Origin: Desulfosudaceae bacterium
Lineage (GTDB): Bacteria; Desulfobacterota; Desulfobacteria; Desulfobacterales; Desulfosudaceae
DNA length: 64,000 bases
Assembly: GCA_963674745.2 (NCBI GenBank)
Contig: CAXXDV010000001.1
Location: 1,760,001 to 1,824,000, forward strand
Reading direction: 5' to 3'
Shown piece after piece: positions 1-64,000 of the stretch. The number at the start of each line of letters is the position of its first letter. Position 1 is the stretch's first letter. The notes under the pieces are model-generated. The model was given only the letters and a program-made list of their open reading frames with translations. It had not been told where the DNA came from and did no database searches. Both the position numbers and the translations under genes were made by a program.

Positions 1-979
1 GCAGTACATCGGCCTCGGCACAGGCCTTGATGGCTGCTTCAACCTGTTCGAGAGTAATGCCTTTTTTAATCGTCTTGAGCATTTCCGGGTTGGCGGTTTC
101 CACCCCGAAGCTGACCGCTACACAGCCGGCTTGCTTCATTTTTTTCAAAAGCTCAGGGCTGACCAGGTCCACCCGGGCAAAAGAGGACCATTTGATGTTA
201 AGGTTCCGCCGCAGGATCTCATCGCACACGCCAAAACAGTGCGAGCGGCTGGCGGTAAAAAGATCATCGGCGATATTGATCTGATTGAAGTTCAAGCCCT
301 TCAGGTAAGCCAGTTCATCGACCACGGCAACCGGGTCCCGATAGCGGACTTTGGCGCCGACCATTTTTCGGCCCACGCAGAAGATGCACTTGAACGGACA
401 GCCCCGGCTGGTGGTCATGCTGACCGGCATGTTCAGGGCCCGGTACCGTCCCAGGGGGATCATGTGCCTGGCCGGCATGGGCAGGGCTTTTACATCAACC
501 GCGTATGGTTTGAATTCGGTGGTACGGATGGTGTCACCATCACGGAAGACAAGTCCCGGAACACGCCTCCAATCCCGATCACCGGCAATCGATTCGGCCA
601 GTTGTACAATGGTGTCATCACCTTCACCCAGTACGATCATGTCCAGTTCCGGCAACGCGTTCAGCGTATCGTCGGCGCACATGGACACATGCGGGCCGCC
701 CATCACCGTCACCATGGTTTCGTTTATGGCCTTGATATCGCGGACGATTATGGCGGCGTGATCAAAGGTCATGGTAACAGCAGTGATACCCACAAAGTCC
801 GGGGAAAAGGACTTCAGCTTTGCTTCCAGAAACTCTTTGCTGTAGGGAAAAACAACGCAATCGAGCAGGTCCACTTCCACACCGGCTTGCTCCAGAACAG
901 CGGCCAGGTAGGCCAGGCCCAGGGGCGGGGACGGGGTCTCGGAGATCGGGTAATGCGGGTTAATCAGTAAACATTTCAT
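1..979 (-). CDS. Cobalamin-binding radical SAM protein (3' end runs off the window)
   Basis: Hand translation of the minus strand from ATG 979: MKCLLINPHYPISETPSPPLGLAYLAAVL..., VMGGPH, GEGD, TSRGCPFKCIFC (CxxxCxxC), FGVET. Not in the ORF track because it is truncated. Confidence 0.9.
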   Translation of the reverse strand, partial: MKCLLINPHYPISETPSPPLGLAYLAAVLEQAGVEVDLLDCVVFPYSKEFLEAKLKSFSPDFVGITAVTMTFDHAAIIVRDIKAINETMVTVMGGPHVSMCADDTLNALPELDMIVLGEGDDTIVQLAESIAGDRDWRRVPGLVFRDGDTIRTTEFKPYAVDVKALPMPARHMIPLGRYRALNMPVSMTTSRGCPFKCIFCVGRKMVGAKVRYRDPVAVVDELAYLKGLNFNQINIADDLFTASRSHCFGVCDEILRRNLNIKWSSFARVDLVSPELLKKMKQAGCVAVSFGVETANPEMLKTIKKGITLEQVEAAIKACAEADVL

Positions 980-1008
980 GGCATTTTCAAGTCACTGACA
1001 CGTAATAC

Positions 1009-1149
1009 GTTTCCAATCCAGAAATGAGATTTTTTTCGCAAGGTCAAGGAAAACAAGGGCTGACGCGGAGGCGTACTGTTGTACGCCGCACAAGGAAGCC
1101 CGCAGTTTGACGCAGAGATTGCGGAAAAAGGCCATTTATGGATGGAAAC
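1009..1149. mobile_element. MITE-like element (about 141 bp) with imperfect terminal inverted repeats
   Basis: Left end GTTTCCAATCCAGAAATGAGATTTTTTTCGCAA versus reverse complement of the right end GTTTCCATCCATAAATGGCCTTTTTCCGCAA; central hairpin GCGTAC-TGTT-GTACGC; no ORF. Confidence 0.65.
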
Positions 1150-1152
1150 TGG

Positions 1153-1189
1153 AAAAAAGCAGGGCCCGGGAGGTAAACCCGGACCCTGC
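1153..1189 (-). terminator. Rho-independent terminator of fhs
   Basis: Minus strand GCAGGGTCCGGG-TTTACCT-CCCGGGCCCTGC followed by TTTTTT, about 30 nt after the fhs stop. Confidence 0.8.
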
Positions 1190-1217
1190 CTGTCAGCTTC
1201 AGAACAAATTCCCTGTA

Positions 1218-2981
1218 TTAGAACAGGCCGGATACCTTACCGGTAGCCGGATCAACGTCAATGCGACGGAAGGCCGGGTTGGAACCGGTTCCCGGCATCA
1301 GGCTGATGGTTCCCGCGCACGGGCACAGGAATTTGGCGCCGGAGTAAATCAGCACGTCGCGGATCGGCAGCCGCCATCCCTTGGGCACACCCTTTTTGAC
1401 CGGGTCGTGGGTAAGGGACAGATGGGTCTTGACCATCATGGTGGCGAAGTCGGCGTACTTGGGATCGTTTTCCAGCATTTCGGCCTTGGCCGTTGCTTCC
1501 GGAGCCCAGTCCACACCGTCGGCACCGTAAACTTCCTTGGCGATCTTGTCAACGCGGTCTCGCAGCTTCATATCCAGCGGATACAGGAAGTCAAAGTCGT
1601 TTCCTTCTTCACAGGCGTCGATAACGGCATCGGCAAATTCAAGGGCGCCTTCGCCGCCTTTTTCCCAGTGTTTGGACTCGGCGCAACGGGCGCCGGCAGC
1701 CTCGGCCGCCTTTTTAACGATGGCGACTTCGGCATCGGTGTCGGTGTAGAAGCGGTTGACGCACACAACCGGGTTGATACCGGCTTTGCGGATAACGCCG
1801 ATCATGTGAACCATGTTTTCCACGCCCTTTTCCACCAGTTCCAGGTTCTCTTTGGTGTAGGCGTCGTCAAGGGCTTTACCGGCCACAACCTTGGGCCCGC
1901 CGCCGTGCATTTTCAGGGCGCGGATGGTCGCGGTCAGAACGGAAACATGCGGTTTCAGTCCGGAGAACCGGCATTTGACGTTCCAGAATTTTTCAAAACC
2001 GATGTCAGCGGCAAAACCGGACTCGGTGACGTGGTAATCAAAGCATTTCAGGCCGACACGGTCGGCGATAATGGAGCTCTGACCAACGGCGATGTTGGCG
2101 AACGGACCGGCGTGCACAAAGCAGGGCTGATATTCGGCGGTGCACATCAGGGTCGGGTTGATGGTGTTACGCATGAAAGCCGCCATGGCGTTGCCCACTT
2201 CCAGGTCACCACAGGTAACCGGCTTGCCGTCTTTGGAGAAAGCCACGGTGATCTTGTTGATACGATCCTTCAGGTCGGCCAGATCGGTGGCCACGGCCAG
2301 GATGGCCATCAGCTCGGAACCAACCGCGATACCGAACTTGGACTGCATGGTGTAACCGTCGAAACGGCCGCCAAGGCCGATGACGATGTTGCGCAGGGCC
2401 TGGGCGCAGAAGTCGATGATCCAGCCGAACTCCACCCGGGTCGGGTCGATGTCCAGACGGCGCATGCCGGTCAGTCGCTGGAGTTGCTCATCATTATAGT
2501 TACGCTCATGCTGCATACGGGCGGTCATGGCGACCATACCCAGGTTGTGAGCGTTCATGATGTCGTTTATGTCACCGGTCAGACCCAGTGAAAACTCGGT
2601 CATGGGGATCAGCAGTGAGTTGCCGCCGCCGGCCGCGGTGCCTTTAACGTTCATGGTCGGGCCGCCAGAAGGCTGACGCAGGGCGCCGCCCACGTTTTTG
2701 CCACGCTTGCCAAGGCCTTCCATCAGACCTACGGAAGTGGTGCTTTTGCCCTCGCCCAGGGGGGTCGGGGTGATAGCGGTAACCTCGATGTACTTTCCAT
2801 CGGGTTTGTCCTTAAGACGGTCGATCACCTTGAGAAAGTCAATCTTTGCAAGGCGTCCCATGGGGAGCATTTCATCTTTCTGCAGCCCTAGTTTTTCCTG
2901 CCACTCTTCGGGCATGGGCATGTTTTTTTCCGCTTCTTCGGAAATCTGCCAGTCGGCCATTTTTGTTGCGTCGTAAGCCAT
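1218..2981 (-). CDS. fhs: Formate--tetrahydrofolate ligase
   Basis: [54 protein letters not shown] motifs; 587 aa; GGAGG RBS. Confidence 0.97.
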
Positions 2982-3302
2982 AGTTCCTCCTTAATGAATT
3001 AACCTGTTGCCAAAAATAAAAACAAAAAACCTAATTTAAAGCACGTCTAAACTCCTCTAACCATCTAATATGGTTAGAACTATTTGCATCAAAGCATGTA
3101 CGGAAAAAACAACAAAAAACAGCCTACCATCCTGATTTTTTTAAAGCAATTCTTTTTTACAATATTTACGATCCTCCGGTCAGCCTTTGAATGAAAAACT
3201 GCTGGCTTTTGCCATAAAAGTTGTTATATTTTAGATGATTTAAACGTTCGTGATGAAAACCGGCCGGAAAATCCGGTTTGTATAAAAATAGTGGATCTGT
3301 TT

Positions 3303-4760
3303 ATGGCGGTTTTAAAAAAGGAAAAGGCGGCACCGGCACTGTCTGAAAACCAGAAGGCGCTGCTCAAATCGGTGCCCGGTGTCGATACCGTTCTGGAATT
3401 GTTGAAAAAAGACAGAGGACTGGATGGTGTGCCGACGTCTGTTCTGACTGAATCGGTTCGGGCCGTTGTGGCGGAGTTCCGGGCGGCGCTTCTGGCGGCA
3501 GACGGGAATATATCGGCTGAAACCTTTTCTGCGGAAAAAGCGGCCCAAAAGGCGGCGCAAAAGGCCCACCAGGCCATGATGCCGAACCTTCAGCGAGTCA
3601 TTAACGCCACCGGCGTGGTCATCCATACCAACCTGGGCCGGTCCCTGCTGTCCCAAAAAGCGGCCGATCACCTGGTGAGTGTGGCCACCGGGTATTCCAA
3701 CCTGGAATTCGATCTGGCTTTGGGTAAACGGGGCATCCGTTACGCCTGCGTGGAGGACCTGCTGTGTGAACTTTCCGGAGCCGAAGCGGCCATGGCGGTG
3801 AATAATAATGCCGGGGCGGTGCTGCTGGCCCTGGAAAGCCTGGCCAAGGGCCGGGAAGTGATCGTTTCCCGCGGGGAACTGGTTGAAATCGGCGGTTCTT
3901 TCCGCATCCCCGACGTGATGAAAAAAAGCGGGGCCATTTTAAGGGAGGTGGGCACCACCAACCGGACCCACCTGCGGGATTATGAAAATGCCATTACCGA
4001 AAACACGGCCCTGTTGATGAAGGTTCATACCAGCAATTACAGCATGGTCGGGTTTACCGCGGAAGTTTCTATGAAAGATATGGTCGCCCTGGGTAAAAAA
4101 CACGGTCTGCCCGTGATAAACGACCTGGGCAGCGGTACCCTGGTGGATTTCAGCCAATATGGTCTTGCCTATGAACCCACCGTGGGCGAGGCGGTGGCCG
4201 CCGGCGCCGATGTGGTCACCTTCAGCGGCGACAAACTGCTGGGCGGTCCCCAGACCGGGATCATCCTGGGGAAAAAGGAACACCTGGCGACACTCAAGCA
4301 AAACCCCCTGACCCGGGCCCTTCGTATCGACAAATTGACTCTGGCCGCCCTGGAAATGACCTTGAGAGATTACCGGGACCTGGACAAGGCCGTGGATGCC
4401 ATTCCGACGCTGAAGATGATTATCATGCCGGCCGGGCAGGTCCTTGAAAAATGTGAAAAACTGGCGGAACTGTTTTCTTCACTGAATGACGCCCGCCTGA
4501 AGACTGAAATCGTGGACGGTGTCTCCCGCACCGGCGGCGGTTCTTTCCCTTTGCTTGATATCCCCACCAGGTGCGTGGCTGTCAAAATCAAGGGAATGTC
4601 GGCTGCCCGGCTGGAAACCGCCCTGCGCCGTGCCCGGCCGCCGGTTATCGGCAGGATTGAAAAAGAGACCTTTCTGATGGATTTGAGAACCGTGGCTGAT
4701 GATGAAATTTTCCTGATCAAAGAGACCTTTGAACACCTTCTGAACCAATTGACGTCATGA
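3303..4760 (+). CDS. selA: L-seryl-tRNA(Sec) selenium transferase
   Basis: VINATGVVIHTNLGRS, VNNNAGAV, SRGELVEIGGSFRIPDVM, EVGTTNRTH, FSGDKLLGGPQ (PLP lysine). The start could be GTG 3291. Confidence 0.96.
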   Translation: MAVLKKEKAAPALSENQKALLKSVPGVDTVLELLKKDRGLDGVPTSVLTESVRAVVAEFRAALLAADGNISAETFSAEKAAQKAAQKAHQAMMPNLQRVINATGVVIHTNLGRSLLSQKAADHLVSVATGYSNLEFDLALGKRGIRYACVEDLLCELSGAEAAMAVNNNAGAVLLALESLAKGREVIVSRGELVEIGGSFRIPDVMKKSGAILREVGTTNRTHLRDYENAITENTALLMKVHTSNYSMVGFTAEVSMKDMVALGKKHGLPVINDLGSGTLVDFSQYGLAYEPTVGEAVAAGADVVTFSGDKLLGGPQTGIILGKKEHLATLKQNPLTRALRIDKLTLAALEMTLRDYRDLDKAVDAIPTLKMIIMPAGQVLEKCEKLAELFSSLNDARLKTEIVDGVSRTGGGSFPLLDIPTRCVAVKIKGMSAARLETALRRARPPVIGRIEKETFLMDLRTVADDEIFLIKETFEHLLNQLTS

Positions 4761-4812
4761 CCCGGCCACGTCGGAAATCACGTATATTATAGAAATACAA
4801 GGAGTTTGAACT

Positions 4813-5046
4813 ATGCCAATTTTTGAATATCAATGCCAAACCTGCGGAAAACGCTTTGAATCCATTGTCATCGGCGGTGAAGAGCCGACCACCTGTGAAC
4901 ATTGCGGTGACAAGAAAATCCAGAAACTCATGTCCGCCTGTGGTTTTCACACCAAGGACAAAAGCGGCCTGACAGTCAAGAGTTCACCGGCTGCCGCCTC
5001 ATCCTGCGCCGGGTGCACGGCCTCGTCGTGCGCTTCCTGCCGCTAG
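4813..5046 (+). CDS. FmdB-family zinc-ribbon protein
   Basis: MPIFEYQCQTCGKRFE...CEHCG...KLMS with a C-terminal CxxC...CxxC; AAGGAG RBS. Confidence 0.88.
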   Translation: MPIFEYQCQTCGKRFESIVIGGEEPTTCEHCGDKKIQKLMSACGFHTKDKSGLTVKSSPAAASSCAGCTASSCASCR

Positions 5047-5055
5047 GGGGCGCTT

Positions 5056-5988
5056 ATGTCGGCAGATGCGCAACTTGTAAAAATCGGTACCAGGGGCAGC
5101 AAGCTGGCCCTGTGGCAGGCGAATTGGGTCAAGGACAGGCTCGAAGAGAACAATCCGGGCCTGTCCGTCGAACTGGTCATTATTAAAACCAGCGGGGATA
5201 AAATCCTGGATGTGCCGCTGGCCAACATCGGCGGCAAGGGCCTGTTCGTCAAAGAGATTGAAGAAGCCCTGATGGACGGTCGTATCGATCTGGCCGTGCA
5301 CAGCATGAAGGACATGCCGGCCGAGCTGCCGGAAGGGTTGATCATCGGTGCCGTGCCCGAGCGGGAAACCCCGTTTGACGCCCTGATTTCAAGGGGTGGT
5401 ATTTGTTTTTCCGACCTGCCGGAAGGGGCTGATCTTGGCACCAGCAGTCTGCGGCGGGCGGCCCAGATTCAGCATCTTCGTCCGGACATCACCATTGTTC
5501 CCCTGAGGGGCAATATCGATACCCGGCTGGCCAAACTCGAACGCGGAGAAATGGCGGCCATTATTCTGGCCTCGGCCGGGTTGACGCGACTGGGGCTGGC
5601 CGAAAAAATAACCGAGCAACTGGATGAAACAACCATGCTGCCGGCCGTGGCCCAGGGCGCCCTGTGTATTGAAACCCGGGAAAACGATTCCGAGGTCGAC
5701 AAACTGGTCGGTACCATCAACCATGGCAAAACGCATACGGCCGTTGTTGCCGAGCGCGCTTTTTTAAAACGGCTGGAAGGCGGATGCCAGGTGCCCATCG
5801 CCGCTTTGGCTAAAATAGATGGTGAGGCGATTTCCATGGACGGCCTGGTAGCGGATGTGGACGGCAGCAAGATCTTCCGCGAACAGATCAGCGGGTCAAC
5901 CGGCGCCGCCGCCGCCCTCGGCACGGAACTGGCCGAACGGCTGCTCTCTAAAGGGGCGGATGTGATTTTGACGAAATTGATGGATTAG
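5056..5988 (+). CDS. hemC: Hydroxymethylbilane synthase (porphobilinogen deaminase)
   Basis: IGTRGSKLALWQA, GGKGLFVKEIE, AVHSMKD, GTSSLRR, LEGGCQVPI. Confidence 0.97.
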   Translation: MSADAQLVKIGTRGSKLALWQANWVKDRLEENNPGLSVELVIIKTSGDKILDVPLANIGGKGLFVKEIEEALMDGRIDLAVHSMKDMPAELPEGLIIGAVPERETPFDALISRGGICFSDLPEGADLGTSSLRRAAQIQHLRPDITIVPLRGNIDTRLAKLERGEMAAIILASAGLTRLGLAEKITEQLDETTMLPAVAQGALCIETRENDSEVDKLVGTINHGKTHTAVVAERAFLKRLEGGCQVPIAALAKIDGEAISMDGLVADVDGSKIFREQISGSTGAAAALGTELAERLLSKGADVILTKLMD

Positions 5989-6011
5989 TACTTGAGGAAA
6001 CGGATAAACAT

Positions 6012-7538
6012 ATGACAGGTAAAGTATATTTGATCGGGGCCGGACCGGGTGACCCGGACCTCATCACCGTCAAAGGGGTGGAATGCATCCGCAGGGCCGA
6101 CGTGGTGGTCTATGACTACCTGGCCGCGGACCAGCTTCTGACCTACAGCCGCAAAGACGCGGAAATTATTTATGTCGGCAAGAAGGGCGGGGACCATACC
6201 CTGCCCCAGGAAGGGATTAACGCCCTTATCGCCGACAAGGCCGCCGAAGGCAACGTTGTCGCCCGGCTCAAGGGCGGTGACCCTTTTATCTTCGGCCGCG
6301 GTGGTGAAGAAGCCGAGTACCTGGTGGAACGGGGCATCCCCTTTGAAATCGTGCCCGGCGTCACCTCGGCCATTGCCGCGCCGGCCCATGCCGGTATTCC
6401 CCTGACCCATCGGGATTTTACCTCTTCGGTCTGCCTGGTGACCGGGCATGAAAAACCGGGCAAGGAAACGTCCAGCATCAACTGGCAGGCCCTGGTCGAC
6501 CTGGGCGGAACACTGGTATTTTTGATGGGGGTCAAGAACCTGCCCAACATCACCGAACAGCTCATGACCCACGGTATGGCGGCTGATATGCCGGTGGCCC
6601 TGGTCCGCTGGGGCTCTACACCGGAGCAGCAGACCGTGACCGGCACCCTGGCCGATATTGTCAGGATCGTTGAACAGGTCGGTTTAAAAGCCCCCTGTAT
6701 TATTGTCGTCGGCGCGGTGGTCGGCCTTCGCGAGACCATTTCCTGGTTCGAGAACCGCCCGTTGTTCGGCAAACGGATTGTGGTTACCCGTGCCCGGGCA
6801 CAGGCCAGCAATTTCGTCAAAATGCTGACGGAAAAAGGCGCCGACTGCCTGGAGTGCCCGACCATCCGGATCGAGGCGCCGGACGATTATTCACAACTGG
6901 ACAAAAGTCTGGATAACCTGTCGACTTATGATTGGCTGGTGTTTACCAGCGTCAACGGGGTTGACTTTTTTTTTGACCGGCTGTTTGACCGGGGAATGGA
7001 TGTCCGGGCCCTGCACCACATCAGCACGGCCGTTATCGGCCCGGCCACCCGTGATCGTTTGATGGGGTTCGGTATCAAGGCCGACATCATGCCGGACAGT
7101 TACCGGGCCGAATCCGTGGTCGAGGCCTTTGCGTCCCTGGACATGAAGGGTAAAAAGGTGCTGTTGCCCCGGGCAGCCGAAGCCCGGTATGTGCTTCCAA
7201 AAGAATTGACGGCCATGGGTGCCGGGGTGGATGAGATCCCGGTTTATTACACCCGCCAGGACGCGTCGGCCGCCGAAACCCTGCTGACAGCACTGGAAGC
7301 CCGCCAGGTGGACGCGGTCACTTTTACCAGCTCTTCCACGGTAAAAAATTTCAAAGCCCTGCTGCCGGCCGACAAAGCGGAAGTCGATCGCCTGCTGGAA
7401 GGGGTCGCCCTGGTCTCCATCGGCCCGATCACAAGCGAAACAGCCGAACAGGAAGGCTTTACGGTGGCCGTAACCGCCGACGAATACACCATTGAGGGAC
7501 TGACTGAAACAATTACCCGGTTTTTCTCATTGGGATAG
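6012..7538 (+). CDS. cobA: Fused uroporphyrinogen-III C-methyltransferase / uroporphyrinogen-III synthase (CobA-HemD)
   Basis: N-terminal GAGPGDPDLIT and RLKGGDPFIFGRGGEE; C-terminal VVTRARAQ, FTSVNGV, FTSSSTV, SIGPIT. Confidence 0.95.
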   Translation: MTGKVYLIGAGPGDPDLITVKGVECIRRADVVVYDYLAADQLLTYSRKDAEIIYVGKKGGDHTLPQEGINALIADKAAEGNVVARLKGGDPFIFGRGGEEAEYLVERGIPFEIVPGVTSAIAAPAHAGIPLTHRDFTSSVCLVTGHEKPGKETSSINWQALVDLGGTLVFLMGVKNLPNITEQLMTHGMAADMPVALVRWGSTPEQQTVTGTLADIVRIVEQVGLKAPCIIVVGAVVGLRETISWFENRPLFGKRIVVTRARAQASNFVKMLTEKGADCLECPTIRIEAPDDYSQLDKSLDNLSTYDWLVFTSVNGVDFFFDRLFDRGMDVRALHHISTAVIGPATRDRLMGFGIKADIMPDSYRAESVVEAFASLDMKGKKVLLPRAAEARYVLPKELTAMGAGVDEIPVYYTRQDASAAETLLTALEARQVDAVTFTSSSTVKNFKALLPADKAEVDRLLEGVALVSIGPITSETAEQEGFTVAVTADEYTIEGLTETITRFFSLG

Positions 7539-7589
7539 TTGTAAAACTTCATTTTTTTAATACGGACCAGCCAAATAAAGGGGAAACTT

Positions 7590-9716
7590 ATGGACAAATT
7601 AAACGCCATCTTCGCGCCCAAATCCGTTGCCGTCATCGGCGCTTCCACCACCCCCGGAAAGGTAGGCCACGACCTGTTTGAAAATATTTTAGACGGCCAT
7701 TTCCAGGGGACCCTTTATCCCGTCAACCCCAAAGCCGATGCCATCCTCTGCGTCAAGGCCTATCCCAGCGTACTGGCCATACCGGACCCGGTGGACCTGG
7801 CCATGATTATCCTGCCACCCGTGGCCGCGCTCAAGGCTATTGACGATTGCATTACCAAAAAGGTCAAGGGCGTGGTGATTGTATCGGCCGGTTTTAAGGA
7901 AGTGGGCGGGGAAGGCAAGCAGATCGAAGATAAGATTGCCCGGCGCTGTAAAAAAGCCGGTATCCCCCTGGTCGGCCCCAACTGCCTGGGCGTGATCAAC
8001 CCCAAGGAAAAGGTCCGCTTAAATGCCAGTTTTTCGTCCCGCATGCCCCGGACCGGCAATATTTCCTTTATTTCCCAGAGCGGGGCCCTGTGCACGGCGG
8101 TGCTGGATTTTGCAGCCGACATGGGCGTGGGCTTCTCAAAGTTTATTTCCACCGGTAACAAGGCGGATGTGGATGAGCTTGAACTGCTCAAGTATCTGCA
8201 CAAGGACAGAGACACCGACGTCATCATGATGTACATGGAAGAACTCAAGCGGGGCGGTCAGGAATTTATCGATACCGTCCGGGATATCACTTCGGGCAGG
8301 AACCCGACGCCCATTCTGGCCATTAAGTCGGGCCGGACCGGTGCCGGCGCGGCTGCGGCCTCTTCCCACACGGGCTCCATTGCCGGGTCCGAAGGCGTGT
8401 ATGACGCCATTTTTGCCGAGACCGGCATCATCCGGGTTGAGTCGGTCAACGAACTGTTTGATTATGCCGGTGCCTTTGCCGCCAAGAAATTTCCCCGGGG
8501 AAAACGCATCGCCATTGTCACCAATGCCGGTGGTCCGGGTATCGTGGCTACCGATATGACCGAGGTCAGCGGGCTGGAACTGGCCCGGTTTTCTCCGGAA
8601 ACGACCGAAACCCTGGCCAGCCACCTGCCGCCCACGGCCAATATCCATAACCCGGTGGACATCATCGGTGACGCCGACCCCGAGCGTTACCAGAATGCCC
8701 TGGAAGCGGTCATCAAAGACGAACAGACCGACAGTGCCCTGGTCATCCTTACGCCCCAGTCCATGACCAATGCCATCAAGGTGGCCAAAGTGATTTCAAA
8801 AATTGCCAAACTCACACCCAAGCCGGTTGTGTGCTCCTTTATGGGCGTGGTGGATGTATCCGAGGGTGTAAAACATCTTCAGGACAGTCACATTCCGGTT
8901 TATCGCTTCCCGGAAAACGCGGCCAAGGCCATCGGCGCCCTTTATCGATCCGAACAGTGGGTGCACCGCCAGAAGCTGGCCCAGTTCAAATTGTCGCACA
9001 ATAAAAAACGCGCCCGGGAGATCATCACCACCTGCCGCAAAAACGGTCAGACCTATATCGCGGAACTGGAAGGCAATGCCATTCTGGAATGTTATGGATT
9101 TCCGGTGCTGCCCACCGTTCTGGCTGAAGACGCGGACAAGGCAGTAAAGATTGCCGAAGATATGGGATACCCGGTGGTCATGAAAATCGTCTCGCCGCAG
9201 ATTATCCATAAGTCAGAGGCGGATGGTGTGCGGGTGGGGTTGAAAACCGGTGAAGAGGTGCGGGCCGCTTTTGAGACAATTGTTAAAAACGCGCAAGGTT
9301 ATGACCCCAAGGCGACAATTCGGGGCGTGCTGGTGCAGAAGCTGGCCCCAAAGGGTGAGGAAGTCATCCTGGGTATCAATCGTTACCCGGGATTCGGTCA
9401 TTTAATCATGTTCGGGCTGGGCGGTATTTTTGTCGAATTGTTCAAGGACGTTGTTTTCCGCCTGGCGCCCATCGGCCGGAACAATGCCGTCAGAATGATC
9501 AGGAACATCCGATCGTTCCCCATGTTGGATGGTTTCCGGGGCAAGCCCAAACGGGATATCGCGGCGCTGCAGAAGATGCTGGTCAGCCTGTCCGATATGG
9601 TCATGGACAACCCGGAAATCGTGGAACTGGATATCAATCCCCTGATTGTGCATGAACAGGGCAAGGGCGCTACCGTGGCCGACCTGCGGATCATCGTCGA
9701 TCCGCCGGCCAAATGA
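7590..9716 (+). CDS. NDP-forming acyl-CoA synthetase (acetate--CoA ligase family), CoA-binding domain first and ATP-grasp last
   Basis: PKSVAVIGAS, GPNCLG, SQSGA, AASSHTGS (phospho-His), HKSEADGV, ELDINPL. Confidence 0.9.
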   Translation: MDKLNAIFAPKSVAVIGASTTPGKVGHDLFENILDGHFQGTLYPVNPKADAILCVKAYPSVLAIPDPVDLAMIILPPVAALKAIDDCITKKVKGVVIVSAGFKEVGGEGKQIEDKIARRCKKAGIPLVGPNCLGVINPKEKVRLNASFSSRMPRTGNISFISQSGALCTAVLDFAADMGVGFSKFISTGNKADVDELELLKYLHKDRDTDVIMMYMEELKRGGQEFIDTVRDITSGRNPTPILAIKSGRTGAGAAAASSHTGSIAGSEGVYDAIFAETGIIRVESVNELFDYAGAFAAKKFPRGKRIAIVTNAGGPGIVATDMTEVSGLELARFSPETTETLASHLPPTANIHNPVDIIGDADPERYQNALEAVIKDEQTDSALVILTPQSMTNAIKVAKVISKIAKLTPKPVVCSFMGVVDVSEGVKHLQDSHIPVYRFPENAAKAIGALYRSEQWVHRQKLAQFKLSHNKKRAREIITTCRKNGQTYIAELEGNAILECYGFPVLPTVLAEDADKAVKIAEDMGYPVVMKIVSPQIIHKSEADGVRVGLKTGEEVRAAFETIVKNAQGYDPKATIRGVLVQKLAPKGEEVILGINRYPGFGHLIMFGLGGIFVELFKDVVFRLAPIGRNNAVRMIRNIRSFPMLDGFRGKPKRDIAALQKMLVSLSDMVMDNPEIVELDINPLIVHEQGKGATVADLRIIVDPPAK

Positions 9717-9737
9717 TAATCGCCGGACAAGCAAGTC

Positions 9738-10352
9738 ATGAATGTCCTTTACCCTGTTATCATGGCCGTGCCGGAGGCGCTTGCACGATTGCCCCGCCCG
9801 GAAGCACAGCGCGCTTTGAGCCGTTTGGCCAGGCAGCCCCTGGCCTTGTCGGCGCTGAAAAAGGGCGTTCGGCTTCCGGCTGTGCTTGAAAAAAGCCGGC
9901 AGGGTGCACCCCTGCCGGCAGACGACCTTTGGTGGTCGGTAACGCACAAGCCGGAATTTGTGGCCGGTGTCGTCTCGTTTCGACAAACCGGAATTGATGT
10001 TGAAAAAATCGTCCCGGTCTCATCGGGACTTTTTAAAAAAATCGTCAGCCCGGAAGAACAATCTTTTTTTGACTGCAATCCCCAAACCGTTTTTTTCAGA
10101 TGCTGGACCGCCAAGGAAGCCGTGCTCAAAGCCGAAGGAAAAGGGCTGGCCGGACTGAACCGGTGCCGGATTGATGATGTGCTGGACGATTCATGCCTGA
10201 CGGTTACCTTTGACAACACCCGCTGGCTGGTGGAACAGTGGCCGTTCAACGGTCACCTGGCGGCTGTTGTAAAAGAAAAGACGGACCGTGTTCAATGGAC
10301 GATGCTGGACGCTGATGAAAACGAGATACGAACACTTTGTGCAAGTGAATAG
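9738..10352 (+). CDS. 4'-phosphopantetheinyl transferase (Sfp-like)
   Basis: SVTH, GIDVE and FFRCWTAKEAVLKAEGKGL signatures. Confidence 0.88.
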   Translation: MNVLYPVIMAVPEALARLPRPEAQRALSRLARQPLALSALKKGVRLPAVLEKSRQGAPLPADDLWWSVTHKPEFVAGVVSFRQTGIDVEKIVPVSSGLFKKIVSPEEQSFFDCNPQTVFFRCWTAKEAVLKAEGKGLAGLNRCRIDDVLDDSCLTVTFDNTRWLVEQWPFNGHLAAVVKEKTDRVQWTMLDADENEIRTLCASE

Positions 10353-10355
10353 GCC

Positions 10356-11630
10356 ATGGCCCTGACCCGACCGGAAAAAAGCTGGATTCTTTACGATGTT
10401 GCCAACTCGGCCTTTGTGCTGATCGTTACCACCACCCTGATGCCGATTTTCTTCAAGGCCCATGCCGCTTTTGATATGCCCGCGGACAAGGCCACCGCTT
10501 ACTGGGGTTTTACCGTGGCCGCGGCCTCTCTGATTGTCGCCATGTCTGCGCCTTTTCTGGGAACCCTGGCCGACTTCCAGGGCTATAAGAAAAAAATGCT
10601 GGCCGGCGCCATGGTTGTCGGGGTCCTGGCCACGTTGCTGTTCACCCTGGTTCAACCCGGCCAGTGGCTGTTCTGTCTGATATTGTATAGTGTTGCCCGG
10701 ATCGGTTTTTCCGGGGCCAATATTTTTTATGATGCCTTTTTAGTGGATGTGACCACCGACGACCGCATGGACAGAATTTCAGCCTTTGGTTACGGCTGGG
10801 GGTATATCGGCAGTGTTGTTCCTTTTTTGGCATCAATCGCCGCGCTCTTCCTGGCCAAAGGGCTGCTTCATGCTGACCATTTTCCGGCAGTGGGTTTTAT
10901 GGCTGCCTTTGCGTTGACGGCCGTGTGGTGGGCGGTTTTTTCCATACCGATTTTAAAAGACGTGCGTCAGACCCATTTTACGCCGCCTTCAACCAGGCCC
11001 TTGATCGATTCGGCGATTACCCTGACCAACACCATCAGAAAAATCGGACAGCACAAAAATATCGCCGTTTTTCTGCTGGCTTATTTTTTCTATATCGACG
11101 GTGTTCACACCATTATCAGCATGGCCCTGGCCTACGGGCTGGACCAGGAGTTGAGCCAGACCATTCTGATTGCCGTGGTCCTGTTTATCCAGATTATGGG
11201 CTGGCCCTGCGCCATCCTGTTCGGTCTGCTGGCCGCGCGCGTTTCCGCCAAATTGATGATTCTGGCCGGTATCGGGGTTTACTGTGTGCTGACGTTTGTC
11301 GGCTATATGCTGCCGGTCATTGACAATCCTGATCACAAGATCGTCGTTTTTTTTGCCATGGGTTTTTTGATCGCGCTGGCACAGGGAGGGGTGCAGTCGT
11401 TGAGCCGTTCTTTTTTCGGCCGCATGATTCCCAAAGACCGGGCCGCCGAGTTTTTCGGGTTTTATAATATTTTTGGAAAATTTGCCGCCATTATCGGTCC
11501 GGGACTGATGGGACTGGCCACACTGGTGACCGGTTCTTCCCGTTACGGCGTGCTGTCCATCCTGGCGTTGTTCCTGATTGGAGGGGGGTTGCTCTGCCTT
11601 GTCAAGAAGCCGGAAAGTCGCGGGCAGTAA
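10356..11630 (+). CDS. MFS transporter (UMF1/Atg22-like)
   Basis: SWILYDVANSAF, FYDAFLVDVT, GYGWGYIG, QSLSRSFFG, EFFGFY; about 12 hydrophobic segments. Confidence 0.88.
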   Translation: MALTRPEKSWILYDVANSAFVLIVTTTLMPIFFKAHAAFDMPADKATAYWGFTVAAASLIVAMSAPFLGTLADFQGYKKKMLAGAMVVGVLATLLFTLVQPGQWLFCLILYSVARIGFSGANIFYDAFLVDVTTDDRMDRISAFGYGWGYIGSVVPFLASIAALFLAKGLLHADHFPAVGFMAAFALTAVWWAVFSIPILKDVRQTHFTPPSTRPLIDSAITLTNTIRKIGQHKNIAVFLLAYFFYIDGVHTIISMALAYGLDQELSQTILIAVVLFIQIMGWPCAILFGLLAARVSAKLMILAGIGVYCVLTFVGYMLPVIDNPDHKIVVFFAMGFLIALAQGGVQSLSRSFFGRMIPKDRAAEFFGFYNIFGKFAAIIGPGLMGLATLVTGSSRYGVLSILALFLIGGGLLCLVKKPESRGQ

Positions 11631-11633
11631 TAT

Positions 11634-11746
11634 GTAGCGGAGGGTTTTACAGCCTGTCCTACAACGCGTCATCCCGGCTTCTCCGGTAGGGGCGACCGGC
11701 TGGTCGTCCCTGCACACGGGCAACCTTCGGTTGGCCCGTGGCACCC
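11634..11746. repeat. Cluster of three REP-like palindromes between convergent genes
   Basis: GTAG...CTAC hairpin at 11634-11662, GTAGGGGCGACCGGCTGGTCGTCCCTGC at 11686-11713, ACACGGGCAACCTTCGGTTGGCCCGTGGCACCC at 11714-11746. Confidence 0.7.
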
Positions 11747-11771
11747 CTTAAAGAAATATCCACAGGATACC

Positions 11772-12947
11772 TTATGGTTTCATTCCCAGCGCCCCCTTGG
11801 TCGCGGCCACCAGTCGGCCGACGTTGCCTTTTTTTCCGGCCATGATGACATCGAACATCTCTTCGGCGTTTTCAGGCGGTACGGTTTCGGCTTCTTTTTT
11901 TACCAGTTTCAGCGATTCGGTCTTGCAGGTGGTCACGCAAAGGCCGCAGCCGATGCATTTACCGACATCCAGGATCGCCTTTTTGTCCTTGATTTCAAAG
12001 GCCCCCATCTGGCATCGCCGTACGCATTTGCCGCAGCCGTTACACGATTCAGTATCGAGGGTGACATAATAGTTGCTGGCCGCGAAATCCGCCGGCCGGG
12101 GCATGGTGCGCATAATTTCCAGAATACCGCAGCAGCAGCCGCAGCACATGCAGATGAACTGGGGGTCCTTTTCGTTGGAGGGCTGGATGACGAGTCCCTC
12201 TTTTTCCGCCTGGTCGACACGCGCCAGGGCCTCTTCTTTGGAAATCGGCCGTCCCCAGCCGTTTCGGGAGTACATTTCACCGAACTCCTGAAAACCCAGG
12301 CAGGCTTCTTTCAAGTCGGTCGCTTTGCAGGGCTCGCCCACCAAATTTTTGGCCTTGCGGCAGATACATTCGGCGATGGAAATCCCCATTTTGGTGTTTT
12401 CAATGATGTTGCGGACTTCGTCATAGGTGGCAATGTTGTGTTCGGCGGTGACGCTTTTTTCAACGGGAATAACCCGCATCTGGGGGATGGCCGAAGTCAG
12501 GTATTCGATTCCCCAGATTTTGGTCACGTATTCCCGGAGGTCAAGGTAAAAGCCGGGATTAACCCTGTCAAGCTGCATTTCATACATGCCGATGATCAAC
12601 GGGTGCAGGGCATACTGCCAGACGCCGTCAACTTCCTTGGCAAAAATAATCCCCTTTTTTTCCATGCCGGACAACATCTCTTCCACTTGTTCCCGTGACA
12701 ATTCAAGGGCGTTACCGGCCTTGTTGAAAATCGTGTCCGCGGTTTCAAAATGCCAGTCCATGTAAACCGCCAGTTTGGCCTCTTGAATACTGAACATGGC
12801 TTTGAGCAGGCGCCGTTCCACACCGGAAAACGTGGCCGGCAACCCCACCGGCAGGGTGTCCAGGTGCTTCTGCAGGGCTTTATAGGTTTTGTCCCATTGC
12901 CGTAGATCGATCAGCTTGTCTTTTATCGCCGTGGCCACCTGTTTCAT
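11772..12947 (-). CDS. Iron-sulfur (4Fe-4S dicluster) binding protein
   Basis: ECICR, CMCCGCCC and two CxxCxxCxxxC ferredoxin motifs; start moved to ATG 12947 behind a GGAGG RBS. Confidence 0.85.
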   Translation of the reverse strand: MKQVATAIKDKLIDLRQWDKTYKALQKHLDTLPVGLPATFSGVERRLLKAMFSIQEAKLAVYMDWHFETADTIFNKAGNALELSREQVEEMLSGMEKKGIIFAKEVDGVWQYALHPLIIGMYEMQLDRVNPGFYLDLREYVTKIWGIEYLTSAIPQMRVIPVEKSVTAEHNIATYDEVRNIIENTKMGISIAECICRKAKNLVGEPCKATDLKEACLGFQEFGEMYSRNGWGRPISKEEALARVDQAEKEGLVIQPSNEKDPQFICMCCGCCCGILEIMRTMPRPADFAASNYYVTLDTESCNGCGKCVRRCQMGAFEIKDKKAILDVGKCIGCGLCVTTCKTESLKLVKKEAETVPPENAEEMFDVIMAGKKGNVGRLVAATKGALGMKP

Positions 12948-13416
12948 GCTGCCTCCTGTGCTGGTTTGATCTTTAAAAGATGTTTCTGATATTTTTACAG
13001 CAAACGATGACGGTTGTAAACAACCCCCGTATTTATCGGGCAGGGAAAACAATTGGCCCGGAGGGACAATATCCGGGTTAAGGCCGATTTTATATGGTTT
13101 CATATGAATTGACAAAAAGTATTGGAACAGGTAAAATAAATAAATATAAACAGTTGTATGTTATTTCAGCTTTCAATATTTTTTCATACTCAATAAGCCG
13201 GTCATTCAAGAAGCGTTTCATGAAAAGAGAATGAAAGCATCTCGGTCACCATGAAACTTTTTGTCGGCTTAGGTCGTACTGAAAGCCCTGAACGACGCTT
13301 TGCAGACAGCTATTGTTGAATTTGTCAACGTTCAGGCACTGGTTGAATGATATAATAGATGGGTAATCGCGGACGCGCGGGAAATCGACGCACAGGCACC
13401 TCAAGGGGGATTGAAA

Positions 13417-13941
13417 ATGAACGACACCAAAGAGGCCCGGAGCAACACCTATTTAACTTTTTATCTGGATGAAGACCTGTTCGGCCTGAACATTCATCTG
13501 GTTCGTGAGGTGCTTGAGTATACGGCCATTACCAGGGTACCCATGACGGCCGATTTTATGCGCGGGGTGATTAATGTTCGGGGACATGTGGTGCCGGTTG
13601 TGGACCTTCGCCGGAAATTCGGTCTGGAAAAAGCCGAACAGACCGTCAACACCTGTATTATTATTGTTGAGCTTGAAATTGACGGTGAATCATCAACCAT
13701 GGGCGCGTTGGTAGACGGTGTGCAGGAGGTTTTGAACATCATGCCCGAGCAGATCGAAGCCACTCCACGCCTGGGCAGCCGAATCGACACCCGGTTTATT
13801 CAGGGCATCGGTAAACTGGCTGAAAAATTTGTGATCCTGCTTGATATACAGACGATTTTCACTATGGATGAATTGAACATGCTGGCGGATATGCAGCAAC
13901 AGGAATCATCCGCCGAAAACGGGGCCGCTGTATCGCCCTGA
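13417..13941 (+). CDS. cheW: Chemotaxis coupling protein CheW
   Basis: YLTFYLDEDLFG, ITRVP, GVINVRGHVVPVVDLR, GALVDGVQEV; AAGGGGG RBS. Confidence 0.92.
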   Translation: MNDTKEARSNTYLTFYLDEDLFGLNIHLVREVLEYTAITRVPMTADFMRGVINVRGHVVPVVDLRRKFGLEKAEQTVNTCIIIVELEIDGESSTMGALVDGVQEVLNIMPEQIEATPRLGSRIDTRFIQGIGKLAEKFVILLDIQTIFTMDELNMLADMQQQESSAENGAAVSP

Positions 13942-13986
13942 TTTGAGATTCGATTGAAATTGTCATTATCGGTATCTAGACCATAA

Positions 13987-15270
13987 TTATTCGTCGATAT
14001 TAAACAGCTTTTTGACGGTATCCAGATAAAGGTTCCGGCTCTTCTTGTCAGCCTTGTTTTTCAGAAACATCGTCGGGTCGTGCATGATTTTGCTGACGAT
14101 GGCCTCGGTCATTCGTGAAACCGCTTCACGGTCCTGGTCGTTCAGTTCTTTTAAAACACCCAGCGTCTTTTCCGCTTCAGTCCGGGTAATGGCCCCTATT
14201 TTTTCCCGCAGGGCCACTACGGTCGGTATCACATCCAGGTTGTCATACCATGACCGGAACTTGATGACGGATTCATCTACAATCCGTTCTGCTTTAACCG
14301 CTTCTTTGCGGCGCTCTTCCAGGTTGCCGTCGATAACATCCTTTAAATCGTCAATGTCATATACGTAGGCATTTTCCAGTTTATTGATGTCCGGATCGAT
14401 GTCCCTGGGAACGGCGATGTCAATGAAGAACAGCGGCCGGTTTTTGCGGCTGCGCATGACCCCTTTGACCTGGTTCCGGGTGATGACCAGGCCGGGGGCG
14501 CCTGTGGAGCTGACGACAATATCTACCGATGCGAGCAGGTTGGGGATCTCTTCAAAGCTGACGGCGGTGCCGTTAAACGTTCTCGCCAGGGTTATGGCGC
14601 GTTCCAGGGTCCGGTTGGCCACCCAGATGTTGTCCGCCCGGTTGCCGGCCAGGTGCTCGACGGCCAGTTCCGCCATTTCGCCGGCTCCCACCAGCAGCAC
14701 TTTTTTTTCTTCCAGGGAACCGAATATTTTCCGGGCCAGTTCAATGGCCGCGTAGCTGATTGAAACCGCGCTGTCGCCGATTCCGGTTTCGCTTCGGACC
14801 CGCTTGGCCACGAAAAATGTCCGGTGTATCAGCCGGTTCAAGATGACGCCGGTCGTGCTTCGCGTCACGGCCTGACGGTAAGCTTTTTTTACCTGGCCGA
14901 AAATCTGGGGTTCGCCGACAACCATGGAATCAAGCCCTGAAGCCACCCGAAAAAGATGCCGAACAGCCGCGTCTCCCTGGTGATGATATAAAACCGGTGC
15001 CAGCTTTTCTTCCGGTACCTTTTTTAATTCGCAGAGGTATGAGATCACGGCGGCAGTTGCGGCCGCCGCGTCGTTTGTTGAAAAGAGGATCTCTACCCGG
15101 TTGCAGGTGGAAAAAAGAATTACCTCATGGATCAGGTCCAGCTCAATCAGGGCGTCCAGGGCCGACAACACGTCATCATCCGCGAAAGCCAGTTTTTCGC
15201 GTATCTCCAACGGCGCAGTCTGATGATTGACGCCTGCGAGGATTATGGTGTCGGTTTTTTTATCTTCCAT
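13987..15270 (-). CDS. hemA: Glutamyl-tRNA reductase
   Basis: STCNRVE, HLFRVASGLDSMVVGEPQIFGQVK, GAGEMA, DIAVPRDI. Confidence 0.97.
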   Translation of the reverse strand: MEDKKTDTIILAGVNHQTAPLEIREKLAFADDDVLSALDALIELDLIHEVILFSTCNRVEILFSTNDAAAATAAVISYLCELKKVPEEKLAPVLYHHQGDAAVRHLFRVASGLDSMVVGEPQIFGQVKKAYRQAVTRSTTGVILNRLIHRTFFVAKRVRSETGIGDSAVSISYAAIELARKIFGSLEEKKVLLVGAGEMAELAVEHLAGNRADNIWVANRTLERAITLARTFNGTAVSFEEIPNLLASVDIVVSSTGAPGLVITRNQVKGVMRSRKNRPLFFIDIAVPRDIDPDINKLENAYVYDIDDLKDVIDGNLEERRKEAVKAERIVDESVIKFRSWYDNLDVIPTVVALREKIGAITRTEAEKTLGVLKELNDQDREAVSRMTEAIVSKIMHDPTMFLKNKADKKSRNLYLDTVKKLFNIDE

Positions 15271-15294
15271 TTTTCATATCGATAATTGCAGTCG

Positions 15295-16128
15295 TCAAAC
15301 TTTCGTAAACACCCCGTGGTGACCTTCCAGCAGAAAATTTACGCCCAGAAAGGTAAACAGCAGCACCCCCAGCCCGATAATGGCCATGATCGCCGCCCGG
15401 CGGCCACGCCATCCCACCACCAGCCGTTCATGGAGAAGTGCGGCATATACCAGCCAGGTGATACCCGACCAGACCTCCTTGGGGTCCCAGGCCCAGAACC
15501 GGCCCCATGCCAGGCCGGCATAAATAATGCCCGTGATTAACCCCACCGTCAGCATGATGAACCCCAGTACCAGGCAGGCATATCCGGCGCTGTCCAGCAA
15601 TTCCAGGGGCGGCAGCCTTTTGTAGAAAAAACCCCTCTTTTTGTGTTTGATGGCCCGTTCCTGGATCAGGTAAAAAACGCCCACACCGCCGGCCAGGGCC
15701 AGGGCGGCATCACCGACAAATATGGTGATAATATGCACGATCAACCAGGTGTTACCGGCCAGGCTTTTCAGGTTGGCCACCGGCTCCCCGGAAGGCTCGG
15801 GCAGCAAAAGTGCTGCCAGCACAGCCAGCAGCACCATGGGGGCAACGTAAATGCCGAAAAATTTCAGGTTTAATTTGCGGTGCAGAACCAGAAAGACACC
15901 GGCCAGGGCCCATCCCGAGATAAACAGCGCCTGGGCCAGCGTAAAGGCCGGAATATGGCCGAGGGCGGCTATTTGAATTCCCAGAAGAATCGAATGAAAC
16001 AGAAAACCGCCGGTAAAGGCGTAACGGCCGGCATTATAAAAAGGATCCCGCTGCGCGATCAGATACACGAAATATAACACCATGCTGATGCCATAAGAAG
16101 CTACCATGAGAATCGCCGCAATGTTCAT
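15295..16128 (-). CDS. ccsA: Cytochrome c biogenesis protein CcsA/HemX-like
   Basis: Multi-pass membrane protein with a WGRFWAWDPKEVWS (WWD) motif and conserved His; upstream of hemA. Confidence 0.88.
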   Translation of the reverse strand: MNIAAILMVASYGISMVLYFVYLIAQRDPFYNAGRYAFTGGFLFHSILLGIQIAALGHIPAFTLAQALFISGWALAGVFLVLHRKLNLKFFGIYVAPMVLLAVLAALLLPEPSGEPVANLKSLAGNTWLIVHIITIFVGDAALALAGGVGVFYLIQERAIKHKKRGFFYKRLPPLELLDSAGYACLVLGFIMLTVGLITGIIYAGLAWGRFWAWDPKEVWSGITWLVYAALLHERLVVGWRGRRAAIMAIIGLGVLLFTFLGVNFLLEGHHGVFTKV

Positions 16129-16140
16129 GCTTTTTTCCCT

Positions 16141-16803
16141 TTACCAGTGAAATCCAAGCTCATCGATTGAGAAGCCTTGTCCAAGCGTTTCAGACAGAAT
16201 CCGGTCAATTTCCGATCTGCGTTTATTCCGGATCAACTCGGGTAATTCGCTGCTGACCAGACGTTCAAACAACGGCTTGTGCGCTTCGGGTGCATGTTCC
16301 TCCGCCAGCAGTCTGTTCCGGATCAGTCCCATCAGCCGGAGAAAGTCGCCATACTCGCTGCCGAAAAGCGCCTCCAGGTTTTTCCTTAAATGCCGTGCAA
16401 AGGCCGGGCTTCTGCCTGAAGTGGAAATGGCGATCTGCAGGTCGTCACGCTGGACCACCGATGGCAGGATAAAATTACATGCCTGCGGAAAGTCGGCGAT
16501 ATTGCACAGAATACCCCGGTCTTCGGCATCCCGGCTGATGCGGTTGTTTAATGTCATGTCGCTGGTTGCGCCGAAAACCAGGAAAATGCCCGTCAGGTCG
16601 GCCTCGGTATAAGGCCTTTTTTCCAGAAGGATGGACCCTTGAGCAGCCATTTCTTCCAGTTCGGCGGAAGCGGTCAGGGCCACCACCTGGACTTTGGCGC
16701 CGCAGTCCACCAGCGATTTTACCTTTCGTGTGCCGACGGCACCACCGCCGACAACCAGGCAGTTCCGGTTTTTGATATCCAGACATACAGGATAGTATTT
16801 CAT
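16141..16803 (-). CDS. sirC: Precorrin-2 dehydrogenase / sirohydrochlorin ferrochelatase (CysG N-terminal / SirC type)
   Basis: YYPVCLD, LVVGGGAVGTRK, CNIADFP, IAISTSGRSPA. Confidence 0.9.
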   Translation of the reverse strand: MKYYPVCLDIKNRNCLVVGGGAVGTRKVKSLVDCGAKVQVVALTASAELEEMAAQGSILLEKRPYTEADLTGIFLVFGATSDMTLNNRISRDAEDRGILCNIADFPQACNFILPSVVQRDDLQIAISTSGRSPAFARHLRKNLEALFGSEYGDFLRLMGLIRNRLLAEEHAPEAHKPLFERLVSSELPELIRNKRRSEIDRILSETLGQGFSIDELGFHW

Positions 16804-16833
16804 TTAAAGGTTATCCTTCAGCTTGCTTGTCCG

Positions 16834-17607
16834 TTATATTTCAATACGCAGCAGATCTTCGGCCAGAATAATCTCGCCACTGTATGTACCGGCGCATTGC
16901 TGTCTGATATCCACCTTATCACACTCCGGATAAAAATGGGTCAGAACCAGACGCTTTACTTCGGCCTGCTGTGCGATCTCTCCGGCCAAAGAAGGCGTCA
17001 AATGGCCTTCTGTTTTTAAATCATCCGGCAGGGCTGATTCACAGATCAACACGTCCGCCCGGTGTGAAAGCCGGATCAGGTTTTCACTGACATCGGTATC
17101 TCCCGAGTAAACCACCGAAGTGTTTCCCACGGTCACCCGGAAAGCCACGCTTTCCGGTCGATGGGCAACCGGTCGGGTGGTTACCGAAAAATCACCGGTG
17201 TAATAATTGTCCGCTTTATCCGTGTCAAATTCTTTCAATACCAGTAAATCGTTGTCCAGATCAATCCATTCACCGTAAACAACCCTTAATCCGTTGAAAA
17301 AATCCAGCAGGCCTTTCCCGCCGGCCAGTGTCAGTGGGGTTGTTCGTTGCGGAGGAAAGGAATATTTATTTGCAAACAGAAGTGATGCCAGTTCACCGCT
17401 ATGATCAAGATGAAAATGGCTTAAAAAAAGGTGCGTCATCTCAAAAATGGTAACACCGGCTTCCAGCATTCGTCTCATGGTGCCGGGACCGCAGTCAAAA
17501 ACCGCTTTCGCCCCGCCGGCTTCTAATAATAATGAACAGGCGCTCCGTTTGAGTGACGGTACGCACGTCCCTGAACCGAGAATGGTAATGGTAAGTCGGT
17601 GATTCAT
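16834..17607 (-). CDS. MBL-fold metallo-hydrolase (RNase Z/BN-like)
   Basis: ILGSGT, FDCGPG, SHFHLDH, YSGDT, HLT, LVLTHFYP. Confidence 0.88.
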   Translation of the reverse strand: MNHRLTITILGSGTCVPSLKRSACSLLLEAGGAKAVFDCGPGTMRRMLEAGVTIFEMTHLFLSHFHLDHSGELASLLFANKYSFPPQRTTPLTLAGGKGLLDFFNGLRVVYGEWIDLDNDLLVLKEFDTDKADNYYTGDFSVTTRPVAHRPESVAFRVTVGNTSVVYSGDTDVSENLIRLSHRADVLICESALPDDLKTEGHLTPSLAGEIAQQAEVKRLVLTHFYPECDKVDIRQQCAGTYSGEIILAEDLLRIEI

Positions 17608-17733
17608 GTTTATGGATAAACCTGTTCGAAGTTTGTCGGCACCGGCAGATAAACGCTATACCCGGTTTCAAGCAAGCCGATCATACAACAAACCTGGTTG
17701 CCATTCAAGTCCGACCGGCAAGTCCATAAATTG

Positions 17734-17762
17734 TTGACATGTTGCTTCAATTTCGCTATAAA
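17734..17762 (+). promoter_or_regulatory. Sigma70-type promoter upstream of the FHA gene
   Basis: TTGACA-N17-TATAAA. Confidence 0.65.
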
Positions 17763-17871
17763 TTAAGGTGATTTTTTTTCGGTATGGTGCCGCTGGCTTG
17801 TCTCGTTTTAACATATTGATTTTTTAATAAGTTTTTAGCTGAGAGTGCTTTTTGACTCGGGTGAGGGCGTA

Positions 17872-18555
17872 ATGATGACAAAACGAGAAATAGAAGATAC
17901 GGTAAATTTTGATCAGGCCGACCTTGATTTTATCCAGGATGAGAAGATTGAAGTAGGAAAAGACCTTCTTTATTCCGGCCGGGGCAAGGGTTCGTTTGTT
18001 GTTTTTACTACCGGTGCTGATAAAGGTAACGTAATACCGATCAATAAAGACAAGGTGGTTATCGGGCGTGACAAGAGTGCGGATATTGTTATCGCTAAAA
18101 AGTTTGTCTCAAAAAAACATGCCAAGATCGTTACCCGTGAAAACAAGGTGGAGCTTTTCGATTTCGGGAGCACCAATGGGACGTTTGTCAATGACGATCA
18201 GATCGACCGGGCCGAACTTAAAGATCAGGATGAGATCAGGATCGGCGATGTCATTATCAAATATTTTCGTATCGATCTTGATGATGGCAGCCTGGGTCAG
18301 AGCCTGCCGGTAGATCAGGGCGAAACCGTTTCCGATTTTTATGATCGGATTTTTGAAATTCTTAAACCCAGTTTTGGCCAAATGACCAACCGGTTTTTAA
18401 ACAGACAGATCACAGCCCACGTGGGCAAGACACCTTATACGATTTCAGTTTCGGATAAAAAGGCCCTGGCAAAATGGGTGAAAATTTCAGCGGGCCTTTT
18501 GCTGGACGAGGAAATCGCTGCCAGGCTGGCAGATGAAATTTTATCTTTAAAGTGA
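17872..18555 (+). CDS. FHA domain protein with an uncharacterised C-terminal helical domain
   Basis: FHA residues IGR...VSKKHA...STNGT...IRIG. The start could be GTG 17845. Confidence 0.88.
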   Translation: MMTKREIEDTVNFDQADLDFIQDEKIEVGKDLLYSGRGKGSFVVFTTGADKGNVIPINKDKVVIGRDKSADIVIAKKFVSKKHAKIVTRENKVELFDFGSTNGTFVNDDQIDRAELKDQDEIRIGDVIIKYFRIDLDDGSLGQSLPVDQGETVSDFYDRIFEILKPSFGQMTNRFLNRQITAHVGKTPYTISVSDKKALAKWVKISAGLLLDEEIAARLADEILSLK

Positions 18556-18717
18556 TGGCGGTATCTTTTCAAGGGACGGTTTGCTCCGTATCGACTGTTT
18601 GCCCTGCTCCCTGAGACGGCTTTCAGGGTAAGGCCCCGATCAAAAGCCGCGACAACTGTTTTTCCCGCTGATAACACCAATTACACCAGCGGTCTTAATG
18701 TTGTTCAAGAGATCAGC

Positions 18718-19614
18718 ATGTCTGCTATTAAGGAAATAGACCTGAGTCATCTGGTCGGCCAGGAGGTCGGCACCGCGACCCTTTTAAAGGAGTTGGGCCG
18801 TGGCGCCATGGCCGTCATCTTTATTGCCTATCAACGGACATTGAAACGACAGATTGCGGTCAAGGTTTTACCTCGGTCTCTGATGACATCTGTCGCCGCA
18901 GAACAATTTCAACAGGAAGCCGAGCTGGCCGCCATTCTTTCTCATCCCAATATTATTCAAATTTATGAAGTGGGTAGCACGGATGAATTTATTTTTTTTT
19001 CCATGCAGTTGGTCCAGGGGCGGCCTTTGTCCTATTATATCGCTCTGGCCCAACAGCATGTCATTCCTTCCAAGCGCTTCGTCGGCATGAAGACAGCCCT
19101 TTCCTTGAGCAAGGCCGTTCTTGACGGGTTGGAATACGCTCACAGTCAGGATATTGTCCACCGGGACATCAAGCCGGCCAATATAATGATTGAAAAGCAT
19201 AACAAGCGGCCGATCATCATGGATTTCGGGATCTCGAAAAATATCCGGGCAAAAAGCGGCAAGGACGAAGAGGTGTTGGGTACACCGGTTAACATGGCGC
19301 CGGAACAGCTTCTGAACAAAGACCTGGATAACCGGGTGGATGTTTACGCCGCCGGCGTCATGTTGTTTCAAATGCTGGTTGGAGATTTGCCTTATACACC
19401 GCACAAATCAATCAAGGAATTGTTAAAATTAAAGGTCCAGGGAAAATGGCTGAACCGGACGCCTTCAGAAATGAACCCCGCTGTTAACGAAGAAATGGAT
19501 CGGATCGTTTTGAAGGCCATTGCCCGTAATCCCGATGACCGTTATACCACCTGCCGGGATTTCCAGCAGGATCTTCAGAAATATGCGGAAACATTTCTAA
19601 AATCAGGGCAGTAA
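18718..19614 (+). CDS. Hanks-type Ser/Thr protein kinase (stand-alone catalytic domain)
   Basis: LGRGAM, IAVK, HRDIKPANI, DFG, GTPVNMAPE, DVYAAG. Confidence 0.95.
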   Translation: MSAIKEIDLSHLVGQEVGTATLLKELGRGAMAVIFIAYQRTLKRQIAVKVLPRSLMTSVAAEQFQQEAELAAILSHPNIIQIYEVGSTDEFIFFSMQLVQGRPLSYYIALAQQHVIPSKRFVGMKTALSLSKAVLDGLEYAHSQDIVHRDIKPANIMIEKHNKRPIIMDFGISKNIRAKSGKDEEVLGTPVNMAPEQLLNKDLDNRVDVYAAGVMLFQMLVGDLPYTPHKSIKELLKLKVQGKWLNRTPSEMNPAVNEEMDRIVLKAIARNPDDRYTTCRDFQQDLQKYAETFLKSGQ

Positions 19615-19624
19615 GGAAACAGAG

Positions 19625-21874
19625 ATGGCAAAAGGTGAACTGAACAAGCAGGATTATGACCGGGTTGCCCGGGTCCTGTTCCTTTTGTTGAACCGGGCCA
19701 TGATGTATCAGGCCGATCATCCGCACATCCAGAGCGCGATCACCAATCTAAAACAGGAGCTCGGAGAGGTGTTGCCGGGTTCTTCCAGTATGGTTCTGAT
19801 TTTGAATCGGGACCAACTGTTCCTCGATGAAGAACCGGTGGACTCGCGTATAAATACCACTCGAATTGTCCGTCTGTTCAAGAAAACGGGCGTTCAATCC
19901 ATATCTTTTCTCTCGGGTATCAGCGAAGAGGAGCTTCAGACCCTTATTGTCATTTTAACAACGCCACAGAAGTTTACCGATAGTGAAAAAATGATAGAAG
20001 AGCTGAATTTTCAAGGCGTGCAGAACCTAAAGGTCAATCATGTTTTTTACAAAAAAGTGACCAAAGACGATGAGGTTATATCCCGTGGGGACAAGACGGA
20101 CAACCCCTCCCCTTTTGCGGGAGGTGAAGCCGCCGGCATCTCAGATCAGTTTATGAAAGTGCTGGTGGAAGGCCTTTTGACGGAAGAAACGGAAAAGGCG
20201 CTGTCCATGAAAAACCTTCTGGCCGATCCTGCGGGCCTTACGCAAAATATGCTGGAAACGGAGAATAAAAGCATGCAGGCGGTCGCTTCCGGTAATGTTC
20301 CCGCCGGTGCCGCCCAAGGGGGGCCTACGCCGGAAGCCGGGTCTTTGCCGCCCGGCACGACCCTGCTATACCAGATTCAAGCCTTGAGTGACGATGTAAC
20401 CCAGAAGCTTGAATCCGGGGCGCAGGTCGATATGATGGACGTGGCCGACGCTGTAAGTGAAATGAAGAAACAGCTCAACCGCGGTATTGAAGCCCAGCGG
20501 GCGATTAATCAAGCCTTTGCCAATGAAGAACAATTGCTCAGCCAGATGGATGAGCTGACGGATAATGTGATTGTTCAACTAATTAAAAACGAATATCAGC
20601 AGGGACAAATTACAACCTCCCGATTGGCGCAGATTCTCCGACGCCTGGTGCCTGAGGCCGGTGGGCTCAAGCGACTTTTGCCGAAAATTAAGGCCGCCTT
20701 GCTCGCTGAAGGCATGCCCATGGCCGATTATTTGCAGCTTGTCCAGCACCTGGGCAAGGAACTGGAAAGCGATGAGCTGTCGCTGATTATGGCTGAAGCC
20801 GCCGAGTCGGTAGGCATGGACGGCGAAGACCTGATCGAAGAAATTCGCAAAAAACCGGAGCGGGCCGCGGAGTTGATAGCCATTGCCGCGGAAATACGTA
20901 GCGGCACTGGAGACGAAAAAGCATTTACGGAGATGCTGGTCGATTATGTCGAGCAACTGGGCGCCAGCGTTCAGACTGAAACAGCCGCATCAGGTGACGG
21001 CGAAGAAGGCACAAACGCGCGCCAGATGATGTCAGACATCGGTTCGGGCCTGGTCGCACAGTTGAAAAAAATGAATTTCAGCGGCGAGGCGCTGCTGGGT
21101 ATGGAGCAGCGGATCAATGACCGTATTGAAGATGTTCTGGGCAGGCTGGCCTCAAACACTGCCGTGCTGACGTCTACACCCGCGCAGAAACCTTCGAAAG
21201 AAAAAACACTGTTACAGATGATGGAATATGGCCTGGGGGATAATGAAGCGTTAAGAGGCTACCTCCGGGTCGTTCGCGCCAAAGCCAAGGCCGGGGAGAT
21301 TGACGAGAACAGTTTTGAGCAGATTTTTCTGGATTTAATAGAACAGGAAAAAATTTCTCGGGAACAGGAGGAAAAGCGGCAATTACCTCCCGGGATTCTT
21401 AAATTAAAGGAGTTTAGATTCTATCTGGAAAAAGAACTGTATCGGGCCAAACGGCATGATCACTGCCTGTCGGTTTTACCGATCTCCATTCTTAAGGCCC
21501 GTCTTGTGGATTCGGATAAAAAGAAAGCGGCCAAAGGGCTCGACAAGGCCGATTTGTGGGATGCGGTTTATCGTCAGCTGATGGGTTTCATCAGAGTTTC
21601 GGATATCATTGGAGAGTTCAGCCATAACGCTTGTGGCATCATTATGCCGATGGCAGAGAAAACAAATGCCGACCTGGCTTGGAAAAGGTTAAGCAAATTG
21701 CTGAGTGATCATGTTTTCGAAGCCAATGACTTGAAACTGAAGATTGTTTTTGCCGGGTCCGTCGCCTCTTATTCGCCTGATATCAAACCGAATTTTGATT
21801 CGTTTGTGAAGACGATCAGCTTTGAGCTGGAACATGTTGTGTCACGTCTGAAGTATGTTCATCGCCTAACCTGA
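19625..21874 (+). CDS. Large helical protein with a C-terminal degenerate GGDEF-like domain
   Basis: N-terminal MYQADHP; C-terminal LEKELYRAKRH...LSVL...RVSDIIGEF...IIMP follows the GGDEF pattern without GG[DE]EF. Confidence 0.7.
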   Translation: MAKGELNKQDYDRVARVLFLLLNRAMMYQADHPHIQSAITNLKQELGEVLPGSSSMVLILNRDQLFLDEEPVDSRINTTRIVRLFKKTGVQSISFLSGISEEELQTLIVILTTPQKFTDSEKMIEELNFQGVQNLKVNHVFYKKVTKDDEVISRGDKTDNPSPFAGGEAAGISDQFMKVLVEGLLTEETEKALSMKNLLADPAGLTQNMLETENKSMQAVASGNVPAGAAQGGPTPEAGSLPPGTTLLYQIQALSDDVTQKLESGAQVDMMDVADAVSEMKKQLNRGIEAQRAINQAFANEEQLLSQMDELTDNVIVQLIKNEYQQGQITTSRLAQILRRLVPEAGGLKRLLPKIKAALLAEGMPMADYLQLVQHLGKELESDELSLIMAEAAESVGMDGEDLIEEIRKKPERAAELIAIAAEIRSGTGDEKAFTEMLVDYVEQLGASVQTETAASGDGEEGTNARQMMSDIGSGLVAQLKKMNFSGEALLGMEQRINDRIEDVLGRLASNTAVLTSTPAQKPSKEKTLLQMMEYGLGDNEALRGYLRVVRAKAKAGEIDENSFEQIFLDLIEQEKISREQEEKRQLPPGILKLKEFRFYLEKELYRAKRHDHCLSVLPISILKARLVDSDKKKAAKGLDKADLWDAVYRQLMGFIRVSDIIGEFSHNACGIIMPMAEKTNADLAWKRLSKLLSDHVFEANDLKLKIVFAGSVASYSPDIKPNFDSFVKTISFELEHVVSRLKYVHRLT

Positions 21875-21876
21875 TT

Positions 21877-23397
21877 TTATGGTTGTAAGCCAGAATTTTT
21901 CCCCCATATGATTTCAGCCACCAGGTCGGCACAATCCATACCGCTCTGGCAGGCCAGTTCCGTTCCCACCCCCCGGGCCGGACCGGCGCAGTCTCCGGCC
22001 AGGTAAAGCCCTTTTACCGGTGTTTCATGAGACAGACGCCGCGTGCCTGTTTGGGCCGTGTTCTGGGCGGTTGAAATAGCGGCGCCGCTGCTTTTTCCGA
22101 TCCAGGTGGCCAGGGCCCGGACTGACCACCTGTCGCAGAAAATCATGTTCTCTTCCAGGCCCGGAATCAAGCCGAACAGGGCCTTCATCATTTTATCCAT
22201 CCAGATATTGGCGTGATCCTCAAGCGGCACGTCCAGGTTGGGAGAGCCGGCCACGGCCGTGATCAGCTGGCAGCCTTCAGGCGCCAGTTCCGGGTCGAAG
22301 TTGGTCGGCACAGGGATGTAAACCGGAACATAAGCACTGGATCGTCCCTGCATGGCTTCGTGGTATAGCTCCCGCATCAGCGCTTCGGTGATTTCACCGT
22401 CCAGCCGGGAAGGGTAGACACCCACCAGTGAACCGGCTTTGAGCAGCTTTTTACGGATGCCGATTTTGGCCTGAAAAGCGGTCATGGATGCGATCTGTGA
22501 CCGGATGGTACGGATATAGGTTTCAGGAAAATGTTCTGCCCCGGCCATGTTAAGAACGGTGTCTTTGGCGGCCGAGGTTGAGATAACCGCCCGGGCGGTA
22601 ATGGCTTCATTGTTTTTAAGGACCACCCCGGTGACCCTGCTGTTATCGATGGTAATGCGTTTGACCGTGGCGTTCATCCGGACGATAGCCGAGTGCTTTT
22701 CAGCACCTTCAAGAAATGTGCGGGGAATGGCGACCGCCCCGCCTTTGGGATAACACACCGTTAAACCCCGGGCCGCCATTTTCTGGAAATTCCAGATGGA
22801 TTCTCCGGCTGACGCTTCCCAGATGGGCAGAACGAAATACAGGCCCATCAGAAAACCGAACACGGTCAACACCTGGATGTTGATGGTATAACGCTTCATG
22901 AAATCTTCAATGGAGATGGTGTCCAGGGCTTCGATGTCCTGCGGTTTCATGCGCAGGATGTCATGAAACATGCGCAGCAGGGCCGGATATTCCCGCATGG
23001 GGATGTCGGCCTGGTAAACAAAACGCAGCACGAAGACCAGCTTGGCAGCCCACCCGGCTGGCAGGGCGATGTCCAGGTTGAAGCCGCGCAGATGGGTGAC
23101 CGGGTCGGCCGTGATGAAATTGATGGCCTCGCCCATGCCCAGACGGCGGGTACATTCGCCAAAGGGGCCGTCGTTGCCGCGGATAAACAGGTGCGTGCCG
23201 GTATCGACATGAAAACCCTGCTTGAGATAGTACGAGCATGACCCGCCGGGCCGCGGGTTTTTTTCCAGGATCAGGGTCTTTAAACCATGTCTGGCGCAAA
23301 TGGCCCCGGCCGCGGAACCGCCCATGCCGGTACCGATGACGATGACGTCAAAGTCGGGCTGCTCAACAGCGTGTTTGTCTTCTGATAACGTACCGAT
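21877..23397 (-). CDS. NAD(P)/FAD-dependent oxidoreductase, phytoene desaturase family
   Basis: DVIVIGTGMGG Rossmann motif, LEKNPRPGGSC, YPKGG, GLYLAGD. The first ATG (23325) lies inside the Rossmann motif, so an upstream ATC start at 23397 is proposed. Confidence 0.85.
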   Translation of the reverse strand: MGTLSEDKHAVEQPDFDVIVIGTGMGGSAAGAICARHGLKTLILEKNPRPGGSCSYYLKQGFHVDTGTHLFIRGNDGPFGECTRRLGMGEAINFITADPVTHLRGFNLDIALPAGWAAKLVFVLRFVYQADIPMREYPALLRMFHDILRMKPQDIEALDTISIEDFMKRYTINIQVLTVFGFLMGLYFVLPIWEASAGESIWNFQKMAARGLTVCYPKGGAVAIPRTFLEGAEKHSAIVRMNATVKRITIDNSRVTGVVLKNNEAITARAVISTSAAKDTVLNMAGAEHFPETYIRTIRSQIASMTAFQAKIGIRKKLLKAGSLVGVYPSRLDGEITEALMRELYHEAMQGRSSAYVPVYIPVPTNFDPELAPEGCQLITAVAGSPNLDVPLEDHANIWMDKMMKALFGLIPGLEENMIFCDRWSVRALATWIGKSSGAAISTAQNTAQTGTRRLSHETPVKGLYLAGDCAGPARGVGTELACQSGMDCADLVAEIIWGKNSGLQP

Positions 23398-23496
23398 GTC
23401 GTATCCCTTGATGTTTTACATTTTATTGATTTGTCGGGGTGAATATAGCAGAGGATTTAAAAGATTTGCAAAAAGTATCGTTGCTCGCGTTTTGAC

Positions 23497-23560
23497 CCTA
23501 CCACCTAACCACCTAAAACTCTAAAACCTTAACACTTTAAAACCTAAACCGCTAAAGTCA
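23497..23560. repeat. Degenerate C/A-rich tandem array with about 8-nt period
   Basis: CCTACCACCTAACCACCTAAAACTCTAAAACCTTAACACTTTAAAACCTAAACCGCTAAAG; the same units recur at 62972-63075. Confidence 0.65.
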
Positions 23561-23626
23561 CAACAGGACAACGGATGCTTACAGAGTTGACTCCAAGCCG
23601 TGTCCGGCTGCGTCGACCCACCCGTA

Positions 23627-23655
23627 TTGACATCTGCCGGTTTCGTTCTTACCAT
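23627..23655 (+). promoter_or_regulatory. Sigma70-type promoter upstream of the Hsp70-family gene
   Basis: TTGACA-N17-TACCAT. Confidence 0.6.
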
Positions 23656-23696
23656 TGGGATCTCATATTTTAATTTTTTAACAAGACAGGATTACT

Positions 23697-26486
23697 ATGA
23701 ATATATTACCGCCGGACGCGCGTTATGTCATCGGCATTGACCTGGGCACTACCAATTCGGCCGTGTCATACGCGTGCACCGACACGGCTGATGGCAAAAA
23801 ACCGCCTATCAAAAAGTTCGAAGTACCGCAGCTCACCGGTAGCGGCGAATTTTCCCGCCAGCCCGTATTACCGTCATTTTTGTATATTCCGGGGGAACAC
23901 GAAATAGCGGAAACGGCCATTGATCACCCCTGGCGCATGCCGACCAAAAATTTTGTGGGAATTTTTGCCAGGGATTTCGGTGCCAATATCCCGGCCCGGC
24001 TGGTCTCATCGGCCAAAAGCTGGCTGTGTGAGAACAGCGTCGACCGGAATGCCGATATCCTGCCCTGGGGCGCGCCGGCAGGGGTGCGCAAGATCTCTCC
24101 GGTGGCGGCATCGGCCGCTTACCTGAATCATATTCGCCAGGCCTGGAACATGACCCGCGGCGACGAGGAAGAGGAGTACCTTGAGCACCAGCTGGTGGTG
24201 GTGACCGTTCCGGCCTCGTTTGATGAAGTGGCCCGGGACAAAACGCTGACGGCCGCATCCCTGGCGGGATTTAAGCACGTTATTCTGCTGGAGGAACCCC
24301 TGGCCGCGTTTTACAGCTGGCTGGCCGCACATGAGAACGACTGGGGCGATGAGGTCAGTCCCGATGAGTTGATCCTGGTCTGCGATGTGGGCGGCGGAAC
24401 TACGGACTTCACCCTGATTACCCTCAGTGACGCGCACGGCTCCCCTCGTTTTGAACGCATTGCCGTGGGTGACCACTTGATTCTCGGTGGGGATAATATC
24501 GACTTGGCCCTTGCCCGGCAGGTCGAGCAGCGGCTGAAACAGACCCTGGACGCGGACCGCCTGAAAACGCTTTGCCACCAGTGCCGCCAGGCCAAGGAAA
24601 ATATTCTGGAAAGCCGCTCGGAGCAGGAACGTATGACGCTGATGGGCCAGGGCAGCGGGCTGATTGCCGGGACCCTGTCCGCCGTTCTGGAAAAGGCCGA
24701 GGTCCACGAAACAGTCCTGGAACAGTTTTTCCCGCTGGTGGATGAAGACCGCGTCAAATCCGAATCGACGGAAAAAGTCCGGTCCGCTTTCGGTCTGGCC
24801 TATGAAAGCGATCCGGCCGTGACCGCTCATTTAATGCGGTTTCTTTACCGGCATACGTCGGATACAGCAGCCGGACGGTTACAAGCCAGGGTGCCGGACC
24901 TGATCCTGTTCAACGGCGGCGCCCTTAAACCCCAACTGGTCCAGGAACGGATCCGAGAGTCCTTGCGGCAATATTATAGCGTCAGTGACACCGGTCTGCC
25001 GCGGGTACTTCACAATCCGACCCATGACGCGGCGGTGGCCATCGGGGCCGCGTATTACGGTCTGGTCAAAGCCGGTCAGGGGGTGCGGGTCGGCAGCGGC
25101 AGCCCCCGTTCTATCTACCTTGGTATCACGACCGCCGACAAACCGGAGGAGGAAACACAGACGGCCATCTGTGTTGTGGAGCGGGGTGTTGAAGAGAATT
25201 CCCGCATCGACCTTCCCGAAAAAACGTTTGACGTGATTGCCAACCGCAAAGTGCGTTTTGATGTTTTCAGCTCAAGCTTTCGTTCCGGAGACAGGCATGG
25301 CGATATCATTACCATAGACGACTCCGTCACCCGCCTGCCGCCGGTGGAAACGGTCATCCAGTTCGGTGAAAAAGGGGCGGCCCGGAATATCCCGGTGCAA
25401 CTGGAGGTGGAGTATACCGAAATCGGCACCCTGGTGCTTTGGTGCCGGTCCATGGTCAGCAATCATCGCTGGCAGCTGCAGTTTCAACTGCGGAATGTTG
25501 ATGCCGGCCTTGATATTCCCGATGCCGGACAGGTTCTGGATACGGCACTGGTCGAGACCGCGCGTGATAAAGTGGTGGAAGTGCTGTCGGTCAAGAAAGT
25601 TGGGCAGGCGGAAAAAAAGCAGCTTTCCGGCCTGGTGCAGACCCTGACGGGTATCGCGGGGATGGGAAAGGACAAGTGGCCGGTATCGTTTTTGAGGGCC
25701 CTGGCCGATCGCCTGATCGAGATCAGGCCGACGCGGCAGATTTCCGCCGATCATGAAACCCGCTGGTTGAACCTGTCGGGTTTTGCCGCGCGTCCCGGCA
25801 TCGGCGACGGGTTTGACGCCCAGCGTGTCAGCGCCTTGTGGAAGGTGTATAACCAGGGGCCATGTTTTAAGAATAACGCCCAGGTCCGGACTGAATGGTG
25901 GATATTCGTTCGCCGTATCGCCTGCGGTCTCAAGCCCGGGCAGCAGCGGCAATTTTTTCAGGATGTCTCATCGCTGATTCTGCCTGGAAAAGCAGGCAAC
26001 GCAAAGATTTCCGATCAGGAACGGGTAGAGATCTGGATGGCCCTGGCCAACATGGAACGGTTACTGGTGAAAGACAAGATCACCTGCGGCCGGGCATTGC
26101 TGCCCCGGATTACGTCAAAAAACTGCAAGCCCCAATACCTGTGGGCGTTGTCCCGCCTGGGCGCCCGCGAGCCGCTTTATGGTTCGGCGGATCGGGTCGT
26201 ACCGCCGGCGGAAGTCACCAAATGGGTGGAAGCGATTATCGGTGTTCAATGGCGTCGTCCGGAAGCCGCGGCTGGCGCTGCCTGTCGCCTGGCCAGGAAA
26301 ACCGGCGACCGGACGCGGGACATTGACGACGCCCTGGTTGACCGCCTGCTGGGGTGGCTGAAGGCGGACAGTCTGGACGATGCCTTTGCCGCCCGGATAA
26401 CCGAAGTCAAACCGGTTGAGCAGCAGGAACAGTCGCTTGCTTATGGTGAGTCGCTTCCGGCCGGGCTGGTTTTACGAGATGCCTGA
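23697..26486 (+). CDS. Hsp70-family protein with a long C-terminal extension (DUF3731-like)
   Basis: IGIDLGTTNS, TVPASFD, LLEEPLAA, DVGGGTTD, LGGDNID; C-terminal WLNLSGFAARPGIG and RLGAREPLYG. Not canonical DnaK. Confidence 0.88.
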   Translation: MNILPPDARYVIGIDLGTTNSAVSYACTDTADGKKPPIKKFEVPQLTGSGEFSRQPVLPSFLYIPGEHEIAETAIDHPWRMPTKNFVGIFARDFGANIPARLVSSAKSWLCENSVDRNADILPWGAPAGVRKISPVAASAAYLNHIRQAWNMTRGDEEEEYLEHQLVVVTVPASFDEVARDKTLTAASLAGFKHVILLEEPLAAFYSWLAAHENDWGDEVSPDELILVCDVGGGTTDFTLITLSDAHGSPRFERIAVGDHLILGGDNIDLALARQVEQRLKQTLDADRLKTLCHQCRQAKENILESRSEQERMTLMGQGSGLIAGTLSAVLEKAEVHETVLEQFFPLVDEDRVKSESTEKVRSAFGLAYESDPAVTAHLMRFLYRHTSDTAAGRLQARVPDLILFNGGALKPQLVQERIRESLRQYYSVSDTGLPRVLHNPTHDAAVAIGAAYYGLVKAGQGVRVGSGSPRSIYLGITTADKPEEETQTAICVVERGVEENSRIDLPEKTFDVIANRKVRFDVFSSSFRSGDRHGDIITIDDSVTRLPPVETVIQFGEKGAARNIPVQLEVEYTEIGTLVLWCRSMVSNHRWQLQFQLRNVDAGLDIPDAGQVLDTALVETARDKVVEVLSVKKVGQAEKKQLSGLVQTLTGIAGMGKDKWPVSFLRALADRLIEIRPTRQISADHETRWLNLSGFAARPGIGDGFDAQRVSALWKVYNQGPCFKNNAQVRTEWWIFVRRIACGLKPGQQRQFFQDVSSLILPGKAGNAKISDQERVEIWMALANMERLLVKDKITCGRALLPRITSKNCKPQYLWALSRLGAREPLYGSADRVVPPAEVTKWVEAIIGVQWRRPEAAAGAACRLARKTGDRTRDIDDALVDRLLGWLKADSLDDAFAARITEVKPVEQQEQSLAYGESLPAGLVLRDA

Positions 26487-26507
26487 ACCTGAAAATCTGG
26501 TCCATCT

Positions 26508-26543
26508 CCCTTGAACCCTCGACCCCTTGAGCCCTTGAACCCT
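26508..26543. repeat. CTTGAACC-type octamer tandem repeat
   Basis: CTTGAACC CTCGACCC CTTGAGCC CTTGAACC; an inverted near-identical copy lies at 60429-60463. Confidence 0.7.
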
Positions 26544-26553
26544 GCGCACCATA

Positions 26554-28731
26554 TTACAGCCTGCCCTCGCGTTTCAAAAAACGGGTGTAAACATACATTT
26601 TGGCCAGAGACTTTACCGCCCGTTCCGGGGTGGGAAAGAAAACCCCCTTGTACCGGGCACCGTCGACTTTGTAAATGGTCTTGTCCTCGGTTTCGTCGGT
26701 GACAATGTTGACACCGATGACCGGTTTTTCATACGTCTCCATCAGGTTGACCACATGGGCGATATACTGCTCTTCGAAGTCATACATGGCCTTGACCACC
26801 GTGTCGAAAAAATTCTGGTCATAGTTGGGATCCACGGCGCATGTCTGAACCAGTCGCTTAACGCTGTGCTTTCTGCCCAGGATACCGAGATTCAGGACCA
26901 TGTCGCATCCGTCCCAGCGGATCAGTTTTTCCAGAACCCGGACCGGAAAGGAATTGTCCCGTTCGCCGACCAGGTCGACCGGATTGGCGTGGCTCCAGTA
27001 GGGCGGAAGAATGCCGTTGATGGTGTCGATCAGTTCTTCGGACAGTTCCGGCACCTCCAGGTTGAAGCGCGCGCAAAGGTCTGACGCCACCACACCCCAG
27101 CCCCCGCCGAGGGTCATGATGGCCACCCGTTTGCCTTTGGGCAGGGGCAGGGATGACAGGGCGGCCGACAGGTCAAGCATGTCCATGGGCTGGTCGACTT
27201 TGATGATGCCGGTTTGACGGCAGACCGCGTCAAATACCCGGGCGTCCGAGGTCATGGCGCCGGTATGACTGGCCGCGGCCTTGCTGCCGGCTTCGGTCTG
27301 ACCGCCTTTTAAGAGCACTATGGGCTTTTTCTGTGACAGTCGTCGGGCACTTTCCAGGAATCGTTTGCCGTTTTTAACGCTTTCGATATAGAGCATGACG
27401 ATTTTTGTGACATCATCAATTTCAAAACCTTCCAGATAGTCTTCGATGGTGACCATGGCTTCGTTACCGGAACCGCTGAAGGCCCGGATTTCAATGCCCT
27501 GCTGCTCGGCGAAATAGAGCAGCTGCCCGCCCATGTTACCGGACTGGGCGACAACGGAAATACCGCCCGGATCGGGCCAGACCAGGGACCCGGTGCAATA
27601 CAGCTTAATGTGCGGGTTGATGATGCCCATGGTATTGGGCCCCACAATCAGGATTCCGGCTTCCCGCGCTTTTTCCATGACCTGCTTTTCCAGTTGTTTG
27701 CCCTCGGGCCCGGTTTCACCGAAACCCGAGGTGATCAGCAGCATGCTCTTGATCCCCTTTTCTTTGAGGTCGGGAATCAGGTCACAGACCCTGGCGGCCG
27801 GGACCGTAACTACCGCCAGGTCAACCGGGCCGGGAATATTTACGACGGACTTGTAGGTTTGCCGACCCGCGATCATGTCGCGGGCGGGATTGACCAGGTA
27901 AATCTCACCCTCGTATCCGTTGCTCAACACATTGGTAAACAGCATGTGCCCCCATTTGCCCAACTGGCCGGAAGCCCCCACAAAAGCCATGGACCTGGGC
28001 GCGAAAAGTTTTCCCAGGGCCCGGGGGTCAACCGGCGGGAGGGTTGCCGCTGTCTGCTGACGGGCGCTTTTAATAACCAGGGCGTCAACCGCGCAAACCC
28101 GGCCGTCGGGCGAAACAATCAGCGGGTTGATATCCACTTCTGAAATGTCGGTTTCCGTCTGCCCGATTTCTGAAAGCCCCATCAGGGTGTCTACGAGCTG
28201 CTGCCGGTTGGCGGGCTTTTCGCCCCGGAAAGCACCCAGCATTCGGGCTGACCTGATATCATCGATCATTTCCTCGGCATCGGCCCGGGTCAGCGGGGTG
28301 ACGCGAAAGCTGACATCCGCCAGGGCTTCGGTAAAAATACCGCCCAGACCGAACATGACCACCGGGCCGAAGACCCTGTCATGAAACAGCCCGGCCACGA
28401 ATTCTCTCCGCCCCTGTATCTGGGGTTGGACCAGCAGCCCTTCCAGGGCATCGCCGGCGGTATCTTTTATTTTCCGGCAGGCCTCTTTGACGGCCTCTTT
28501 GTCCGATAAATTCAAGTGGACAATACCCGCTTCGGTTTTGTGCATCAATTCGGCCCCCATGCCCTTGATGACCACCGGATAACCATACTGTTCGGCGGCC
28601 GCAACCGCGCTGTCGGCGTCGGTTACCACGGATTCCGAGACAACAGGAATGCCATATTGGTTGAGAACTGTTTTTGAAGCGTTTTCTGAAAGCGCTGTTT
28701 TATTGTCGGGCATAATAACGGCGTTGCTCAT
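26554..28731 (-). CDS. NDP-forming acyl-CoA synthetase, swapped order (ATP-grasp first, CoA-binding last)
   Basis: N-terminal HKTEAG and EVDINPL; C-terminal PRSMAFVGAS, GPNTMG, AQSGN, AAASHTGA; start placed at ATG 28731 behind AGGGAG. Confidence 0.9.
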   Translation of the reverse strand: MSNAVIMPDNKTALSENASKTVLNQYGIPVVSESVVTDADSAVAAAEQYGYPVVIKGMGAELMHKTEAGIVHLNLSDKEAVKEACRKIKDTAGDALEGLLVQPQIQGRREFVAGLFHDRVFGPVVMFGLGGIFTEALADVSFRVTPLTRADAEEMIDDIRSARMLGAFRGEKPANRQQLVDTLMGLSEIGQTETDISEVDINPLIVSPDGRVCAVDALVIKSARQQTAATLPPVDPRALGKLFAPRSMAFVGASGQLGKWGHMLFTNVLSNGYEGEIYLVNPARDMIAGRQTYKSVVNIPGPVDLAVVTVPAARVCDLIPDLKEKGIKSMLLITSGFGETGPEGKQLEKQVMEKAREAGILIVGPNTMGIINPHIKLYCTGSLVWPDPGGISVVAQSGNMGGQLLYFAEQQGIEIRAFSGSGNEAMVTIEDYLEGFEIDDVTKIVMLYIESVKNGKRFLESARRLSQKKPIVLLKGGQTEAGSKAAASHTGAMTSDARVFDAVCRQTGIIKVDQPMDMLDLSAALSSLPLPKGKRVAIMTLGGGWGVVASDLCARFNLEVPELSEELIDTINGILPPYWSHANPVDLVGERDNSFPVRVLEKLIRWDGCDMVLNLGILGRKHSVKRLVQTCAVDPNYDQNFFDTVVKAMYDFEEQYIAHVVNLMETYEKPVIGVNIVTDETEDKTIYKVDGARYKGVFFPTPERAVKSLAKMYVYTRFLKREGRL

Positions 28732-28876
28732 ATTTAACTCCCTGTTTTTATATGTTTTTTCAAGCCAATCGGCCAGGCCGACAGGCGGAGATATCATTAA
28801 CGCTTACGTTAAGGTTAATTTATGATAGGCAATCAAAAATCAAAAGTCAAGCAGCTCTTGTCAATTGTAAACAGGC

Positions 28877-28904
28877 TTGACATAAAACACTGTTTCGGTA
28901 TAAT
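28877..28904 (+). promoter_or_regulatory. Consensus sigma70 promoter
   Basis: TTGACA-N16-TATAAT upstream of the small membrane gene and the PilB-like gene. Confidence 0.7.
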
Positions 28905-28922
28905 TTTAAAGGTCAAAGGATT

Positions 28923-29150
28923 TTGATTGTGGGAGAAAAAAAACAAACGACTCAACTGGTCTGGGGCTTGTTACTGATATTCGCCGGGGTCGGTGTTTTT
29001 TTCAGATTTCATTCTCTTGAGTCAGACCTGAAAACCCTTGCGGGGCAGCCATCTACCGCGGTCTTCATCCGCATCTGCTTTTACGTCATGGCCATCCTGC
29101 TGATCGGCGGCGGTATCAGAAAAGTTCGAGGGTACTACAAGAAAAAATAA
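28923..29150 (+). CDS. Small two-helix membrane protein
   Basis: 75 aa, two hydrophobic segments, basic C-terminus; AAGGA upstream; follows a consensus promoter. Confidence 0.65.
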   Translation: MIVGEKKQTTQLVWGLLLIFAGVGVFFRFHSLESDLKTLAGQPSTAVFIRICFYVMAILLIGGGIRKVRGYYKKK

Positions 29151-29186
29151 TCATTTCATCATTCATCACCAATAAGGACGTTTAAT

Positions 29187-31484
29187 ATGGCCTTAACAGC
29201 TTCTCAAAGCAAAAAAGCGGATACGGCAGAAGAGCGCCGGCAGAAAGTGCAGGTGCTGAACAAAAAAATATTTTCCGCTTCCAACCTGGATGAAATCCTC
29301 ATTGACTTGAAGGATGATATTCTCGGCCTGTTCGATGCCGAACGCATCACCATCTACTTTGTTGACGGTGTCAAGCGTGAACTGGTGTCGCGCTTCAAGA
29401 CGGGAACTGAAATCGAGGAGATCCGGGTACCGCTTGCGCCCAACAGCATTGCCGGTTTTGCCGCTTTCAAGCAGACGCTGGTAAACATCAAAGACGTTTA
29501 TGATCAGCGAGAACTGGTCAAGATAGACCCCGGCTTGAGCTATGATGACAAGTGGGACAAGCGGACCGGTTTTACCTCCAAGCAGATGCTGGTGGTTCCG
29601 ATTATTTTCAAAAAAATGCTCATCGGCGCCATCCAGCTGATTAATCATAAAACGCAGAAACAGTTCTCAGAAGAGGATGAGAAGGCCATCAGGGAACTTG
29701 CCGACACCATGGGTATCGGCCTTTACAATCAGAAAAAAATGCAGGCCGCCAAAAAAGGGCGGGGAAAATTTGACCTGCTGCTGGAGAATCATATTCTGAC
29801 CCAGAAAGAGGTCAAGAATGCCGCAGTTATGGCCAGGAACCAGGGGAAAGCCATCGAGGAAGTGTTTATCAAAGAGTTTAACGTGCCCAAAGAGCAAATC
29901 GGTGACTCCCTGGCAAAATATTATGATACGCCCTACCGGCCCTATGATGCCAACACACCCATACCCGGTGAGCTTCTGGCCGGTATGAAGGTGCCGTTCA
30001 TGAAGAAAAATGTCTGGGTGCCGCTGGGAACGACCACCGACGGCGTGGTCCAGATCGCCATAGACGATCCCTATGATGTCGGGCGTACCAACGAGATCAA
30101 AGCCCTGTTTTCCGGCCGCACATTGCGTTTCTGCATCTCTTTTAAAGAAGATATTTTTGATTTTATCGAGTTGTTCACTACCGATGACTCGGAAACGTCT
30201 TCCATTGATGATATCCTGTCCCAGATGCAGGCGGAAGATGAAGAGATCATGGAGGCGGAGGCCGGTCTGGATGAAGAAAGCAGCGCCATTGTGCAGCTGG
30301 TCAATAAAATCATCATCGATTCATATAACCGTAACGCCTCTGATATTCATATTGAGCCATATCCGGGCAAAAAGAACACCGAGGTCCGTATCCGTATTGA
30401 CGGTGCCTGCACCCTTTACCAGACCATTCCCTATAATTACAAGGCAGCGGTTGTTTCCCGTCTTAAGATCATGTCGGGCCTGGATATTGCTGAAAGGCGC
30501 AAGCCCCAGGACGGAAAGATCGCTTTTAAGAAGTACGGCGGCCTGGACATCGAGCTTCGTGTGGCGACCTGTCCCACCCAGGGCGGTGTGGAAGACGTGG
30601 TCATGCGTATTCTCGCCGCGGGTGAACCCATCCCATTGGAAAAGATGGGCTTTTCCGAAAACAACCTGAAGCGGTTTCTGGACTGTATCAATAAACCATA
30701 CGGTATTATCTTTGTCTGCGGTCCGACCGGTTCCGGTAAAACAACTACCCTGCATTCGGCCCTGAAAAAGATCAATAAGGTTGAAACCAAAATATGGACC
30801 GCTGAAGATCCGGTTGAAATCACGCAGGTCGGGCTGCGTCAGGTTCAGGTTCAGCCCAAGATCGGCTTTGATTTTGCCGCGGCCATGCGCTCTTTTCTCC
30901 GTGCCGACCCGGACGTCATTATGGTCGGCGAAATGCGGGACAAGGAAACCACCCATATTGGTATTGAAGCGTCTCTGACAGGCCATCTGGTGTTTTCCAC
31001 CCTGCATACCAACAGTGCCCCGGAAAGTATCACCCGTCTGGTTGATATGGGTATGGATCCCTATAACTTTGCCGATGCCCTGTTATGCATTCTTGCTCAA
31101 CGTCTGGTGCGGACACTTTGCAAGGACTGCAAGAAAAAATATCACCCCACGGAAAAGGAATATGACGATCTGGTGCACGCCTATGGCGGGGAGGAAGTGT
31201 TTAAGGCCGGCTTGAACATCCCATACAACGGAGACCTGGAACTTTACAAGCCGGGCGGATGTAATGCCTGTAACAATACCGGATACAGGGGCCGAATGGG
31301 GATCCACGAACTGCTGGTCGGTTCGGATGCGGTTAAACGGTCGATCATTGAGTTGAAGAAGGTGGAGGAGCTAAGAGCTCTGGCCATGGAAGAAGGGATG
31401 AAAACCCTTCTCCAGGACGGTATCGAAAAGGTTTTCGCAGGCCATTGTGATTTGCTGATGGTCAGAAAAGTTTGTATCGCCTGA
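29187..31484 (+). CDS. GspE/PilB-family secretion ATPase with an N-terminal GAF domain
   Basis: ASDIHIEP, PQDG, GPTGSGKTTT, EDPVE, RADPDVIMVGEMRD, STLHTN, two CxxC zinc motifs; N-terminal GAF (SIAG, IGAIQLIN, FSEEDE). Confidence 0.92.
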   Translation: MALTASQSKKADTAEERRQKVQVLNKKIFSASNLDEILIDLKDDILGLFDAERITIYFVDGVKRELVSRFKTGTEIEEIRVPLAPNSIAGFAAFKQTLVNIKDVYDQRELVKIDPGLSYDDKWDKRTGFTSKQMLVVPIIFKKMLIGAIQLINHKTQKQFSEEDEKAIRELADTMGIGLYNQKKMQAAKKGRGKFDLLLENHILTQKEVKNAAVMARNQGKAIEEVFIKEFNVPKEQIGDSLAKYYDTPYRPYDANTPIPGELLAGMKVPFMKKNVWVPLGTTTDGVVQIAIDDPYDVGRTNEIKALFSGRTLRFCISFKEDIFDFIELFTTDDSETSSIDDILSQMQAEDEEIMEAEAGLDEESSAIVQLVNKIIIDSYNRNASDIHIEPYPGKKNTEVRIRIDGACTLYQTIPYNYKAAVVSRLKIMSGLDIAERRKPQDGKIAFKKYGGLDIELRVATCPTQGGVEDVVMRILAAGEPIPLEKMGFSENNLKRFLDCINKPYGIIFVCGPTGSGKTTTLHSALKKINKVETKIWTAEDPVEITQVGLRQVQVQPKIGFDFAAAMRSFLRADPDVIMVGEMRDKETTHIGIEASLTGHLVFSTLHTNSAPESITRLVDMGMDPYNFADALLCILAQRLVRTLCKDCKKKYHPTEKEYDDLVHAYGGEEVFKAGLNIPYNGDLELYKPGGCNACNNTGYRGRMGIHELLVGSDAVKRSIIELKKVEELRALAMEEGMKTLLQDGIEKVFAGHCDLLMVRKVCIA

Positions 31485-31583
31485 TTTTCAAAAAACAGAT
31501 TTCAGCTGTTTTGTCTTGTCCGGTATTAAAACGATTGGGTTCCCGTTCCCTCCTGGCATAGAGGTTAATCCTGCGCTAAAAAG

Positions 31584-31620
31584 AAAAGCGGTCGGATTTT
31601 TGATGCGGCCGCTTTTGTTT
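31584..31620 (+). terminator. Probable intrinsic terminator after the PilB-like gene
   Basis: AAAAGCGGTCG...CGGCCGCTTTTGTTT hairpin with T tail. Confidence 0.55.
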
Positions 31621-31735
31621 GTCTTTGCTTATCCTGCTTTTCACAGAATTTGTCCGCTTGACATCAAGGCTGTCATGTCATAAATGTTGATAAATTTTGT
31701 CCTCTTAACAAAACCCATTTTGGAGCGGGACATTT

Positions 31736-32347
31736 TTGCGAGTCATGGTTTACCCGCTGACGGTTGAAGGCATTGATCTTTTATGGACAAAAAAACGGCT
31801 GATAGTATATTCCCTTGCATGTCTGCTGCTGGCCGGAGCGGTTATTTACGGTGTGGTGGTGCTGACGGCCGGAAAACGGCCAATACCTTTTGACGGGCAG
31901 GTTGCCGATAAAACACCACAGAATACACAGGATGTTTATCTTTATTTCGGGTCAATGACGGATACCTTTCTGGTAGGAGAAAAGCGGACCCTTTATGGTG
32001 CTGCGGATCCGTCGGTGTTATCGAAAAATATTGTCAATGCCCTGATCGACGGACCGACCAAAAAGAACCTGGTGCGGACCCTGCCGGAGGGGGTTGTCTG
32101 CCGGGCTTTTTACCTGGCGGACAAGGGTACGGCCTTTGTGGATTTTTCCGCTGATATCAGGGAGAATCATCCCGGTGGATCGGAAGCGGAATTGCTGGCG
32201 ATTTATTCCATCGTCAATTCACTGGTGTTGAACGTGGATGAAGTGAAAAAAGTAAAAATACTGATTGAAGGGAGCGAGGCCGATACGCTCGGCGGCCATA
32301 TTGATTTACGTTTTCCCTTTGATGCCAATATGCGGATGGTGAGATGA
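31736..32347 (+). CDS. GerMN domain membrane-anchored protein
   Basis: N-terminal TM segment, [44 protein letters not shown]. Confidence 0.85.
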
Positions 32348-34380
32348 CACAACCGACAAAAATTGAAAATTTGCGTAATATCGGGATTATCGCGCATATA
32401 GACGCCGGAAAAACCACGGTGACGGAACGGATTCTGTATTATACCGGCCGGTCTCACAAGATCGGTGAGGTTCATGACGGTGAGGCCGTTATGGATTGGA
32501 TGCCGGATGAGCAGCAGCGCGGCATCACGATCACCTCGGCCGTAACGACCTGCCAATGGAAACATACGGAGATTCAACTGATTGATACCCCCGGCCACGT
32601 GGATTTTACTATTGAGGTGGAGCGTTCTTTAAGAGTGCTTGACGGGGCGGTGGGGGTGTTCTGCGCTGTGGGGGGTGTGGAACCCCAGTCCGAGAAGGTC
32701 TGGCGCCAGGCGGATAAATATCATGTGCCCAAGATGGCTTTTGTAAACAAGATGGACCGGGCCGGCGCCGATTTTTTCGGGGCCGTTGATATGATGAGGG
32801 AAAAGCTGAATGCAACGCCGTTGATATTACAGTTTCCCATGGGCACGGAGGACGCTTTTGCGGGCATCATCGATCTGATCAACATGCAGGCCGTTGTCTG
32901 GGATGATGACAGCCTCGGTGCCAATTTTAATACGACGGATATCCCGGAAGAACTTCTGGAAGAAGCTGAAAGCTGGCGGGAAAAAATGATCGAGGCCCTG
33001 GCCGATACGGACGAAACTATCATGGATGCTTATGTGTCCGAAAAGCCGGTGGCGGTTCCCCTGATCATCGAGGCCGTTCGCAAGGCCACGATTTCGTTGA
33101 ACCTGGTGCCGGTTCTTTGCGGCAGTGCCTTGAGAAATAAAGGGATCCAGCCATTGCTGGACGCGATTGCCATGTTCCTGCCCGGTCCGGCCGATGTCCC
33201 GCCCATCGAGGGGATAAATCCGAAGACCGAAGAGCGGGTTAAATGTTTACCCAAAGCATCAGCACACCTGGCGGCGCTGATTTTCAAGGTGGCCATGATC
33301 GAAGGCAGACGGCTTTCGTATGTCCGGATTTACAGCGGCCGCCTTAAAAGCGGCGAGGATGTCTATAATCCCCTGCGGGAAAAAAAAGAAAAGATATCCC
33401 GCATTTTGAAGATGCACGCCAACAAGCGGGAGCGGATCGAAGAGGCCGGTCCGGGTGCTATTGTGGCCGTCGTTGGCCTTAAGGAATCTTCTACCGGTGA
33501 AACCCTTTGCCGGGTTGAACGCCCCATTCTTCTGGAAAAGATGGAGTTTGACGAGCCGGTCATGTCAATTGCCGTTGAGCCTAAAACCCATGCCGACCAG
33601 GAAAAGCTGGACGAGGTGCTGGAAAAATACGCGGCCGAAGATCCTACCTTACAGGTGAAAACCGACCAGGATACGGGACAGAAAATTTTGTCCGGCATGG
33701 GAGAACTGCATCTGGATATTATTATCAGCAGGATGCGCCGGGAGTTCAATACCAATGTAAATGTAGGTAAACCTCAGGTGGTTTACCGGGAAACCATCGC
33801 CAAAAAAGCAACCGTGACGTCTGTGTTTGATCGCGAGATCGCGGGGCAGCGTCATTTTGGTGAGGTCACGTTAAAGCTTTTACCGGTGGCCCGGGGGGAG
33901 GGCAACAGTTTTGCCGTCGAGATTCCGCCGGATACCCTGCTGCCGGAATTCGTCGCTGCGGTTGAGCAGGGTGTCATGGAGTCTTTTGCCAGCGGTCCTT
34001 TTATGGGGTACCCGGTGCTGGATGTGAAAGTCGTTTTGGTGGGTGGTGCGGTTCGGGAAGGGGTGAGCGCGCCGCTGGCCTTTACCGTTGCCGGTTCCAT
34101 GGGCTGCAAGGAAGGCCTGGCCAAAGGTTCACCGTTCCTTCTGGGGCCTGTAATGGCGGTGGATGTGCAGGTGCCGGATGGTTTTTTAGGCGATGTGATC
34201 GGAGATATTAATTCCCGGGGCGGCAAGGTCGAGGCGATTGTCGCCAAATCTGATGTTCAGGAATTAAAAGTTACCGCCCCCCTGGCCGGCATGTTCGGTT
34301 TTTCCACTTCTCTTCGGTCTGCAACCCAGGGCCGGGGGACGTTTTCCATGCGGTTTTCTCATTTTGACAGCAGCGAATAG
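32344..34380 (+). CDS. fusA: Elongation factor G paralogue
   Basis: [40 protein letters not shown]; outside an str operon; divergent domain IV. Confidence 0.92.
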
Positions 34381-34467
34381 GGGGGGTGGCTGTGTCCCTC
34401 CGTTGTCTTTTTGAAAGGGGAGGGAGGGGGAGGGGAGGAACACAGCCGGGGGAGGTTCTGGTGCTAT

Positions 34468-34986
34468 TTATTCAAAACGGAAACCTGAAAAAACCGGTCC
34501 GCAATTATTCTTTCTCATGCCGCCAAATCCATCGTTATCCAACCCGGAGAGCCGGAACCTTTTTCTCTGTGCCAGCTCAGGCGCAATTTTCCGGGCTTCA
34601 AGCTGATGGTTGATCTGTTTTTCCATCAGGGTGGCTTTTAATTCCGTTATCTCTTTAATTAATGCTTTAATTTCTTTTTTTCCGGGATCCGATGTCTCCA
34701 GGATAATATTCAGGTTCTTCTTGGCTGCAATCAGTGCGATACGTGTCTCAGCCGTCTCATCAATGAGTTTCTGTCGAAGGGCGTCTAACTGCTCTTTTTG
34801 TTCGTCGGTAAGTGCGGTCCGGTCGTTCTTAAAGCACTTACCCGGGCATTGAACCTGTTGCCCTTCCACATTTCCTTTTCCGGGGCATTTACCTTCAGGG
34901 CCCCAGGCATATGCTGAAGAAACGAGCGCCACGGAAACGACTAACGCAAGCAGGGTGGTTTTTTTGATTCGAATGGATTGCATCAA
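34468..34986 (-). CDS. Periplasmic Spy/CpxP/ZraP-family protein
   Basis: Signal peptide ending SAYA-W, LTDEQK motif, helical core; divergent from a histidine kinase / sigma54 regulator pair. Confidence 0.8.
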   Translation of the reverse strand: MMQSIRIKKTTLLALVVSVALVSSAYAWGPEGKCPGKGNVEGQQVQCPGKCFKNDRTALTDEQKEQLDALRQKLIDETAETRIALIAAKKNLNIILETSDPGKKEIKALIKEITELKATLMEKQINHQLEARKIAPELAQRKRFRLSGLDNDGFGGMRKNNCGPVFSGFRFE

Positions 34987-35045
34987 GAATTTCCTTTTTT
35001 CAGTTATTATTCGGTTATTATTTTTTTTGTTTCGCTTAATGTAAA

Positions 35046-35061
35046 AGCAAGCAGCGTGCCA
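35046..35061 (-). promoter_or_regulatory. Sigma54 (-24/-12) promoter of the zraP-like gene
   Basis: Minus strand TGGCAC-GCTGC-TTGCT, an exact match to TGGCAC-N5-TTGC. Confidence 0.9.
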
Positions 35062-35145
35062 TACCCCTATTTTTTTTCTAACACCTTGTTTTGATCAAGT
35101 TTTATGTTGTTTAACCGCTTTGAATGAATTATCGTTGGAATGGCT

Positions 35146-35195
35146 ATGGGTATTTTTTATGCACATCAGGTATCCATGTGGATAAAAAGTATCCA
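35146..35195. promoter_or_regulatory. Tandem palindromic enhancer sites, probably for the adjacent NtrC-family regulator
   Basis: TGGATA-N5-TATCCA at 35179-35195 and an imperfect ATGGGTATTTTTTATGCACAT at 35146-35166, about 100-140 bp upstream of the sigma54 promoter. Confidence 0.6.
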
Positions 35196-35346
35196 TATTC
35201 ATCCATTTGTTTTGAGCCCTTGCGTTTTGAGAGAACCCAGGCGCTTTAAGGGGGACAGGGTGGTTTTTAACTTTATTGTAATGCAGGGCATTTTTTTTGC
35301 ATTATTCTTGAAATGCTAAATTCGCTGAAGAAACATTGACGCGCAT

Positions 35347-37152
35347 ATGAAAAGAAAAATTACACTGTTTAATGCCCTGCTGGGAATTTCCCCTTTTTTG
35401 ATTCTGGGTATGGTGCTGATCCTGGTGCCCATATTCATTTTTATCACCATGGACAATATTAATACGCTCAACCAGCGGGTGATCGAACATTTTACCGGCA
35501 GGGGGGAAGCCCTGCTTCGTTCGCTGGAAGCCGGGACCCGCACCGGCTTGATGGTTACCCGCTGGGAAGCGGAAAAAATTCAGCGCCTGCTCACCGAAAC
35601 AGCACTCCAATCCGACATTGAATATATAATGATCACCGATGCCAAGGGTAAAATTCTTGCCCACAGCGATCCGGGAAAGGTCGGTCAGACGTGCCGACAA
35701 ATGCCGCCGCTGCCGGACCAAAAAGCGTTATCGCAGGTGCATTACCGGGAAGTACAGGATGAAGCCGATAAACGCATTTTTGAAGTGTACAAGCGGTTTA
35801 CCCCGGCTCGTCCGCATAAACCCAGGGAGCATTTAAAAAAAATGATTGAGCGGCTGCCGGAACTGGAGCCGAAGAATCTTCCCAATAACTGGTTCTGTAT
35901 GCATTTTTATGTCGGCACGGGACCGAAACATCCCGTCATTGATCAGTTTATTTTTGCGGGTTTCAGTATGGAGCGGGTCGATACCGCCAGAAAAGCCCAT
36001 GTGGGGCGGTCTGTTCTGACCGGCGTCATTTTATTTTTGATCGGGTGTGCCGGTATGGTCAGCCTGTTTACGGTTCAGGCCTACCGTTCCGCCCGGACCT
36101 CCCTGGTCCGTGTGAAAGCCTTTTCCGACGAAGTAACGGCCAATATGCCGGCCGGCTTGGCCACGGCTGAGCCCGATGGAACGATCACATCCTGTAACCC
36201 GCGGGCGGTTGAAATATTCGATGCCGTGCCTGAAAACGTCATTGGTAAAAAAGTGGGCGTCCTGCTTCCGGCTTTGGGCGACCTGATAGACCGGGTTGGC
36301 GCCGCCCAGGAAAACGTCACCATTGAAATTGAACGTGTCGGGGCGGATGGAAAAAAGCGGGTGTTCGATGTCGGCGTGTCCTCTATTAAGGATGACGGCG
36401 GAATTGTTTCCGGTTATCTGATGCTTTTTAAAGAAATGACAGAGATGCGGCGCCTTGAAAAAGAGATCGAACGCAGCAAACGCCTGGCCGCCATTGGCAA
36501 ACTGGCTGCCGGTGTGGCGCATGAAATCCGGAACCCGTTGAGTTCCATCAAAGGGTTTGCCACTTATTTCAAAGATAAGTTCAAGGACAGTGATGAAGAT
36601 ATGCAGACAGCTGAAACCATGATCTATGAAGTGGAACGGCTCAACCGGGCCGTCACTCAGTTGCTTGAATTCGCCCGTCCCATTGCCATTGATTTGACGG
36701 ATGTGTCTCCGGAAAACCTGATCGCCCATTCCTTGCGGCTGGTGGAAAATGATCTGAAACAGAAAAACATTGAATCCAGGGCCGAAATCAGGACCGGCAA
36801 GAATACCATTCGAACCGATCAGGACCGGATGAACCAGGTCCTGCTCAACCTTTACTTGAACGCCATCGAGGCCATGGACAAGGGTGGGCTGCTGAAAGTA
36901 ACCGTTTCCGAAGCCGAAGATGACGACTTTATCGCTGTTGATGTGGCGGATAACGGCAGGGGGATTGCCGAGGCGGATATGGAACAGATTTTCGACCCTT
37001 ATTTTACAACCCGTAATACCGGAACCGGCCTGGGCCTGGCCATTGTTTACAAGCTGATTGAAACCCTCGGTGGTACAATATCGGTTTCAAGCCATCCCGG
37101 AAAGGGGACGACAGTGCATTTGCGGATACCAGCAAACCCTGGTATTTCATGA
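35347..37152 (+). CDS. Membrane sensor histidine kinase with PAS domain (ZraS-like)
   Basis: Two TM segments, PAS, AHEIRNPL H-box, NLYLNA, DNGRG, FDPYFTT, GTGLGL. Confidence 0.92.
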   Translation: MKRKITLFNALLGISPFLILGMVLILVPIFIFITMDNINTLNQRVIEHFTGRGEALLRSLEAGTRTGLMVTRWEAEKIQRLLTETALQSDIEYIMITDAKGKILAHSDPGKVGQTCRQMPPLPDQKALSQVHYREVQDEADKRIFEVYKRFTPARPHKPREHLKKMIERLPELEPKNLPNNWFCMHFYVGTGPKHPVIDQFIFAGFSMERVDTARKAHVGRSVLTGVILFLIGCAGMVSLFTVQAYRSARTSLVRVKAFSDEVTANMPAGLATAEPDGTITSCNPRAVEIFDAVPENVIGKKVGVLLPALGDLIDRVGAAQENVTIEIERVGADGKKRVFDVGVSSIKDDGGIVSGYLMLFKEMTEMRRLEKEIERSKRLAAIGKLAAGVAHEIRNPLSSIKGFATYFKDKFKDSDEDMQTAETMIYEVERLNRAVTQLLEFARPIAIDLTDVSPENLIAHSLRLVENDLKQKNIESRAEIRTGKNTIRTDQDRMNQVLLNLYLNAIEAMDKGGLLKVTVSEAEDDDFIAVDVADNGRGIAEADMEQIFDPYFTTRNTGTGLGLAIVYKLIETLGGTISVSSHPGKGTTVHLRIPANPGIS

Positions 37153-37208
37153 AATTTTCCGACATACCTGAAAAATTCACAAAATATTTGAACTGAAGGC
37201 GGAAGATA

Positions 37209-38576
37209 ATGAAAACAAAGAACACCATTCTGATTGTGGACGATGACGCCGGTCATCGCGCCATGCTGCGTACCCTCATGAAAGGCTGGGGATATGAACT
37301 GGAAGAAGCCGATGACGGCAGCACGGCGGTAGCCATGATTATTGAACGGAGCTTTGACGTGGTTTTGATGGATCTGAAGATGGTCAACATGTCCGGTGTC
37401 GAGGCTCTTGAAAAAATCAAAGAATACAATCCGTCCATACCGGTCATTATCATGACGGCCTACTCATCCGTGGATACAGCGGTGAGAACTCTGAAAAAGG
37501 GGGCCTACGACTATCTGACCAAGCCGTTGGATTTTGAAAAATTAAAACGGACCGTGGCCCGCATTATCGAAAGCATGTACCTGAAGGAGGAGAACAGGGA
37601 CCTGAAGGAAAAGCTGGGCAGCCGGTTTTCCCGGGAAAATATTGTCGGTAACAGCCCGGCCATGACACGGCTGCTGGAAACGGTGGAGCAGGCCGCCCCG
37701 TCCGACGCCAATATCCTGCTGACCGGTGAATCCGGTACCGGTAAAGAGCTGATCGCCGGTGCCATTCATTACAACAGCCGCCGCCGGGAGTTCCCCTTTG
37801 TCAAGATCAACTGCGCCGCGATCACCGAGACCCTGCTGGAATCCGAATTGTTCGGACATGAAAAGGGCGCTTTTACCGGTGCCGATAAAAAGAAAAAAGG
37901 TCAGTTTGTTCAGGCCCACAACGGCAGCATCCTGCTTGATGAAATCAGTGAAATGCCTTTGCCTATGCAGGCCAAGCTGTTACGCGTTCTGCAGGAGAGA
38001 GAAGTCACCCCGGTCGGTGGTGAAAAAACAATTACCGTGGATGTACGCATTATCGCGTCAACCAATAAAGACCTTTCCCGGCTGGCAGATTCCGGTGACT
38101 TCAGGCAGGACCTCTTTTTCCGGCTGAATGTTGTTAATCTGGAAATCCCTCCTTTAAGAGTACGAAAAGAAGATATACCGGAACTGGCCCATTATTTTTT
38201 GAAGATGTTTGCCGCCAAAAACAAAAAAAATATCAGCGGTTTTACCCCGGATGCCATGGATGCGCTGTTGAAATACGCCTGGCCGGGTAACGTCCGTGAA
38301 CTGATGAACACCATTGAGCGGGCAGCCGTGCTTTCCCGGTCTGAATATCTGTCCCTTGAGGATTTTCCTTTGATATCCGGGACTGATGATGACGTACAGG
38401 ACGGTGATGCCGGAGGTCCGGCGGCGGATTTTTTGCAGCCCCTGTCCGAGGTGGAAAAAGAGGCCATCTTAAAAACCCTGGCAGCGACGGACGGCAACCG
38501 CAGCGAAGCCGCCCGCCGGCTGGGGATTACCCGCAAAACCCTGTTGAAAAAGCTCAAGGAATACGGTGTGGCCTGA
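37209..38576 (+). CDS. Sigma54-dependent response regulator (ZraR/NtrC family)
   Basis: Receiver domain, GESGTGKE, GAFTGA, WPGNVREL, Fis-type HTH. Confidence 0.95.
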   Translation: MKTKNTILIVDDDAGHRAMLRTLMKGWGYELEEADDGSTAVAMIIERSFDVVLMDLKMVNMSGVEALEKIKEYNPSIPVIIMTAYSSVDTAVRTLKKGAYDYLTKPLDFEKLKRTVARIIESMYLKEENRDLKEKLGSRFSRENIVGNSPAMTRLLETVEQAAPSDANILLTGESGTGKELIAGAIHYNSRRREFPFVKINCAAITETLLESELFGHEKGAFTGADKKKKGQFVQAHNGSILLDEISEMPLPMQAKLLRVLQEREVTPVGGEKTITVDVRIIASTNKDLSRLADSGDFRQDLFFRLNVVNLEIPPLRVRKEDIPELAHYFLKMFAAKNKKNISGFTPDAMDALLKYAWPGNVRELMNTIERAAVLSRSEYLSLEDFPLISGTDDDVQDGDAGGPAADFLQPLSEVEKEAILKTLAATDGNRSEAARRLGITRKTLLKKLKEYGVA

Positions 38577-38661
38577 TTTTATCTTTTCGATATTTCAATG
38601 TCCGGCAGGTTTTCGTGAACCTGTTCCACCGTCCTGTACCCGGTCAGTAATTTGATAATCA

Positions 38662-39786
38662 TTATTTTTCCCCATGGATCGTGAGCATCGTGTTATCGCC
38701 ATCCTTGAAACGGACGTAGCCGTTTATCGTGACCATTAAGTCTTTGAATTTATTTGTATAGTTGTTATTTTTTCCTGTGTAGGACCATGTAAGGGGGCCT
38801 CCCACGTGCTCATGGGTATTTTGGACTTCTGCCGTCAGGTCCATTCGCCAGCGGCCCTTTCGACGGACAAAAAAATGGGGCGACACAAACGGTGTATCCG
38901 TAAAATAAAGCAAGGCCAAATTGTCTCTTTCTACGATGGTGAAGCGTTTCCCGTACTCCCCCATGAGGATAAAGGATGCATACGCAGGGCTTGCCTGGAA
39001 CCACTTCAAGTAACTCCGGGATGACTTGGTTAAGAAATCGATGTCGGGGCTCACCGGCCAGTTTGATAGCCAGTTTATATACGATTTGTAGGCTTCTTCA
39101 GGTGATGTGCCCGAAGGGAAAGCCATCGGATCCACGGTCCTGGCTTCCGGCATATGGCTTGCGGCATCACCGATACCGGCGATTGTGTTTACACCTGCCC
39201 CGCCTGAAAGATGTGTCAGCAACTGGACTTTTTCCAAAACTCTTGGATCAAAATCATTTCCAATCACCGCCTCGCGTATGCGATGTTGCAAAAGTCGAAG
39301 CATCAACCGCAACCCCCACGAGAGGTCCCCCGAAGAAAAAAACATTCGGGCATGGTCTTCAACCAGATAGCTGACAAACGCATCTGTAAACCATCCTTCT
39401 AGCCCATACCCCACCTCTATTTTCAGGCGTTGGCCTTTCATATCGTATAGCAGCAGTAGTCCCCGTTCCTGTCCTGTGTCGCGCCCGATGTGAAGTTGGT
39501 CCATCATGTCGGCAGCCAACATCTCAATAGATTCACCGCCGGTATCAGGCAAGAACACAAACCGCATGTCAACACCTGACTCCATCATGATCCATTTCAT
39601 GTATTGTTCAAAACGCGGCACATCGTCGGAGGGGATAACGCCGGCCTTATCCACAATGTGTTTGTCCATCCCAACCGTAGCCAATACGTTGCGCAACTTG
39701 TTGGTTACATCCGGTTGAAATATATAAACGCCGACCGCCGCAACAAGAACAATTATCAACATTCGAAGAGAGCGACTGGTTTTCAT
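38662..39786 (-). CDS. TPM domain-containing membrane-anchored protein with a C-terminal extension
   Basis: N-terminal TM, GLLLL...KIEVGYGLEGWFTDA TPM signature, SGGAG linker. Confidence 0.78.
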   Translation of the reverse strand: MKTSRSLRMLIIVLVAAVGVYIFQPDVTNKLRNVLATVGMDKHIVDKAGVIPSDDVPRFEQYMKWIMMESGVDMRFVFLPDTGGESIEMLAADMMDQLHIGRDTGQERGLLLLYDMKGQRLKIEVGYGLEGWFTDAFVSYLVEDHARMFFSSGDLSWGLRLMLRLLQHRIREAVIGNDFDPRVLEKVQLLTHLSGGAGVNTIAGIGDAASHMPEARTVDPMAFPSGTSPEEAYKSYINWLSNWPVSPDIDFLTKSSRSYLKWFQASPAYASFILMGEYGKRFTIVERDNLALLYFTDTPFVSPHFFVRRKGRWRMDLTAEVQNTHEHVGGPLTWSYTGKNNNYTNKFKDLMVTINGYVRFKDGDNTMLTIHGEK

Positions 39787-39834
39787 ATGATTTGCTCCAG
39801 TTTCATTCCGCTTTGGTAAATGAGGAAAAGGCGT

Positions 39835-40626
39835 CTATGCACATGTTGCGATTTTTATTCTGCCTTTCAGGTAACTTACAGCTTTCCCGGATATAAAAAC
39901 CCTTTCATTGATATACTCACAGGTCAGCTCGCCACCGCGTGATGATAATTGTTTAACAGAAAATCTTTGCGTACCTGTTTTCGAGGCCCAATACGGTGCG
40001 AGTTGAGTATATGCGGACCCGGTTACCGGGTCTTCGAGAATGCCATACTTAGGCGCAAAAAATCTTGCCACAAAATCATAGCGCGTGGATTTTGCAGTAA
40101 TAATAACGCCACGCAAATCAAGCTTTTTAAGCTGCTCAAAATCCGGTTCGGCCGATTCAACATCCATCTCGTTTTCAAAAACCACAATATAATCTTCCGA
40201 CATCAGGCATTCTGCAGGGAAGGCCTTAAAGCCCTTAATGATTTCTTCCGGGATATTACAAGGGACAGGGGGTTGTGCCGGAAAATCCATAATCAGGTTA
40301 TCGTTGTCTTTTGAAACGACCAATAAGCCGGATTTCGAATCGAACTCGATCTTGTTTTGTTCACAGCCAAGAATATTAAACAAAACGTAACCGGCTGCCA
40401 GAGTGGCGTGACCACATAAATTCACTTCCCGGACAGGTGTAAACCATCGAATATGAAAGCCGTTGCCCTTTGGCACAAAAAAAGCGGTTTCTGATAAATT
40501 GTTTTCTGCCGCAATATGTTGCATTACTTCATCAGGAAGCCAGGCATCCAAAGGACAAACCGCTGCCGGGTTACCTTCAAATAATTTAGATGCAAAGGCA
40601 TCAATCTGGTATATGTTTATCTCCAT
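39835..40626 (-). CDS. PhzF-family isomerase
   Basis: IDAF, GNPAAV, NLSETAF, IRWFTP, EVNLCGHATLA, EDPVTGSA. Confidence 0.93.
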   Translation of the reverse strand: MEINIYQIDAFASKLFEGNPAAVCPLDAWLPDEVMQHIAAENNLSETAFFVPKGNGFHIRWFTPVREVNLCGHATLAAGYVLFNILGCEQNKIEFDSKSGLLVVSKDNDNLIMDFPAQPPVPCNIPEEIIKGFKAFPAECLMSEDYIVVFENEMDVESAEPDFEQLKKLDLRGVIITAKSTRYDFVARFFAPKYGILEDPVTGSAYTQLAPYWASKTGTQRFSVKQLSSRGGELTCEYINERVFISGKAVSYLKGRIKIATCA

Positions 40627-40640
40627 TTGCCGGTTCCCAT

Positions 40641-41996
40641 TTAAAGCAGGTCGGAGGCAATCTCGGCTAAAAGGGACCGTTCACCTTTTTCCATGGTTAT
40701 ATGGGCATAGATTTCCTGCCCCTTCATTTTGTCTATCAGGTAGGTCAGGCCGTTACTGCGCGAATCCAGGTAGGGCGTGTCGATCTGGTAAGGATCACCG
40801 GTGAAGACAACCTTGGTGCCTTGACCGGCGCGGGTGATAATGGTTTTGACTTCATGGGGCGTCAGGTTCTGGGCTTCGTCGACAATAAAGTATACCCAGG
40901 GCAGGCTGCGACCCCTGATGTAGGCCAGGGCTGTTATGAGCAGCTTGCGTTTGCTGATCATGTCGTTGATTCGCTGATATTCCGAGGAAGTTTCGGAAAA
41001 CTGATTTTGAATGACGGACAGATTGTCGAACAACGGCTGCATATAGGGGTCCAGTTTGTCTTCAATATCACCCGGCAGGTAGCCGATGTCGCGATTCGAC
41101 AGCGGGATGACCGGGCGAGCCAGAAATATCTGCTTGTAATCCTTTCGCACCTGGAGCGCCCCTGCCAACGCCATCAACGTTTTGCCGGTGCCGGCCTTTC
41201 CGGAAAGGGTGACCAGTAAAATGCGGGGATCCATCAGTGCCTGCAGGGCGAAAATCTGTTCGGCATTGCGGGGTGTAATCCCATAGGCCCGTTTTTTTTC
41301 CACCAGATTCAGGGTCGCCTCTTCTTTGATGCAGGTGGTCAGTATGCTCTGGCTGTCATTCCGGAGAATAAAATTTTCATTGGGGAACGGGTCGAGTTCC
41401 AGGCCGGTTTCGCTGATCGGTACAAAACCGTTTTTAAATATCCGGTCGATGGCATCATGATTAACACCTTCGATCAGGTTTTTGCCGCTGTATAGATCGT
41501 CAATGTTTTTTATTTTACCGGTTTCATAATCCTCGGCCTGGATGGCAATGCTTTTGGCCTTCATGCGAAGGTTGATATCTTTTGATACCAGGACAACCCG
41601 CTCATAGCCGTGATCGTATGCCAGTTTATAGGTAATGGATAAAATGCGATGGTCCGGTTTGTCCTCCCAAAAGTACTCTTTGAAATGCTCGTCCTTTTTC
41701 TGGCTTGTTTTGACGACGACACATCCGCCGGATTCCAATTCGACACCTTCATTCAGCAGGCGTTCACCGATGAGTGTATCCAGCTCCCGTGTAAATTCCC
41801 GGGCATTGAAGTTAATGGTTTCGTGTCCCCGTTTGAAATGATCGATTTCCTCCAGCAGGGTTATGGGCAGAACCACATTCTGGTCTTTAAAAGAGTAAAT
41901 CGCGAGGAAGTCATAAAGAACCACGCTGGTATCAAGGACAAAAATTTTTTTCTGGTTAGAGCTGAGTAATGATTGATTTGGCAATCCTTTAGTCAT
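40641..41996 (-). CDS. PhoH-family ATPase with N-terminal PIN domain
   Basis: VLDTSV PIN start, SKDINLRMKA, GKAGTGKT, GYLPG, IRGRS, DEAQN, GDPYQID. Confidence 0.93.
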   Translation of the reverse strand: MTKGLPNQSLLSSNQKKIFVLDTSVVLYDFLAIYSFKDQNVVLPITLLEEIDHFKRGHETINFNAREFTRELDTLIGERLLNEGVELESGGCVVVKTSQKKDEHFKEYFWEDKPDHRILSITYKLAYDHGYERVVLVSKDINLRMKAKSIAIQAEDYETGKIKNIDDLYSGKNLIEGVNHDAIDRIFKNGFVPISETGLELDPFPNENFILRNDSQSILTTCIKEEATLNLVEKKRAYGITPRNAEQIFALQALMDPRILLVTLSGKAGTGKTLMALAGALQVRKDYKQIFLARPVIPLSNRDIGYLPGDIEDKLDPYMQPLFDNLSVIQNQFSETSSEYQRINDMISKRKLLITALAYIRGRSLPWVYFIVDEAQNLTPHEVKTIITRAGQGTKVVFTGDPYQIDTPYLDSRSNGLTYLIDKMKGQEIYAHITMEKGERSLLAEIASDLL

Positions 41997-42340
41997 CTCC
42001 TGTGTTTTTGAGGATTTGGAGAAAACGGGGGCACCTGAAATTTATATGGCGTCAAGGCTTGATCGGTTCCTGGTTTCCCCCTTTTGATACCTCTTTTATA
42101 CAACAATTGAGCCGATTTTTCCAGTATTTCTTTGTTAGTAAATCGTTCAAACGGGTAATTGAACCGGGAACCGGCCGTTACTGAAAATTTTCCTTGCATT
42201 TTCAAAGTGCTTATCATAAAAATAATTCAGCTTCGTTTGGATTGACGGGCCGGTTTCGTTCTGAAGGTAGCATCCATTTGTTTAAAGTGGGACCCTTAAG
42301 TTCTGGAACCAAAAACATTAACGAAAGGAGGGTGTCACTT

Positions 42341-42541
42341 ATGAACAAGGGTGTTGTAAAATGGTTTAACGATAGTAAAGGCTTTGGGTTTATCGAGCAG
42401 GAAGACGGACCGGATGTGTTCGTTCATCACACCTCAATTAACTCAAGCGGCTTCCGTTCTCTTAACGAAGGCGACCATGTTACGTTTGAAATTGAGCAGG
42501 GTGAAAAAGGTCCTGCGGCTGTTAACGTAACGGTTGTGTAA
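42341..42541 (+). CDS. Cold-shock protein
   Basis: [18 protein letters not shown]...DVFVH; 66 aa; AAAGGAGG RBS. Confidence 0.96.
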
Positions 42542-42567
42542 GCCGAAAAACCGAACTACCCGAAAAC

Positions 42568-42600
42568 AAAAAGGCGCCTTAATTTAAGGCGCCTTTTTTA
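42568..42600. terminator. Bidirectional intrinsic terminator after the cold-shock gene
   Basis: AAAAAGGCGCCTTA-ATT-TAAGGCGCCTTTTT. Confidence 0.85.
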
Positions 42601-42653
42601 TGTCTTTAAAACGGCATTCTCCTTAAATGTTGCGTCCTGCGCCTTTCCGGCCG

Positions 42654-43058
42654 TCAGGGCCGGGACAGAAATTTAAGTGTCAGGCCGAGCACCATCACCA
42701 TCAGGCCGATATAGAACCACTTGATGTCTTCCAGGCCGGCAAACATCAGCCCGAGGCCGATAAGGCCGACAATCCAGGCATTGACCGCCAGAACACCCGA
42801 TATGCCCTCCGTGCCGGATGCCGGGGCTGCCGGTTGTTGAGAAGATGACGGGGGCCCGATGATCCTGGCGGCCCGTTCCAGTTCCGAGGCCAGTACTTTC
42901 AATATTACGCCCTGGGTCAGTCTTAACTGGGGATACATGCCGCCGCAATCATCCTTGACGATAAGCGCCTCGATGCCTTCTGACAGCAGCCGTCCCCTGA
43001 CGATTTCGGCTTCGATCTCGGTCGTAAAGGATTGAAACGTTACAAATCGGTCTTCCAT
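42654..43058 (-). CDS. DUF2007-like domain membrane protein
   Basis: EAEIVRGRLLSEGIEALI...GVILKV...ERAARII followed by two TM helices. Confidence 0.75.
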   Translation of the reverse strand: MEDRFVTFQSFTTEIEAEIVRGRLLSEGIEALIVKDDCGGMYPQLRLTQGVILKVLASELERAARIIGPPSSSQQPAAPASGTEGISGVLAVNAWIVGLIGLGLMFAGLEDIKWFYIGLMVMVLGLTLKFLSRP

Positions 43059-43190
43059 GAATCACCTTTGTGAAAAGTAGACTTTAACAAGGCATAATAA
43101 AAAATTTTAGCACAGATGCTCAGGGGTGTCGACAGGTTCGGTGCAAAACCGTCTTTCCAAAAAAGGTTCAGGCTTTCTGACCGGATATGG

Positions 43191-43227
43191 AAAAAGTAAA
43201 GCCCGCTTTAGTAAAAGCGGGCTTTAC
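43191..43227 (-). terminator. Strong intrinsic terminator closing the candidate ncRNA
   Basis: Minus strand GTAAAGCCCGCTTT-TACT-AAAGCGGGCTTTAC-TTTTT. Confidence 0.8.
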
Positions 43228-43535
43228 GCGTCGGGTCTTCCATGACCCTTATACATTCCCATCGTGGAAACGCCGCACATGAGAATAGCGGTTAAATAAA
43301 GATGGCCGTGTAACCCCTTTGCGGGTGATGTCCGGCGGAACCGCTTAAGAAGGACAGCCCTTTCGGGGTAATATTGAACCGTTACCAATTCAGGGCGGAT
43401 CAGGGAAAATCCGCCCCGGTTTACATAAGGGGTGGAAGGAGCGATTGCCTGCCGCCATCACCTTGATCGGGATTACACGCCATCGATAATAAAAACAGCG
43501 ATAGAAATTTTTCTTGACTGACGTATTTTTATTTT
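43191..43535 (-). ncRNA. Candidate structured non-coding RNA of unknown family
   Basis: Nested helices across 43301-43484, G-U pairs favouring the minus strand, GAAA tetraloop, TTGACA at 43580-43575, terminator, no long ORF. Confidence 0.6.
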
Positions 43536-43716
43536 ACCGCCATTTTTAATGAGATAATCACTGATAAAACATAATGTCAAGCGAAATGATGTCTAAAAAA
43601 GATTAATATTTATACCTGTTTCGAAAGGGCGCAAGGGGGGTATTCGGCGGTGAATGCTGACAGATCCGTGCTTTTGTGTACTTTTGTGTCGGATGAGGGC
43701 GTCTGTGCAGACTGTC

Positions 43717-44475
43717 TTACTTCTTTTTCAGGCCGGCCAGTAGATCCTTGACCCGCTGGCGGTTATCCGGTGCGCCGATATATGAGCGGAACAGCCATTC
43801 CTGGGTCTTCATGGCGCCATCTAAGTCTTTGTCCACCAGCAGATGGGTCAGTTGCTTGGTCTCGGCCAGGCATTGAGGATCATATCCGGCCATGGTTCTG
43901 GCAATCGGCAGGACAGATTGCAGCAGTTCGCCTTTGGGAAACACCCGGCTGACATATCCCATCCGTTCGGCTTCTGCGGCATCGTAAATGCGGCCGGTGA
44001 AAGCAACTTCTTTGGCGCGTCCCAGGCCGATGATCCGCCACAGGGGATCCATGATGGGGGGCAGGGACAGTGGCATTTCACGTTGCCCGAATTTGGCGTT
44101 TTCGGATGCGTACCGGATATCACACATCATGGTCAGATCGAATCCGCCGGCAATGGCCGGGCCGCCGACAGCCGCAATCACGGGCCTTCGGCAAAACAGA
44201 ATGGATCGATAAGCGCCATGAAAAAGAGCAATAAAGTCTTCGTTGGCGTTTTTTTCCATCTGTCCAACGACATCAAGATCAAACCCGGCGGAAAACATTT
44301 TTTCTCCACCGGTCAGTATCACCACATTCACGTCGGGTGTGTTGTTCAATTTTGTAAACAGCGCTTCTATTTCTGCCAGCACGTCAGGGGACAGAGCGTT
44401 TCCCTTTTCCGGGCGACTGATGGTGACCACCGCCACTTTTTCGTTCGTCTGTATTTTCAGGTACGTAAATTCCAT
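43717..44475 (-). CDS. Enoyl-CoA hydratase/isomerase family protein
   Basis: ISRPEKGNAL, FSAGFDL, PVIAAVGGPAIAGG, CDIR; start placed at ATG 44475 (GAGGA RBS). Confidence 0.9.
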   Translation of the reverse strand: MEFTYLKIQTNEKVAVVTISRPEKGNALSPDVLAEIEALFTKLNNTPDVNVVILTGGEKMFSAGFDLDVVGQMEKNANEDFIALFHGAYRSILFCRRPVIAAVGGPAIAGGFDLTMMCDIRYASENAKFGQREMPLSLPPIMDPLWRIIGLGRAKEVAFTGRIYDAAEAERMGYVSRVFPKGELLQSVLPIARTMAGYDPQCLAETKQLTHLLVDKDLDGAMKTQEWLFRSYIGAPDNRQRVKDLLAGLKKK

Positions 44476-44525
44476 CGTCCTCACCTGTTTTTTAAAGTCG
44501 TTTACAAAAGAGCTGCTGCCGCCTG

Positions 44526-44960
44526 TCAGGAATGCAACTTTGTGCTTCGCACCAGGGTCGGCGCTAACAGCAGCATTGCCACCGAGGTGGGCGGACCATT
44601 GATGAAAAAAACCGTCAGGGAAAATGCGTATGCCACCGAAGAGGTCCTGTTTATCGACAGAGACGCTTTTGCCATCGGGTTGATGATGTAAAAAAGCAGA
44701 TCCGCGATTGTCAGCAGGATCAGTCCCCAGGCTGCCCATTTTTTCATATCCCAGGCGCCGATGCCGCAGATCACAAGGGGCAACATGAATAGCAGGTACT
44801 TGTACCCCATCAGTGCCAGTTGATGCTCGGGCAGGCTGGTCGGTTCCGATCCCAGCCAGACAAAGGCCTTTAATACAGCCAGCCAGCCAATGGCCCAGAC
44901 CGGCCATGGATAATCCGTGTGCAGGCGCTGAGACATTATCCGTTGTGATTTATTTTTCAT
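44526..44960 (-). CDS. Hypothetical membrane protein (about 4 TM)
   Basis: 144 aa hydrophobic ORF from ATG 44960 behind AGGAG. Confidence 0.65.
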   Translation of the reverse strand: MKNKSQRIMSQRLHTDYPWPVWAIGWLAVLKAFVWLGSEPTSLPEHQLALMGYKYLLFMLPLVICGIGAWDMKKWAAWGLILLTIADLLFYIINPMAKASLSINRTSSVAYAFSLTVFFINGPPTSVAMLLLAPTLVRSTKLHS

Positions 44961-45074
44961 AGAATCGTTTGCTCCTGTAGCCGTATGAACGATTTTAACA
45001 AAATTCAGAGGTAAGCCGTTTATATCAAAAACCAAAAGCATTGGCAATGCGACCGAAATTTTTTCAGCTGACCC

Positions 45075-45101
45075 GTAGGGGCACGGCGTGCCGTGCCCTA
45101 C
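45075..45101. repeat. GTAG-type REP palindrome
   Basis: GTAGGGGCACGGCGTGCCGTGCCCTAC just downstream of the ABC operon. Confidence 0.75.
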
Positions 45102-45108
45102 ATATTCG

Positions 45109-46038
45109 TTATCCGGACCATGGTTGTCCCAGTGCCGCCGGCATACCCTCGATGTTGTGGTCACGCCCGGCGGACAAATTTAAAATCAGCAAGGTCAGAA
45201 TCATCAGCGGAAAGGGCGCCGCCTGAAAAACCTGACCGGGTATCGACGGTAAAAGCTGTTGCAGATATATGCCGCCAACCTGGAGAAATGCGAAAAAGTA
45301 AGCCCCCAGCGTCGCGCGAACAATGCCCCAGCGGCCGAATATGACCAGTGCCAGGACAATCCAGCCCACGCCTTCGGCACCCTGCGGATGTCCCCAGCCG
45401 GCTTTAATGCTTAATGAATAAGCCCCCCCGGCCAGGCCTGTCAAAAGACCGCCGCATATAGCGCATATCAGTCGGGTTGCAGCCGGATTAACGCCCCTTG
45501 CAAATGCGGCTTCCGGACGTTCACCCGATGCCCGAATATTCAATCCGAGCGGGGTTTTATTGATGAGCCACCAGGCAACCGGGATCAGCAAAAAAATTAA
45601 ATAGACAAGCATGTTATGGTCGAACAGAATATGGCCGATCAGGGGAATCTCGGACAACCAGGGAATCGGTTGATGGGGTACCCGGGGGCCGCCCAGCCCG
45701 GAAAAGGATGAACCGAGAAAATAGGCGATATCTCTCGTCATCAAAGCCAGTACAAACCCGGCCGCTATTTGAGATACCCGCAGGTAAAGCGAAAAGACCG
45801 CCACTATACCGGAAATTATGGCACCAATGATCGCGCCGATGATAAAGCCGGCCAACAGGGATTCGGTATTTACGGCGACGGCAAAAGCACCCATGGCGCT
45901 GAGCAGGATGGCCCCGTCCAGGGACAGGTTAATTACCCCTGATTTTTCTGACAGTGTTTCACCGATAACGGCCAGAACAACGGGTGTGGCGGTAAAAACA
46001 ACGGTGGAAAGCAGTATGGAAATGGTCAGGTCGTCCAT
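45109..46038 (-). CDS. ABC transporter permease (nucleoside/sugar CUT2-like)
   Basis: GETLSEKSGVINLSLDG, GLNIRASGERPEAA, MPAALGQP. Confidence 0.9.
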   Translation of the reverse strand: MDDLTISILLSTVVFTATPVVLAVIGETLSEKSGVINLSLDGAILLSAMGAFAVAVNTESLLAGFIIGAIIGAIISGIVAVFSLYLRVSQIAAGFVLALMTRDIAYFLGSSFSGLGGPRVPHQPIPWLSEIPLIGHILFDHNMLVYLIFLLIPVAWWLINKTPLGLNIRASGERPEAAFARGVNPAATRLICAICGGLLTGLAGGAYSLSIKAGWGHPQGAEGVGWIVLALVIFGRWGIVRATLGAYFFAFLQVGGIYLQQLLPSIPGQVFQAAPFPLMILTLLILNLSAGRDHNIEGMPAALGQPWSG

Positions 46039-47078
46039 CAGGCGCTCCCGTCCGGGCGGCTTTGTCCCCGGCTGTAAATCGCCAGAGCAGAAAGCACCAG
46101 TGCGCCCTGAAGCACACCGCTCAAAGATGAGTCCAGATGCAGCATAAGTGGAAGCTGAATGCTGCCGACATTCAGTGCCGCAAAGAAAAAAGCGATCAGC
46201 GCCGCCGCACCGATATGTCTGTTGGCCAGCATCACTACCAGCAGCGCAAGATATCCGTAATTTCCGGAAATAGACGGGATAAGGCAGTGATAGACACCGG
46301 TCACCTGGACGGCACCTGCCAGTCCGGCACAGCCGCCCGAAACAGCCATGGCCAGAAGTATCTGGCGGGCCGGTCTCAAGCCCATCAGGAAGGCGGCCCG
46401 GGGGTTACTGCTGACAGTTTTCAGGTACAGCCCCATGTTGGTCCGGGCTAAAAGTAAGGCGGTTACGGTAAAAAGGGCGACCGTAAGACCAATGCCCACC
46501 GGTGATATCCGGCCGTTTATTAGGGTCGGCAGCCAGAGATCGGCGGGAAACAAGGCCGTCCCGCTCATGGAAGCAATACCGGGGCGTTTCCAGGGACCGA
46601 AGATCAACCACAGAACAGTTCCCTGGGCGACGAAATTAAGCCCCAGGCCGCCGAAGATTTCATTGACACCGCCTTTTGTTTTCAAAATCCCGGCCAGCAG
46701 CGCCCACAACCCCCCACCGAAAGCCGCGGCCAAAAAAGCCAGCGTGAGGAGTGTGGCCGGCATTTCCATAACCGACCCCCAACGAATGATCGCCGTGCAG
46801 CAAAGGGCCCCCCAGATCATCTGCCCTTCTACACCGATATTGAGCAGGCCGCACCGAAACGAATAAATCAATCCGCAGGCGCAAATTGCCAGCGGTATCC
46901 AGGCCTGGACAACATAAGCGATCTTGCTGGCCGATCCCAGGGCGCCTTTGAGCATGTATCCGAATGCCACCAGGGGTGATACCCCGGCAATCAAGAGCAG
47001 TATCGCTCCGACCAGAAAAGCCGTACCGCCGATCAGCCCCATTCGGCCGATTGTTTTACGCGTTGATTTTAAGTTCAT
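46038..47078 (-). CDS. ABC transporter permease (nucleoside/sugar CUT2-like)
   Basis: LLNIGVEGQ, GVNEIFGGL, AGLAGA; multi-TM. The start could be 47117. Confidence 0.88.
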   Translation of the reverse strand: MNLKSTRKTIGRMGLIGGTAFLVGAILLLIAGVSPLVAFGYMLKGALGSASKIAYVVQAWIPLAICACGLIYSFRCGLLNIGVEGQMIWGALCCTAIIRWGSVMEMPATLLTLAFLAAAFGGGLWALLAGILKTKGGVNEIFGGLGLNFVAQGTVLWLIFGPWKRPGIASMSGTALFPADLWLPTLINGRISPVGIGLTVALFTVTALLLARTNMGLYLKTVSSNPRAAFLMGLRPARQILLAMAVSGGCAGLAGAVQVTGVYHCLIPSISGNYGYLALLVVMLANRHIGAAALIAFFFAALNVGSIQLPLMLHLDSSLSGVLQGALVLSALAIYSRGQSRPDGSA

Positions 47079-47097
47079 GGTATGATGAAAAAAATGT

Positions 47098-48579
47098 TCA
47101 TAATCCCCCGCCGGCATGCTGCTTGCCCGTGATGGCTTTTTCCAGGGCCGCTATGGTGGCTTTGCTGACGGATAAATCCGTAACCAGACGGCCGTTATAG
47201 AACACGGCCACCCGGTCGGACATGGACAGCAGTTCATCCAGGTCGGAAGACGAAAACACCACCGCGCCGCCTTTATCACAGAAGGCCTGCAAGCGTGACC
47301 AGAGAAGTGCGGCGGATTCCGGGTCAAGCCCCCTGGTCGGTTTGTCCAGAAAGAGAAGATCGGCTGTTTCCGGTATCAGCGCCAGAAGAAGGCGTTGTTG
47401 ATTGCCTCCTGAAAGGGACCGAACCGGCGTGTCCGGCCGGCATTTTATTTGAAAGCGCGAAATAGCCGCATCTGCCCGTGCCCGTGCCTTATGCGATCGC
47501 ATTTCCCATACGGCCGCGTTTTCTGCTACCAGGAAATGGTCGGCCACCGTCAGGTCCGGCGCCAGGCCTTCGTTGAGGCGGTCAGCGGGAATGTAGCCGA
47601 TGCCTTTTTGTTTTAAAGCGTGATATCCGGCACCGGTGATATCTTCTCCACGCAGTGTCAGTTTTCCTGACACAAGCGGGGTCAGGCCGACGGCGGTTCT
47701 AAGGAAAAGTTCCTGCCCGCTGCCTTCCATCCCGGCCAGACCGACGGTTTCGCCCCGGCGGACAGAAAAATTGCAGCCATGAAGGCCGGCCCTTCCCCCC
47801 GCGGCCGTGATGCCGGTCGATGTGAAAACAACCTCACCGGTTTCTGTCGATAGACGCTCATGATGGGTAAAACGCGGGCCGAACATTAACGTCAGGATCT
47901 GATCGACATCAAAAGGCGGGGTCAGCGAACCGCTGATATGTCCTTTGCGCAATATCGTCATATGGTCGCACAACTGTTGAATGTCGGAAATTTTGTGGGA
48001 TACCAGGACAACGCTGTTGCCCTCTCGGGCGGCAAACCGGCGAAGAGACTTAAAAAGGACGGATTTCTGCTTTTCGGAAAGACCGGTGGTGGGTTCGTCC
48101 AATATCAGCAGGCGTGTCCCGGCCGACAACAGGCGGATAATATCCAGCTGCTGTCTTGCCCCGGGGGGCATGGCGGCGGCAGGCTCCTCCGGGTGTATGA
48201 AGAACCCCATGTCATCGGCCAGTTGCCGGAACTTTTGCGTAAAAGCCGCCCTGCTAGACCGCAATCCGCGGGCCTGTCCCAGCATGAAGTTCTCAAGCGC
48301 GGAAAAAATCGGGACATCCATGGTGTCCTGCTGCAGCATGCCGATCCCCCGGGCAGACGCCTCACGGGGGGATGAAAAGGCGATGGCTTCATCATTGATA
48401 AAAATGTCGCCCCCGTCTTTTTTAAGATACCCGGACAGGATGCGCATCAGGGTTGTCTTGCCGGCCCCGTTCTCACCCACCAGACCGTGGATGCTGTTGG
48501 GCTCAATGGCCAGAGAAATGCCGCTGTTGGCCTGGATATGCCCGAAATATTTACTGATGTCTCGAAGTTCAACTCTCAT
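47098..48579 (-). CDS. ABC transporter ATP-binding protein (two-domain)
   Basis: GENGAGKTT, LILDEPT, LSGGNQQ, SSDLDE. Confidence 0.92.
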   Translation of the reverse strand: MRVELRDISKYFGHIQANSGISLAIEPNSIHGLVGENGAGKTTLMRILSGYLKKDGGDIFINDEAIAFSSPREASARGIGMLQQDTMDVPIFSALENFMLGQARGLRSSRAAFTQKFRQLADDMGFFIHPEEPAAAMPPGARQQLDIIRLLSAGTRLLILDEPTTGLSEKQKSVLFKSLRRFAAREGNSVVLVSHKISDIQQLCDHMTILRKGHISGSLTPPFDVDQILTLMFGPRFTHHERLSTETGEVVFTSTGITAAGGRAGLHGCNFSVRRGETVGLAGMEGSGQELFLRTAVGLTPLVSGKLTLRGEDITGAGYHALKQKGIGYIPADRLNEGLAPDLTVADHFLVAENAAVWEMRSHKARARADAAISRFQIKCRPDTPVRSLSGGNQQRLLLALIPETADLLFLDKPTRGLDPESAALLWSRLQAFCDKGGAVVFSSSDLDELLSMSDRVAVFYNGRLVTDLSVSKATIAALEKAITGKQHAGGGL

Positions 48580-48639
48580 CAAATTTTCGGCGGTTGTTGT
48601 CGGACTGGCAATCCGTCCAGGCCGGAAGATTATGGATGA

Positions 48640-49830
48640 TTATTCTCCTCCGGCACCCGACATGCCTTTGAGCAGTTTTTTGACGTACCACATCTGGCGG
48701 TCAGTAGCGACTTGCCCGTCCTTGAGGAAGACGGATCCATCCTGGTAAGACAGCGGCCCTTTGAACAGCACGATCTGATGATTCGCCAGCCCGGTGATAA
48801 ACTTATCAAGGGCGGTTTTGACGTCAGGCGACATGGCCGGTCCGGGCCTGAAACCAATGGCGCCGCTGTCCGGATTGTTCATATCTTTCCAGTCCGGCAG
48901 AGACCAGATAAAACGGCTCTCCCACTGTCCGGCCATGGACTGTTTGACGAGTTTCAGGTAGTCCGGTCCCCAGTTGAAATAAGGCACGCCCAGACAGACA
49001 TCAGGACCGGTCTGGCAGGCGTTGACATATTCATACGGCATGGCCCATACGGTTTTACCCTGGTCCTTTTTCTGTCTGGCCACGGTTACCGCCTCTGTGG
49101 TATCCAGCCCTGAAACAATAACATCAGATCCGGTATCATAAAAATTTCCGGCCACCGCCGTCGGGTCGGCCGTGACGCCGGGGATATGAAACCAGAAACC
49201 GATCCAGGAGACACGAAAATGAAGTTGATCAAGCGGCTTTTTTAATACCGTGCGCCAGGCGTATCTTGCTCCCAGGTAACAGGCCACCGCCAGGCGTCTG
49301 GTCTCCTCGTTTTCCAGCGGCCCCAGGTAACCGATTTTGCCCGTTTGTGTCGTCAAGGCGGCTGAAAATCCGGCCATCATCTTGCCATATATCATTTTCC
49401 CCATCAGATTGGTCAGGTTGGGCGGGGCTTTCCCGGTCCAGACGTCATCACCGGAAACATGGATGAAATGAACCTTCGGATGGGCCAGGGCCGCCTGCCT
49501 GACACCGTCTTTCATGTCATCGGAAGTCGCCATAACCAGCCCGGCGCCCTTTTCCACCAGGTCATCCACCAGCTGGGGCACGGTCATCCCGGGTCGATCA
49601 GCCGGATTGACCTTGTCGATATAAATCATTCTGGTGCCGGGCATTTTTTCTTCCACGTATTTACCGGCTTCGTAATGGGACTGACTCCAACCATGATCAT
49701 TGTAGGGGCCGACCAAAAGCATGCCGAAAACAAACGGATTGTCCGCGGCAGAAGCCATGGCCGGAAAGAAAAAAGCGGCCAGGAACAATAAGGCGGAAAG
49801 AAGGGTTGCCCATGCGCGAGGTTTCACCAT
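48640..49830 (-). CDS. BMP-family ABC substrate-binding protein
   Basis: Signal peptide, VGPYNDHGWSQSHYEA, GKIGYLG, FNWGP; ATG 49830 behind AAGGAGG. Confidence 0.9.
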   Translation of the reverse strand: MVKPRAWATLLSALLFLAAFFFPAMASAADNPFVFGMLLVGPYNDHGWSQSHYEAGKYVEEKMPGTRMIYIDKVNPADRPGMTVPQLVDDLVEKGAGLVMATSDDMKDGVRQAALAHPKVHFIHVSGDDVWTGKAPPNLTNLMGKMIYGKMMAGFSAALTTQTGKIGYLGPLENEETRRLAVACYLGARYAWRTVLKKPLDQLHFRVSWIGFWFHIPGVTADPTAVAGNFYDTGSDVIVSGLDTTEAVTVARQKKDQGKTVWAMPYEYVNACQTGPDVCLGVPYFNWGPDYLKLVKQSMAGQWESRFIWSLPDWKDMNNPDSGAIGFRPGPAMSPDVKTALDKFITGLANHQIVLFKGPLSYQDGSVFLKDGQVATDRQMWYVKKLLKGMSGAGGE

Positions 49831-49840
49831 CGACCTCCTT

Positions 49841-50548
49841 TTATGCGTTTGAATCCAATTGCAGTTTTCTGGGTTCATGCCCCGAAGCGGCGATATAGTA
49901 TTCTTGTTTGTCTTTATAGATTATCATGCCGTCAAGATAGTCCACGTTTTCGCGTTTTTCCGAGGGCACTTTCAAAAAATACCATTGTAATACGTACACG
50001 TTCCAGTCGTGGGTGACGCAGATATCCAGGTGGTTCGAACAATCGTTTTCCGCAAAACGTTTTTCCCAGAACGCCTTCATGGTGGTAGCGACTTTTTCAG
50101 GCGGGTCGATGACGTCTGCGGGTACAGAACCATTGAACCAGGCGGGCAGAAAATCCGATCCCTTGAGATGCTCCTCAAACAAGCGCAGGGCATCTTTGAC
50201 ATAAAAAGGAGACAGGGTCAACTCGATGGCGTTGTGGCTGGTTGTGCCACTTGAAGCCACATAGCCTTTGTCCATCAGGTAGGCGGTCTCGATGCACCGG
50301 CCGATAAAGCTTGAAAAAAAATTGAGGTGCCGGCCCGGCGGCAGGCTTTTTCCCCATTCAAAAGACAACTCTTTGCCTTCTTCGGTCAACCCCATGAAGG
50401 GTTCGTTGATGGGGTTGTCCGTGTCATAATGCCGGGCGGAGTGGCGCAACACAATCACCCCCCGCCTTGTATCGCCATGTAAAAAGGTTTCTACCAGTTG
50501 CCGTGTTTTGGTGCCATAATCTGTCGATGGGGGTTGTGCTTTTTTCAT
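49841..50548 (-). CDS. Histidine phosphatase superfamily protein
   Basis: VLRHS (RHG variant), LTEEG, SS...RCIETA, VTHD. Confidence 0.8.
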   Translation of the reverse strand: MKKAQPPSTDYGTKTRQLVETFLHGDTRRGVIVLRHSARHYDTDNPINEPFMGLTEEGKELSFEWGKSLPPGRHLNFFSSFIGRCIETAYLMDKGYVASSGTTSHNAIELTLSPFYVKDALRLFEEHLKGSDFLPAWFNGSVPADVIDPPEKVATTMKAFWEKRFAENDCSNHLDICVTHDWNVYVLQWYFLKVPSEKRENVDYLDGMIIYKDKQEYYIAASGHEPRKLQLDSNA

Positions 50549-50672
50549 GTTTTCAGAGTTGCCCTTAAATCGGCATGATAAATCGCAATGGCCTTGACTA
50601 AAAAGTTAATTTTCCGCAATATGAACATAACAGTATGCTATTTTAATCCAGAAAAGTTAAATACACCAGACA

Positions 50673-51833
50673 ATGACGTCAAACATCAATCAGATACCAC
50701 TGTTTGTAGAAAAAATCAAATCCCTAAAAGATACAATCATTACCAATATTATCCTGACCGGGCAGATACCGGCACCCACCTTCGAGGAAGAGCAGCGGGC
50801 GGAAATGCTGCTGGAAAGACTTTCCAACGCCGGTCTTGAACGTTGCACGCATGATACGATCGGTAATCCGGTGGCAGTGATTCCGGGGATCGCAGACGAT
50901 AAACCCCCTATTTTTGTTGTGGCCCATCTGGATACGGTTGTCGATCGGGATGTCGAGCATAATTATACCGTCACCAAGGGGTCTATCCTGGGGCCGGGTA
51001 TTACGGACAATTCAACCGGGGTTGGGGTGCTGGCCTCTCTTCCGGATATATTCACGACCCTGGGCCTTTCCTTTGAGTCGGATATTGTGCTGGCCGGGGT
51101 TGTCCGATCCATCGGTGATGGGAATCTGGAAGGAATAAAGACACTTGTTAAGAACTGGGGGACGCCGATCCGAGGCGCGATTTCAATGGAAGGGTGCGAA
51201 CTGGGTCGTCTGAGTTATTTTTCAGAAGGATTGAAGCGCTGTGAAATCGAATGTTCCATTTCCCCGGGATTGGGCGTTAAGCCCCGATTTATGCCCAATG
51301 CCATCCTGGTGCTCAATGAAGTGATCAACCAGATTCTGGAATTGCGCCTGCCCCAGAGACCCCGGGCAAGAATTATTGTGGGCAGAATCAGCGGCGGATT
51401 CAAGCACGGCACGATTCCTTTTGACGCCAGTCTCGGCCTGGAAATTCAGAGTGATTCCGTAGAGATGGTCAGGTCGATCTATGCCGATATCAAGGACATT
51501 GTCAATGGCGTGGCCCACGAGCAGCAGGCCGCCTTGAAACTGAAAAGCATCAGCGAACAGGCCCCTTCAAGACTTAAATTCAGCCATCCTCTGGTCAAGT
51601 CCGCCATAGCGGTAATGAAAAAACTGAAATTGGATCCGGTAACCGTGCCCAGTGAGTCGGAATTGTCCGTGTTTTTATCCCACAACATTCCCGCCATTAC
51701 CCTCGGCCTTACCTACGGAACCGAGGCTTTTCTGCCGGAACAGTCCAAGGTAAAAATCAATCCGCTTTTCAAGGGGATTGCGCAGGTTGTCGGTGTAATA
51801 AAGGCGATTGACAGTGGGGCCTGCGATGAATAA
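50673..51833 (+). CDS. M20/M28-family metallopeptidase-like protein (degenerate active site)
   Basis: IPAPTFEE, GNPVA, AHLDTV, GPGITDNSTG, IPAITLG. Confidence 0.8.
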   Translation: MTSNINQIPLFVEKIKSLKDTIITNIILTGQIPAPTFEEEQRAEMLLERLSNAGLERCTHDTIGNPVAVIPGIADDKPPIFVVAHLDTVVDRDVEHNYTVTKGSILGPGITDNSTGVGVLASLPDIFTTLGLSFESDIVLAGVVRSIGDGNLEGIKTLVKNWGTPIRGAISMEGCELGRLSYFSEGLKRCEIECSISPGLGVKPRFMPNAILVLNEVINQILELRLPQRPRARIIVGRISGGFKHGTIPFDASLGLEIQSDSVEMVRSIYADIKDIVNGVAHEQQAALKLKSISEQAPSRLKFSHPLVKSAIAVMKKLKLDPVTVPSESELSVFLSHNIPAITLGLTYGTEAFLPEQSKVKINPLFKGIAQVVGVIKAIDSGACDE

Positions 51834-52812
51834 ACCCTGGATAGAAACCAATACCTTTCACCACTCCGGGTTTTCAGACCTGGAGCAGCTGACAGAAGCA
51901 AAAAATAATCGCAATCTCTCAGTTTCCCTGTGTTTTCCCACTTTGAATGAAGAGAAAACCATTGCCAAGGAAATCGTTATCATGAAGTCCGAGTTGATGA
52001 CGCGTCATCAACTGCTTGATGAAATTGTCGTGATTGATTCCGGGTCAACAGACAACACCCTGGAAATTGCTGCCGAATACGGCGTGAATACGTATCGCGC
52101 GGATGATATCCTGCCGTCTCTGGAAAAGTTCACGGGCAAAGGCGAAAATTTATGGAAGGCGCTTTATGTCACCCATGGCGATATTCTGGTTTATCTTGAC
52201 GCGGATATTAAGAATATCCATCCCCGGTTTGTGTATGCGCTTTTGGGGCCGTTGATCCTGAACGAAAACATTAAATATACCAAGGCATTTTATGACAGGC
52301 CCATCGCTCTGGATAAAAACAAAACGCTTCCCAGCGGCGGCGGGCGGGTAACCGAACTGGTGATCCGTCCCTTGTTCTCGCTGTTTTTCCCGGAACTGGC
52401 GCAGATCCTTCAACCGCTTTCCGGTGAGTACGCCGGGTTCAGAGAAATTTTTGAGAACATACCGTTTCCCATCGGGTATGGCGTTGAGACCAGTATTATT
52501 CTGGATATTTATAAAAAATGGGGTTTGAACGTCATCGCCCAGGTGGATCTTGACAAACGGGTTCATACCAACCAGAGCACCAAGGCCCTGGGCAAAATGG
52601 CTTTTGTGATCATGAAAACGTTTTTTGACCGCATTGAAAAACTGGGCAGAATAGAGTTAACCCGGGAGTTGTTTAATGAAATGATCCAGTTTGACCTGGT
52701 TCAAGGTGAATATGTCGCGGATTTATTTTCCATAAAAATGTCCGAGCGGCCCCCCATGATCGAAATTGAAGAATACAAAAACCGATTTACGAAGCCATCA
52801 AAGGAGTTTTGA
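51826..52812 (+). CDS. gpgS: Glucosyl-3-phosphoglycerate synthase
   Basis: PTLNEEKTI, IDSGSTD, GKGENLWK, YLDAD, KAFYDRP, GGRVTEL, QPLSGEYA, GYGVE. Confidence 0.9.
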   Translation: MNKPWIETNTFHHSGFSDLEQLTEAKNNRNLSVSLCFPTLNEEKTIAKEIVIMKSELMTRHQLLDEIVVIDSGSTDNTLEIAAEYGVNTYRADDILPSLEKFTGKGENLWKALYVTHGDILVYLDADIKNIHPRFVYALLGPLILNENIKYTKAFYDRPIALDKNKTLPSGGGRVTELVIRPLFSLFFPELAQILQPLSGEYAGFREIFENIPFPIGYGVETSIILDIYKKWGLNVIAQVDLDKRVHTNQSTKALGKMAFVIMKTFFDRIEKLGRIELTRELFNEMIQFDLVQGEYVADLFSIKMSERPPMIEIEEYKNRFTKPSKEF

Positions 52813-53804
52813 TGCAGTCCCCGAAGTTGACGGATACATATAAACGGCAGTTAAACTATTTGAGGGTTTCAATTACGGACAGGTGTAATTTAAAATGCAT
52901 TTACTGCCGTCCGTCCGGATCTTTCAACCTGCTTTCCCATAACGATATTCTTACATATGAAGAAACTCTTCGTGTCATCAGGATCGGTGCTGAACTGGGT
53001 ATTACCAAGATCAGAATAACCGGTGGAGAACCGTTGGTCCGCAAGGGGGTTTGCGATTTTCTTCAAAAGGCCGCCGACATTCCGGGTATTGGCGATATTT
53101 CGATTACCTCAAACGGGGTCTTCTTAAAGGAGAACCTGCCGGCCATTAAATCAGCGGGCATCAACCGTTTGAATATCAGCCTGGATAGCCTGGACCGGCG
53201 TAAATTTAAAGCCATTACGGGAGGGGACGCCTTTTTCGAGGTCTGGGACAGCATTATGACGGCTCTGGAATTGGGGTTTTCGCCGGTCAAAATCAATGCT
53301 GTGGCCATGAACGGCATTAATGATGATGAACTGGCCGACCTGGCGGCGCTCTCCGTGGACTATCCCCTGCACGTTCGTTTTATTGAATTTATGCCTTCTG
53401 AAAAGAACCCCTTGAAGGATGATGTGCAGTTGTTCACGCCCGATATCAAGCAGCGGGTAACCGCGGTCGGTGAGTTGATCCCGGTTGAAGATACAATGAA
53501 AGGCACCACGGCCGAGCGATTCAGGTTCCCTGATGCTAAAGGCGAGGTCGGTTTTATCAGTCCGGTCAGCAAGCATTTCTGCAAGACATGTAACCGGTTG
53601 CGGTTGACTGCGGACGGCAAGCTTAAACCCTGTCTGTTTTCCAACATTATGCTGGATATGAAAACACCGTTGCGGATGGGTGCGACCGATACCATGCTGG
53701 CCGATGTTTTCCGGCAGGCGGTTTTGAAAAAGCCGGGATATTCCCGGGAGGAAGCCGATAAGACAACAAGTTTGACGCAGATCATGTCCGCTATCGGCGG
53801 ATGA
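52812..53804 (+). CDS. moaA: GTP 3',8-cyclase (molybdopterin biosynthesis)
   Basis: YLRVSITDRCNLKCIYC, TGGEP, FIEFMP, FCKTCNRLRLTADG...C, C-terminal IGG. Confidence 0.97.
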   Translation: MQSPKLTDTYKRQLNYLRVSITDRCNLKCIYCRPSGSFNLLSHNDILTYEETLRVIRIGAELGITKIRITGGEPLVRKGVCDFLQKAADIPGIGDISITSNGVFLKENLPAIKSAGINRLNISLDSLDRRKFKAITGGDAFFEVWDSIMTALELGFSPVKINAVAMNGINDDELADLAALSVDYPLHVRFIEFMPSEKNPLKDDVQLFTPDIKQRVTAVGELIPVEDTMKGTTAERFRFPDAKGEVGFISPVSKHFCKTCNRLRLTADGKLKPCLFSNIMLDMKTPLRMGATDTMLADVFRQAVLKKPGYSREEADKTTSLTQIMSAIGG

Positions 53805-53808
53805 CAAT

Positions 53809-54582
53809 ATGCAACAGCTTTACTTACTTTTTCGACAGGCGGCCCGGGAAATTGCCGCTGCCTATCCCGAGCCGGATTTCTATAAAGATTTTTCGTTGTC
53901 CGTGACGCGATCCCGAAAGATGTTCCGGGACAGTTCCATGGTGCGTCAACTAACCGTTTATGTCCGCGAAGAAACCCGCAGCAACCTCGGGCACGGTCTG
54001 GGGCACGCCGAAACAGTCGCTCTGGACGCGGGCGCCATCGCCGGAATCGAAGCATCCCGTGCGAATTTTTCAGAACCGGATGTGGCGCATTTCGTGATGC
54101 TGGCTCATTGCGCGGGCCTGCTGCATGACATCAGGCGCAGACATCGTCAGCATGCCGTCAAGGGCGCCGAGGCGGCCCGGGAAAAATTGATCCGGGATGA
54201 CCTGCTGGATGAGGCGAGCATCAATAATATCGCTTTTGCGATTCGAAACCATGAAGCGTTCAAGGATGCGCAGCGGCCGGAATCACTGGAACATGATATT
54301 CTTGCCGGCAGCCTGTATGACGCGGACAAGTTCCGCTGGGGGCCGGATAATTTTACCCACACGGTCTGGAAGATGATAGAAGCCGCGCCGCCTTCTATAA
54401 CCAAATTTATTCGTCTTTACCCGCAGGCGCTGGAATATATTGCGGCCATCAAAACCACCTTCCGCACAATCGTCGGCAAACAATACGGTCCCCAGTTCAT
54501 CGACATCGGACTGGACATCGGCCGCGAGCTGATGGAAAAAATAGAAACGGAATATAAGGATTACCTGCCCCGCGAACGCTAG
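53809..54582 (+). CDS. HD domain metal-dependent phosphohydrolase
   Basis: GHGLGH, LLHDI, IRNHE, LYDADK. Confidence 0.85.
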   Translation: MQQLYLLFRQAAREIAAAYPEPDFYKDFSLSVTRSRKMFRDSSMVRQLTVYVREETRSNLGHGLGHAETVALDAGAIAGIEASRANFSEPDVAHFVMLAHCAGLLHDIRRRHRQHAVKGAEAAREKLIRDDLLDEASINNIAFAIRNHEAFKDAQRPESLEHDILAGSLYDADKFRWGPDNFTHTVWKMIEAAPPSITKFIRLYPQALEYIAAIKTTFRTIVGKQYGPQFIDIGLDIGRELMEKIETEYKDYLPRER

Positions 54583-54612
54583 CCCGGATATTTCATGAAA
54601 TATCCGGGCTAG
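54579..54612. repeat. Perfect 34-bp palindrome (IS/MITE end-like)
   Basis: CTAGCCCGGATATTTCA|TGAAATATCCGGGCTAG; a half-site variant CATGAAATATCCGGTTTAG lies at 59645-59663. Confidence 0.75.
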
Positions 54613-54641
54613 TTTTTACAACCGGTGGAGTCGCAAGCGCG

Positions 54642-56231
54642 ATGCAGACAAAGTCAGGACAGGAAAGACAATTGACCCGGCAAATTCTGTTCCGGGAGCT
54701 GCCGCCCGCTCCGCCGGCGGTCGTTGAACGGTATTTCGGTCCGTCCCGTTTCCCGGGTACAACGGCTATTGGTTATCGCCGGACGCATCCGGAAATTTTT
54801 CAGGATACCCTCGATTCACGTCTGGAATCCTATGAAGAATGGCTGACAGCGCAGGTCGCCCGTATGGTCGAATCCATCCGGGCTGCCGGGATCGGAGGCG
54901 CAATTGGTCAGGCCATCAAGGATTGGCCTGACCACAGGCTTGCAGAAAGATTTGATTTTTGGCTGGACTACCGGACCGACAGTGGTGACCTGCTGGCCGA
55001 TGCCATACCCCAGCAGATGTATGAAGATGTTTTTATTAGAATGATTCTGTCCATTACACGGGTGAAAACCGGAACCGGGGAGCCGCACCTCTATCGGAAT
55101 TTTAACGCCCTGTGTCATCGTATCGGCATGGCCCTGCTGACCGTCATCGACAAAAAATACGGCACAGGCCGGGCCGACGCCGACAACCGGATCGATGGCA
55201 TTATCAGGGTGTCGGTTTTGTCCGGTCATATCGGCATCAACCTTAAAAGTTCGGCTTCGGCTGCTTCGGCCTTGCTCAATCGTAACCGGATTCCGCTTCC
55301 CGACCACTGGGTTTCGACCCCGGATGCGGTACACGGGATCTCCGATGCCGACCTGATCGCCCTGGCCTGCCGGGTCCTTGAAATGGCCGATGGCCCGGAG
55401 GGCCGGTTCGGATTGACCGCAATGGCCAAATATCACCTTGAGGTGATAAATACCGCAAATCCGACCCTGCTGATATTTTTCTGTGATGATTACCTGGAAT
55501 CGATTATTGATCTGAAGCGGTTCGAAATCATGCTGGCCGACAACCCCTCGCTAAGCGTTCTTTTCGTGCCCCGGGCCGGTCGATACGGAAATGATCTGGC
55601 CTTTTCGGATATGGGACCGATTTTAAGGGAACCCCATTTCGTAAAACTCCGCACCCTTGAGACGGAAGGGCGTTTTTACATCAGCCCTCATGGACCAAGG
55701 GCCGGGTGCATCGATATTCGCGACATGAGCCCTGATTTTATTGATGAGATCGACCGGCTGGGGTGTGGCCGTCAGGTGATCATTGAGACCAAAGGGTGCC
55801 GCAATTTTGAAATGCTTCGGGGAAGTTTGCCGATACCCTGGTATACCTCTTTTAATTGTAACCGTGCCTTGAGTATCAGAACCGTGGGCGTTGACGGTCC
55901 ACCGGTGTTTCTCAGGATTCCCCCCGGACTTGATGCCTACGATGGCTTTACCCGCCCGGTTATTGCGCCCAGCGACTCCTTTCCGGATACCGGTGTCCGG
56001 TTTGCCCGGATGACAACGCGGGATCTTTATGACGCTATGGGATCTTCGGCATACCTGGCTTTCCGGCGGCAGGCAGGAGACGAATACCAGGCGAACAGTG
56101 TGCTGATGGGGTATTGCCGGCAACAGGGCCTGACGTTTTCAGAACTTGTTCAAATCCTGAACGGTTATCAGGACGGATATGCAGAGAAGGCGAAAAAACA
56201 GTTTCCCCGTTTTGACTTGACCTCAAGGTGA
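54642..56231 (+). CDS. Hypothetical protein with a divergent DUF89/ARMT1-like core
   Basis: FFCDDYLESIID, FVPR...YGNDLAFSD, IIETKGCRNFEML parallel the DUF89 motifs DNxGE, PxxND, KGxGNxE. Confidence 0.6.
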   Translation: MQTKSGQERQLTRQILFRELPPAPPAVVERYFGPSRFPGTTAIGYRRTHPEIFQDTLDSRLESYEEWLTAQVARMVESIRAAGIGGAIGQAIKDWPDHRLAERFDFWLDYRTDSGDLLADAIPQQMYEDVFIRMILSITRVKTGTGEPHLYRNFNALCHRIGMALLTVIDKKYGTGRADADNRIDGIIRVSVLSGHIGINLKSSASAASALLNRNRIPLPDHWVSTPDAVHGISDADLIALACRVLEMADGPEGRFGLTAMAKYHLEVINTANPTLLIFFCDDYLESIIDLKRFEIMLADNPSLSVLFVPRAGRYGNDLAFSDMGPILREPHFVKLRTLETEGRFYISPHGPRAGCIDIRDMSPDFIDEIDRLGCGRQVIIETKGCRNFEMLRGSLPIPWYTSFNCNRALSIRTVGVDGPPVFLRIPPGLDAYDGFTRPVIAPSDSFPDTGVRFARMTTRDLYDAMGSSAYLAFRRQAGDEYQANSVLMGYCRQQGLTFSELVQILNGYQDGYAEKAKKQFPRFDLTSR

Positions 56232-56234
56232 ATT

Positions 56235-57068
56235 ATGCCCCGTATTTATTATCATCGAAATATTACTTTCCAGCGGCTGATGCTGGATTTTATTCAGTTT
56301 ATCCTTGCCCAGAAAGCCCTGACGCGGTTTGTCGGCCCGCAGTTTTCCAGAAGCCAAACCCGGGTGGAAATAGACCTGACGTATCGTTGCAATCTGCGGT
56401 GTGAAAACTGTAACCGCTCCTGCACACAGGCGCCCAGCCGGCTGGACATACCTCTTGAACGGGTGGCCGGTTTTATCGATCAGAGTGTTTCGATGGGACT
56501 GCCATGGGAGCGGATAAGACTGCTGGGCGGTGAGCCAACCCTTTATCCTCAAATCGATGAGGTGGTGGCCCTGCTTCTGGACTATAAGCGGAACCACCGT
56601 CCCGGCCTGCGTATTGTCATTTGCACCAACGGTGACGGCAGAAAAGTGAATGATGTTTTAAATCGTCTTCCCGGGGTGGTCGAGATTAAAAAAACGCCCA
56701 AGGGCTCACCACAGCCCCTTTTTCGGCCATTTAACATGGCGCCGGTGGACAACATCATGTTCCGCTGGTCCGACTTCAGCGCCGGGTGCCGGATTATCAG
56801 GGACTGTGGCCTTGGCCTGACACCAATGGGGTACTATCCCTGTGCGGTTGCCGGCGGTATTGACAGGGTTTTCGGTTGGGGGCTGGGACGACCTGATCTA
56901 CCATCGAAAAAAGATGATATGAGGGATCTGATGCGCATTTTCTGCAGATACTGCGGTCATTTCGGTTTCCTGTGGCCGTCGAAAAGACAAAAAATGTCAA
57001 ATGCCTGGAGAAAAGCCTACCTTAAATACCGGCCGCCCGGAGAGACGGCCGGTAATGGATTTCATTAA
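56235..57068 (+). CDS. Radical SAM protein with a C-terminal Cys-rich (twitch/SPASM-like) region
   Basis: DLTYRCNLRCENC, LLGGEPTL, CTNG; C-terminal C...C...GYYPC...CRYC. Confidence 0.88.
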   Translation: MPRIYYHRNITFQRLMLDFIQFILAQKALTRFVGPQFSRSQTRVEIDLTYRCNLRCENCNRSCTQAPSRLDIPLERVAGFIDQSVSMGLPWERIRLLGGEPTLYPQIDEVVALLLDYKRNHRPGLRIVICTNGDGRKVNDVLNRLPGVVEIKKTPKGSPQPLFRPFNMAPVDNIMFRWSDFSAGCRIIRDCGLGLTPMGYYPCAVAGGIDRVFGWGLGRPDLPSKKDDMRDLMRIFCRYCGHFGFLWPSKRQKMSNAWRKAYLKYRPPGETAGNGFH

Positions 57069-57736
57069 GCGCCGTTCTCTATAACAATCCTGGCATAAAT
57101 GGAATTCGGGTATTCAGCAGTGATCCGGCTGTACATTTCCCGGCTGCTGTCCCTGTCTCCCAGGCTTTCATAGAGTCGACCGGCGTTGAACAGGGCTTTG
57201 TCTTTTATCGGCGCATGGGGCGTATCAATGATCTGTTTGAACGCCTCGATGGCCCGGTCGTTATCGCCGACGGCTTCATAAGCGTAACCCAGACCATTTA
57301 CAGCCAGTATCTTCAGGAAGTTATTGTGTTTAAAGTCAGATAAGGCTTGCTGGTAAGCGGTGATGGCGTTTTCGAAATCTCTGGCCGCATAACAGGCGTC
57401 GGCGTATTTCAACCCGGCAATCTCTCCGGCGACCGTGTTGCCCCGTTTCTTGTTGAGCAGGTGATAATCTTCCAATATTTCAGCCTGGTCGCTCCCGGTT
57501 TCGGCTTTTTGATTTATTTCCGTCAACCGGGTAAAGGCGATTTTTTCGGATCTGGCTGAAAAATAGGTGATCCCGATAAAAAGCGCAATGATTCCTAAAA
57601 AAGCACCGACTGCGATTATTGCTTGCCTTTGGTGGCTGCTGACCCATATGGATGCCTGCTGCAGAAATTCCAGAATCGCATCCGGTTTTTCAAGTTCTTT
57701 CTTCCGCGCCAGCGACACCCTGCTGATTTTTGCCAT
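57065..57736 (-). CDS. Membrane-anchored tetratricopeptide repeat protein (YfgM-like)
   Basis: N-terminal ELEKPD, a single TM, TPR-like helices, C-terminal EYPNS. Confidence 0.8.
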   Translation of the reverse strand: MAKISRVSLARKKELEKPDAILEFLQQASIWVSSHQRQAIIAVGAFLGIIALFIGITYFSARSEKIAFTRLTEINQKAETGSDQAEILEDYHLLNKKRGNTVAGEIAGLKYADACYAARDFENAITAYQQALSDFKHNNFLKILAVNGLGYAYEAVGDNDRAIEAFKQIIDTPHAPIKDKALFNAGRLYESLGDRDSSREMYSRITAEYPNSIYARIVIENGA

Positions 57737-57742
57737 ACGCCC

Positions 57743-58738
57743 TTACTCCCTGTCAAAAGACGATATTAATGTTTTGATCCGATGCCAACCAGCGTCGGGG
57801 ATTTTGGCCCCTATGACCCGGCATACTTCGTAACCGCAGGCCGACCCCATGGCGCCGCAGGCCTCAATCGGATAACCGTTCACCAGGCCGTAAAGAAAAC
57901 CGGCCGCCCATAAATCGCCGGCACCGGTAGTGTCAACCGGTGGGGCATCGGTTTGGGCTTTTATTCTGTATATCTGGTCTTTAAAACTGATGTAACTTCC
58001 CCGCTCCCCGACCTTCAAAACCGCCAGTGGCGCGAGTTCCAGCAGATGCGCCATAACTTTTGTCTCATCACGGTGACCGCAATACGCTTCGGCCTCGTCC
58101 TCGTTGGCGATCAGGATGTCCACGTAATCAATGATAAGGTCATCGAGCAAAGACCGGGCGGTGTTGACCACTTCAAAGCTGGCCAGGTCAAGCGAAATCA
58201 GCGCACCGGCCGCTTTGGCCGCCTTGACGGTGGCCATCATTAAATCCGGATTAAAAAGCAGGTAGCCTTCTACCACGACCACGGCGGTATCCGCAAACAA
58301 TTCCGGGGTGATGGCGGCCGGGTCCAGTTCGGTTGAGGCCCCCAGGTGGGTAAACATGGTCCGCTGGGCATCAGGGGTAATGACCGATAACACCGTACCG
58401 GTCGGCGAGGAAGAGGAAAACAGTACCGGCTCGACGGCACTTTTTTTCAGGTCATCCGTAAACACCTGCCCGAATTCATCATCGCCGAGTTTGCCGATAA
58501 AGGCGGCTGTTCCACCCAGCATGCCCGCACCAACAATGGTATTGCAGGCCGAACCGCCGGAGACGACCTGGGGTGATTGTCCTGTGGACGCCAGCGCCTT
58601 TTCGATAAACGGGTGATCAACCAGCGTCATGCCGCCTTTTTCCGCGCCCAGTTCAGCCACAAAGGCGTCATTTTCTTTTAACAGCAGATCAACCAGCGCC
58701 GATCCAATGCCGGTAATTTTTTTTCGACCCTTGAACAT
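57743..58738 (-). CDS. PfkB-family carbohydrate kinase (adenosine kinase-like)
   Basis: GIGSALVD, GGSACN, ANEDEA, DTTGAGDLWAAGFL. Confidence 0.9.
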   Translation of the reverse strand: MFKGRKKITGIGSALVDLLLKENDAFVAELGAEKGGMTLVDHPFIEKALASTGQSPQVVSGGSACNTIVGAGMLGGTAAFIGKLGDDEFGQVFTDDLKKSAVEPVLFSSSSPTGTVLSVITPDAQRTMFTHLGASTELDPAAITPELFADTAVVVVEGYLLFNPDLMMATVKAAKAAGALISLDLASFEVVNTARSLLDDLIIDYVDILIANEDEAEAYCGHRDETKVMAHLLELAPLAVLKVGERGSYISFKDQIYRIKAQTDAPPVDTTGAGDLWAAGFLYGLVNGYPIEACGAMGSACGYEVCRVIGAKIPDAGWHRIKTLISSFDRE

Positions 58739-58748
58739 AAGTTTTTCC

Positions 58749-59546
58749 CTATAATTTGAGTTTTTCAGCACGAAAGGCGTCGATATAATTCATGCAGTAT
58801 TCGTCTTTTCCGGCCAGGGCTTCTGCGGCCAGGATCATGGCCATCATGCGTCGGTCCAGAGGGTTGATAATGGCGCCGTCCAGCCCCTTTAATATGGCCA
58901 TCACCATAAAGGTTTGATTCAGCAGTTTTCTCTCCGGGAGCCCATAAGAGATATTGGAAAGGCCGCAGGCGGTGTGAACGCCGGGAAAACTGGTCATGAT
59001 CTGTTCAATGGCATCCAGAAAGGCAGCACCGAATATACCGTTGGTTGAAATCGGTTGAACCAGCGGATCCACATAAATATTTTCCAGCGGAACGTTTTTG
59101 GCTACCAGACCGTTGACCAGCTTGTCCGCAATGCTCACCCGTTGTTCCACGGTTTCCGGCATGCCGTCGTCACTCATGCACAGGGCAATGACTTTCAAGT
59201 CGCTGCCCGCGATGATCGGCAGCAGGGCATCATAGCGCTGTTTTTCAAGAGAAATGGAGTTTACCATGGCCGTGCCTTTGTGGACAGACAGGGCCCCTTC
59301 CAGGGCTTTGGGATCGGGGGTGTCAATACAGCAGGCAATGTCGGTGGCTTCCTGGACGGTGGTGACCAGCCACTTTAAGTAGCCTTCTTCCTTGCCGACA
59401 AAAATACCGGCATTCACATCAATAATGTCGGCGCCGTTTTCCTTTTGGGAAACAGCCAGATCCGCTATGGCCCGGGCGTCCTGGGCCTTGATGGCTTCTC
59501 CTACGGCTTTCCGGCTGGCATTAATTAATTCTCCGATAATAAACAT
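58749..59546 (-). CDS. acsE: Methyltetrahydrofolate:corrinoid methyltransferase (AcsE/MeTr, pterin-binding)
   Basis: IIGELINASRK, IDVNAG, CIDT, VNSI, YVDPLV, GLSNISYGLP, GLDGAIINP. Confidence 0.85.
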   Translation of the reverse strand: MFIIGELINASRKAVGEAIKAQDARAIADLAVSQKENGADIIDVNAGIFVGKEEGYLKWLVTTVQEATDIACCIDTPDPKALEGALSVHKGTAMVNSISLEKQRYDALLPIIAGSDLKVIALCMSDDGMPETVEQRVSIADKLVNGLVAKNVPLENIYVDPLVQPISTNGIFGAAFLDAIEQIMTSFPGVHTACGLSNISYGLPERKLLNQTFMVMAILKGLDGAIINPLDRRMMAMILAAEALAGKDEYCMNYIDAFRAEKLKL

Positions 59547-59685
59547 AAGTTCTCCTTAAAACTGAAAAACGTTTAGCTCAGTTTACCGGGCATTTCAGGC
59601 GTTTTTCCGTCAAAGCATTTTAACCATATTCTGTCGAAAAAACACATGAAATATCCGGTTTAGAGCGTTTTACCCGAAGATCGAC

Positions 59686-60390
59686 TCACATGTCAAGAAA
59701 CGGTTTTTGAGCGACCGTCTCTCCGGGCGGGACAATAACAAAATCCTGTTCGTCGTAAGGGCCGAACAATAATTTACGGAAAAAAGCACCGGTGCCGGTT
59801 TTCTCTACAAAGGTTTTTTCAAAAAACCGGGCGTTGTCGATGGCCCTTTGTTTTAAGGCCGCCTGGTCCCGGCTGTTTCCCGTATGAATCAATACAATCT
59901 GGGTGTAGTGCTTCAGCTCCTCTTTGGCCGCCCATTCGGCTTCTTCCCGGCCGACCCGGGGAACATAATCATTTTCCATAAAACCCAGGGGGTCTTTTTG
60001 TTCGGCGACCCACCCGGGGGTGAGATAGTATGCGCCGGGATTTTTTTTGAATGCGTCCAGGTAGGCATTACGGTTGCCGAGGAACAGGGCAATACAGTCA
60101 TGCACCCGGGGGATGATCAGCCCCTGGGCCGGTGCCCTGACGCCGACAATGCCGTTGGCGCACAGGCCGTAACCCAGCACGATGGTTGAAACATCGTTGC
60201 TGACATCGTCGATGGCCGCCTGAATGACAAGCGGCAGCTGATCAGGCGTTCGGTGTAAGGCCTGCTTCAGGTAAGTAGCCCTTATGTCATAATTCCATGC
60301 ATCGGCCAGCAGATGGTCGATCTCCGGCTGCAGTGAGCGGCAGGCGATGATTTGTTTTTTTTCGGTTTCGGTCATTTGTATGTCCTGCAT
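59686..60390 (-). CDS. DUF1638 domain protein
   Basis: IIAC, LHRTP, LGYGLCANG, PRVHDCIALFLG, YYLTPGW. Confidence 0.85.
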   Translation of the reverse strand: MQDIQMTETEKKQIIACRSLQPEIDHLLADAWNYDIRATYLKQALHRTPDQLPLVIQAAIDDVSNDVSTIVLGYGLCANGIVGVRAPAQGLIIPRVHDCIALFLGNRNAYLDAFKKNPGAYYLTPGWVAEQKDPLGFMENDYVPRVGREEAEWAAKEELKHYTQIVLIHTGNSRDQAALKQRAIDNARFFEKTFVEKTGTGAFFRKLLFGPYDEQDFVIVPPGETVAQKPFLDM

Positions 60391-60428
60391 TAATTTAATC
60401 TGCTCTTCATCTGTTTATTGAGCAAACA

Positions 60429-60463
60429 GGATCCAAGGATTCAAGGGGTCGAGGGTTCAAGTG
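60429..60463. repeat. CTTGAACC-type octamer tandem repeat (inverted relative to 26508)
   Basis: GGATCCAA GGATTCAA GGGGTCGA GGGTTCAA GTG. Confidence 0.7.
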
Positions 60464-60484
60464 GGTGTTGTTCCCTCGAACCCT

Positions 60485-62182
60485 TCAAACAAACTCCATG
60501 TTTTCCACAAAGGCCATCATAAAGTCAGGTCGTTCCGCCAGAGACAGGTGCTCGGCTTCCGCCAGCCGGGCTTCGATAAACCGGCGCGCGTTTGTGTCGG
60601 TCAACATCCGCTGACAGCCCAGCAGACTGGAATTCCCGGCAAAGCTGAGTTTTCCCGTCAGTTCCGGCGGCAACAGGCCGATGGCCGCCAGGCTGTCGGG
60701 ATTCAGGGTAAAACCGAAACCGCCGGCCACGACCACCTCATCAATCTCCTGGCCAATTTCCTTGATAAAAATATCAACCGCCGTTCTGATAGCGCTTTTG
60801 GCCAGCTGAACCTGGCGGATATCTTTTTGCGTGAAAAAAACGTTGTCTCCGTAAGCAAAAGCCGTTACGTCGTCGACATGCTGTATGCAGGCCGTAATGT
60901 CTGTTGAAAACCGGCCGTCGTTGTCGGGGACATCCATGCGGCCGCTGGGGTCGATTACGCCCAGCTTGAGCAGGCCGGCGGTCAGGTCGATAATGCCGCT
61001 GCCGCAGATGCCTCTGGCCGGCGCCCCGCCGATGGTGGAGATGCCCAAGCCGTCGCCGACCACTTCGACGGTTTCAACCGCCCCGATGCCGGCCCGCATG
61101 CCGCTGGACATGCCCATGCCCTCAAAAGCAGGGCCGGCGGCGGTTGAGGTGATCAGAATCCGGTCATCCGTCTGCAGGCCGATTTCACCGTTGGTACCGA
61201 TGTCGATAAACAAAACCGTTTTGTTCCGGTTAAAAAAGCCGTCACAAATCAGCATGCCGGCGCTGATGTCGGAACCCACAAAGGCATGGGCGACCGGCGG
61301 AACGTAAACCTGCGCGGCAGGGTTAATCGTGTCAGGCAAAAATGTTCGGGCCGGGTAGCAACGGCCGCCTTCGATATCCACGTCAAACGGAGACCTGCCC
61401 AGTGGTTCGGGGTTGATTCCGGCCGCGATCTGCAGCATGGCCGTATTGCCGCCAACGACCACATCCAGGATTTCCATCGGATCGGCCCGGGTATGAACGC
61501 AGACTTCCCGGATAATTTTCCGGAGTCCCTTGTTCACCTCGCCGGTCAAATCCCGCAGGCCGTCCGGTGTGGAGCCTGTTTGAATACGGGTCATAACGTC
61601 ATGCCCCATGGCAATCTGCGGGTTTAGTGTGGAAACCGTGGAAAGCACCCGGCCGGTCTCAAGGCAGACCAGGCTGCCGACCAATGTCGTGGTGCCGATG
61701 TCAATGGCGAGGCCCTTGGGAGAAAACCGCTGTTCCCAGTTGGACAGTGAAAAACATTCGTTTTCATAGTACATGGCAACACAATCGTTCCGGGGTTCGG
61801 TTTCCAGCCGGACGGCAAAAGCGGTTTTATTCGGGGCAATCTCCTCTTCCGTTGATTCTCCCGAGAAAACGGTGCCTTCCAGGATAGGCACTTCATCATC
61901 ATCCGGCGTGATCGACAAAACCGTTACCGCCATGTCACGATCCGCTTCCAGGCGGCAGGCCAGTCGAACGCCCCGGGCGGCGTCTTCACTGCTGATGGTT
62001 TCATGCGGCGTTTCCGGGACGACCAACGGATTATTAACCCGGACCAGGCACTGGCCGCATACCCCCTGACCGTTGCAGGGGGTTTCCAGGGGCACTCCGG
62101 CACGTAAAAGAACATCCCGGATGGTTTCGCCGGTAAATGCGGTGATGCTTTTTTTCTCTGGCAAAATGATGATGTCAGCCAT
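60485..62182 (-). CDS. Reductive activator of corrinoid proteins (RACo/RamA-like, 2Fe-2S plus ASKHA)
   Basis: CNGQGVCGQC...RLAC, DIGTTT, NPQ...GHDVMTRI, FVGSD, DIGTNGE, TAAGPAFEG, GICGSG, QKDIRQVQLAKSAI. Confidence 0.92.
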   Translation of the reverse strand: MADIIILPEKKSITAFTGETIRDVLLRAGVPLETPCNGQGVCGQCLVRVNNPLVVPETPHETISSEDAARGVRLACRLEADRDMAVTVLSITPDDDEVPILEGTVFSGESTEEEIAPNKTAFAVRLETEPRNDCVAMYYENECFSLSNWEQRFSPKGLAIDIGTTTLVGSLVCLETGRVLSTVSTLNPQIAMGHDVMTRIQTGSTPDGLRDLTGEVNKGLRKIIREVCVHTRADPMEILDVVVGGNTAMLQIAAGINPEPLGRSPFDVDIEGGRCYPARTFLPDTINPAAQVYVPPVAHAFVGSDISAGMLICDGFFNRNKTVLFIDIGTNGEIGLQTDDRILITSTAAGPAFEGMGMSSGMRAGIGAVETVEVVGDGLGISTIGGAPARGICGSGIIDLTAGLLKLGVIDPSGRMDVPDNDGRFSTDITACIQHVDDVTAFAYGDNVFFTQKDIRQVQLAKSAIRTAVDIFIKEIGQEIDEVVVAGGFGFTLNPDSLAAIGLLPPELTGKLSFAGNSSLLGCQRMLTDTNARRFIEARLAEAEHLSLAERPDFMMAFVENMEFV

Positions 62183-62196
62183 AATTGTGTCCAGTG

Positions 62197-62742
62197 TCAG
62201 TCATGACGCAAGGGAGAAAAGGAAACGGATTCTGTGAAATCTTCCGTCAGGGCATCCAGCTTGCGCCGGAGCGTTTCATTTTCCAGTTCCGGTGGAACAG
62301 CGACCAGGATGCGCATGCTGAATTCGGCGCTGTCGCTGTCTGTTTCCAGCGTGTCCAGGCTGGTCTCCATTTCAATGATATTAATGCCCAGCGCGGACAA
62401 AAGCTGTGACGTCCGGTAGACAATGCCCATACGATCCTGGCCTTTGACGCGGATTTCATAATTCGGCTGTCTTGGCGCACCGGTTTCTTCTTCAGCGTCG
62501 CGTTTAAAAACGGTCACGCTCAGGTCATGTTCTTCCCTCAACCGGTAGCAGGCATCACGTAGTTTTTCATACGTGTCCGCCTGTTCACCGGTAACCAGGA
62601 TCATCAGGGAAAAATGGGTCCCCAGAAAGGTCATCCGGGAATCTTCAAAATTAAAGCCGCAGTCGTAAATCGCTCTGGAAATCCGGGCGACGATACCGGT
62701 AATATTGGCGCCCACGGCCGAAATGATAAAATGCTGTGTCAT
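62197..62742 (-). CDS. Tandem ACT-domain protein (GcvR-like)
   Basis: IISAVG...GIVARIS...NFEDSRMT...FSLMIL and a second ACT GQDRMGIV...GINI. Confidence 0.85.
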   Translation of the reverse strand: MTQHFIISAVGANITGIVARISRAIYDCGFNFEDSRMTFLGTHFSLMILVTGEQADTYEKLRDACYRLREEHDLSVTVFKRDAEEETGAPRQPNYEIRVKGQDRMGIVYRTSQLLSALGINIIEMETSLDTLETDSDSAEFSMRILVAVPPELENETLRRKLDALTEDFTESVSFSPLRHD

Positions 62743-62760
62743 GGTTTTCTCAAATTTTTT

Positions 62761-62850
62761 TGACACAGATGGCAGGGATGGGCACGGATTTTTTTAAGAA
62801 TATTTTATCCATAAAATCCGTGTAATCCGTGTAATCCATGTCTTATTATA
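62761..62850. repeat. Nonamer-based inverted repeat (CACGGAT / ATCCGTGTA family)
   Basis: GACACAGATGGCAGGGATGGGCACGGATTTT ... AAAATCCGTGTAATCCGTGTAATCCATGTC. Confidence 0.65.
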
Positions 62851-62888
62851 TAATTGAATATTTCCTAAACAACTAAATTTTGGAGAGA

Positions 62889-62922
62889 ACACGGGCAAGC
62901 TGTCGCTTCGCCCGTGGCACCC
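62889..62922. repeat. REP-like hairpin, second copy of the CACGGGC...GCCCGTGGCACCC family
   Basis: ACACGGGCAAGCTGTCGCTTCGCCCGTGGCACCC versus 11714-11746. Confidence 0.7.
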
Positions 62923-62971
62923 ATTTTTGTTTTTTCCCAAATAACGAATTACGACACAATCTGCGGTCCCG

Positions 62972-63075
62972 AACTTAAAACTCTAACACTTTAAAACCCT
63001 AAAACACTTAAAGCCCCGGTATTTCAAAACCCTCCGCCCCCCTAACCACCTAATCACATAACCACTTAACCACTC
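62972..63075. repeat. Degenerate C/A-rich tandem array with about 8-nt period
   Basis: TAAAACTCTAACACTTTAAAACCCTAAAACACTTAAAG...CTAACCACCTAATCACATAACCACTTAACCAC; same units as 23497-23560. Confidence 0.65.
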
Positions 63076-64000
63076 TTATATTCCCGGGCTGCCTAGAGCC
63101 CTGGCCAGAATCCGATTCAGCGGCCCCTCGACAGTTTCCGACAGGGTCACCCGGGGGGCTTTAGCCCCGGCGGTGCAACATTTCTCCTGCGCTGTCCGGG
63201 AGACCGTCTCCCGGGCAAATTCCATGGCCGTCTTTTCTTCCTTGAAAACACGCCGGGATTCCCCGGATTGCATGATAAACTGTCTGGTTTCTCCGGATTC
63301 GTGAACATAGACCAGTGCCTCGGCTTCGGTCATAATCAGGCCGACAACAGCCCCGGCGGCATTGGCCACCGATGCGTATTCCGGCAGGACAAATTGAGCG
63401 TTCAAGATGTCGGCCACCCGCTTGACAAAATAACCGGCCGGCGCGCCGATTCCGATAACCGGAAACCTGCTGGAAATTGATATGGATACGGCCGCCTTTT
63501 TTTCGCCCAGGGATTGATCAAACAGCCACCGTCCCCACTTGCCGTCTATGCGTTCAGGAAGCGGGTGCCTTTCCCTGGCCAGAAACACGATGGCCTCTTC
63601 AGCGATCATGGCGGTAATGCGATCCAGTACCGGTTGAATAAAATCCGCCGGCGTTTTCCGGCACAACTGGCAGATCCCGGAAACAGCCAGTTCGGACGTC
63701 CGGGCGCACCAGTTATCCATTTCATTGCCGGCATGCAGCAGGTCTGTAGGTGTCAGCGTGGCTACACCGATATTACCATTCCGGATCAGTGTCTCGGCGT
63801 CGAGTTGAACCTCATGGTGTACCCCGGTTGTTTTCAGAACGGCCGAAAGGCTCTGGGGCTTTTCGGTCAACAGGGAAAAAAGGTGCCGCACGGGCGAAGA
63901 ACAGGCCGCCAGGACTTCCGGTTCCGGCTGTTTCTGCAGCAGCCAGTAGGTCAGGTCTGTTGAATTCCATATGTAACCCCGGCGCTTATCAAGTCTTTCC
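63076..64000 (-). CDS. Hydantoinase/oxoprolinase family protein, C-terminal part (5' end outside the window)
   Basis: LTPTDLLH, PVIGIGAPA, LPEYASVANAAGAV; the frame stays open to the window edge. Confidence 0.8.
   Translation of the reverse strand, partial: ERLDKRRGYIWNSTDLTYWLLQKQPEPEVLAACSSPVRHLFSLLTEKPQSLSAVLKTTGVHHEVQLDAETLIRNGNIGVATLTPTDLLHAGNEMDNWCARTSELAVSGICQLCRKTPADFIQPVLDRITAMIAEEAIVFLARERHPLPERIDGKWGRWLFDQSLGEKKAAVSISISSRFPVIGIGAPAGYFVKRVADILNAQFVLPEYASVANAAGAVVGLIMTEAEALVYVHESGETRQFIMQSGESRRVFKEEKTAMEFARETVSRTAQEKCCTAGAKAPRVTLSETVEGPLNRILARALGSPGI

Follow-up and report, generated by a model that had tools for sequence, protein, structure and literature searches.

We confirmed a real, separately transcribed gene for a structured RNA on the minus strand of the window (the whole 64,000-nucleotide stretch of Desulfosudaceae DNA that was analysed), where it runs from about 43545 to 43191 and gives an RNA of about 355 nt. 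It represents a new, lineage-restricted family of structured small RNAs (sRNAs) that lies outside Rfam and is defined by its promoter, terminator, synteny and covariation. Homologues in two genera, g1 and g4, keep the promoter, a C-rich motif that stays unpaired and a 3' module composed of two GGA hairpins and the terminator. The function that we favour, tentatively and with rather less than even confidence, is that of a new stand-alone regulatory sRNA which binds CsrA and possibly also base-pairs through its C-rich motif.

A sequence-only reading of the locus had proposed a strongly structured minus-strand RNA, and the folding results agree with it. The minus strand reaches a minimum free energy (MFE) of -152.1 kcal/mol, compared with -110.9 +/- 6.3 for shuffled sequences (z -6.54; 0 of 100 shuffles as good), and the plus strand is weaker (-144.5, z -5.26). 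A covariance model of the central domain likewise speaks for the minus strand, scoring far higher in the sense direction (179-205 bits) than in the antisense direction (24-27 bits) in three congeners. Across the whole window no Rfam family matched at gathering level; the Csr/Rsm families (CsrB, CsrC, RsmX, RsmY and RsmZ) are likewise not among the 15 matches listed at E<=10 for 43000-43800. The check for dispersed copies returned one full-length copy in the genome that holds the window (G000, 99.96% complete), the remaining matches of the genome search being at 41 bits or below. The RNA had also been set apart from SRP RNA, RNase P and tmRNA, correctly, as each is encoded elsewhere in G000 (57.9, 303.1 and 195 bits, respectively). 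The g1 version measures about 355 nt and the g4 version about 290 nt, and none of the small ORFs in the six homologues is shared between the two genera.

The promoter (43552..43585, minus strand) is made up of the box TTTCGC-TTGACA-TT with its -35 hexamer TTGACA at 43580-43575, a 17-nt spacer ending in TGA, and a -10 hexamer TTATCT at 43557-43552. The TTGACA had been noticed before, together with a -10 that was called weak; TTATCT is weak, yet a TG at 43560-43559, two bases 5' of the hexamer, forms an extended -10 that is present as TGn in all six homologues. The promoter box is identical in five of them and carries a single change in the sixth (G002). Judged by these elements it is probably a sigma-70-type promoter that combines a consensus -35, an extended -10 and a weak -10, from which transcription would start at about 43545. 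A/T-rich runs lie directly upstream of the -35 box in 6/6 homologues, and the stretch at 43586..43620 (minus strand) may act as an UP element. The distance between promoter and hydratase stop codon varies among all six. Two extra copies of the promoter box were found elsewhere, one in a coding region of G007 and one upstream of a signal-peptide-like ORF at G000:C1:1724427, and no similar RNA follows either copy.

The RNA begins with an A/U-rich segment containing a small hairpin in the MFE fold (43491..43545, minus strand); in G000 this segment pairs with 43300-43285 and lengthens the rod, and its conservation among the three congeners is only partial. At the other end is an intrinsic terminator with a 14-bp stem, a 4-nt loop and TTTTT (43191..43227, minus strand; stem-loop 43227-43196). 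As had been proposed, the gene thus has a terminator of its own, the sole one detected in a scan of 42900-43900, and it works one way since no T-run for termination is present on the plus strand. The stem pairs completely (100%) in all six homologues, and between the genera 4 of its pairs have both partners exchanged.

Six of the 13 genomes in the taxonomic family gave a homologue, namely all three genomes of g1 and all three of g4; an order-level sample (151 genomes) and a class-level sample (151 genomes) gave none. In each of the six, the RNA comes immediately after one and the same enoyl-CoA hydratase gene and shares its strand; orthologues of this hydratase occur without the element in four further family genomes. 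The interval from the hydratase stop codon to the element was free of terminators in the scan, and a search with the hydratase protein returned the family name only, with no useful taxon. The genes on the downstream side vary: in G000 and G001 the RNA is followed by a DUF2007-like gene in the same orientation, in g4 by a different gene, and in G002 a convergent groEL leaves no co-directional gene. The conserved promoter, one-way terminator, single copy, lack of an Rfam match, compensatory changes and differing downstream genes together bear out the earlier proposal of a stand-alone non-coding RNA.

The centre of the RNA is a 184-nt domain (43301..43484, minus strand) that is closed, in the MFE fold and in the g1 consensus, by helix P1, whose strands are GATGGCGTGTAATCCC at 43484-43469 and GGGGTTACACGGCCATC at 43317-43301. 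Within it are the inner helices GGTGATG/CATCACC and CGGGGCGGAT/ATCCGCCCTG. All of these helices had been described beforehand and are present as drawn; two smaller elements of the same multiloop drawing, CCC-GAAA-GGG and GGTAA/TTACC, do not appear in the three-congener consensus. The interior is multi-branch, with hairpins that differ among the congeners. Helix P2 and hairpin P3 (43418-43391) are kept within g1 and the rest is variable, and the consensus fold of the g4 RNA has an architecture unlike that of g1. Over the 39 pairs of the domain, 88.8% of cells are paired, versus 32-51% when the 3' partners were slid by 1-3 columns, and 5 pairs, 2 of them in P1, have changed on both sides.

Two copies of TCCTTC, also noticed earlier, lie inside 43443-43427 and 43353-43345. 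The former stretch is C-rich motif 1, CGCTCCTTCCACCCCTT (43427..43443, minus strand), which has the core UUC(C)ACCCC in the alignment of the six homologues and is the only interior sequence common to g1 and g4. Its predicted unpaired probability in the six RNAs is 0.61-1.0, compared with a whole-RNA mean of 0.32-0.38, and predicted folds place it in the apical loop of a long hairpin in G002 and g4. The latter is C/U-rich motif 2, TCCTTCTTA (43345..43353, minus strand), which is kept in g1 as TCCYYCTTA and is unpaired in the g1 consensus structure. Pseudoknots of 5-7 bp between the C-rich motifs and the GGA loops could be drawn for each species, at differing places, so that no consistent pairing resulted.

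Compensatory change extends to the 3' module. Here 90.3% of cells are paired in the six homologues (39-55% in slid controls) and in 7 of 24 pairs both bases have changed; covariation scores 0.331, compared with 0.202 +/- 0.032 for shuffles (0 of 500 as high), in a set of six sequences, a size at which R-scape-type statistics are not meaningful. Hairpin H1 (43254..43272, minus strand) has a 7-bp stem and, in G000, the loop ACGAT. It fits CAGGANG or CANGGANG in five of the six homologues, as CAGGAUG, CAGGAGG, CACGGAAG or CAGGGAAG; G000 has CACGATG and a loop without GGA. Hairpin H2 (43233..43248, minus strand) is GGGTC-ATGGAA-GACCC, and its core, TCATGGAAGA, fits (A/U)CANGGANG(U/A), which is quoted as the CsrA/RsmE binding consensus (PMC6849547). 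This hairpin had been picked out for a CsrA-like AUGGA loop, a remark that proved the most useful lead, as H2 fits the consensus in 6/6 genomes. In all six it reads GGUCA-N-GGA-N-GAC, with variation confined to the two N positions. The H2 loop has an unpaired probability of 1.0 in G000; in g4 the stem is only 3 bp long, the consensus fold pairs CAGGGA with an upstream UCYCUG instead, and the loop has an unpaired probability of 0.20-0.42.

Hairpins with a 4-bp stem and an ANGGAN loop number 207 when the two strands of the 5.55-Mb genome are counted together, or about 0.0065 expected per 350 nt. Counted over the whole RNA, GGA is not enriched (4-8 observed, 4.0-6.6 expected from composition, in six RNAs). 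No denser cluster of CsrA-type motifs was found outside ORFs in G000, where the maximum of 4 per 250 nt is reached at 5 loci, all within open frames of 304-882 aa. The excerpted text of PMC7652899 gives the CsrB repeat as CAGGA(U/A/C)G and describes CsrA SELEX ligands with mostly six-base loops and stems of at most 4 bp. According to the same excerpts, CsrA bridges sites 10-63 nt apart, with an optimum above 18 (PMC7652899). The GGA-to-GGA spacing between H1 and H2, where both carry GGA, is 19-24 nt, and a single CsrA dimer could therefore bridge the two hairpins.

Wider pattern searches gave candidates that we rejected. Weak matches to model R2 (21-36 bits) came up in the order sample (56 genomes) and the class sample (3 genomes), with values of 30 bits or below within the family, and all those inspected (28 + 9 + 2) were terminators of a generic kind that lacked the promoter box. 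A 17-base degenerate P1 pattern hit 118 stretches of genome contigs, none BLASTN-similar to the element (E<=1e-3), and these were attributed to chance. The same applies to 5 matches of an H2-plus-terminator pattern in metagenome contigs, which scored 10.2-12.4 bits with R2; a 27-base P1 pattern had no match in metagenome contigs.

Among the 13 family genomes, CsrA is encoded in g1 (3/3), g4 (3/3) and g5 (2/2), and in none of the five genomes of g2, g3 and g6; FliW and flagellin occur in the two g5 genomes only. The RNA is thus present exactly in those family genomes that have CsrA but lack FliW and flagellin: all six carriers encode CsrA, as do the two g5 genomes without the RNA. In g5 the gene lies in the order flgK-flgL-csrA-fliW-flagellin, and in the examined g1 and g4 genomes its neighbours are genes for a molybdopterin oxidoreductase and a radical-SAM protein. 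The proteins also differ, those of g1 and g4 being 63-70 aa long (64 aa for the G000 copy, on contig C2) and carrying D or G at residue 55, and those of g5 about 84 aa long with N55; N55 and a C-terminal extension are FliW-binding features in the excerpted text of PMC13407953. The common csrA context of g1 and g4 suggests a single ancestor, and the co-occurrence therefore counts as about one evolutionary event among three or four rather than as six separate ones. Of the six carriers, four have genomes that are only 71-87% complete, and the absence of FliW is firm only for G000 (99.96%) and G002 (99%). Hfq was not found in G000.

Under the explanation that we favour, a trans-acting sRNA would be transcribed from its own promoter and ended by the intrinsic terminator. 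Binding of CsrA through the conserved 3' module would be its most likely mechanism, with one CsrA dimer bridging the loop GGAs of H1 and H2, 19-24 nt apart. The RNA could then titrate or recruit CsrA, in bacteria that have kept CsrA and lack both FliW and a flagellum. The analysis shows the structure of the gene, its conservation, the covariation and the pattern of co-occurrence, and from there both the binding and the direction of its effect are inferred. The long central helix may present the unpaired C-rich motif as a second site for pairing with G-rich ribosome-binding regions. A bolder proposal, which we think unlikely to hold as a whole, is that the RNA is a CsrA antagonist evolved independently outside the Gammaproteobacteria. 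In that case the lineage would have lost flagellum, flagellin and FliW, csrA would have moved to a metabolic neighbourhood, and a highly expressed sRNA would have replaced the FliW-flagellin partner switch, with two hairpins clamping one CsrA dimer and the C-rich loop perhaps being exposed or hidden by CsrA binding.

Several observations count against a role in CsrA binding. There are only two candidate sites, in comparison with about 18 or more in CsrB, where, in the excerpts of PMC7652899, the number of CAGGA(U/A/C)G repeats is similar to that of bound CsrA subunits. The whole-RNA GGA count is not above expectation, the H1 loop of G000 is without GGA, no Csr/Rsm family is among the matches listed at E<=10, and the structured 5' segment and central domain, about 250 nt together, are left without a role. 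In g4 the GGA of H2 is predicted to be largely paired, and such pairing reduces CsrA affinity (PMC7652899, excerpts). A rival reading, which we consider doubtful but not far-fetched, is that of an sRNA acting by base-pairing only, in which the C-rich motif (UUC(C)ACCCC, together with runs of the CUCC type) serves as a seed for the G-rich ribosome-binding sites of target mRNAs and the GGA hairpins are structural or stabilising elements before the terminator. It agrees with the C-rich motif being the sole interior sequence common to both genera, largely unpaired (0.61-1.0) and placed in an apical loop in G002 and g4. C-rich-seed sRNAs occur in organisms that are Hfq-independent, and the failure to find Hfq in G000 fits that type. 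However, the invariant core of the motif is only about 5-8 nt long, and the only extended complementarity within the genome (19/20 nt, E 0.31) falls midway along a 576-aa ORF and probably reflects chance. Base-pairing also leaves unexplained both the invariance of H2 with its two varying N positions and the co-occurrence with a FliW-less CsrA.

The position of the element could instead mean that it is a 3'-UTR element of the enoyl-CoA hydratase operon, produced mainly by read-through and processing, which stabilises or terminates the operon mRNA and has no action in trans. The element follows the hydratase gene directly on the same strand in 6/6 genomes with no terminator detected in between, and RNA libraries are relevant here. 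Short contigs (151-201 nt) from four RNA libraries in three studies map on 43252-43579, which is only a hint of expression; one of 151 nt (93% identical) reaches 43579, 5' of the predicted start, and may stem from read-through of the hydratase gene or from DNA in the library. The DUF2007 gene and most of the hydratase gene are without cover in the same four runs, which were chosen because they hold this stretch, so that absent cover of the flanks proves nothing and is not taken as evidence. We judge the 3'-UTR explanation improbable, as the -35 box, TGn and A/T-rich stretch are kept in all six homologues at a variable distance from the hydratase stop, four other hydratase orthologues in the family lack the element, and a role in termination needs no sequence-specific conservation of H2. 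Two suggestions of the sequence-only reading did not survive comparison. A transcription-attenuating leader or riboswitch of the DUF2007 gene, suggested by the same-strand DUF2007-like gene behind the terminator in G000 and G001, is very improbable: it is contradicted by the synteny in G002 and g4, a promoter-like site at 43132-43104, past the terminator and ahead of the start codon, belongs to the DUF2007 gene itself, and there is no conserved ligand-binding core, the interior varying even within a genus while closing helix and flanks are conserved. The idea of an additional 6S-like RNA, of atypical form and binding RNA polymerase, which was proposed for the 184-nt domain and its long closing helix, has less than that to recommend it. 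A canonical 6S RNA lies elsewhere (G000:C1:1982781-1982963, 89.7 bits), no 6S match is among the 15 listed at E<=10, and the branched, variable interior has no conserved central bubble and a different architecture in g4. The long inverted repeat that closes the domain could recall a MITE or other selfish repeat, or a decaying, functionless remnant, but a single copy in a 99.96%-complete genome, with a syntenic location that is constant across six species from two genera and compensatory changes, makes this scarcely credible.

Two controls of CsrA have been described in the excerpted texts of PMC13407953 and PMC7652899, sponge sRNAs, principally in Gammaproteobacteria, and FliW in flagellated bacteria of other groups. 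The excerpted Geobacter paper (PMC13407953) states that no CsrA-binding sRNA has been characterised there, and a full-text literature search found no paper describing one in Desulfobacterota or Deltaproteobacteria. The locus is thus a concrete candidate for the control of CsrA in a lineage that has CsrA and lacks FliW and flagellin, and in which Hfq was not found (G000). Even if the link to CsrA fails, it still provides a family of structured sRNAs (about 290-355 nt) that is new and outside Rfam.

In comparison with known systems, 6S RNA (RF00013) resembles the RNA in the size of the closed domain (184 nt) and the long closing helix, but its model does not match and the interior here is branched and variable. 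CsrB/CsrC and RsmX/RsmY/RsmZ are also stand-alone, terminator-ended RNAs with GGA in short hairpin loops that fit the consensus, and they too are found in genomes with CsrA and without FliW. They differ in having many sites, compared with two candidates here, and show no sequence or structure match in Rfam; the RNA described here adds a large, structured 5' domain that carries a C-rich motif, belongs to another bacterial lineage, and would bind CsrA only by inference. RsaE/RoxS, which are C-rich-seed sRNAs of Firmicutes, share the unpaired C-rich motifs able to pair with G-rich ribosome-binding sites, as well as a setting in which Hfq was not found here; they are not homologous, and the present RNA is much longer. 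McaS and GadY of E. coli are not homologous either, are several times shorter, and act together with Hfq, for which the search of G000 gave no hit. They are alike, however, in joining few GGA sites to a separate candidate base-pairing region, and in the excerpts of PMC7652899 these base-pairing sRNAs bind CsrA with high affinity through only two GGA motifs. McaS and GadY are the closest functional analogy for a case in which two sites would suffice.

The ORF-less gap of roughly 650 bp pointed out in the sequence-only reading measures 658 bp and holds no open frame above 54 aa. It is bordered upstream by an enoyl-CoA hydratase gene (ECH_1, 8.5e-49; minus-strand open frame 43717-44907) and downstream by a DUF2007-like gene (42654-43058, minus strand). 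Each helix listed in that reading was found in the sequence at its coordinates, and the minus strand has a predicted minimum free energy of -152.1 kcal/mol vs -110.9 +/- 6.3 in 100 dinucleotide-shuffled sequences (z -6.54); the plus-strand fold is weaker (-144.5, z -5.26). A pattern scan of 42900-43900 returned a single terminator, the 14-bp helix already described, on the minus strand at 43227-43196, with its 14 pairs followed by TTTTT; no T-run is present on the plus strand there, so the terminator is one-way. At the 5' end, all six homologues described below have an A/T-rich upstream stretch, a consensus -35 box, and TG two bases before a -10 hexamer which, as had been remarked for this copy, is weak. 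Conservation of the A/T-rich stretch, -35 and TG points to a real and probably strong promoter of the extended -10 type, and we infer a start near 43545, which gives an RNA of about 355 nt in the source genome (G000) and about 290 nt in genus g4. The 13-base promoter box recurs outside the window at G000:C1:1724427-1724439 (+), ahead of an ORF whose N-terminus resembles a signal peptide; this second box may be a shared regulatory site or a chance occurrence, about 0.3 of which would be expected.

Several features of the neighboring genes were also recorded. The 396-aa hydratase frame is probably over-long, with the real start probably near 44478, because its orthologues are only 253-254 aa long and their alignment covers 43720-44475. 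Upstream of it lies an ABC transporter set (45109-49878, minus strand; Bmp/PnrA-like binding protein, double ATPase and two BPD_transp_2 permeases); the set and the hydratase gene probably belong to a single operon. The DUF2007-like protein falls below the Pfam cut-off (22.8 vs 25.7 bits) and has a hydrophobic C-terminal segment, kept in the congener G001 (57% identity overall), that suggests a membrane anchor. Two genes downstream is a PIN-PhoH fusion protein of the PhoH2 type (40641-41996, minus strand; PIN_4 3.1e-30, PhoH 2.8e-45).

The search for homologues in Desulfobacterota succeeded in two genera, g1 and g4, and gave none further in the samples searched. By BLASTN against 41 related genomes the element was found only in G001 and G002, the two other species of genus g1; a 36-nt match in G016 (E 0.0065) was attributed to chance. 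The copy in G002 lies across the ends of two contigs (start of C8, end of C9), and since these overlap by ~160 identical bases inside the element, the break is an assembly artefact. The three g1 sequences have in common the promoter region, helices P1 and P2, hairpin P3 and the entire 3' part, while the remaining interior of the domain varies in sequence and even in hairpin number. A covariance model of this domain found only these three among the 13 genomes of the family (179-205 bits on the sense strand, 24-27 bits antisense). Hydratase orthologues occur in 11 of the 13, and the downstream DNA was inspected for ten: all three g4 genomes (G005, G008 and G011) have, in this same position, an element that is clearly a homologue. 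The promoter box, TTTCGC-TTGACA-TT, is the same and is followed by a 17-nt spacer that ends in TGn; the central part is a long hairpin whose apical loop is rich in C, and after it come two GGA hairpins and a related terminator. Reading past the hydratase gene in G003, G007, G009 and G010 showed no such element, and in G004 the contig runs only 516 nt past that gene. When the six homologues were used to build a model of the 3' module, the six carriers scored 72.6-95.1 bits and nothing else in the family exceeded 30 bits; among 151 genomes drawn evenly from the order, and likewise among 151 sampled at class level, scores were high for G000 and G002 only. The weak matches that were looked at (28, 9 and 2) were ordinary terminators without the promoter box, and pattern scans of public genome and metagenome collections yielded no further homologues. 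The RNA family is thus known from six species in two genera, and was found nowhere else in what was searched.

These homologues give support for the covariation that had been called for. The central domain (43484-43301) is closed in g1 by the 16-17-bp helix P1, in which adjacent pairs show compensatory changes from A-U to U-A and from A-U to U-G, and its g4 counterpart is a hairpin closed by a long helix of about 16-17 bp. Across 39 hand-defined pairs of the g1 domain, 88.8% of cells pair (32-51% in slid controls) and 5 pairs have changed on both sides. In the 3' module, which consists of hairpin H1 (43272-43254), hairpin H2 (43248-43233) and the terminator, 90.3% of cells pair across 24 pairs (39-55% in slid controls), 7 pairs have changed on both sides, and the covariation score is 0.331 vs 0.202 +/- 0.032, a value reached by 0 of 500 shuffles; as these figures for the 3' module come from only six related sequences, they are supportive and not proof. 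Of the interior, a C-rich motif alone is kept in sequence between the two genera: G000 and G001 have CGCUCCUUCCACCCC and g4 has GCGCCUUCACCCC...CUCCCCCU. The predicted unpaired probability of this motif is 0.61-1.0 vs a whole-RNA mean of 0.32-0.38.

Rfam 15 gave no gathering-level match in the whole 64-kb window, which argues against any known family; at E<=10 there were 15 sub-threshold matches, the best (26.7 bits vs a cut-off of 55) resting mainly on the terminator hairpin. Housekeeping RNAs were rejected, as G000 has its own RNase P RNA (303.1 bits), tmRNA (195) and SRP RNA (57.9) elsewhere, and its canonical 6S RNA (89.7) speaks against the earlier suggestion of an atypical 6S-like RNA. 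A protein-coding role was rejected, since no ORF is common to the homologues. A MITE would be dispersed, and the element is single-copy in the 99.96%-complete G000, the other 28 BLAST matches all being <=41 bits. An attenuating leader of the DUF2007 gene, also proposed earlier, is contradicted by the downstream sequences: the next gene is DUF2007-like in G000 and G001 (57% identical) and another gene in g4; in G002 there is no co-directional gene, the terminator being followed by the end of convergent groEL and groEL's own terminator; and in G000 a promoter-like site (43132-43104; TCGACA, 17-nt spacer with TG, TAAAAT) comes after the terminator and before the DUF2007 start. We regard the leader, 6S-like and MITE readings as very improbable, each of them. 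Promoter, terminator, fold and homologues with differing downstream genes support a stand-alone RNA. The element is a genuine, new and narrowly distributed sRNA family, of a well known kind, the promoter-to-terminator regulatory sRNA.

Four RNA libraries from three sediment studies contain contigs of the element, one or two short ones each (151-201 nt), which jointly span 43252-43579; three are 96-98% identical and the two from X4 93-96%. As the runs were picked because they hold this stretch, and as DNA can contaminate RNA libraries, the contigs are no more than a hint that the RNA is transcribed, and in amounts sufficient for assembly. One of them (93% identical) extends to 43579, upstream of the predicted start, and may reflect read-through from the hydratase gene; given the conserved promoter, we nevertheless consider it unlikely that the element is a part of the hydratase 3'-UTR.

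Within the family, the RNA is found exactly where CsrA occurs without a known antagonist. All six g1 and g4 genomes (three each) have the RNA and CsrA and lack FliW and flagellin; both g5 genomes have CsrA, FliW and flagellin and lack the RNA; the five genomes of g2, g3 and g6 have none of the four. The g5 csrA sits in a classical flgK-flgL-csrA-fliW-flagellin cluster, and in the g1 and g4 genomes checked (G000, G002 and G008) csrA is flanked by genes for a molybdopterin oxidoreductase and a radical-SAM protein. FliW binding needs N55 and a C-terminal extension of CsrA (PMC13407953); CsrA of g5 is about 84 aa with N55, and that of g1 and g4 is 63-70 aa with D or G at this position. A search of G000 for Hfq found none. 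This genome has two intact csrA copies (64 aa on the 131.6-kb contig C2, C2:55832-55987; 61 aa on C3, C3:11135-11284) and a probable pseudogene with two TAA stops (G000:C1:1211468-1211593). The oxidoreductase beside csrA (formate-dehydrogenase-like, G000:C2:52935-55700) is read as adjacent frames of 377 and 539 aa, possibly a single gene in which an in-frame TGA encodes selenocysteine; the 539-aa part adjoins csrA also in G002 and G008.

H2 has the form GGUCA-N-GGA-N-GAC in all six RNAs (loops AUGGAA, AGGGAU, AGGGAG twice and AGGGAA twice) and varies only at the two N of the RsmE/CsrA consensus (A/U)CANGGANG(U/A) (Schubert et al. 2007, quoted in PMC6849547). H1 carries GGA in five of six (CAGGAUG, CAGGAGG, CACGGAAG and, twice, CAGGGAAG), G000 having CACGAUG; repeats in CsrB read CAGGA(U/A/C)G, and SELEX ligands mostly have six-base loops on stems of <=4 pairs (PMC7652899). 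The two GGA are 19-24 nt apart, and a single CsrA dimer bridges sites at distances of 10-63 nt, with an optimum above 18 (PMC7652899). Hairpins of this exact kind number 207 on both strands of the 5.55-Mb G000, or about 0.0065 expected by chance per 350 nt, and no denser cluster of CsrA-type motifs was found outside its coding regions.

We tentatively favor a CsrA-binding, possibly dual-function, sRNA, judging from motifs and co-occurrence, although several points tell against it. There are two candidate sites, not many; the H1 loop of G000 itself lacks GGA; the g4 H2 stem is just 3 bp, the consensus fold pairs its GGA with an upstream UCYCUG, and the predicted unpaired probability of the loop is 0.20-0.42. 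The RNA has no overall GGA enrichment, four of the six carrier genomes are 71-87% complete, and the co-occurrence with CsrA is roughly one event, as g1 and g4 probably share one ancestor. A pure sponge would moreover leave the large central domain and the C-rich motif without a role; a purely base-pairing sRNA is somewhat less probable in our estimate than one that binds CsrA. Full-text searches of papers open without subscription turned up no CsrA-binding sRNA in Desulfobacterota or Deltaproteobacteria, and a 2026 Geobacter paper (PMC13407953) states that none is characterized there and that sRNA antagonism is known principally from Gammaproteobacteria. The possible link to CsrA without FliW is a reason to test this RNA at the bench. 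CsrA binding, possibly with dual function, is preferred because there is a published precedent for two sites: McaS and GadY, which are base-pairing sRNAs, bind CsrA with high affinity (PMC7652899), and the RNA described here would resemble them in having two GGA sites.
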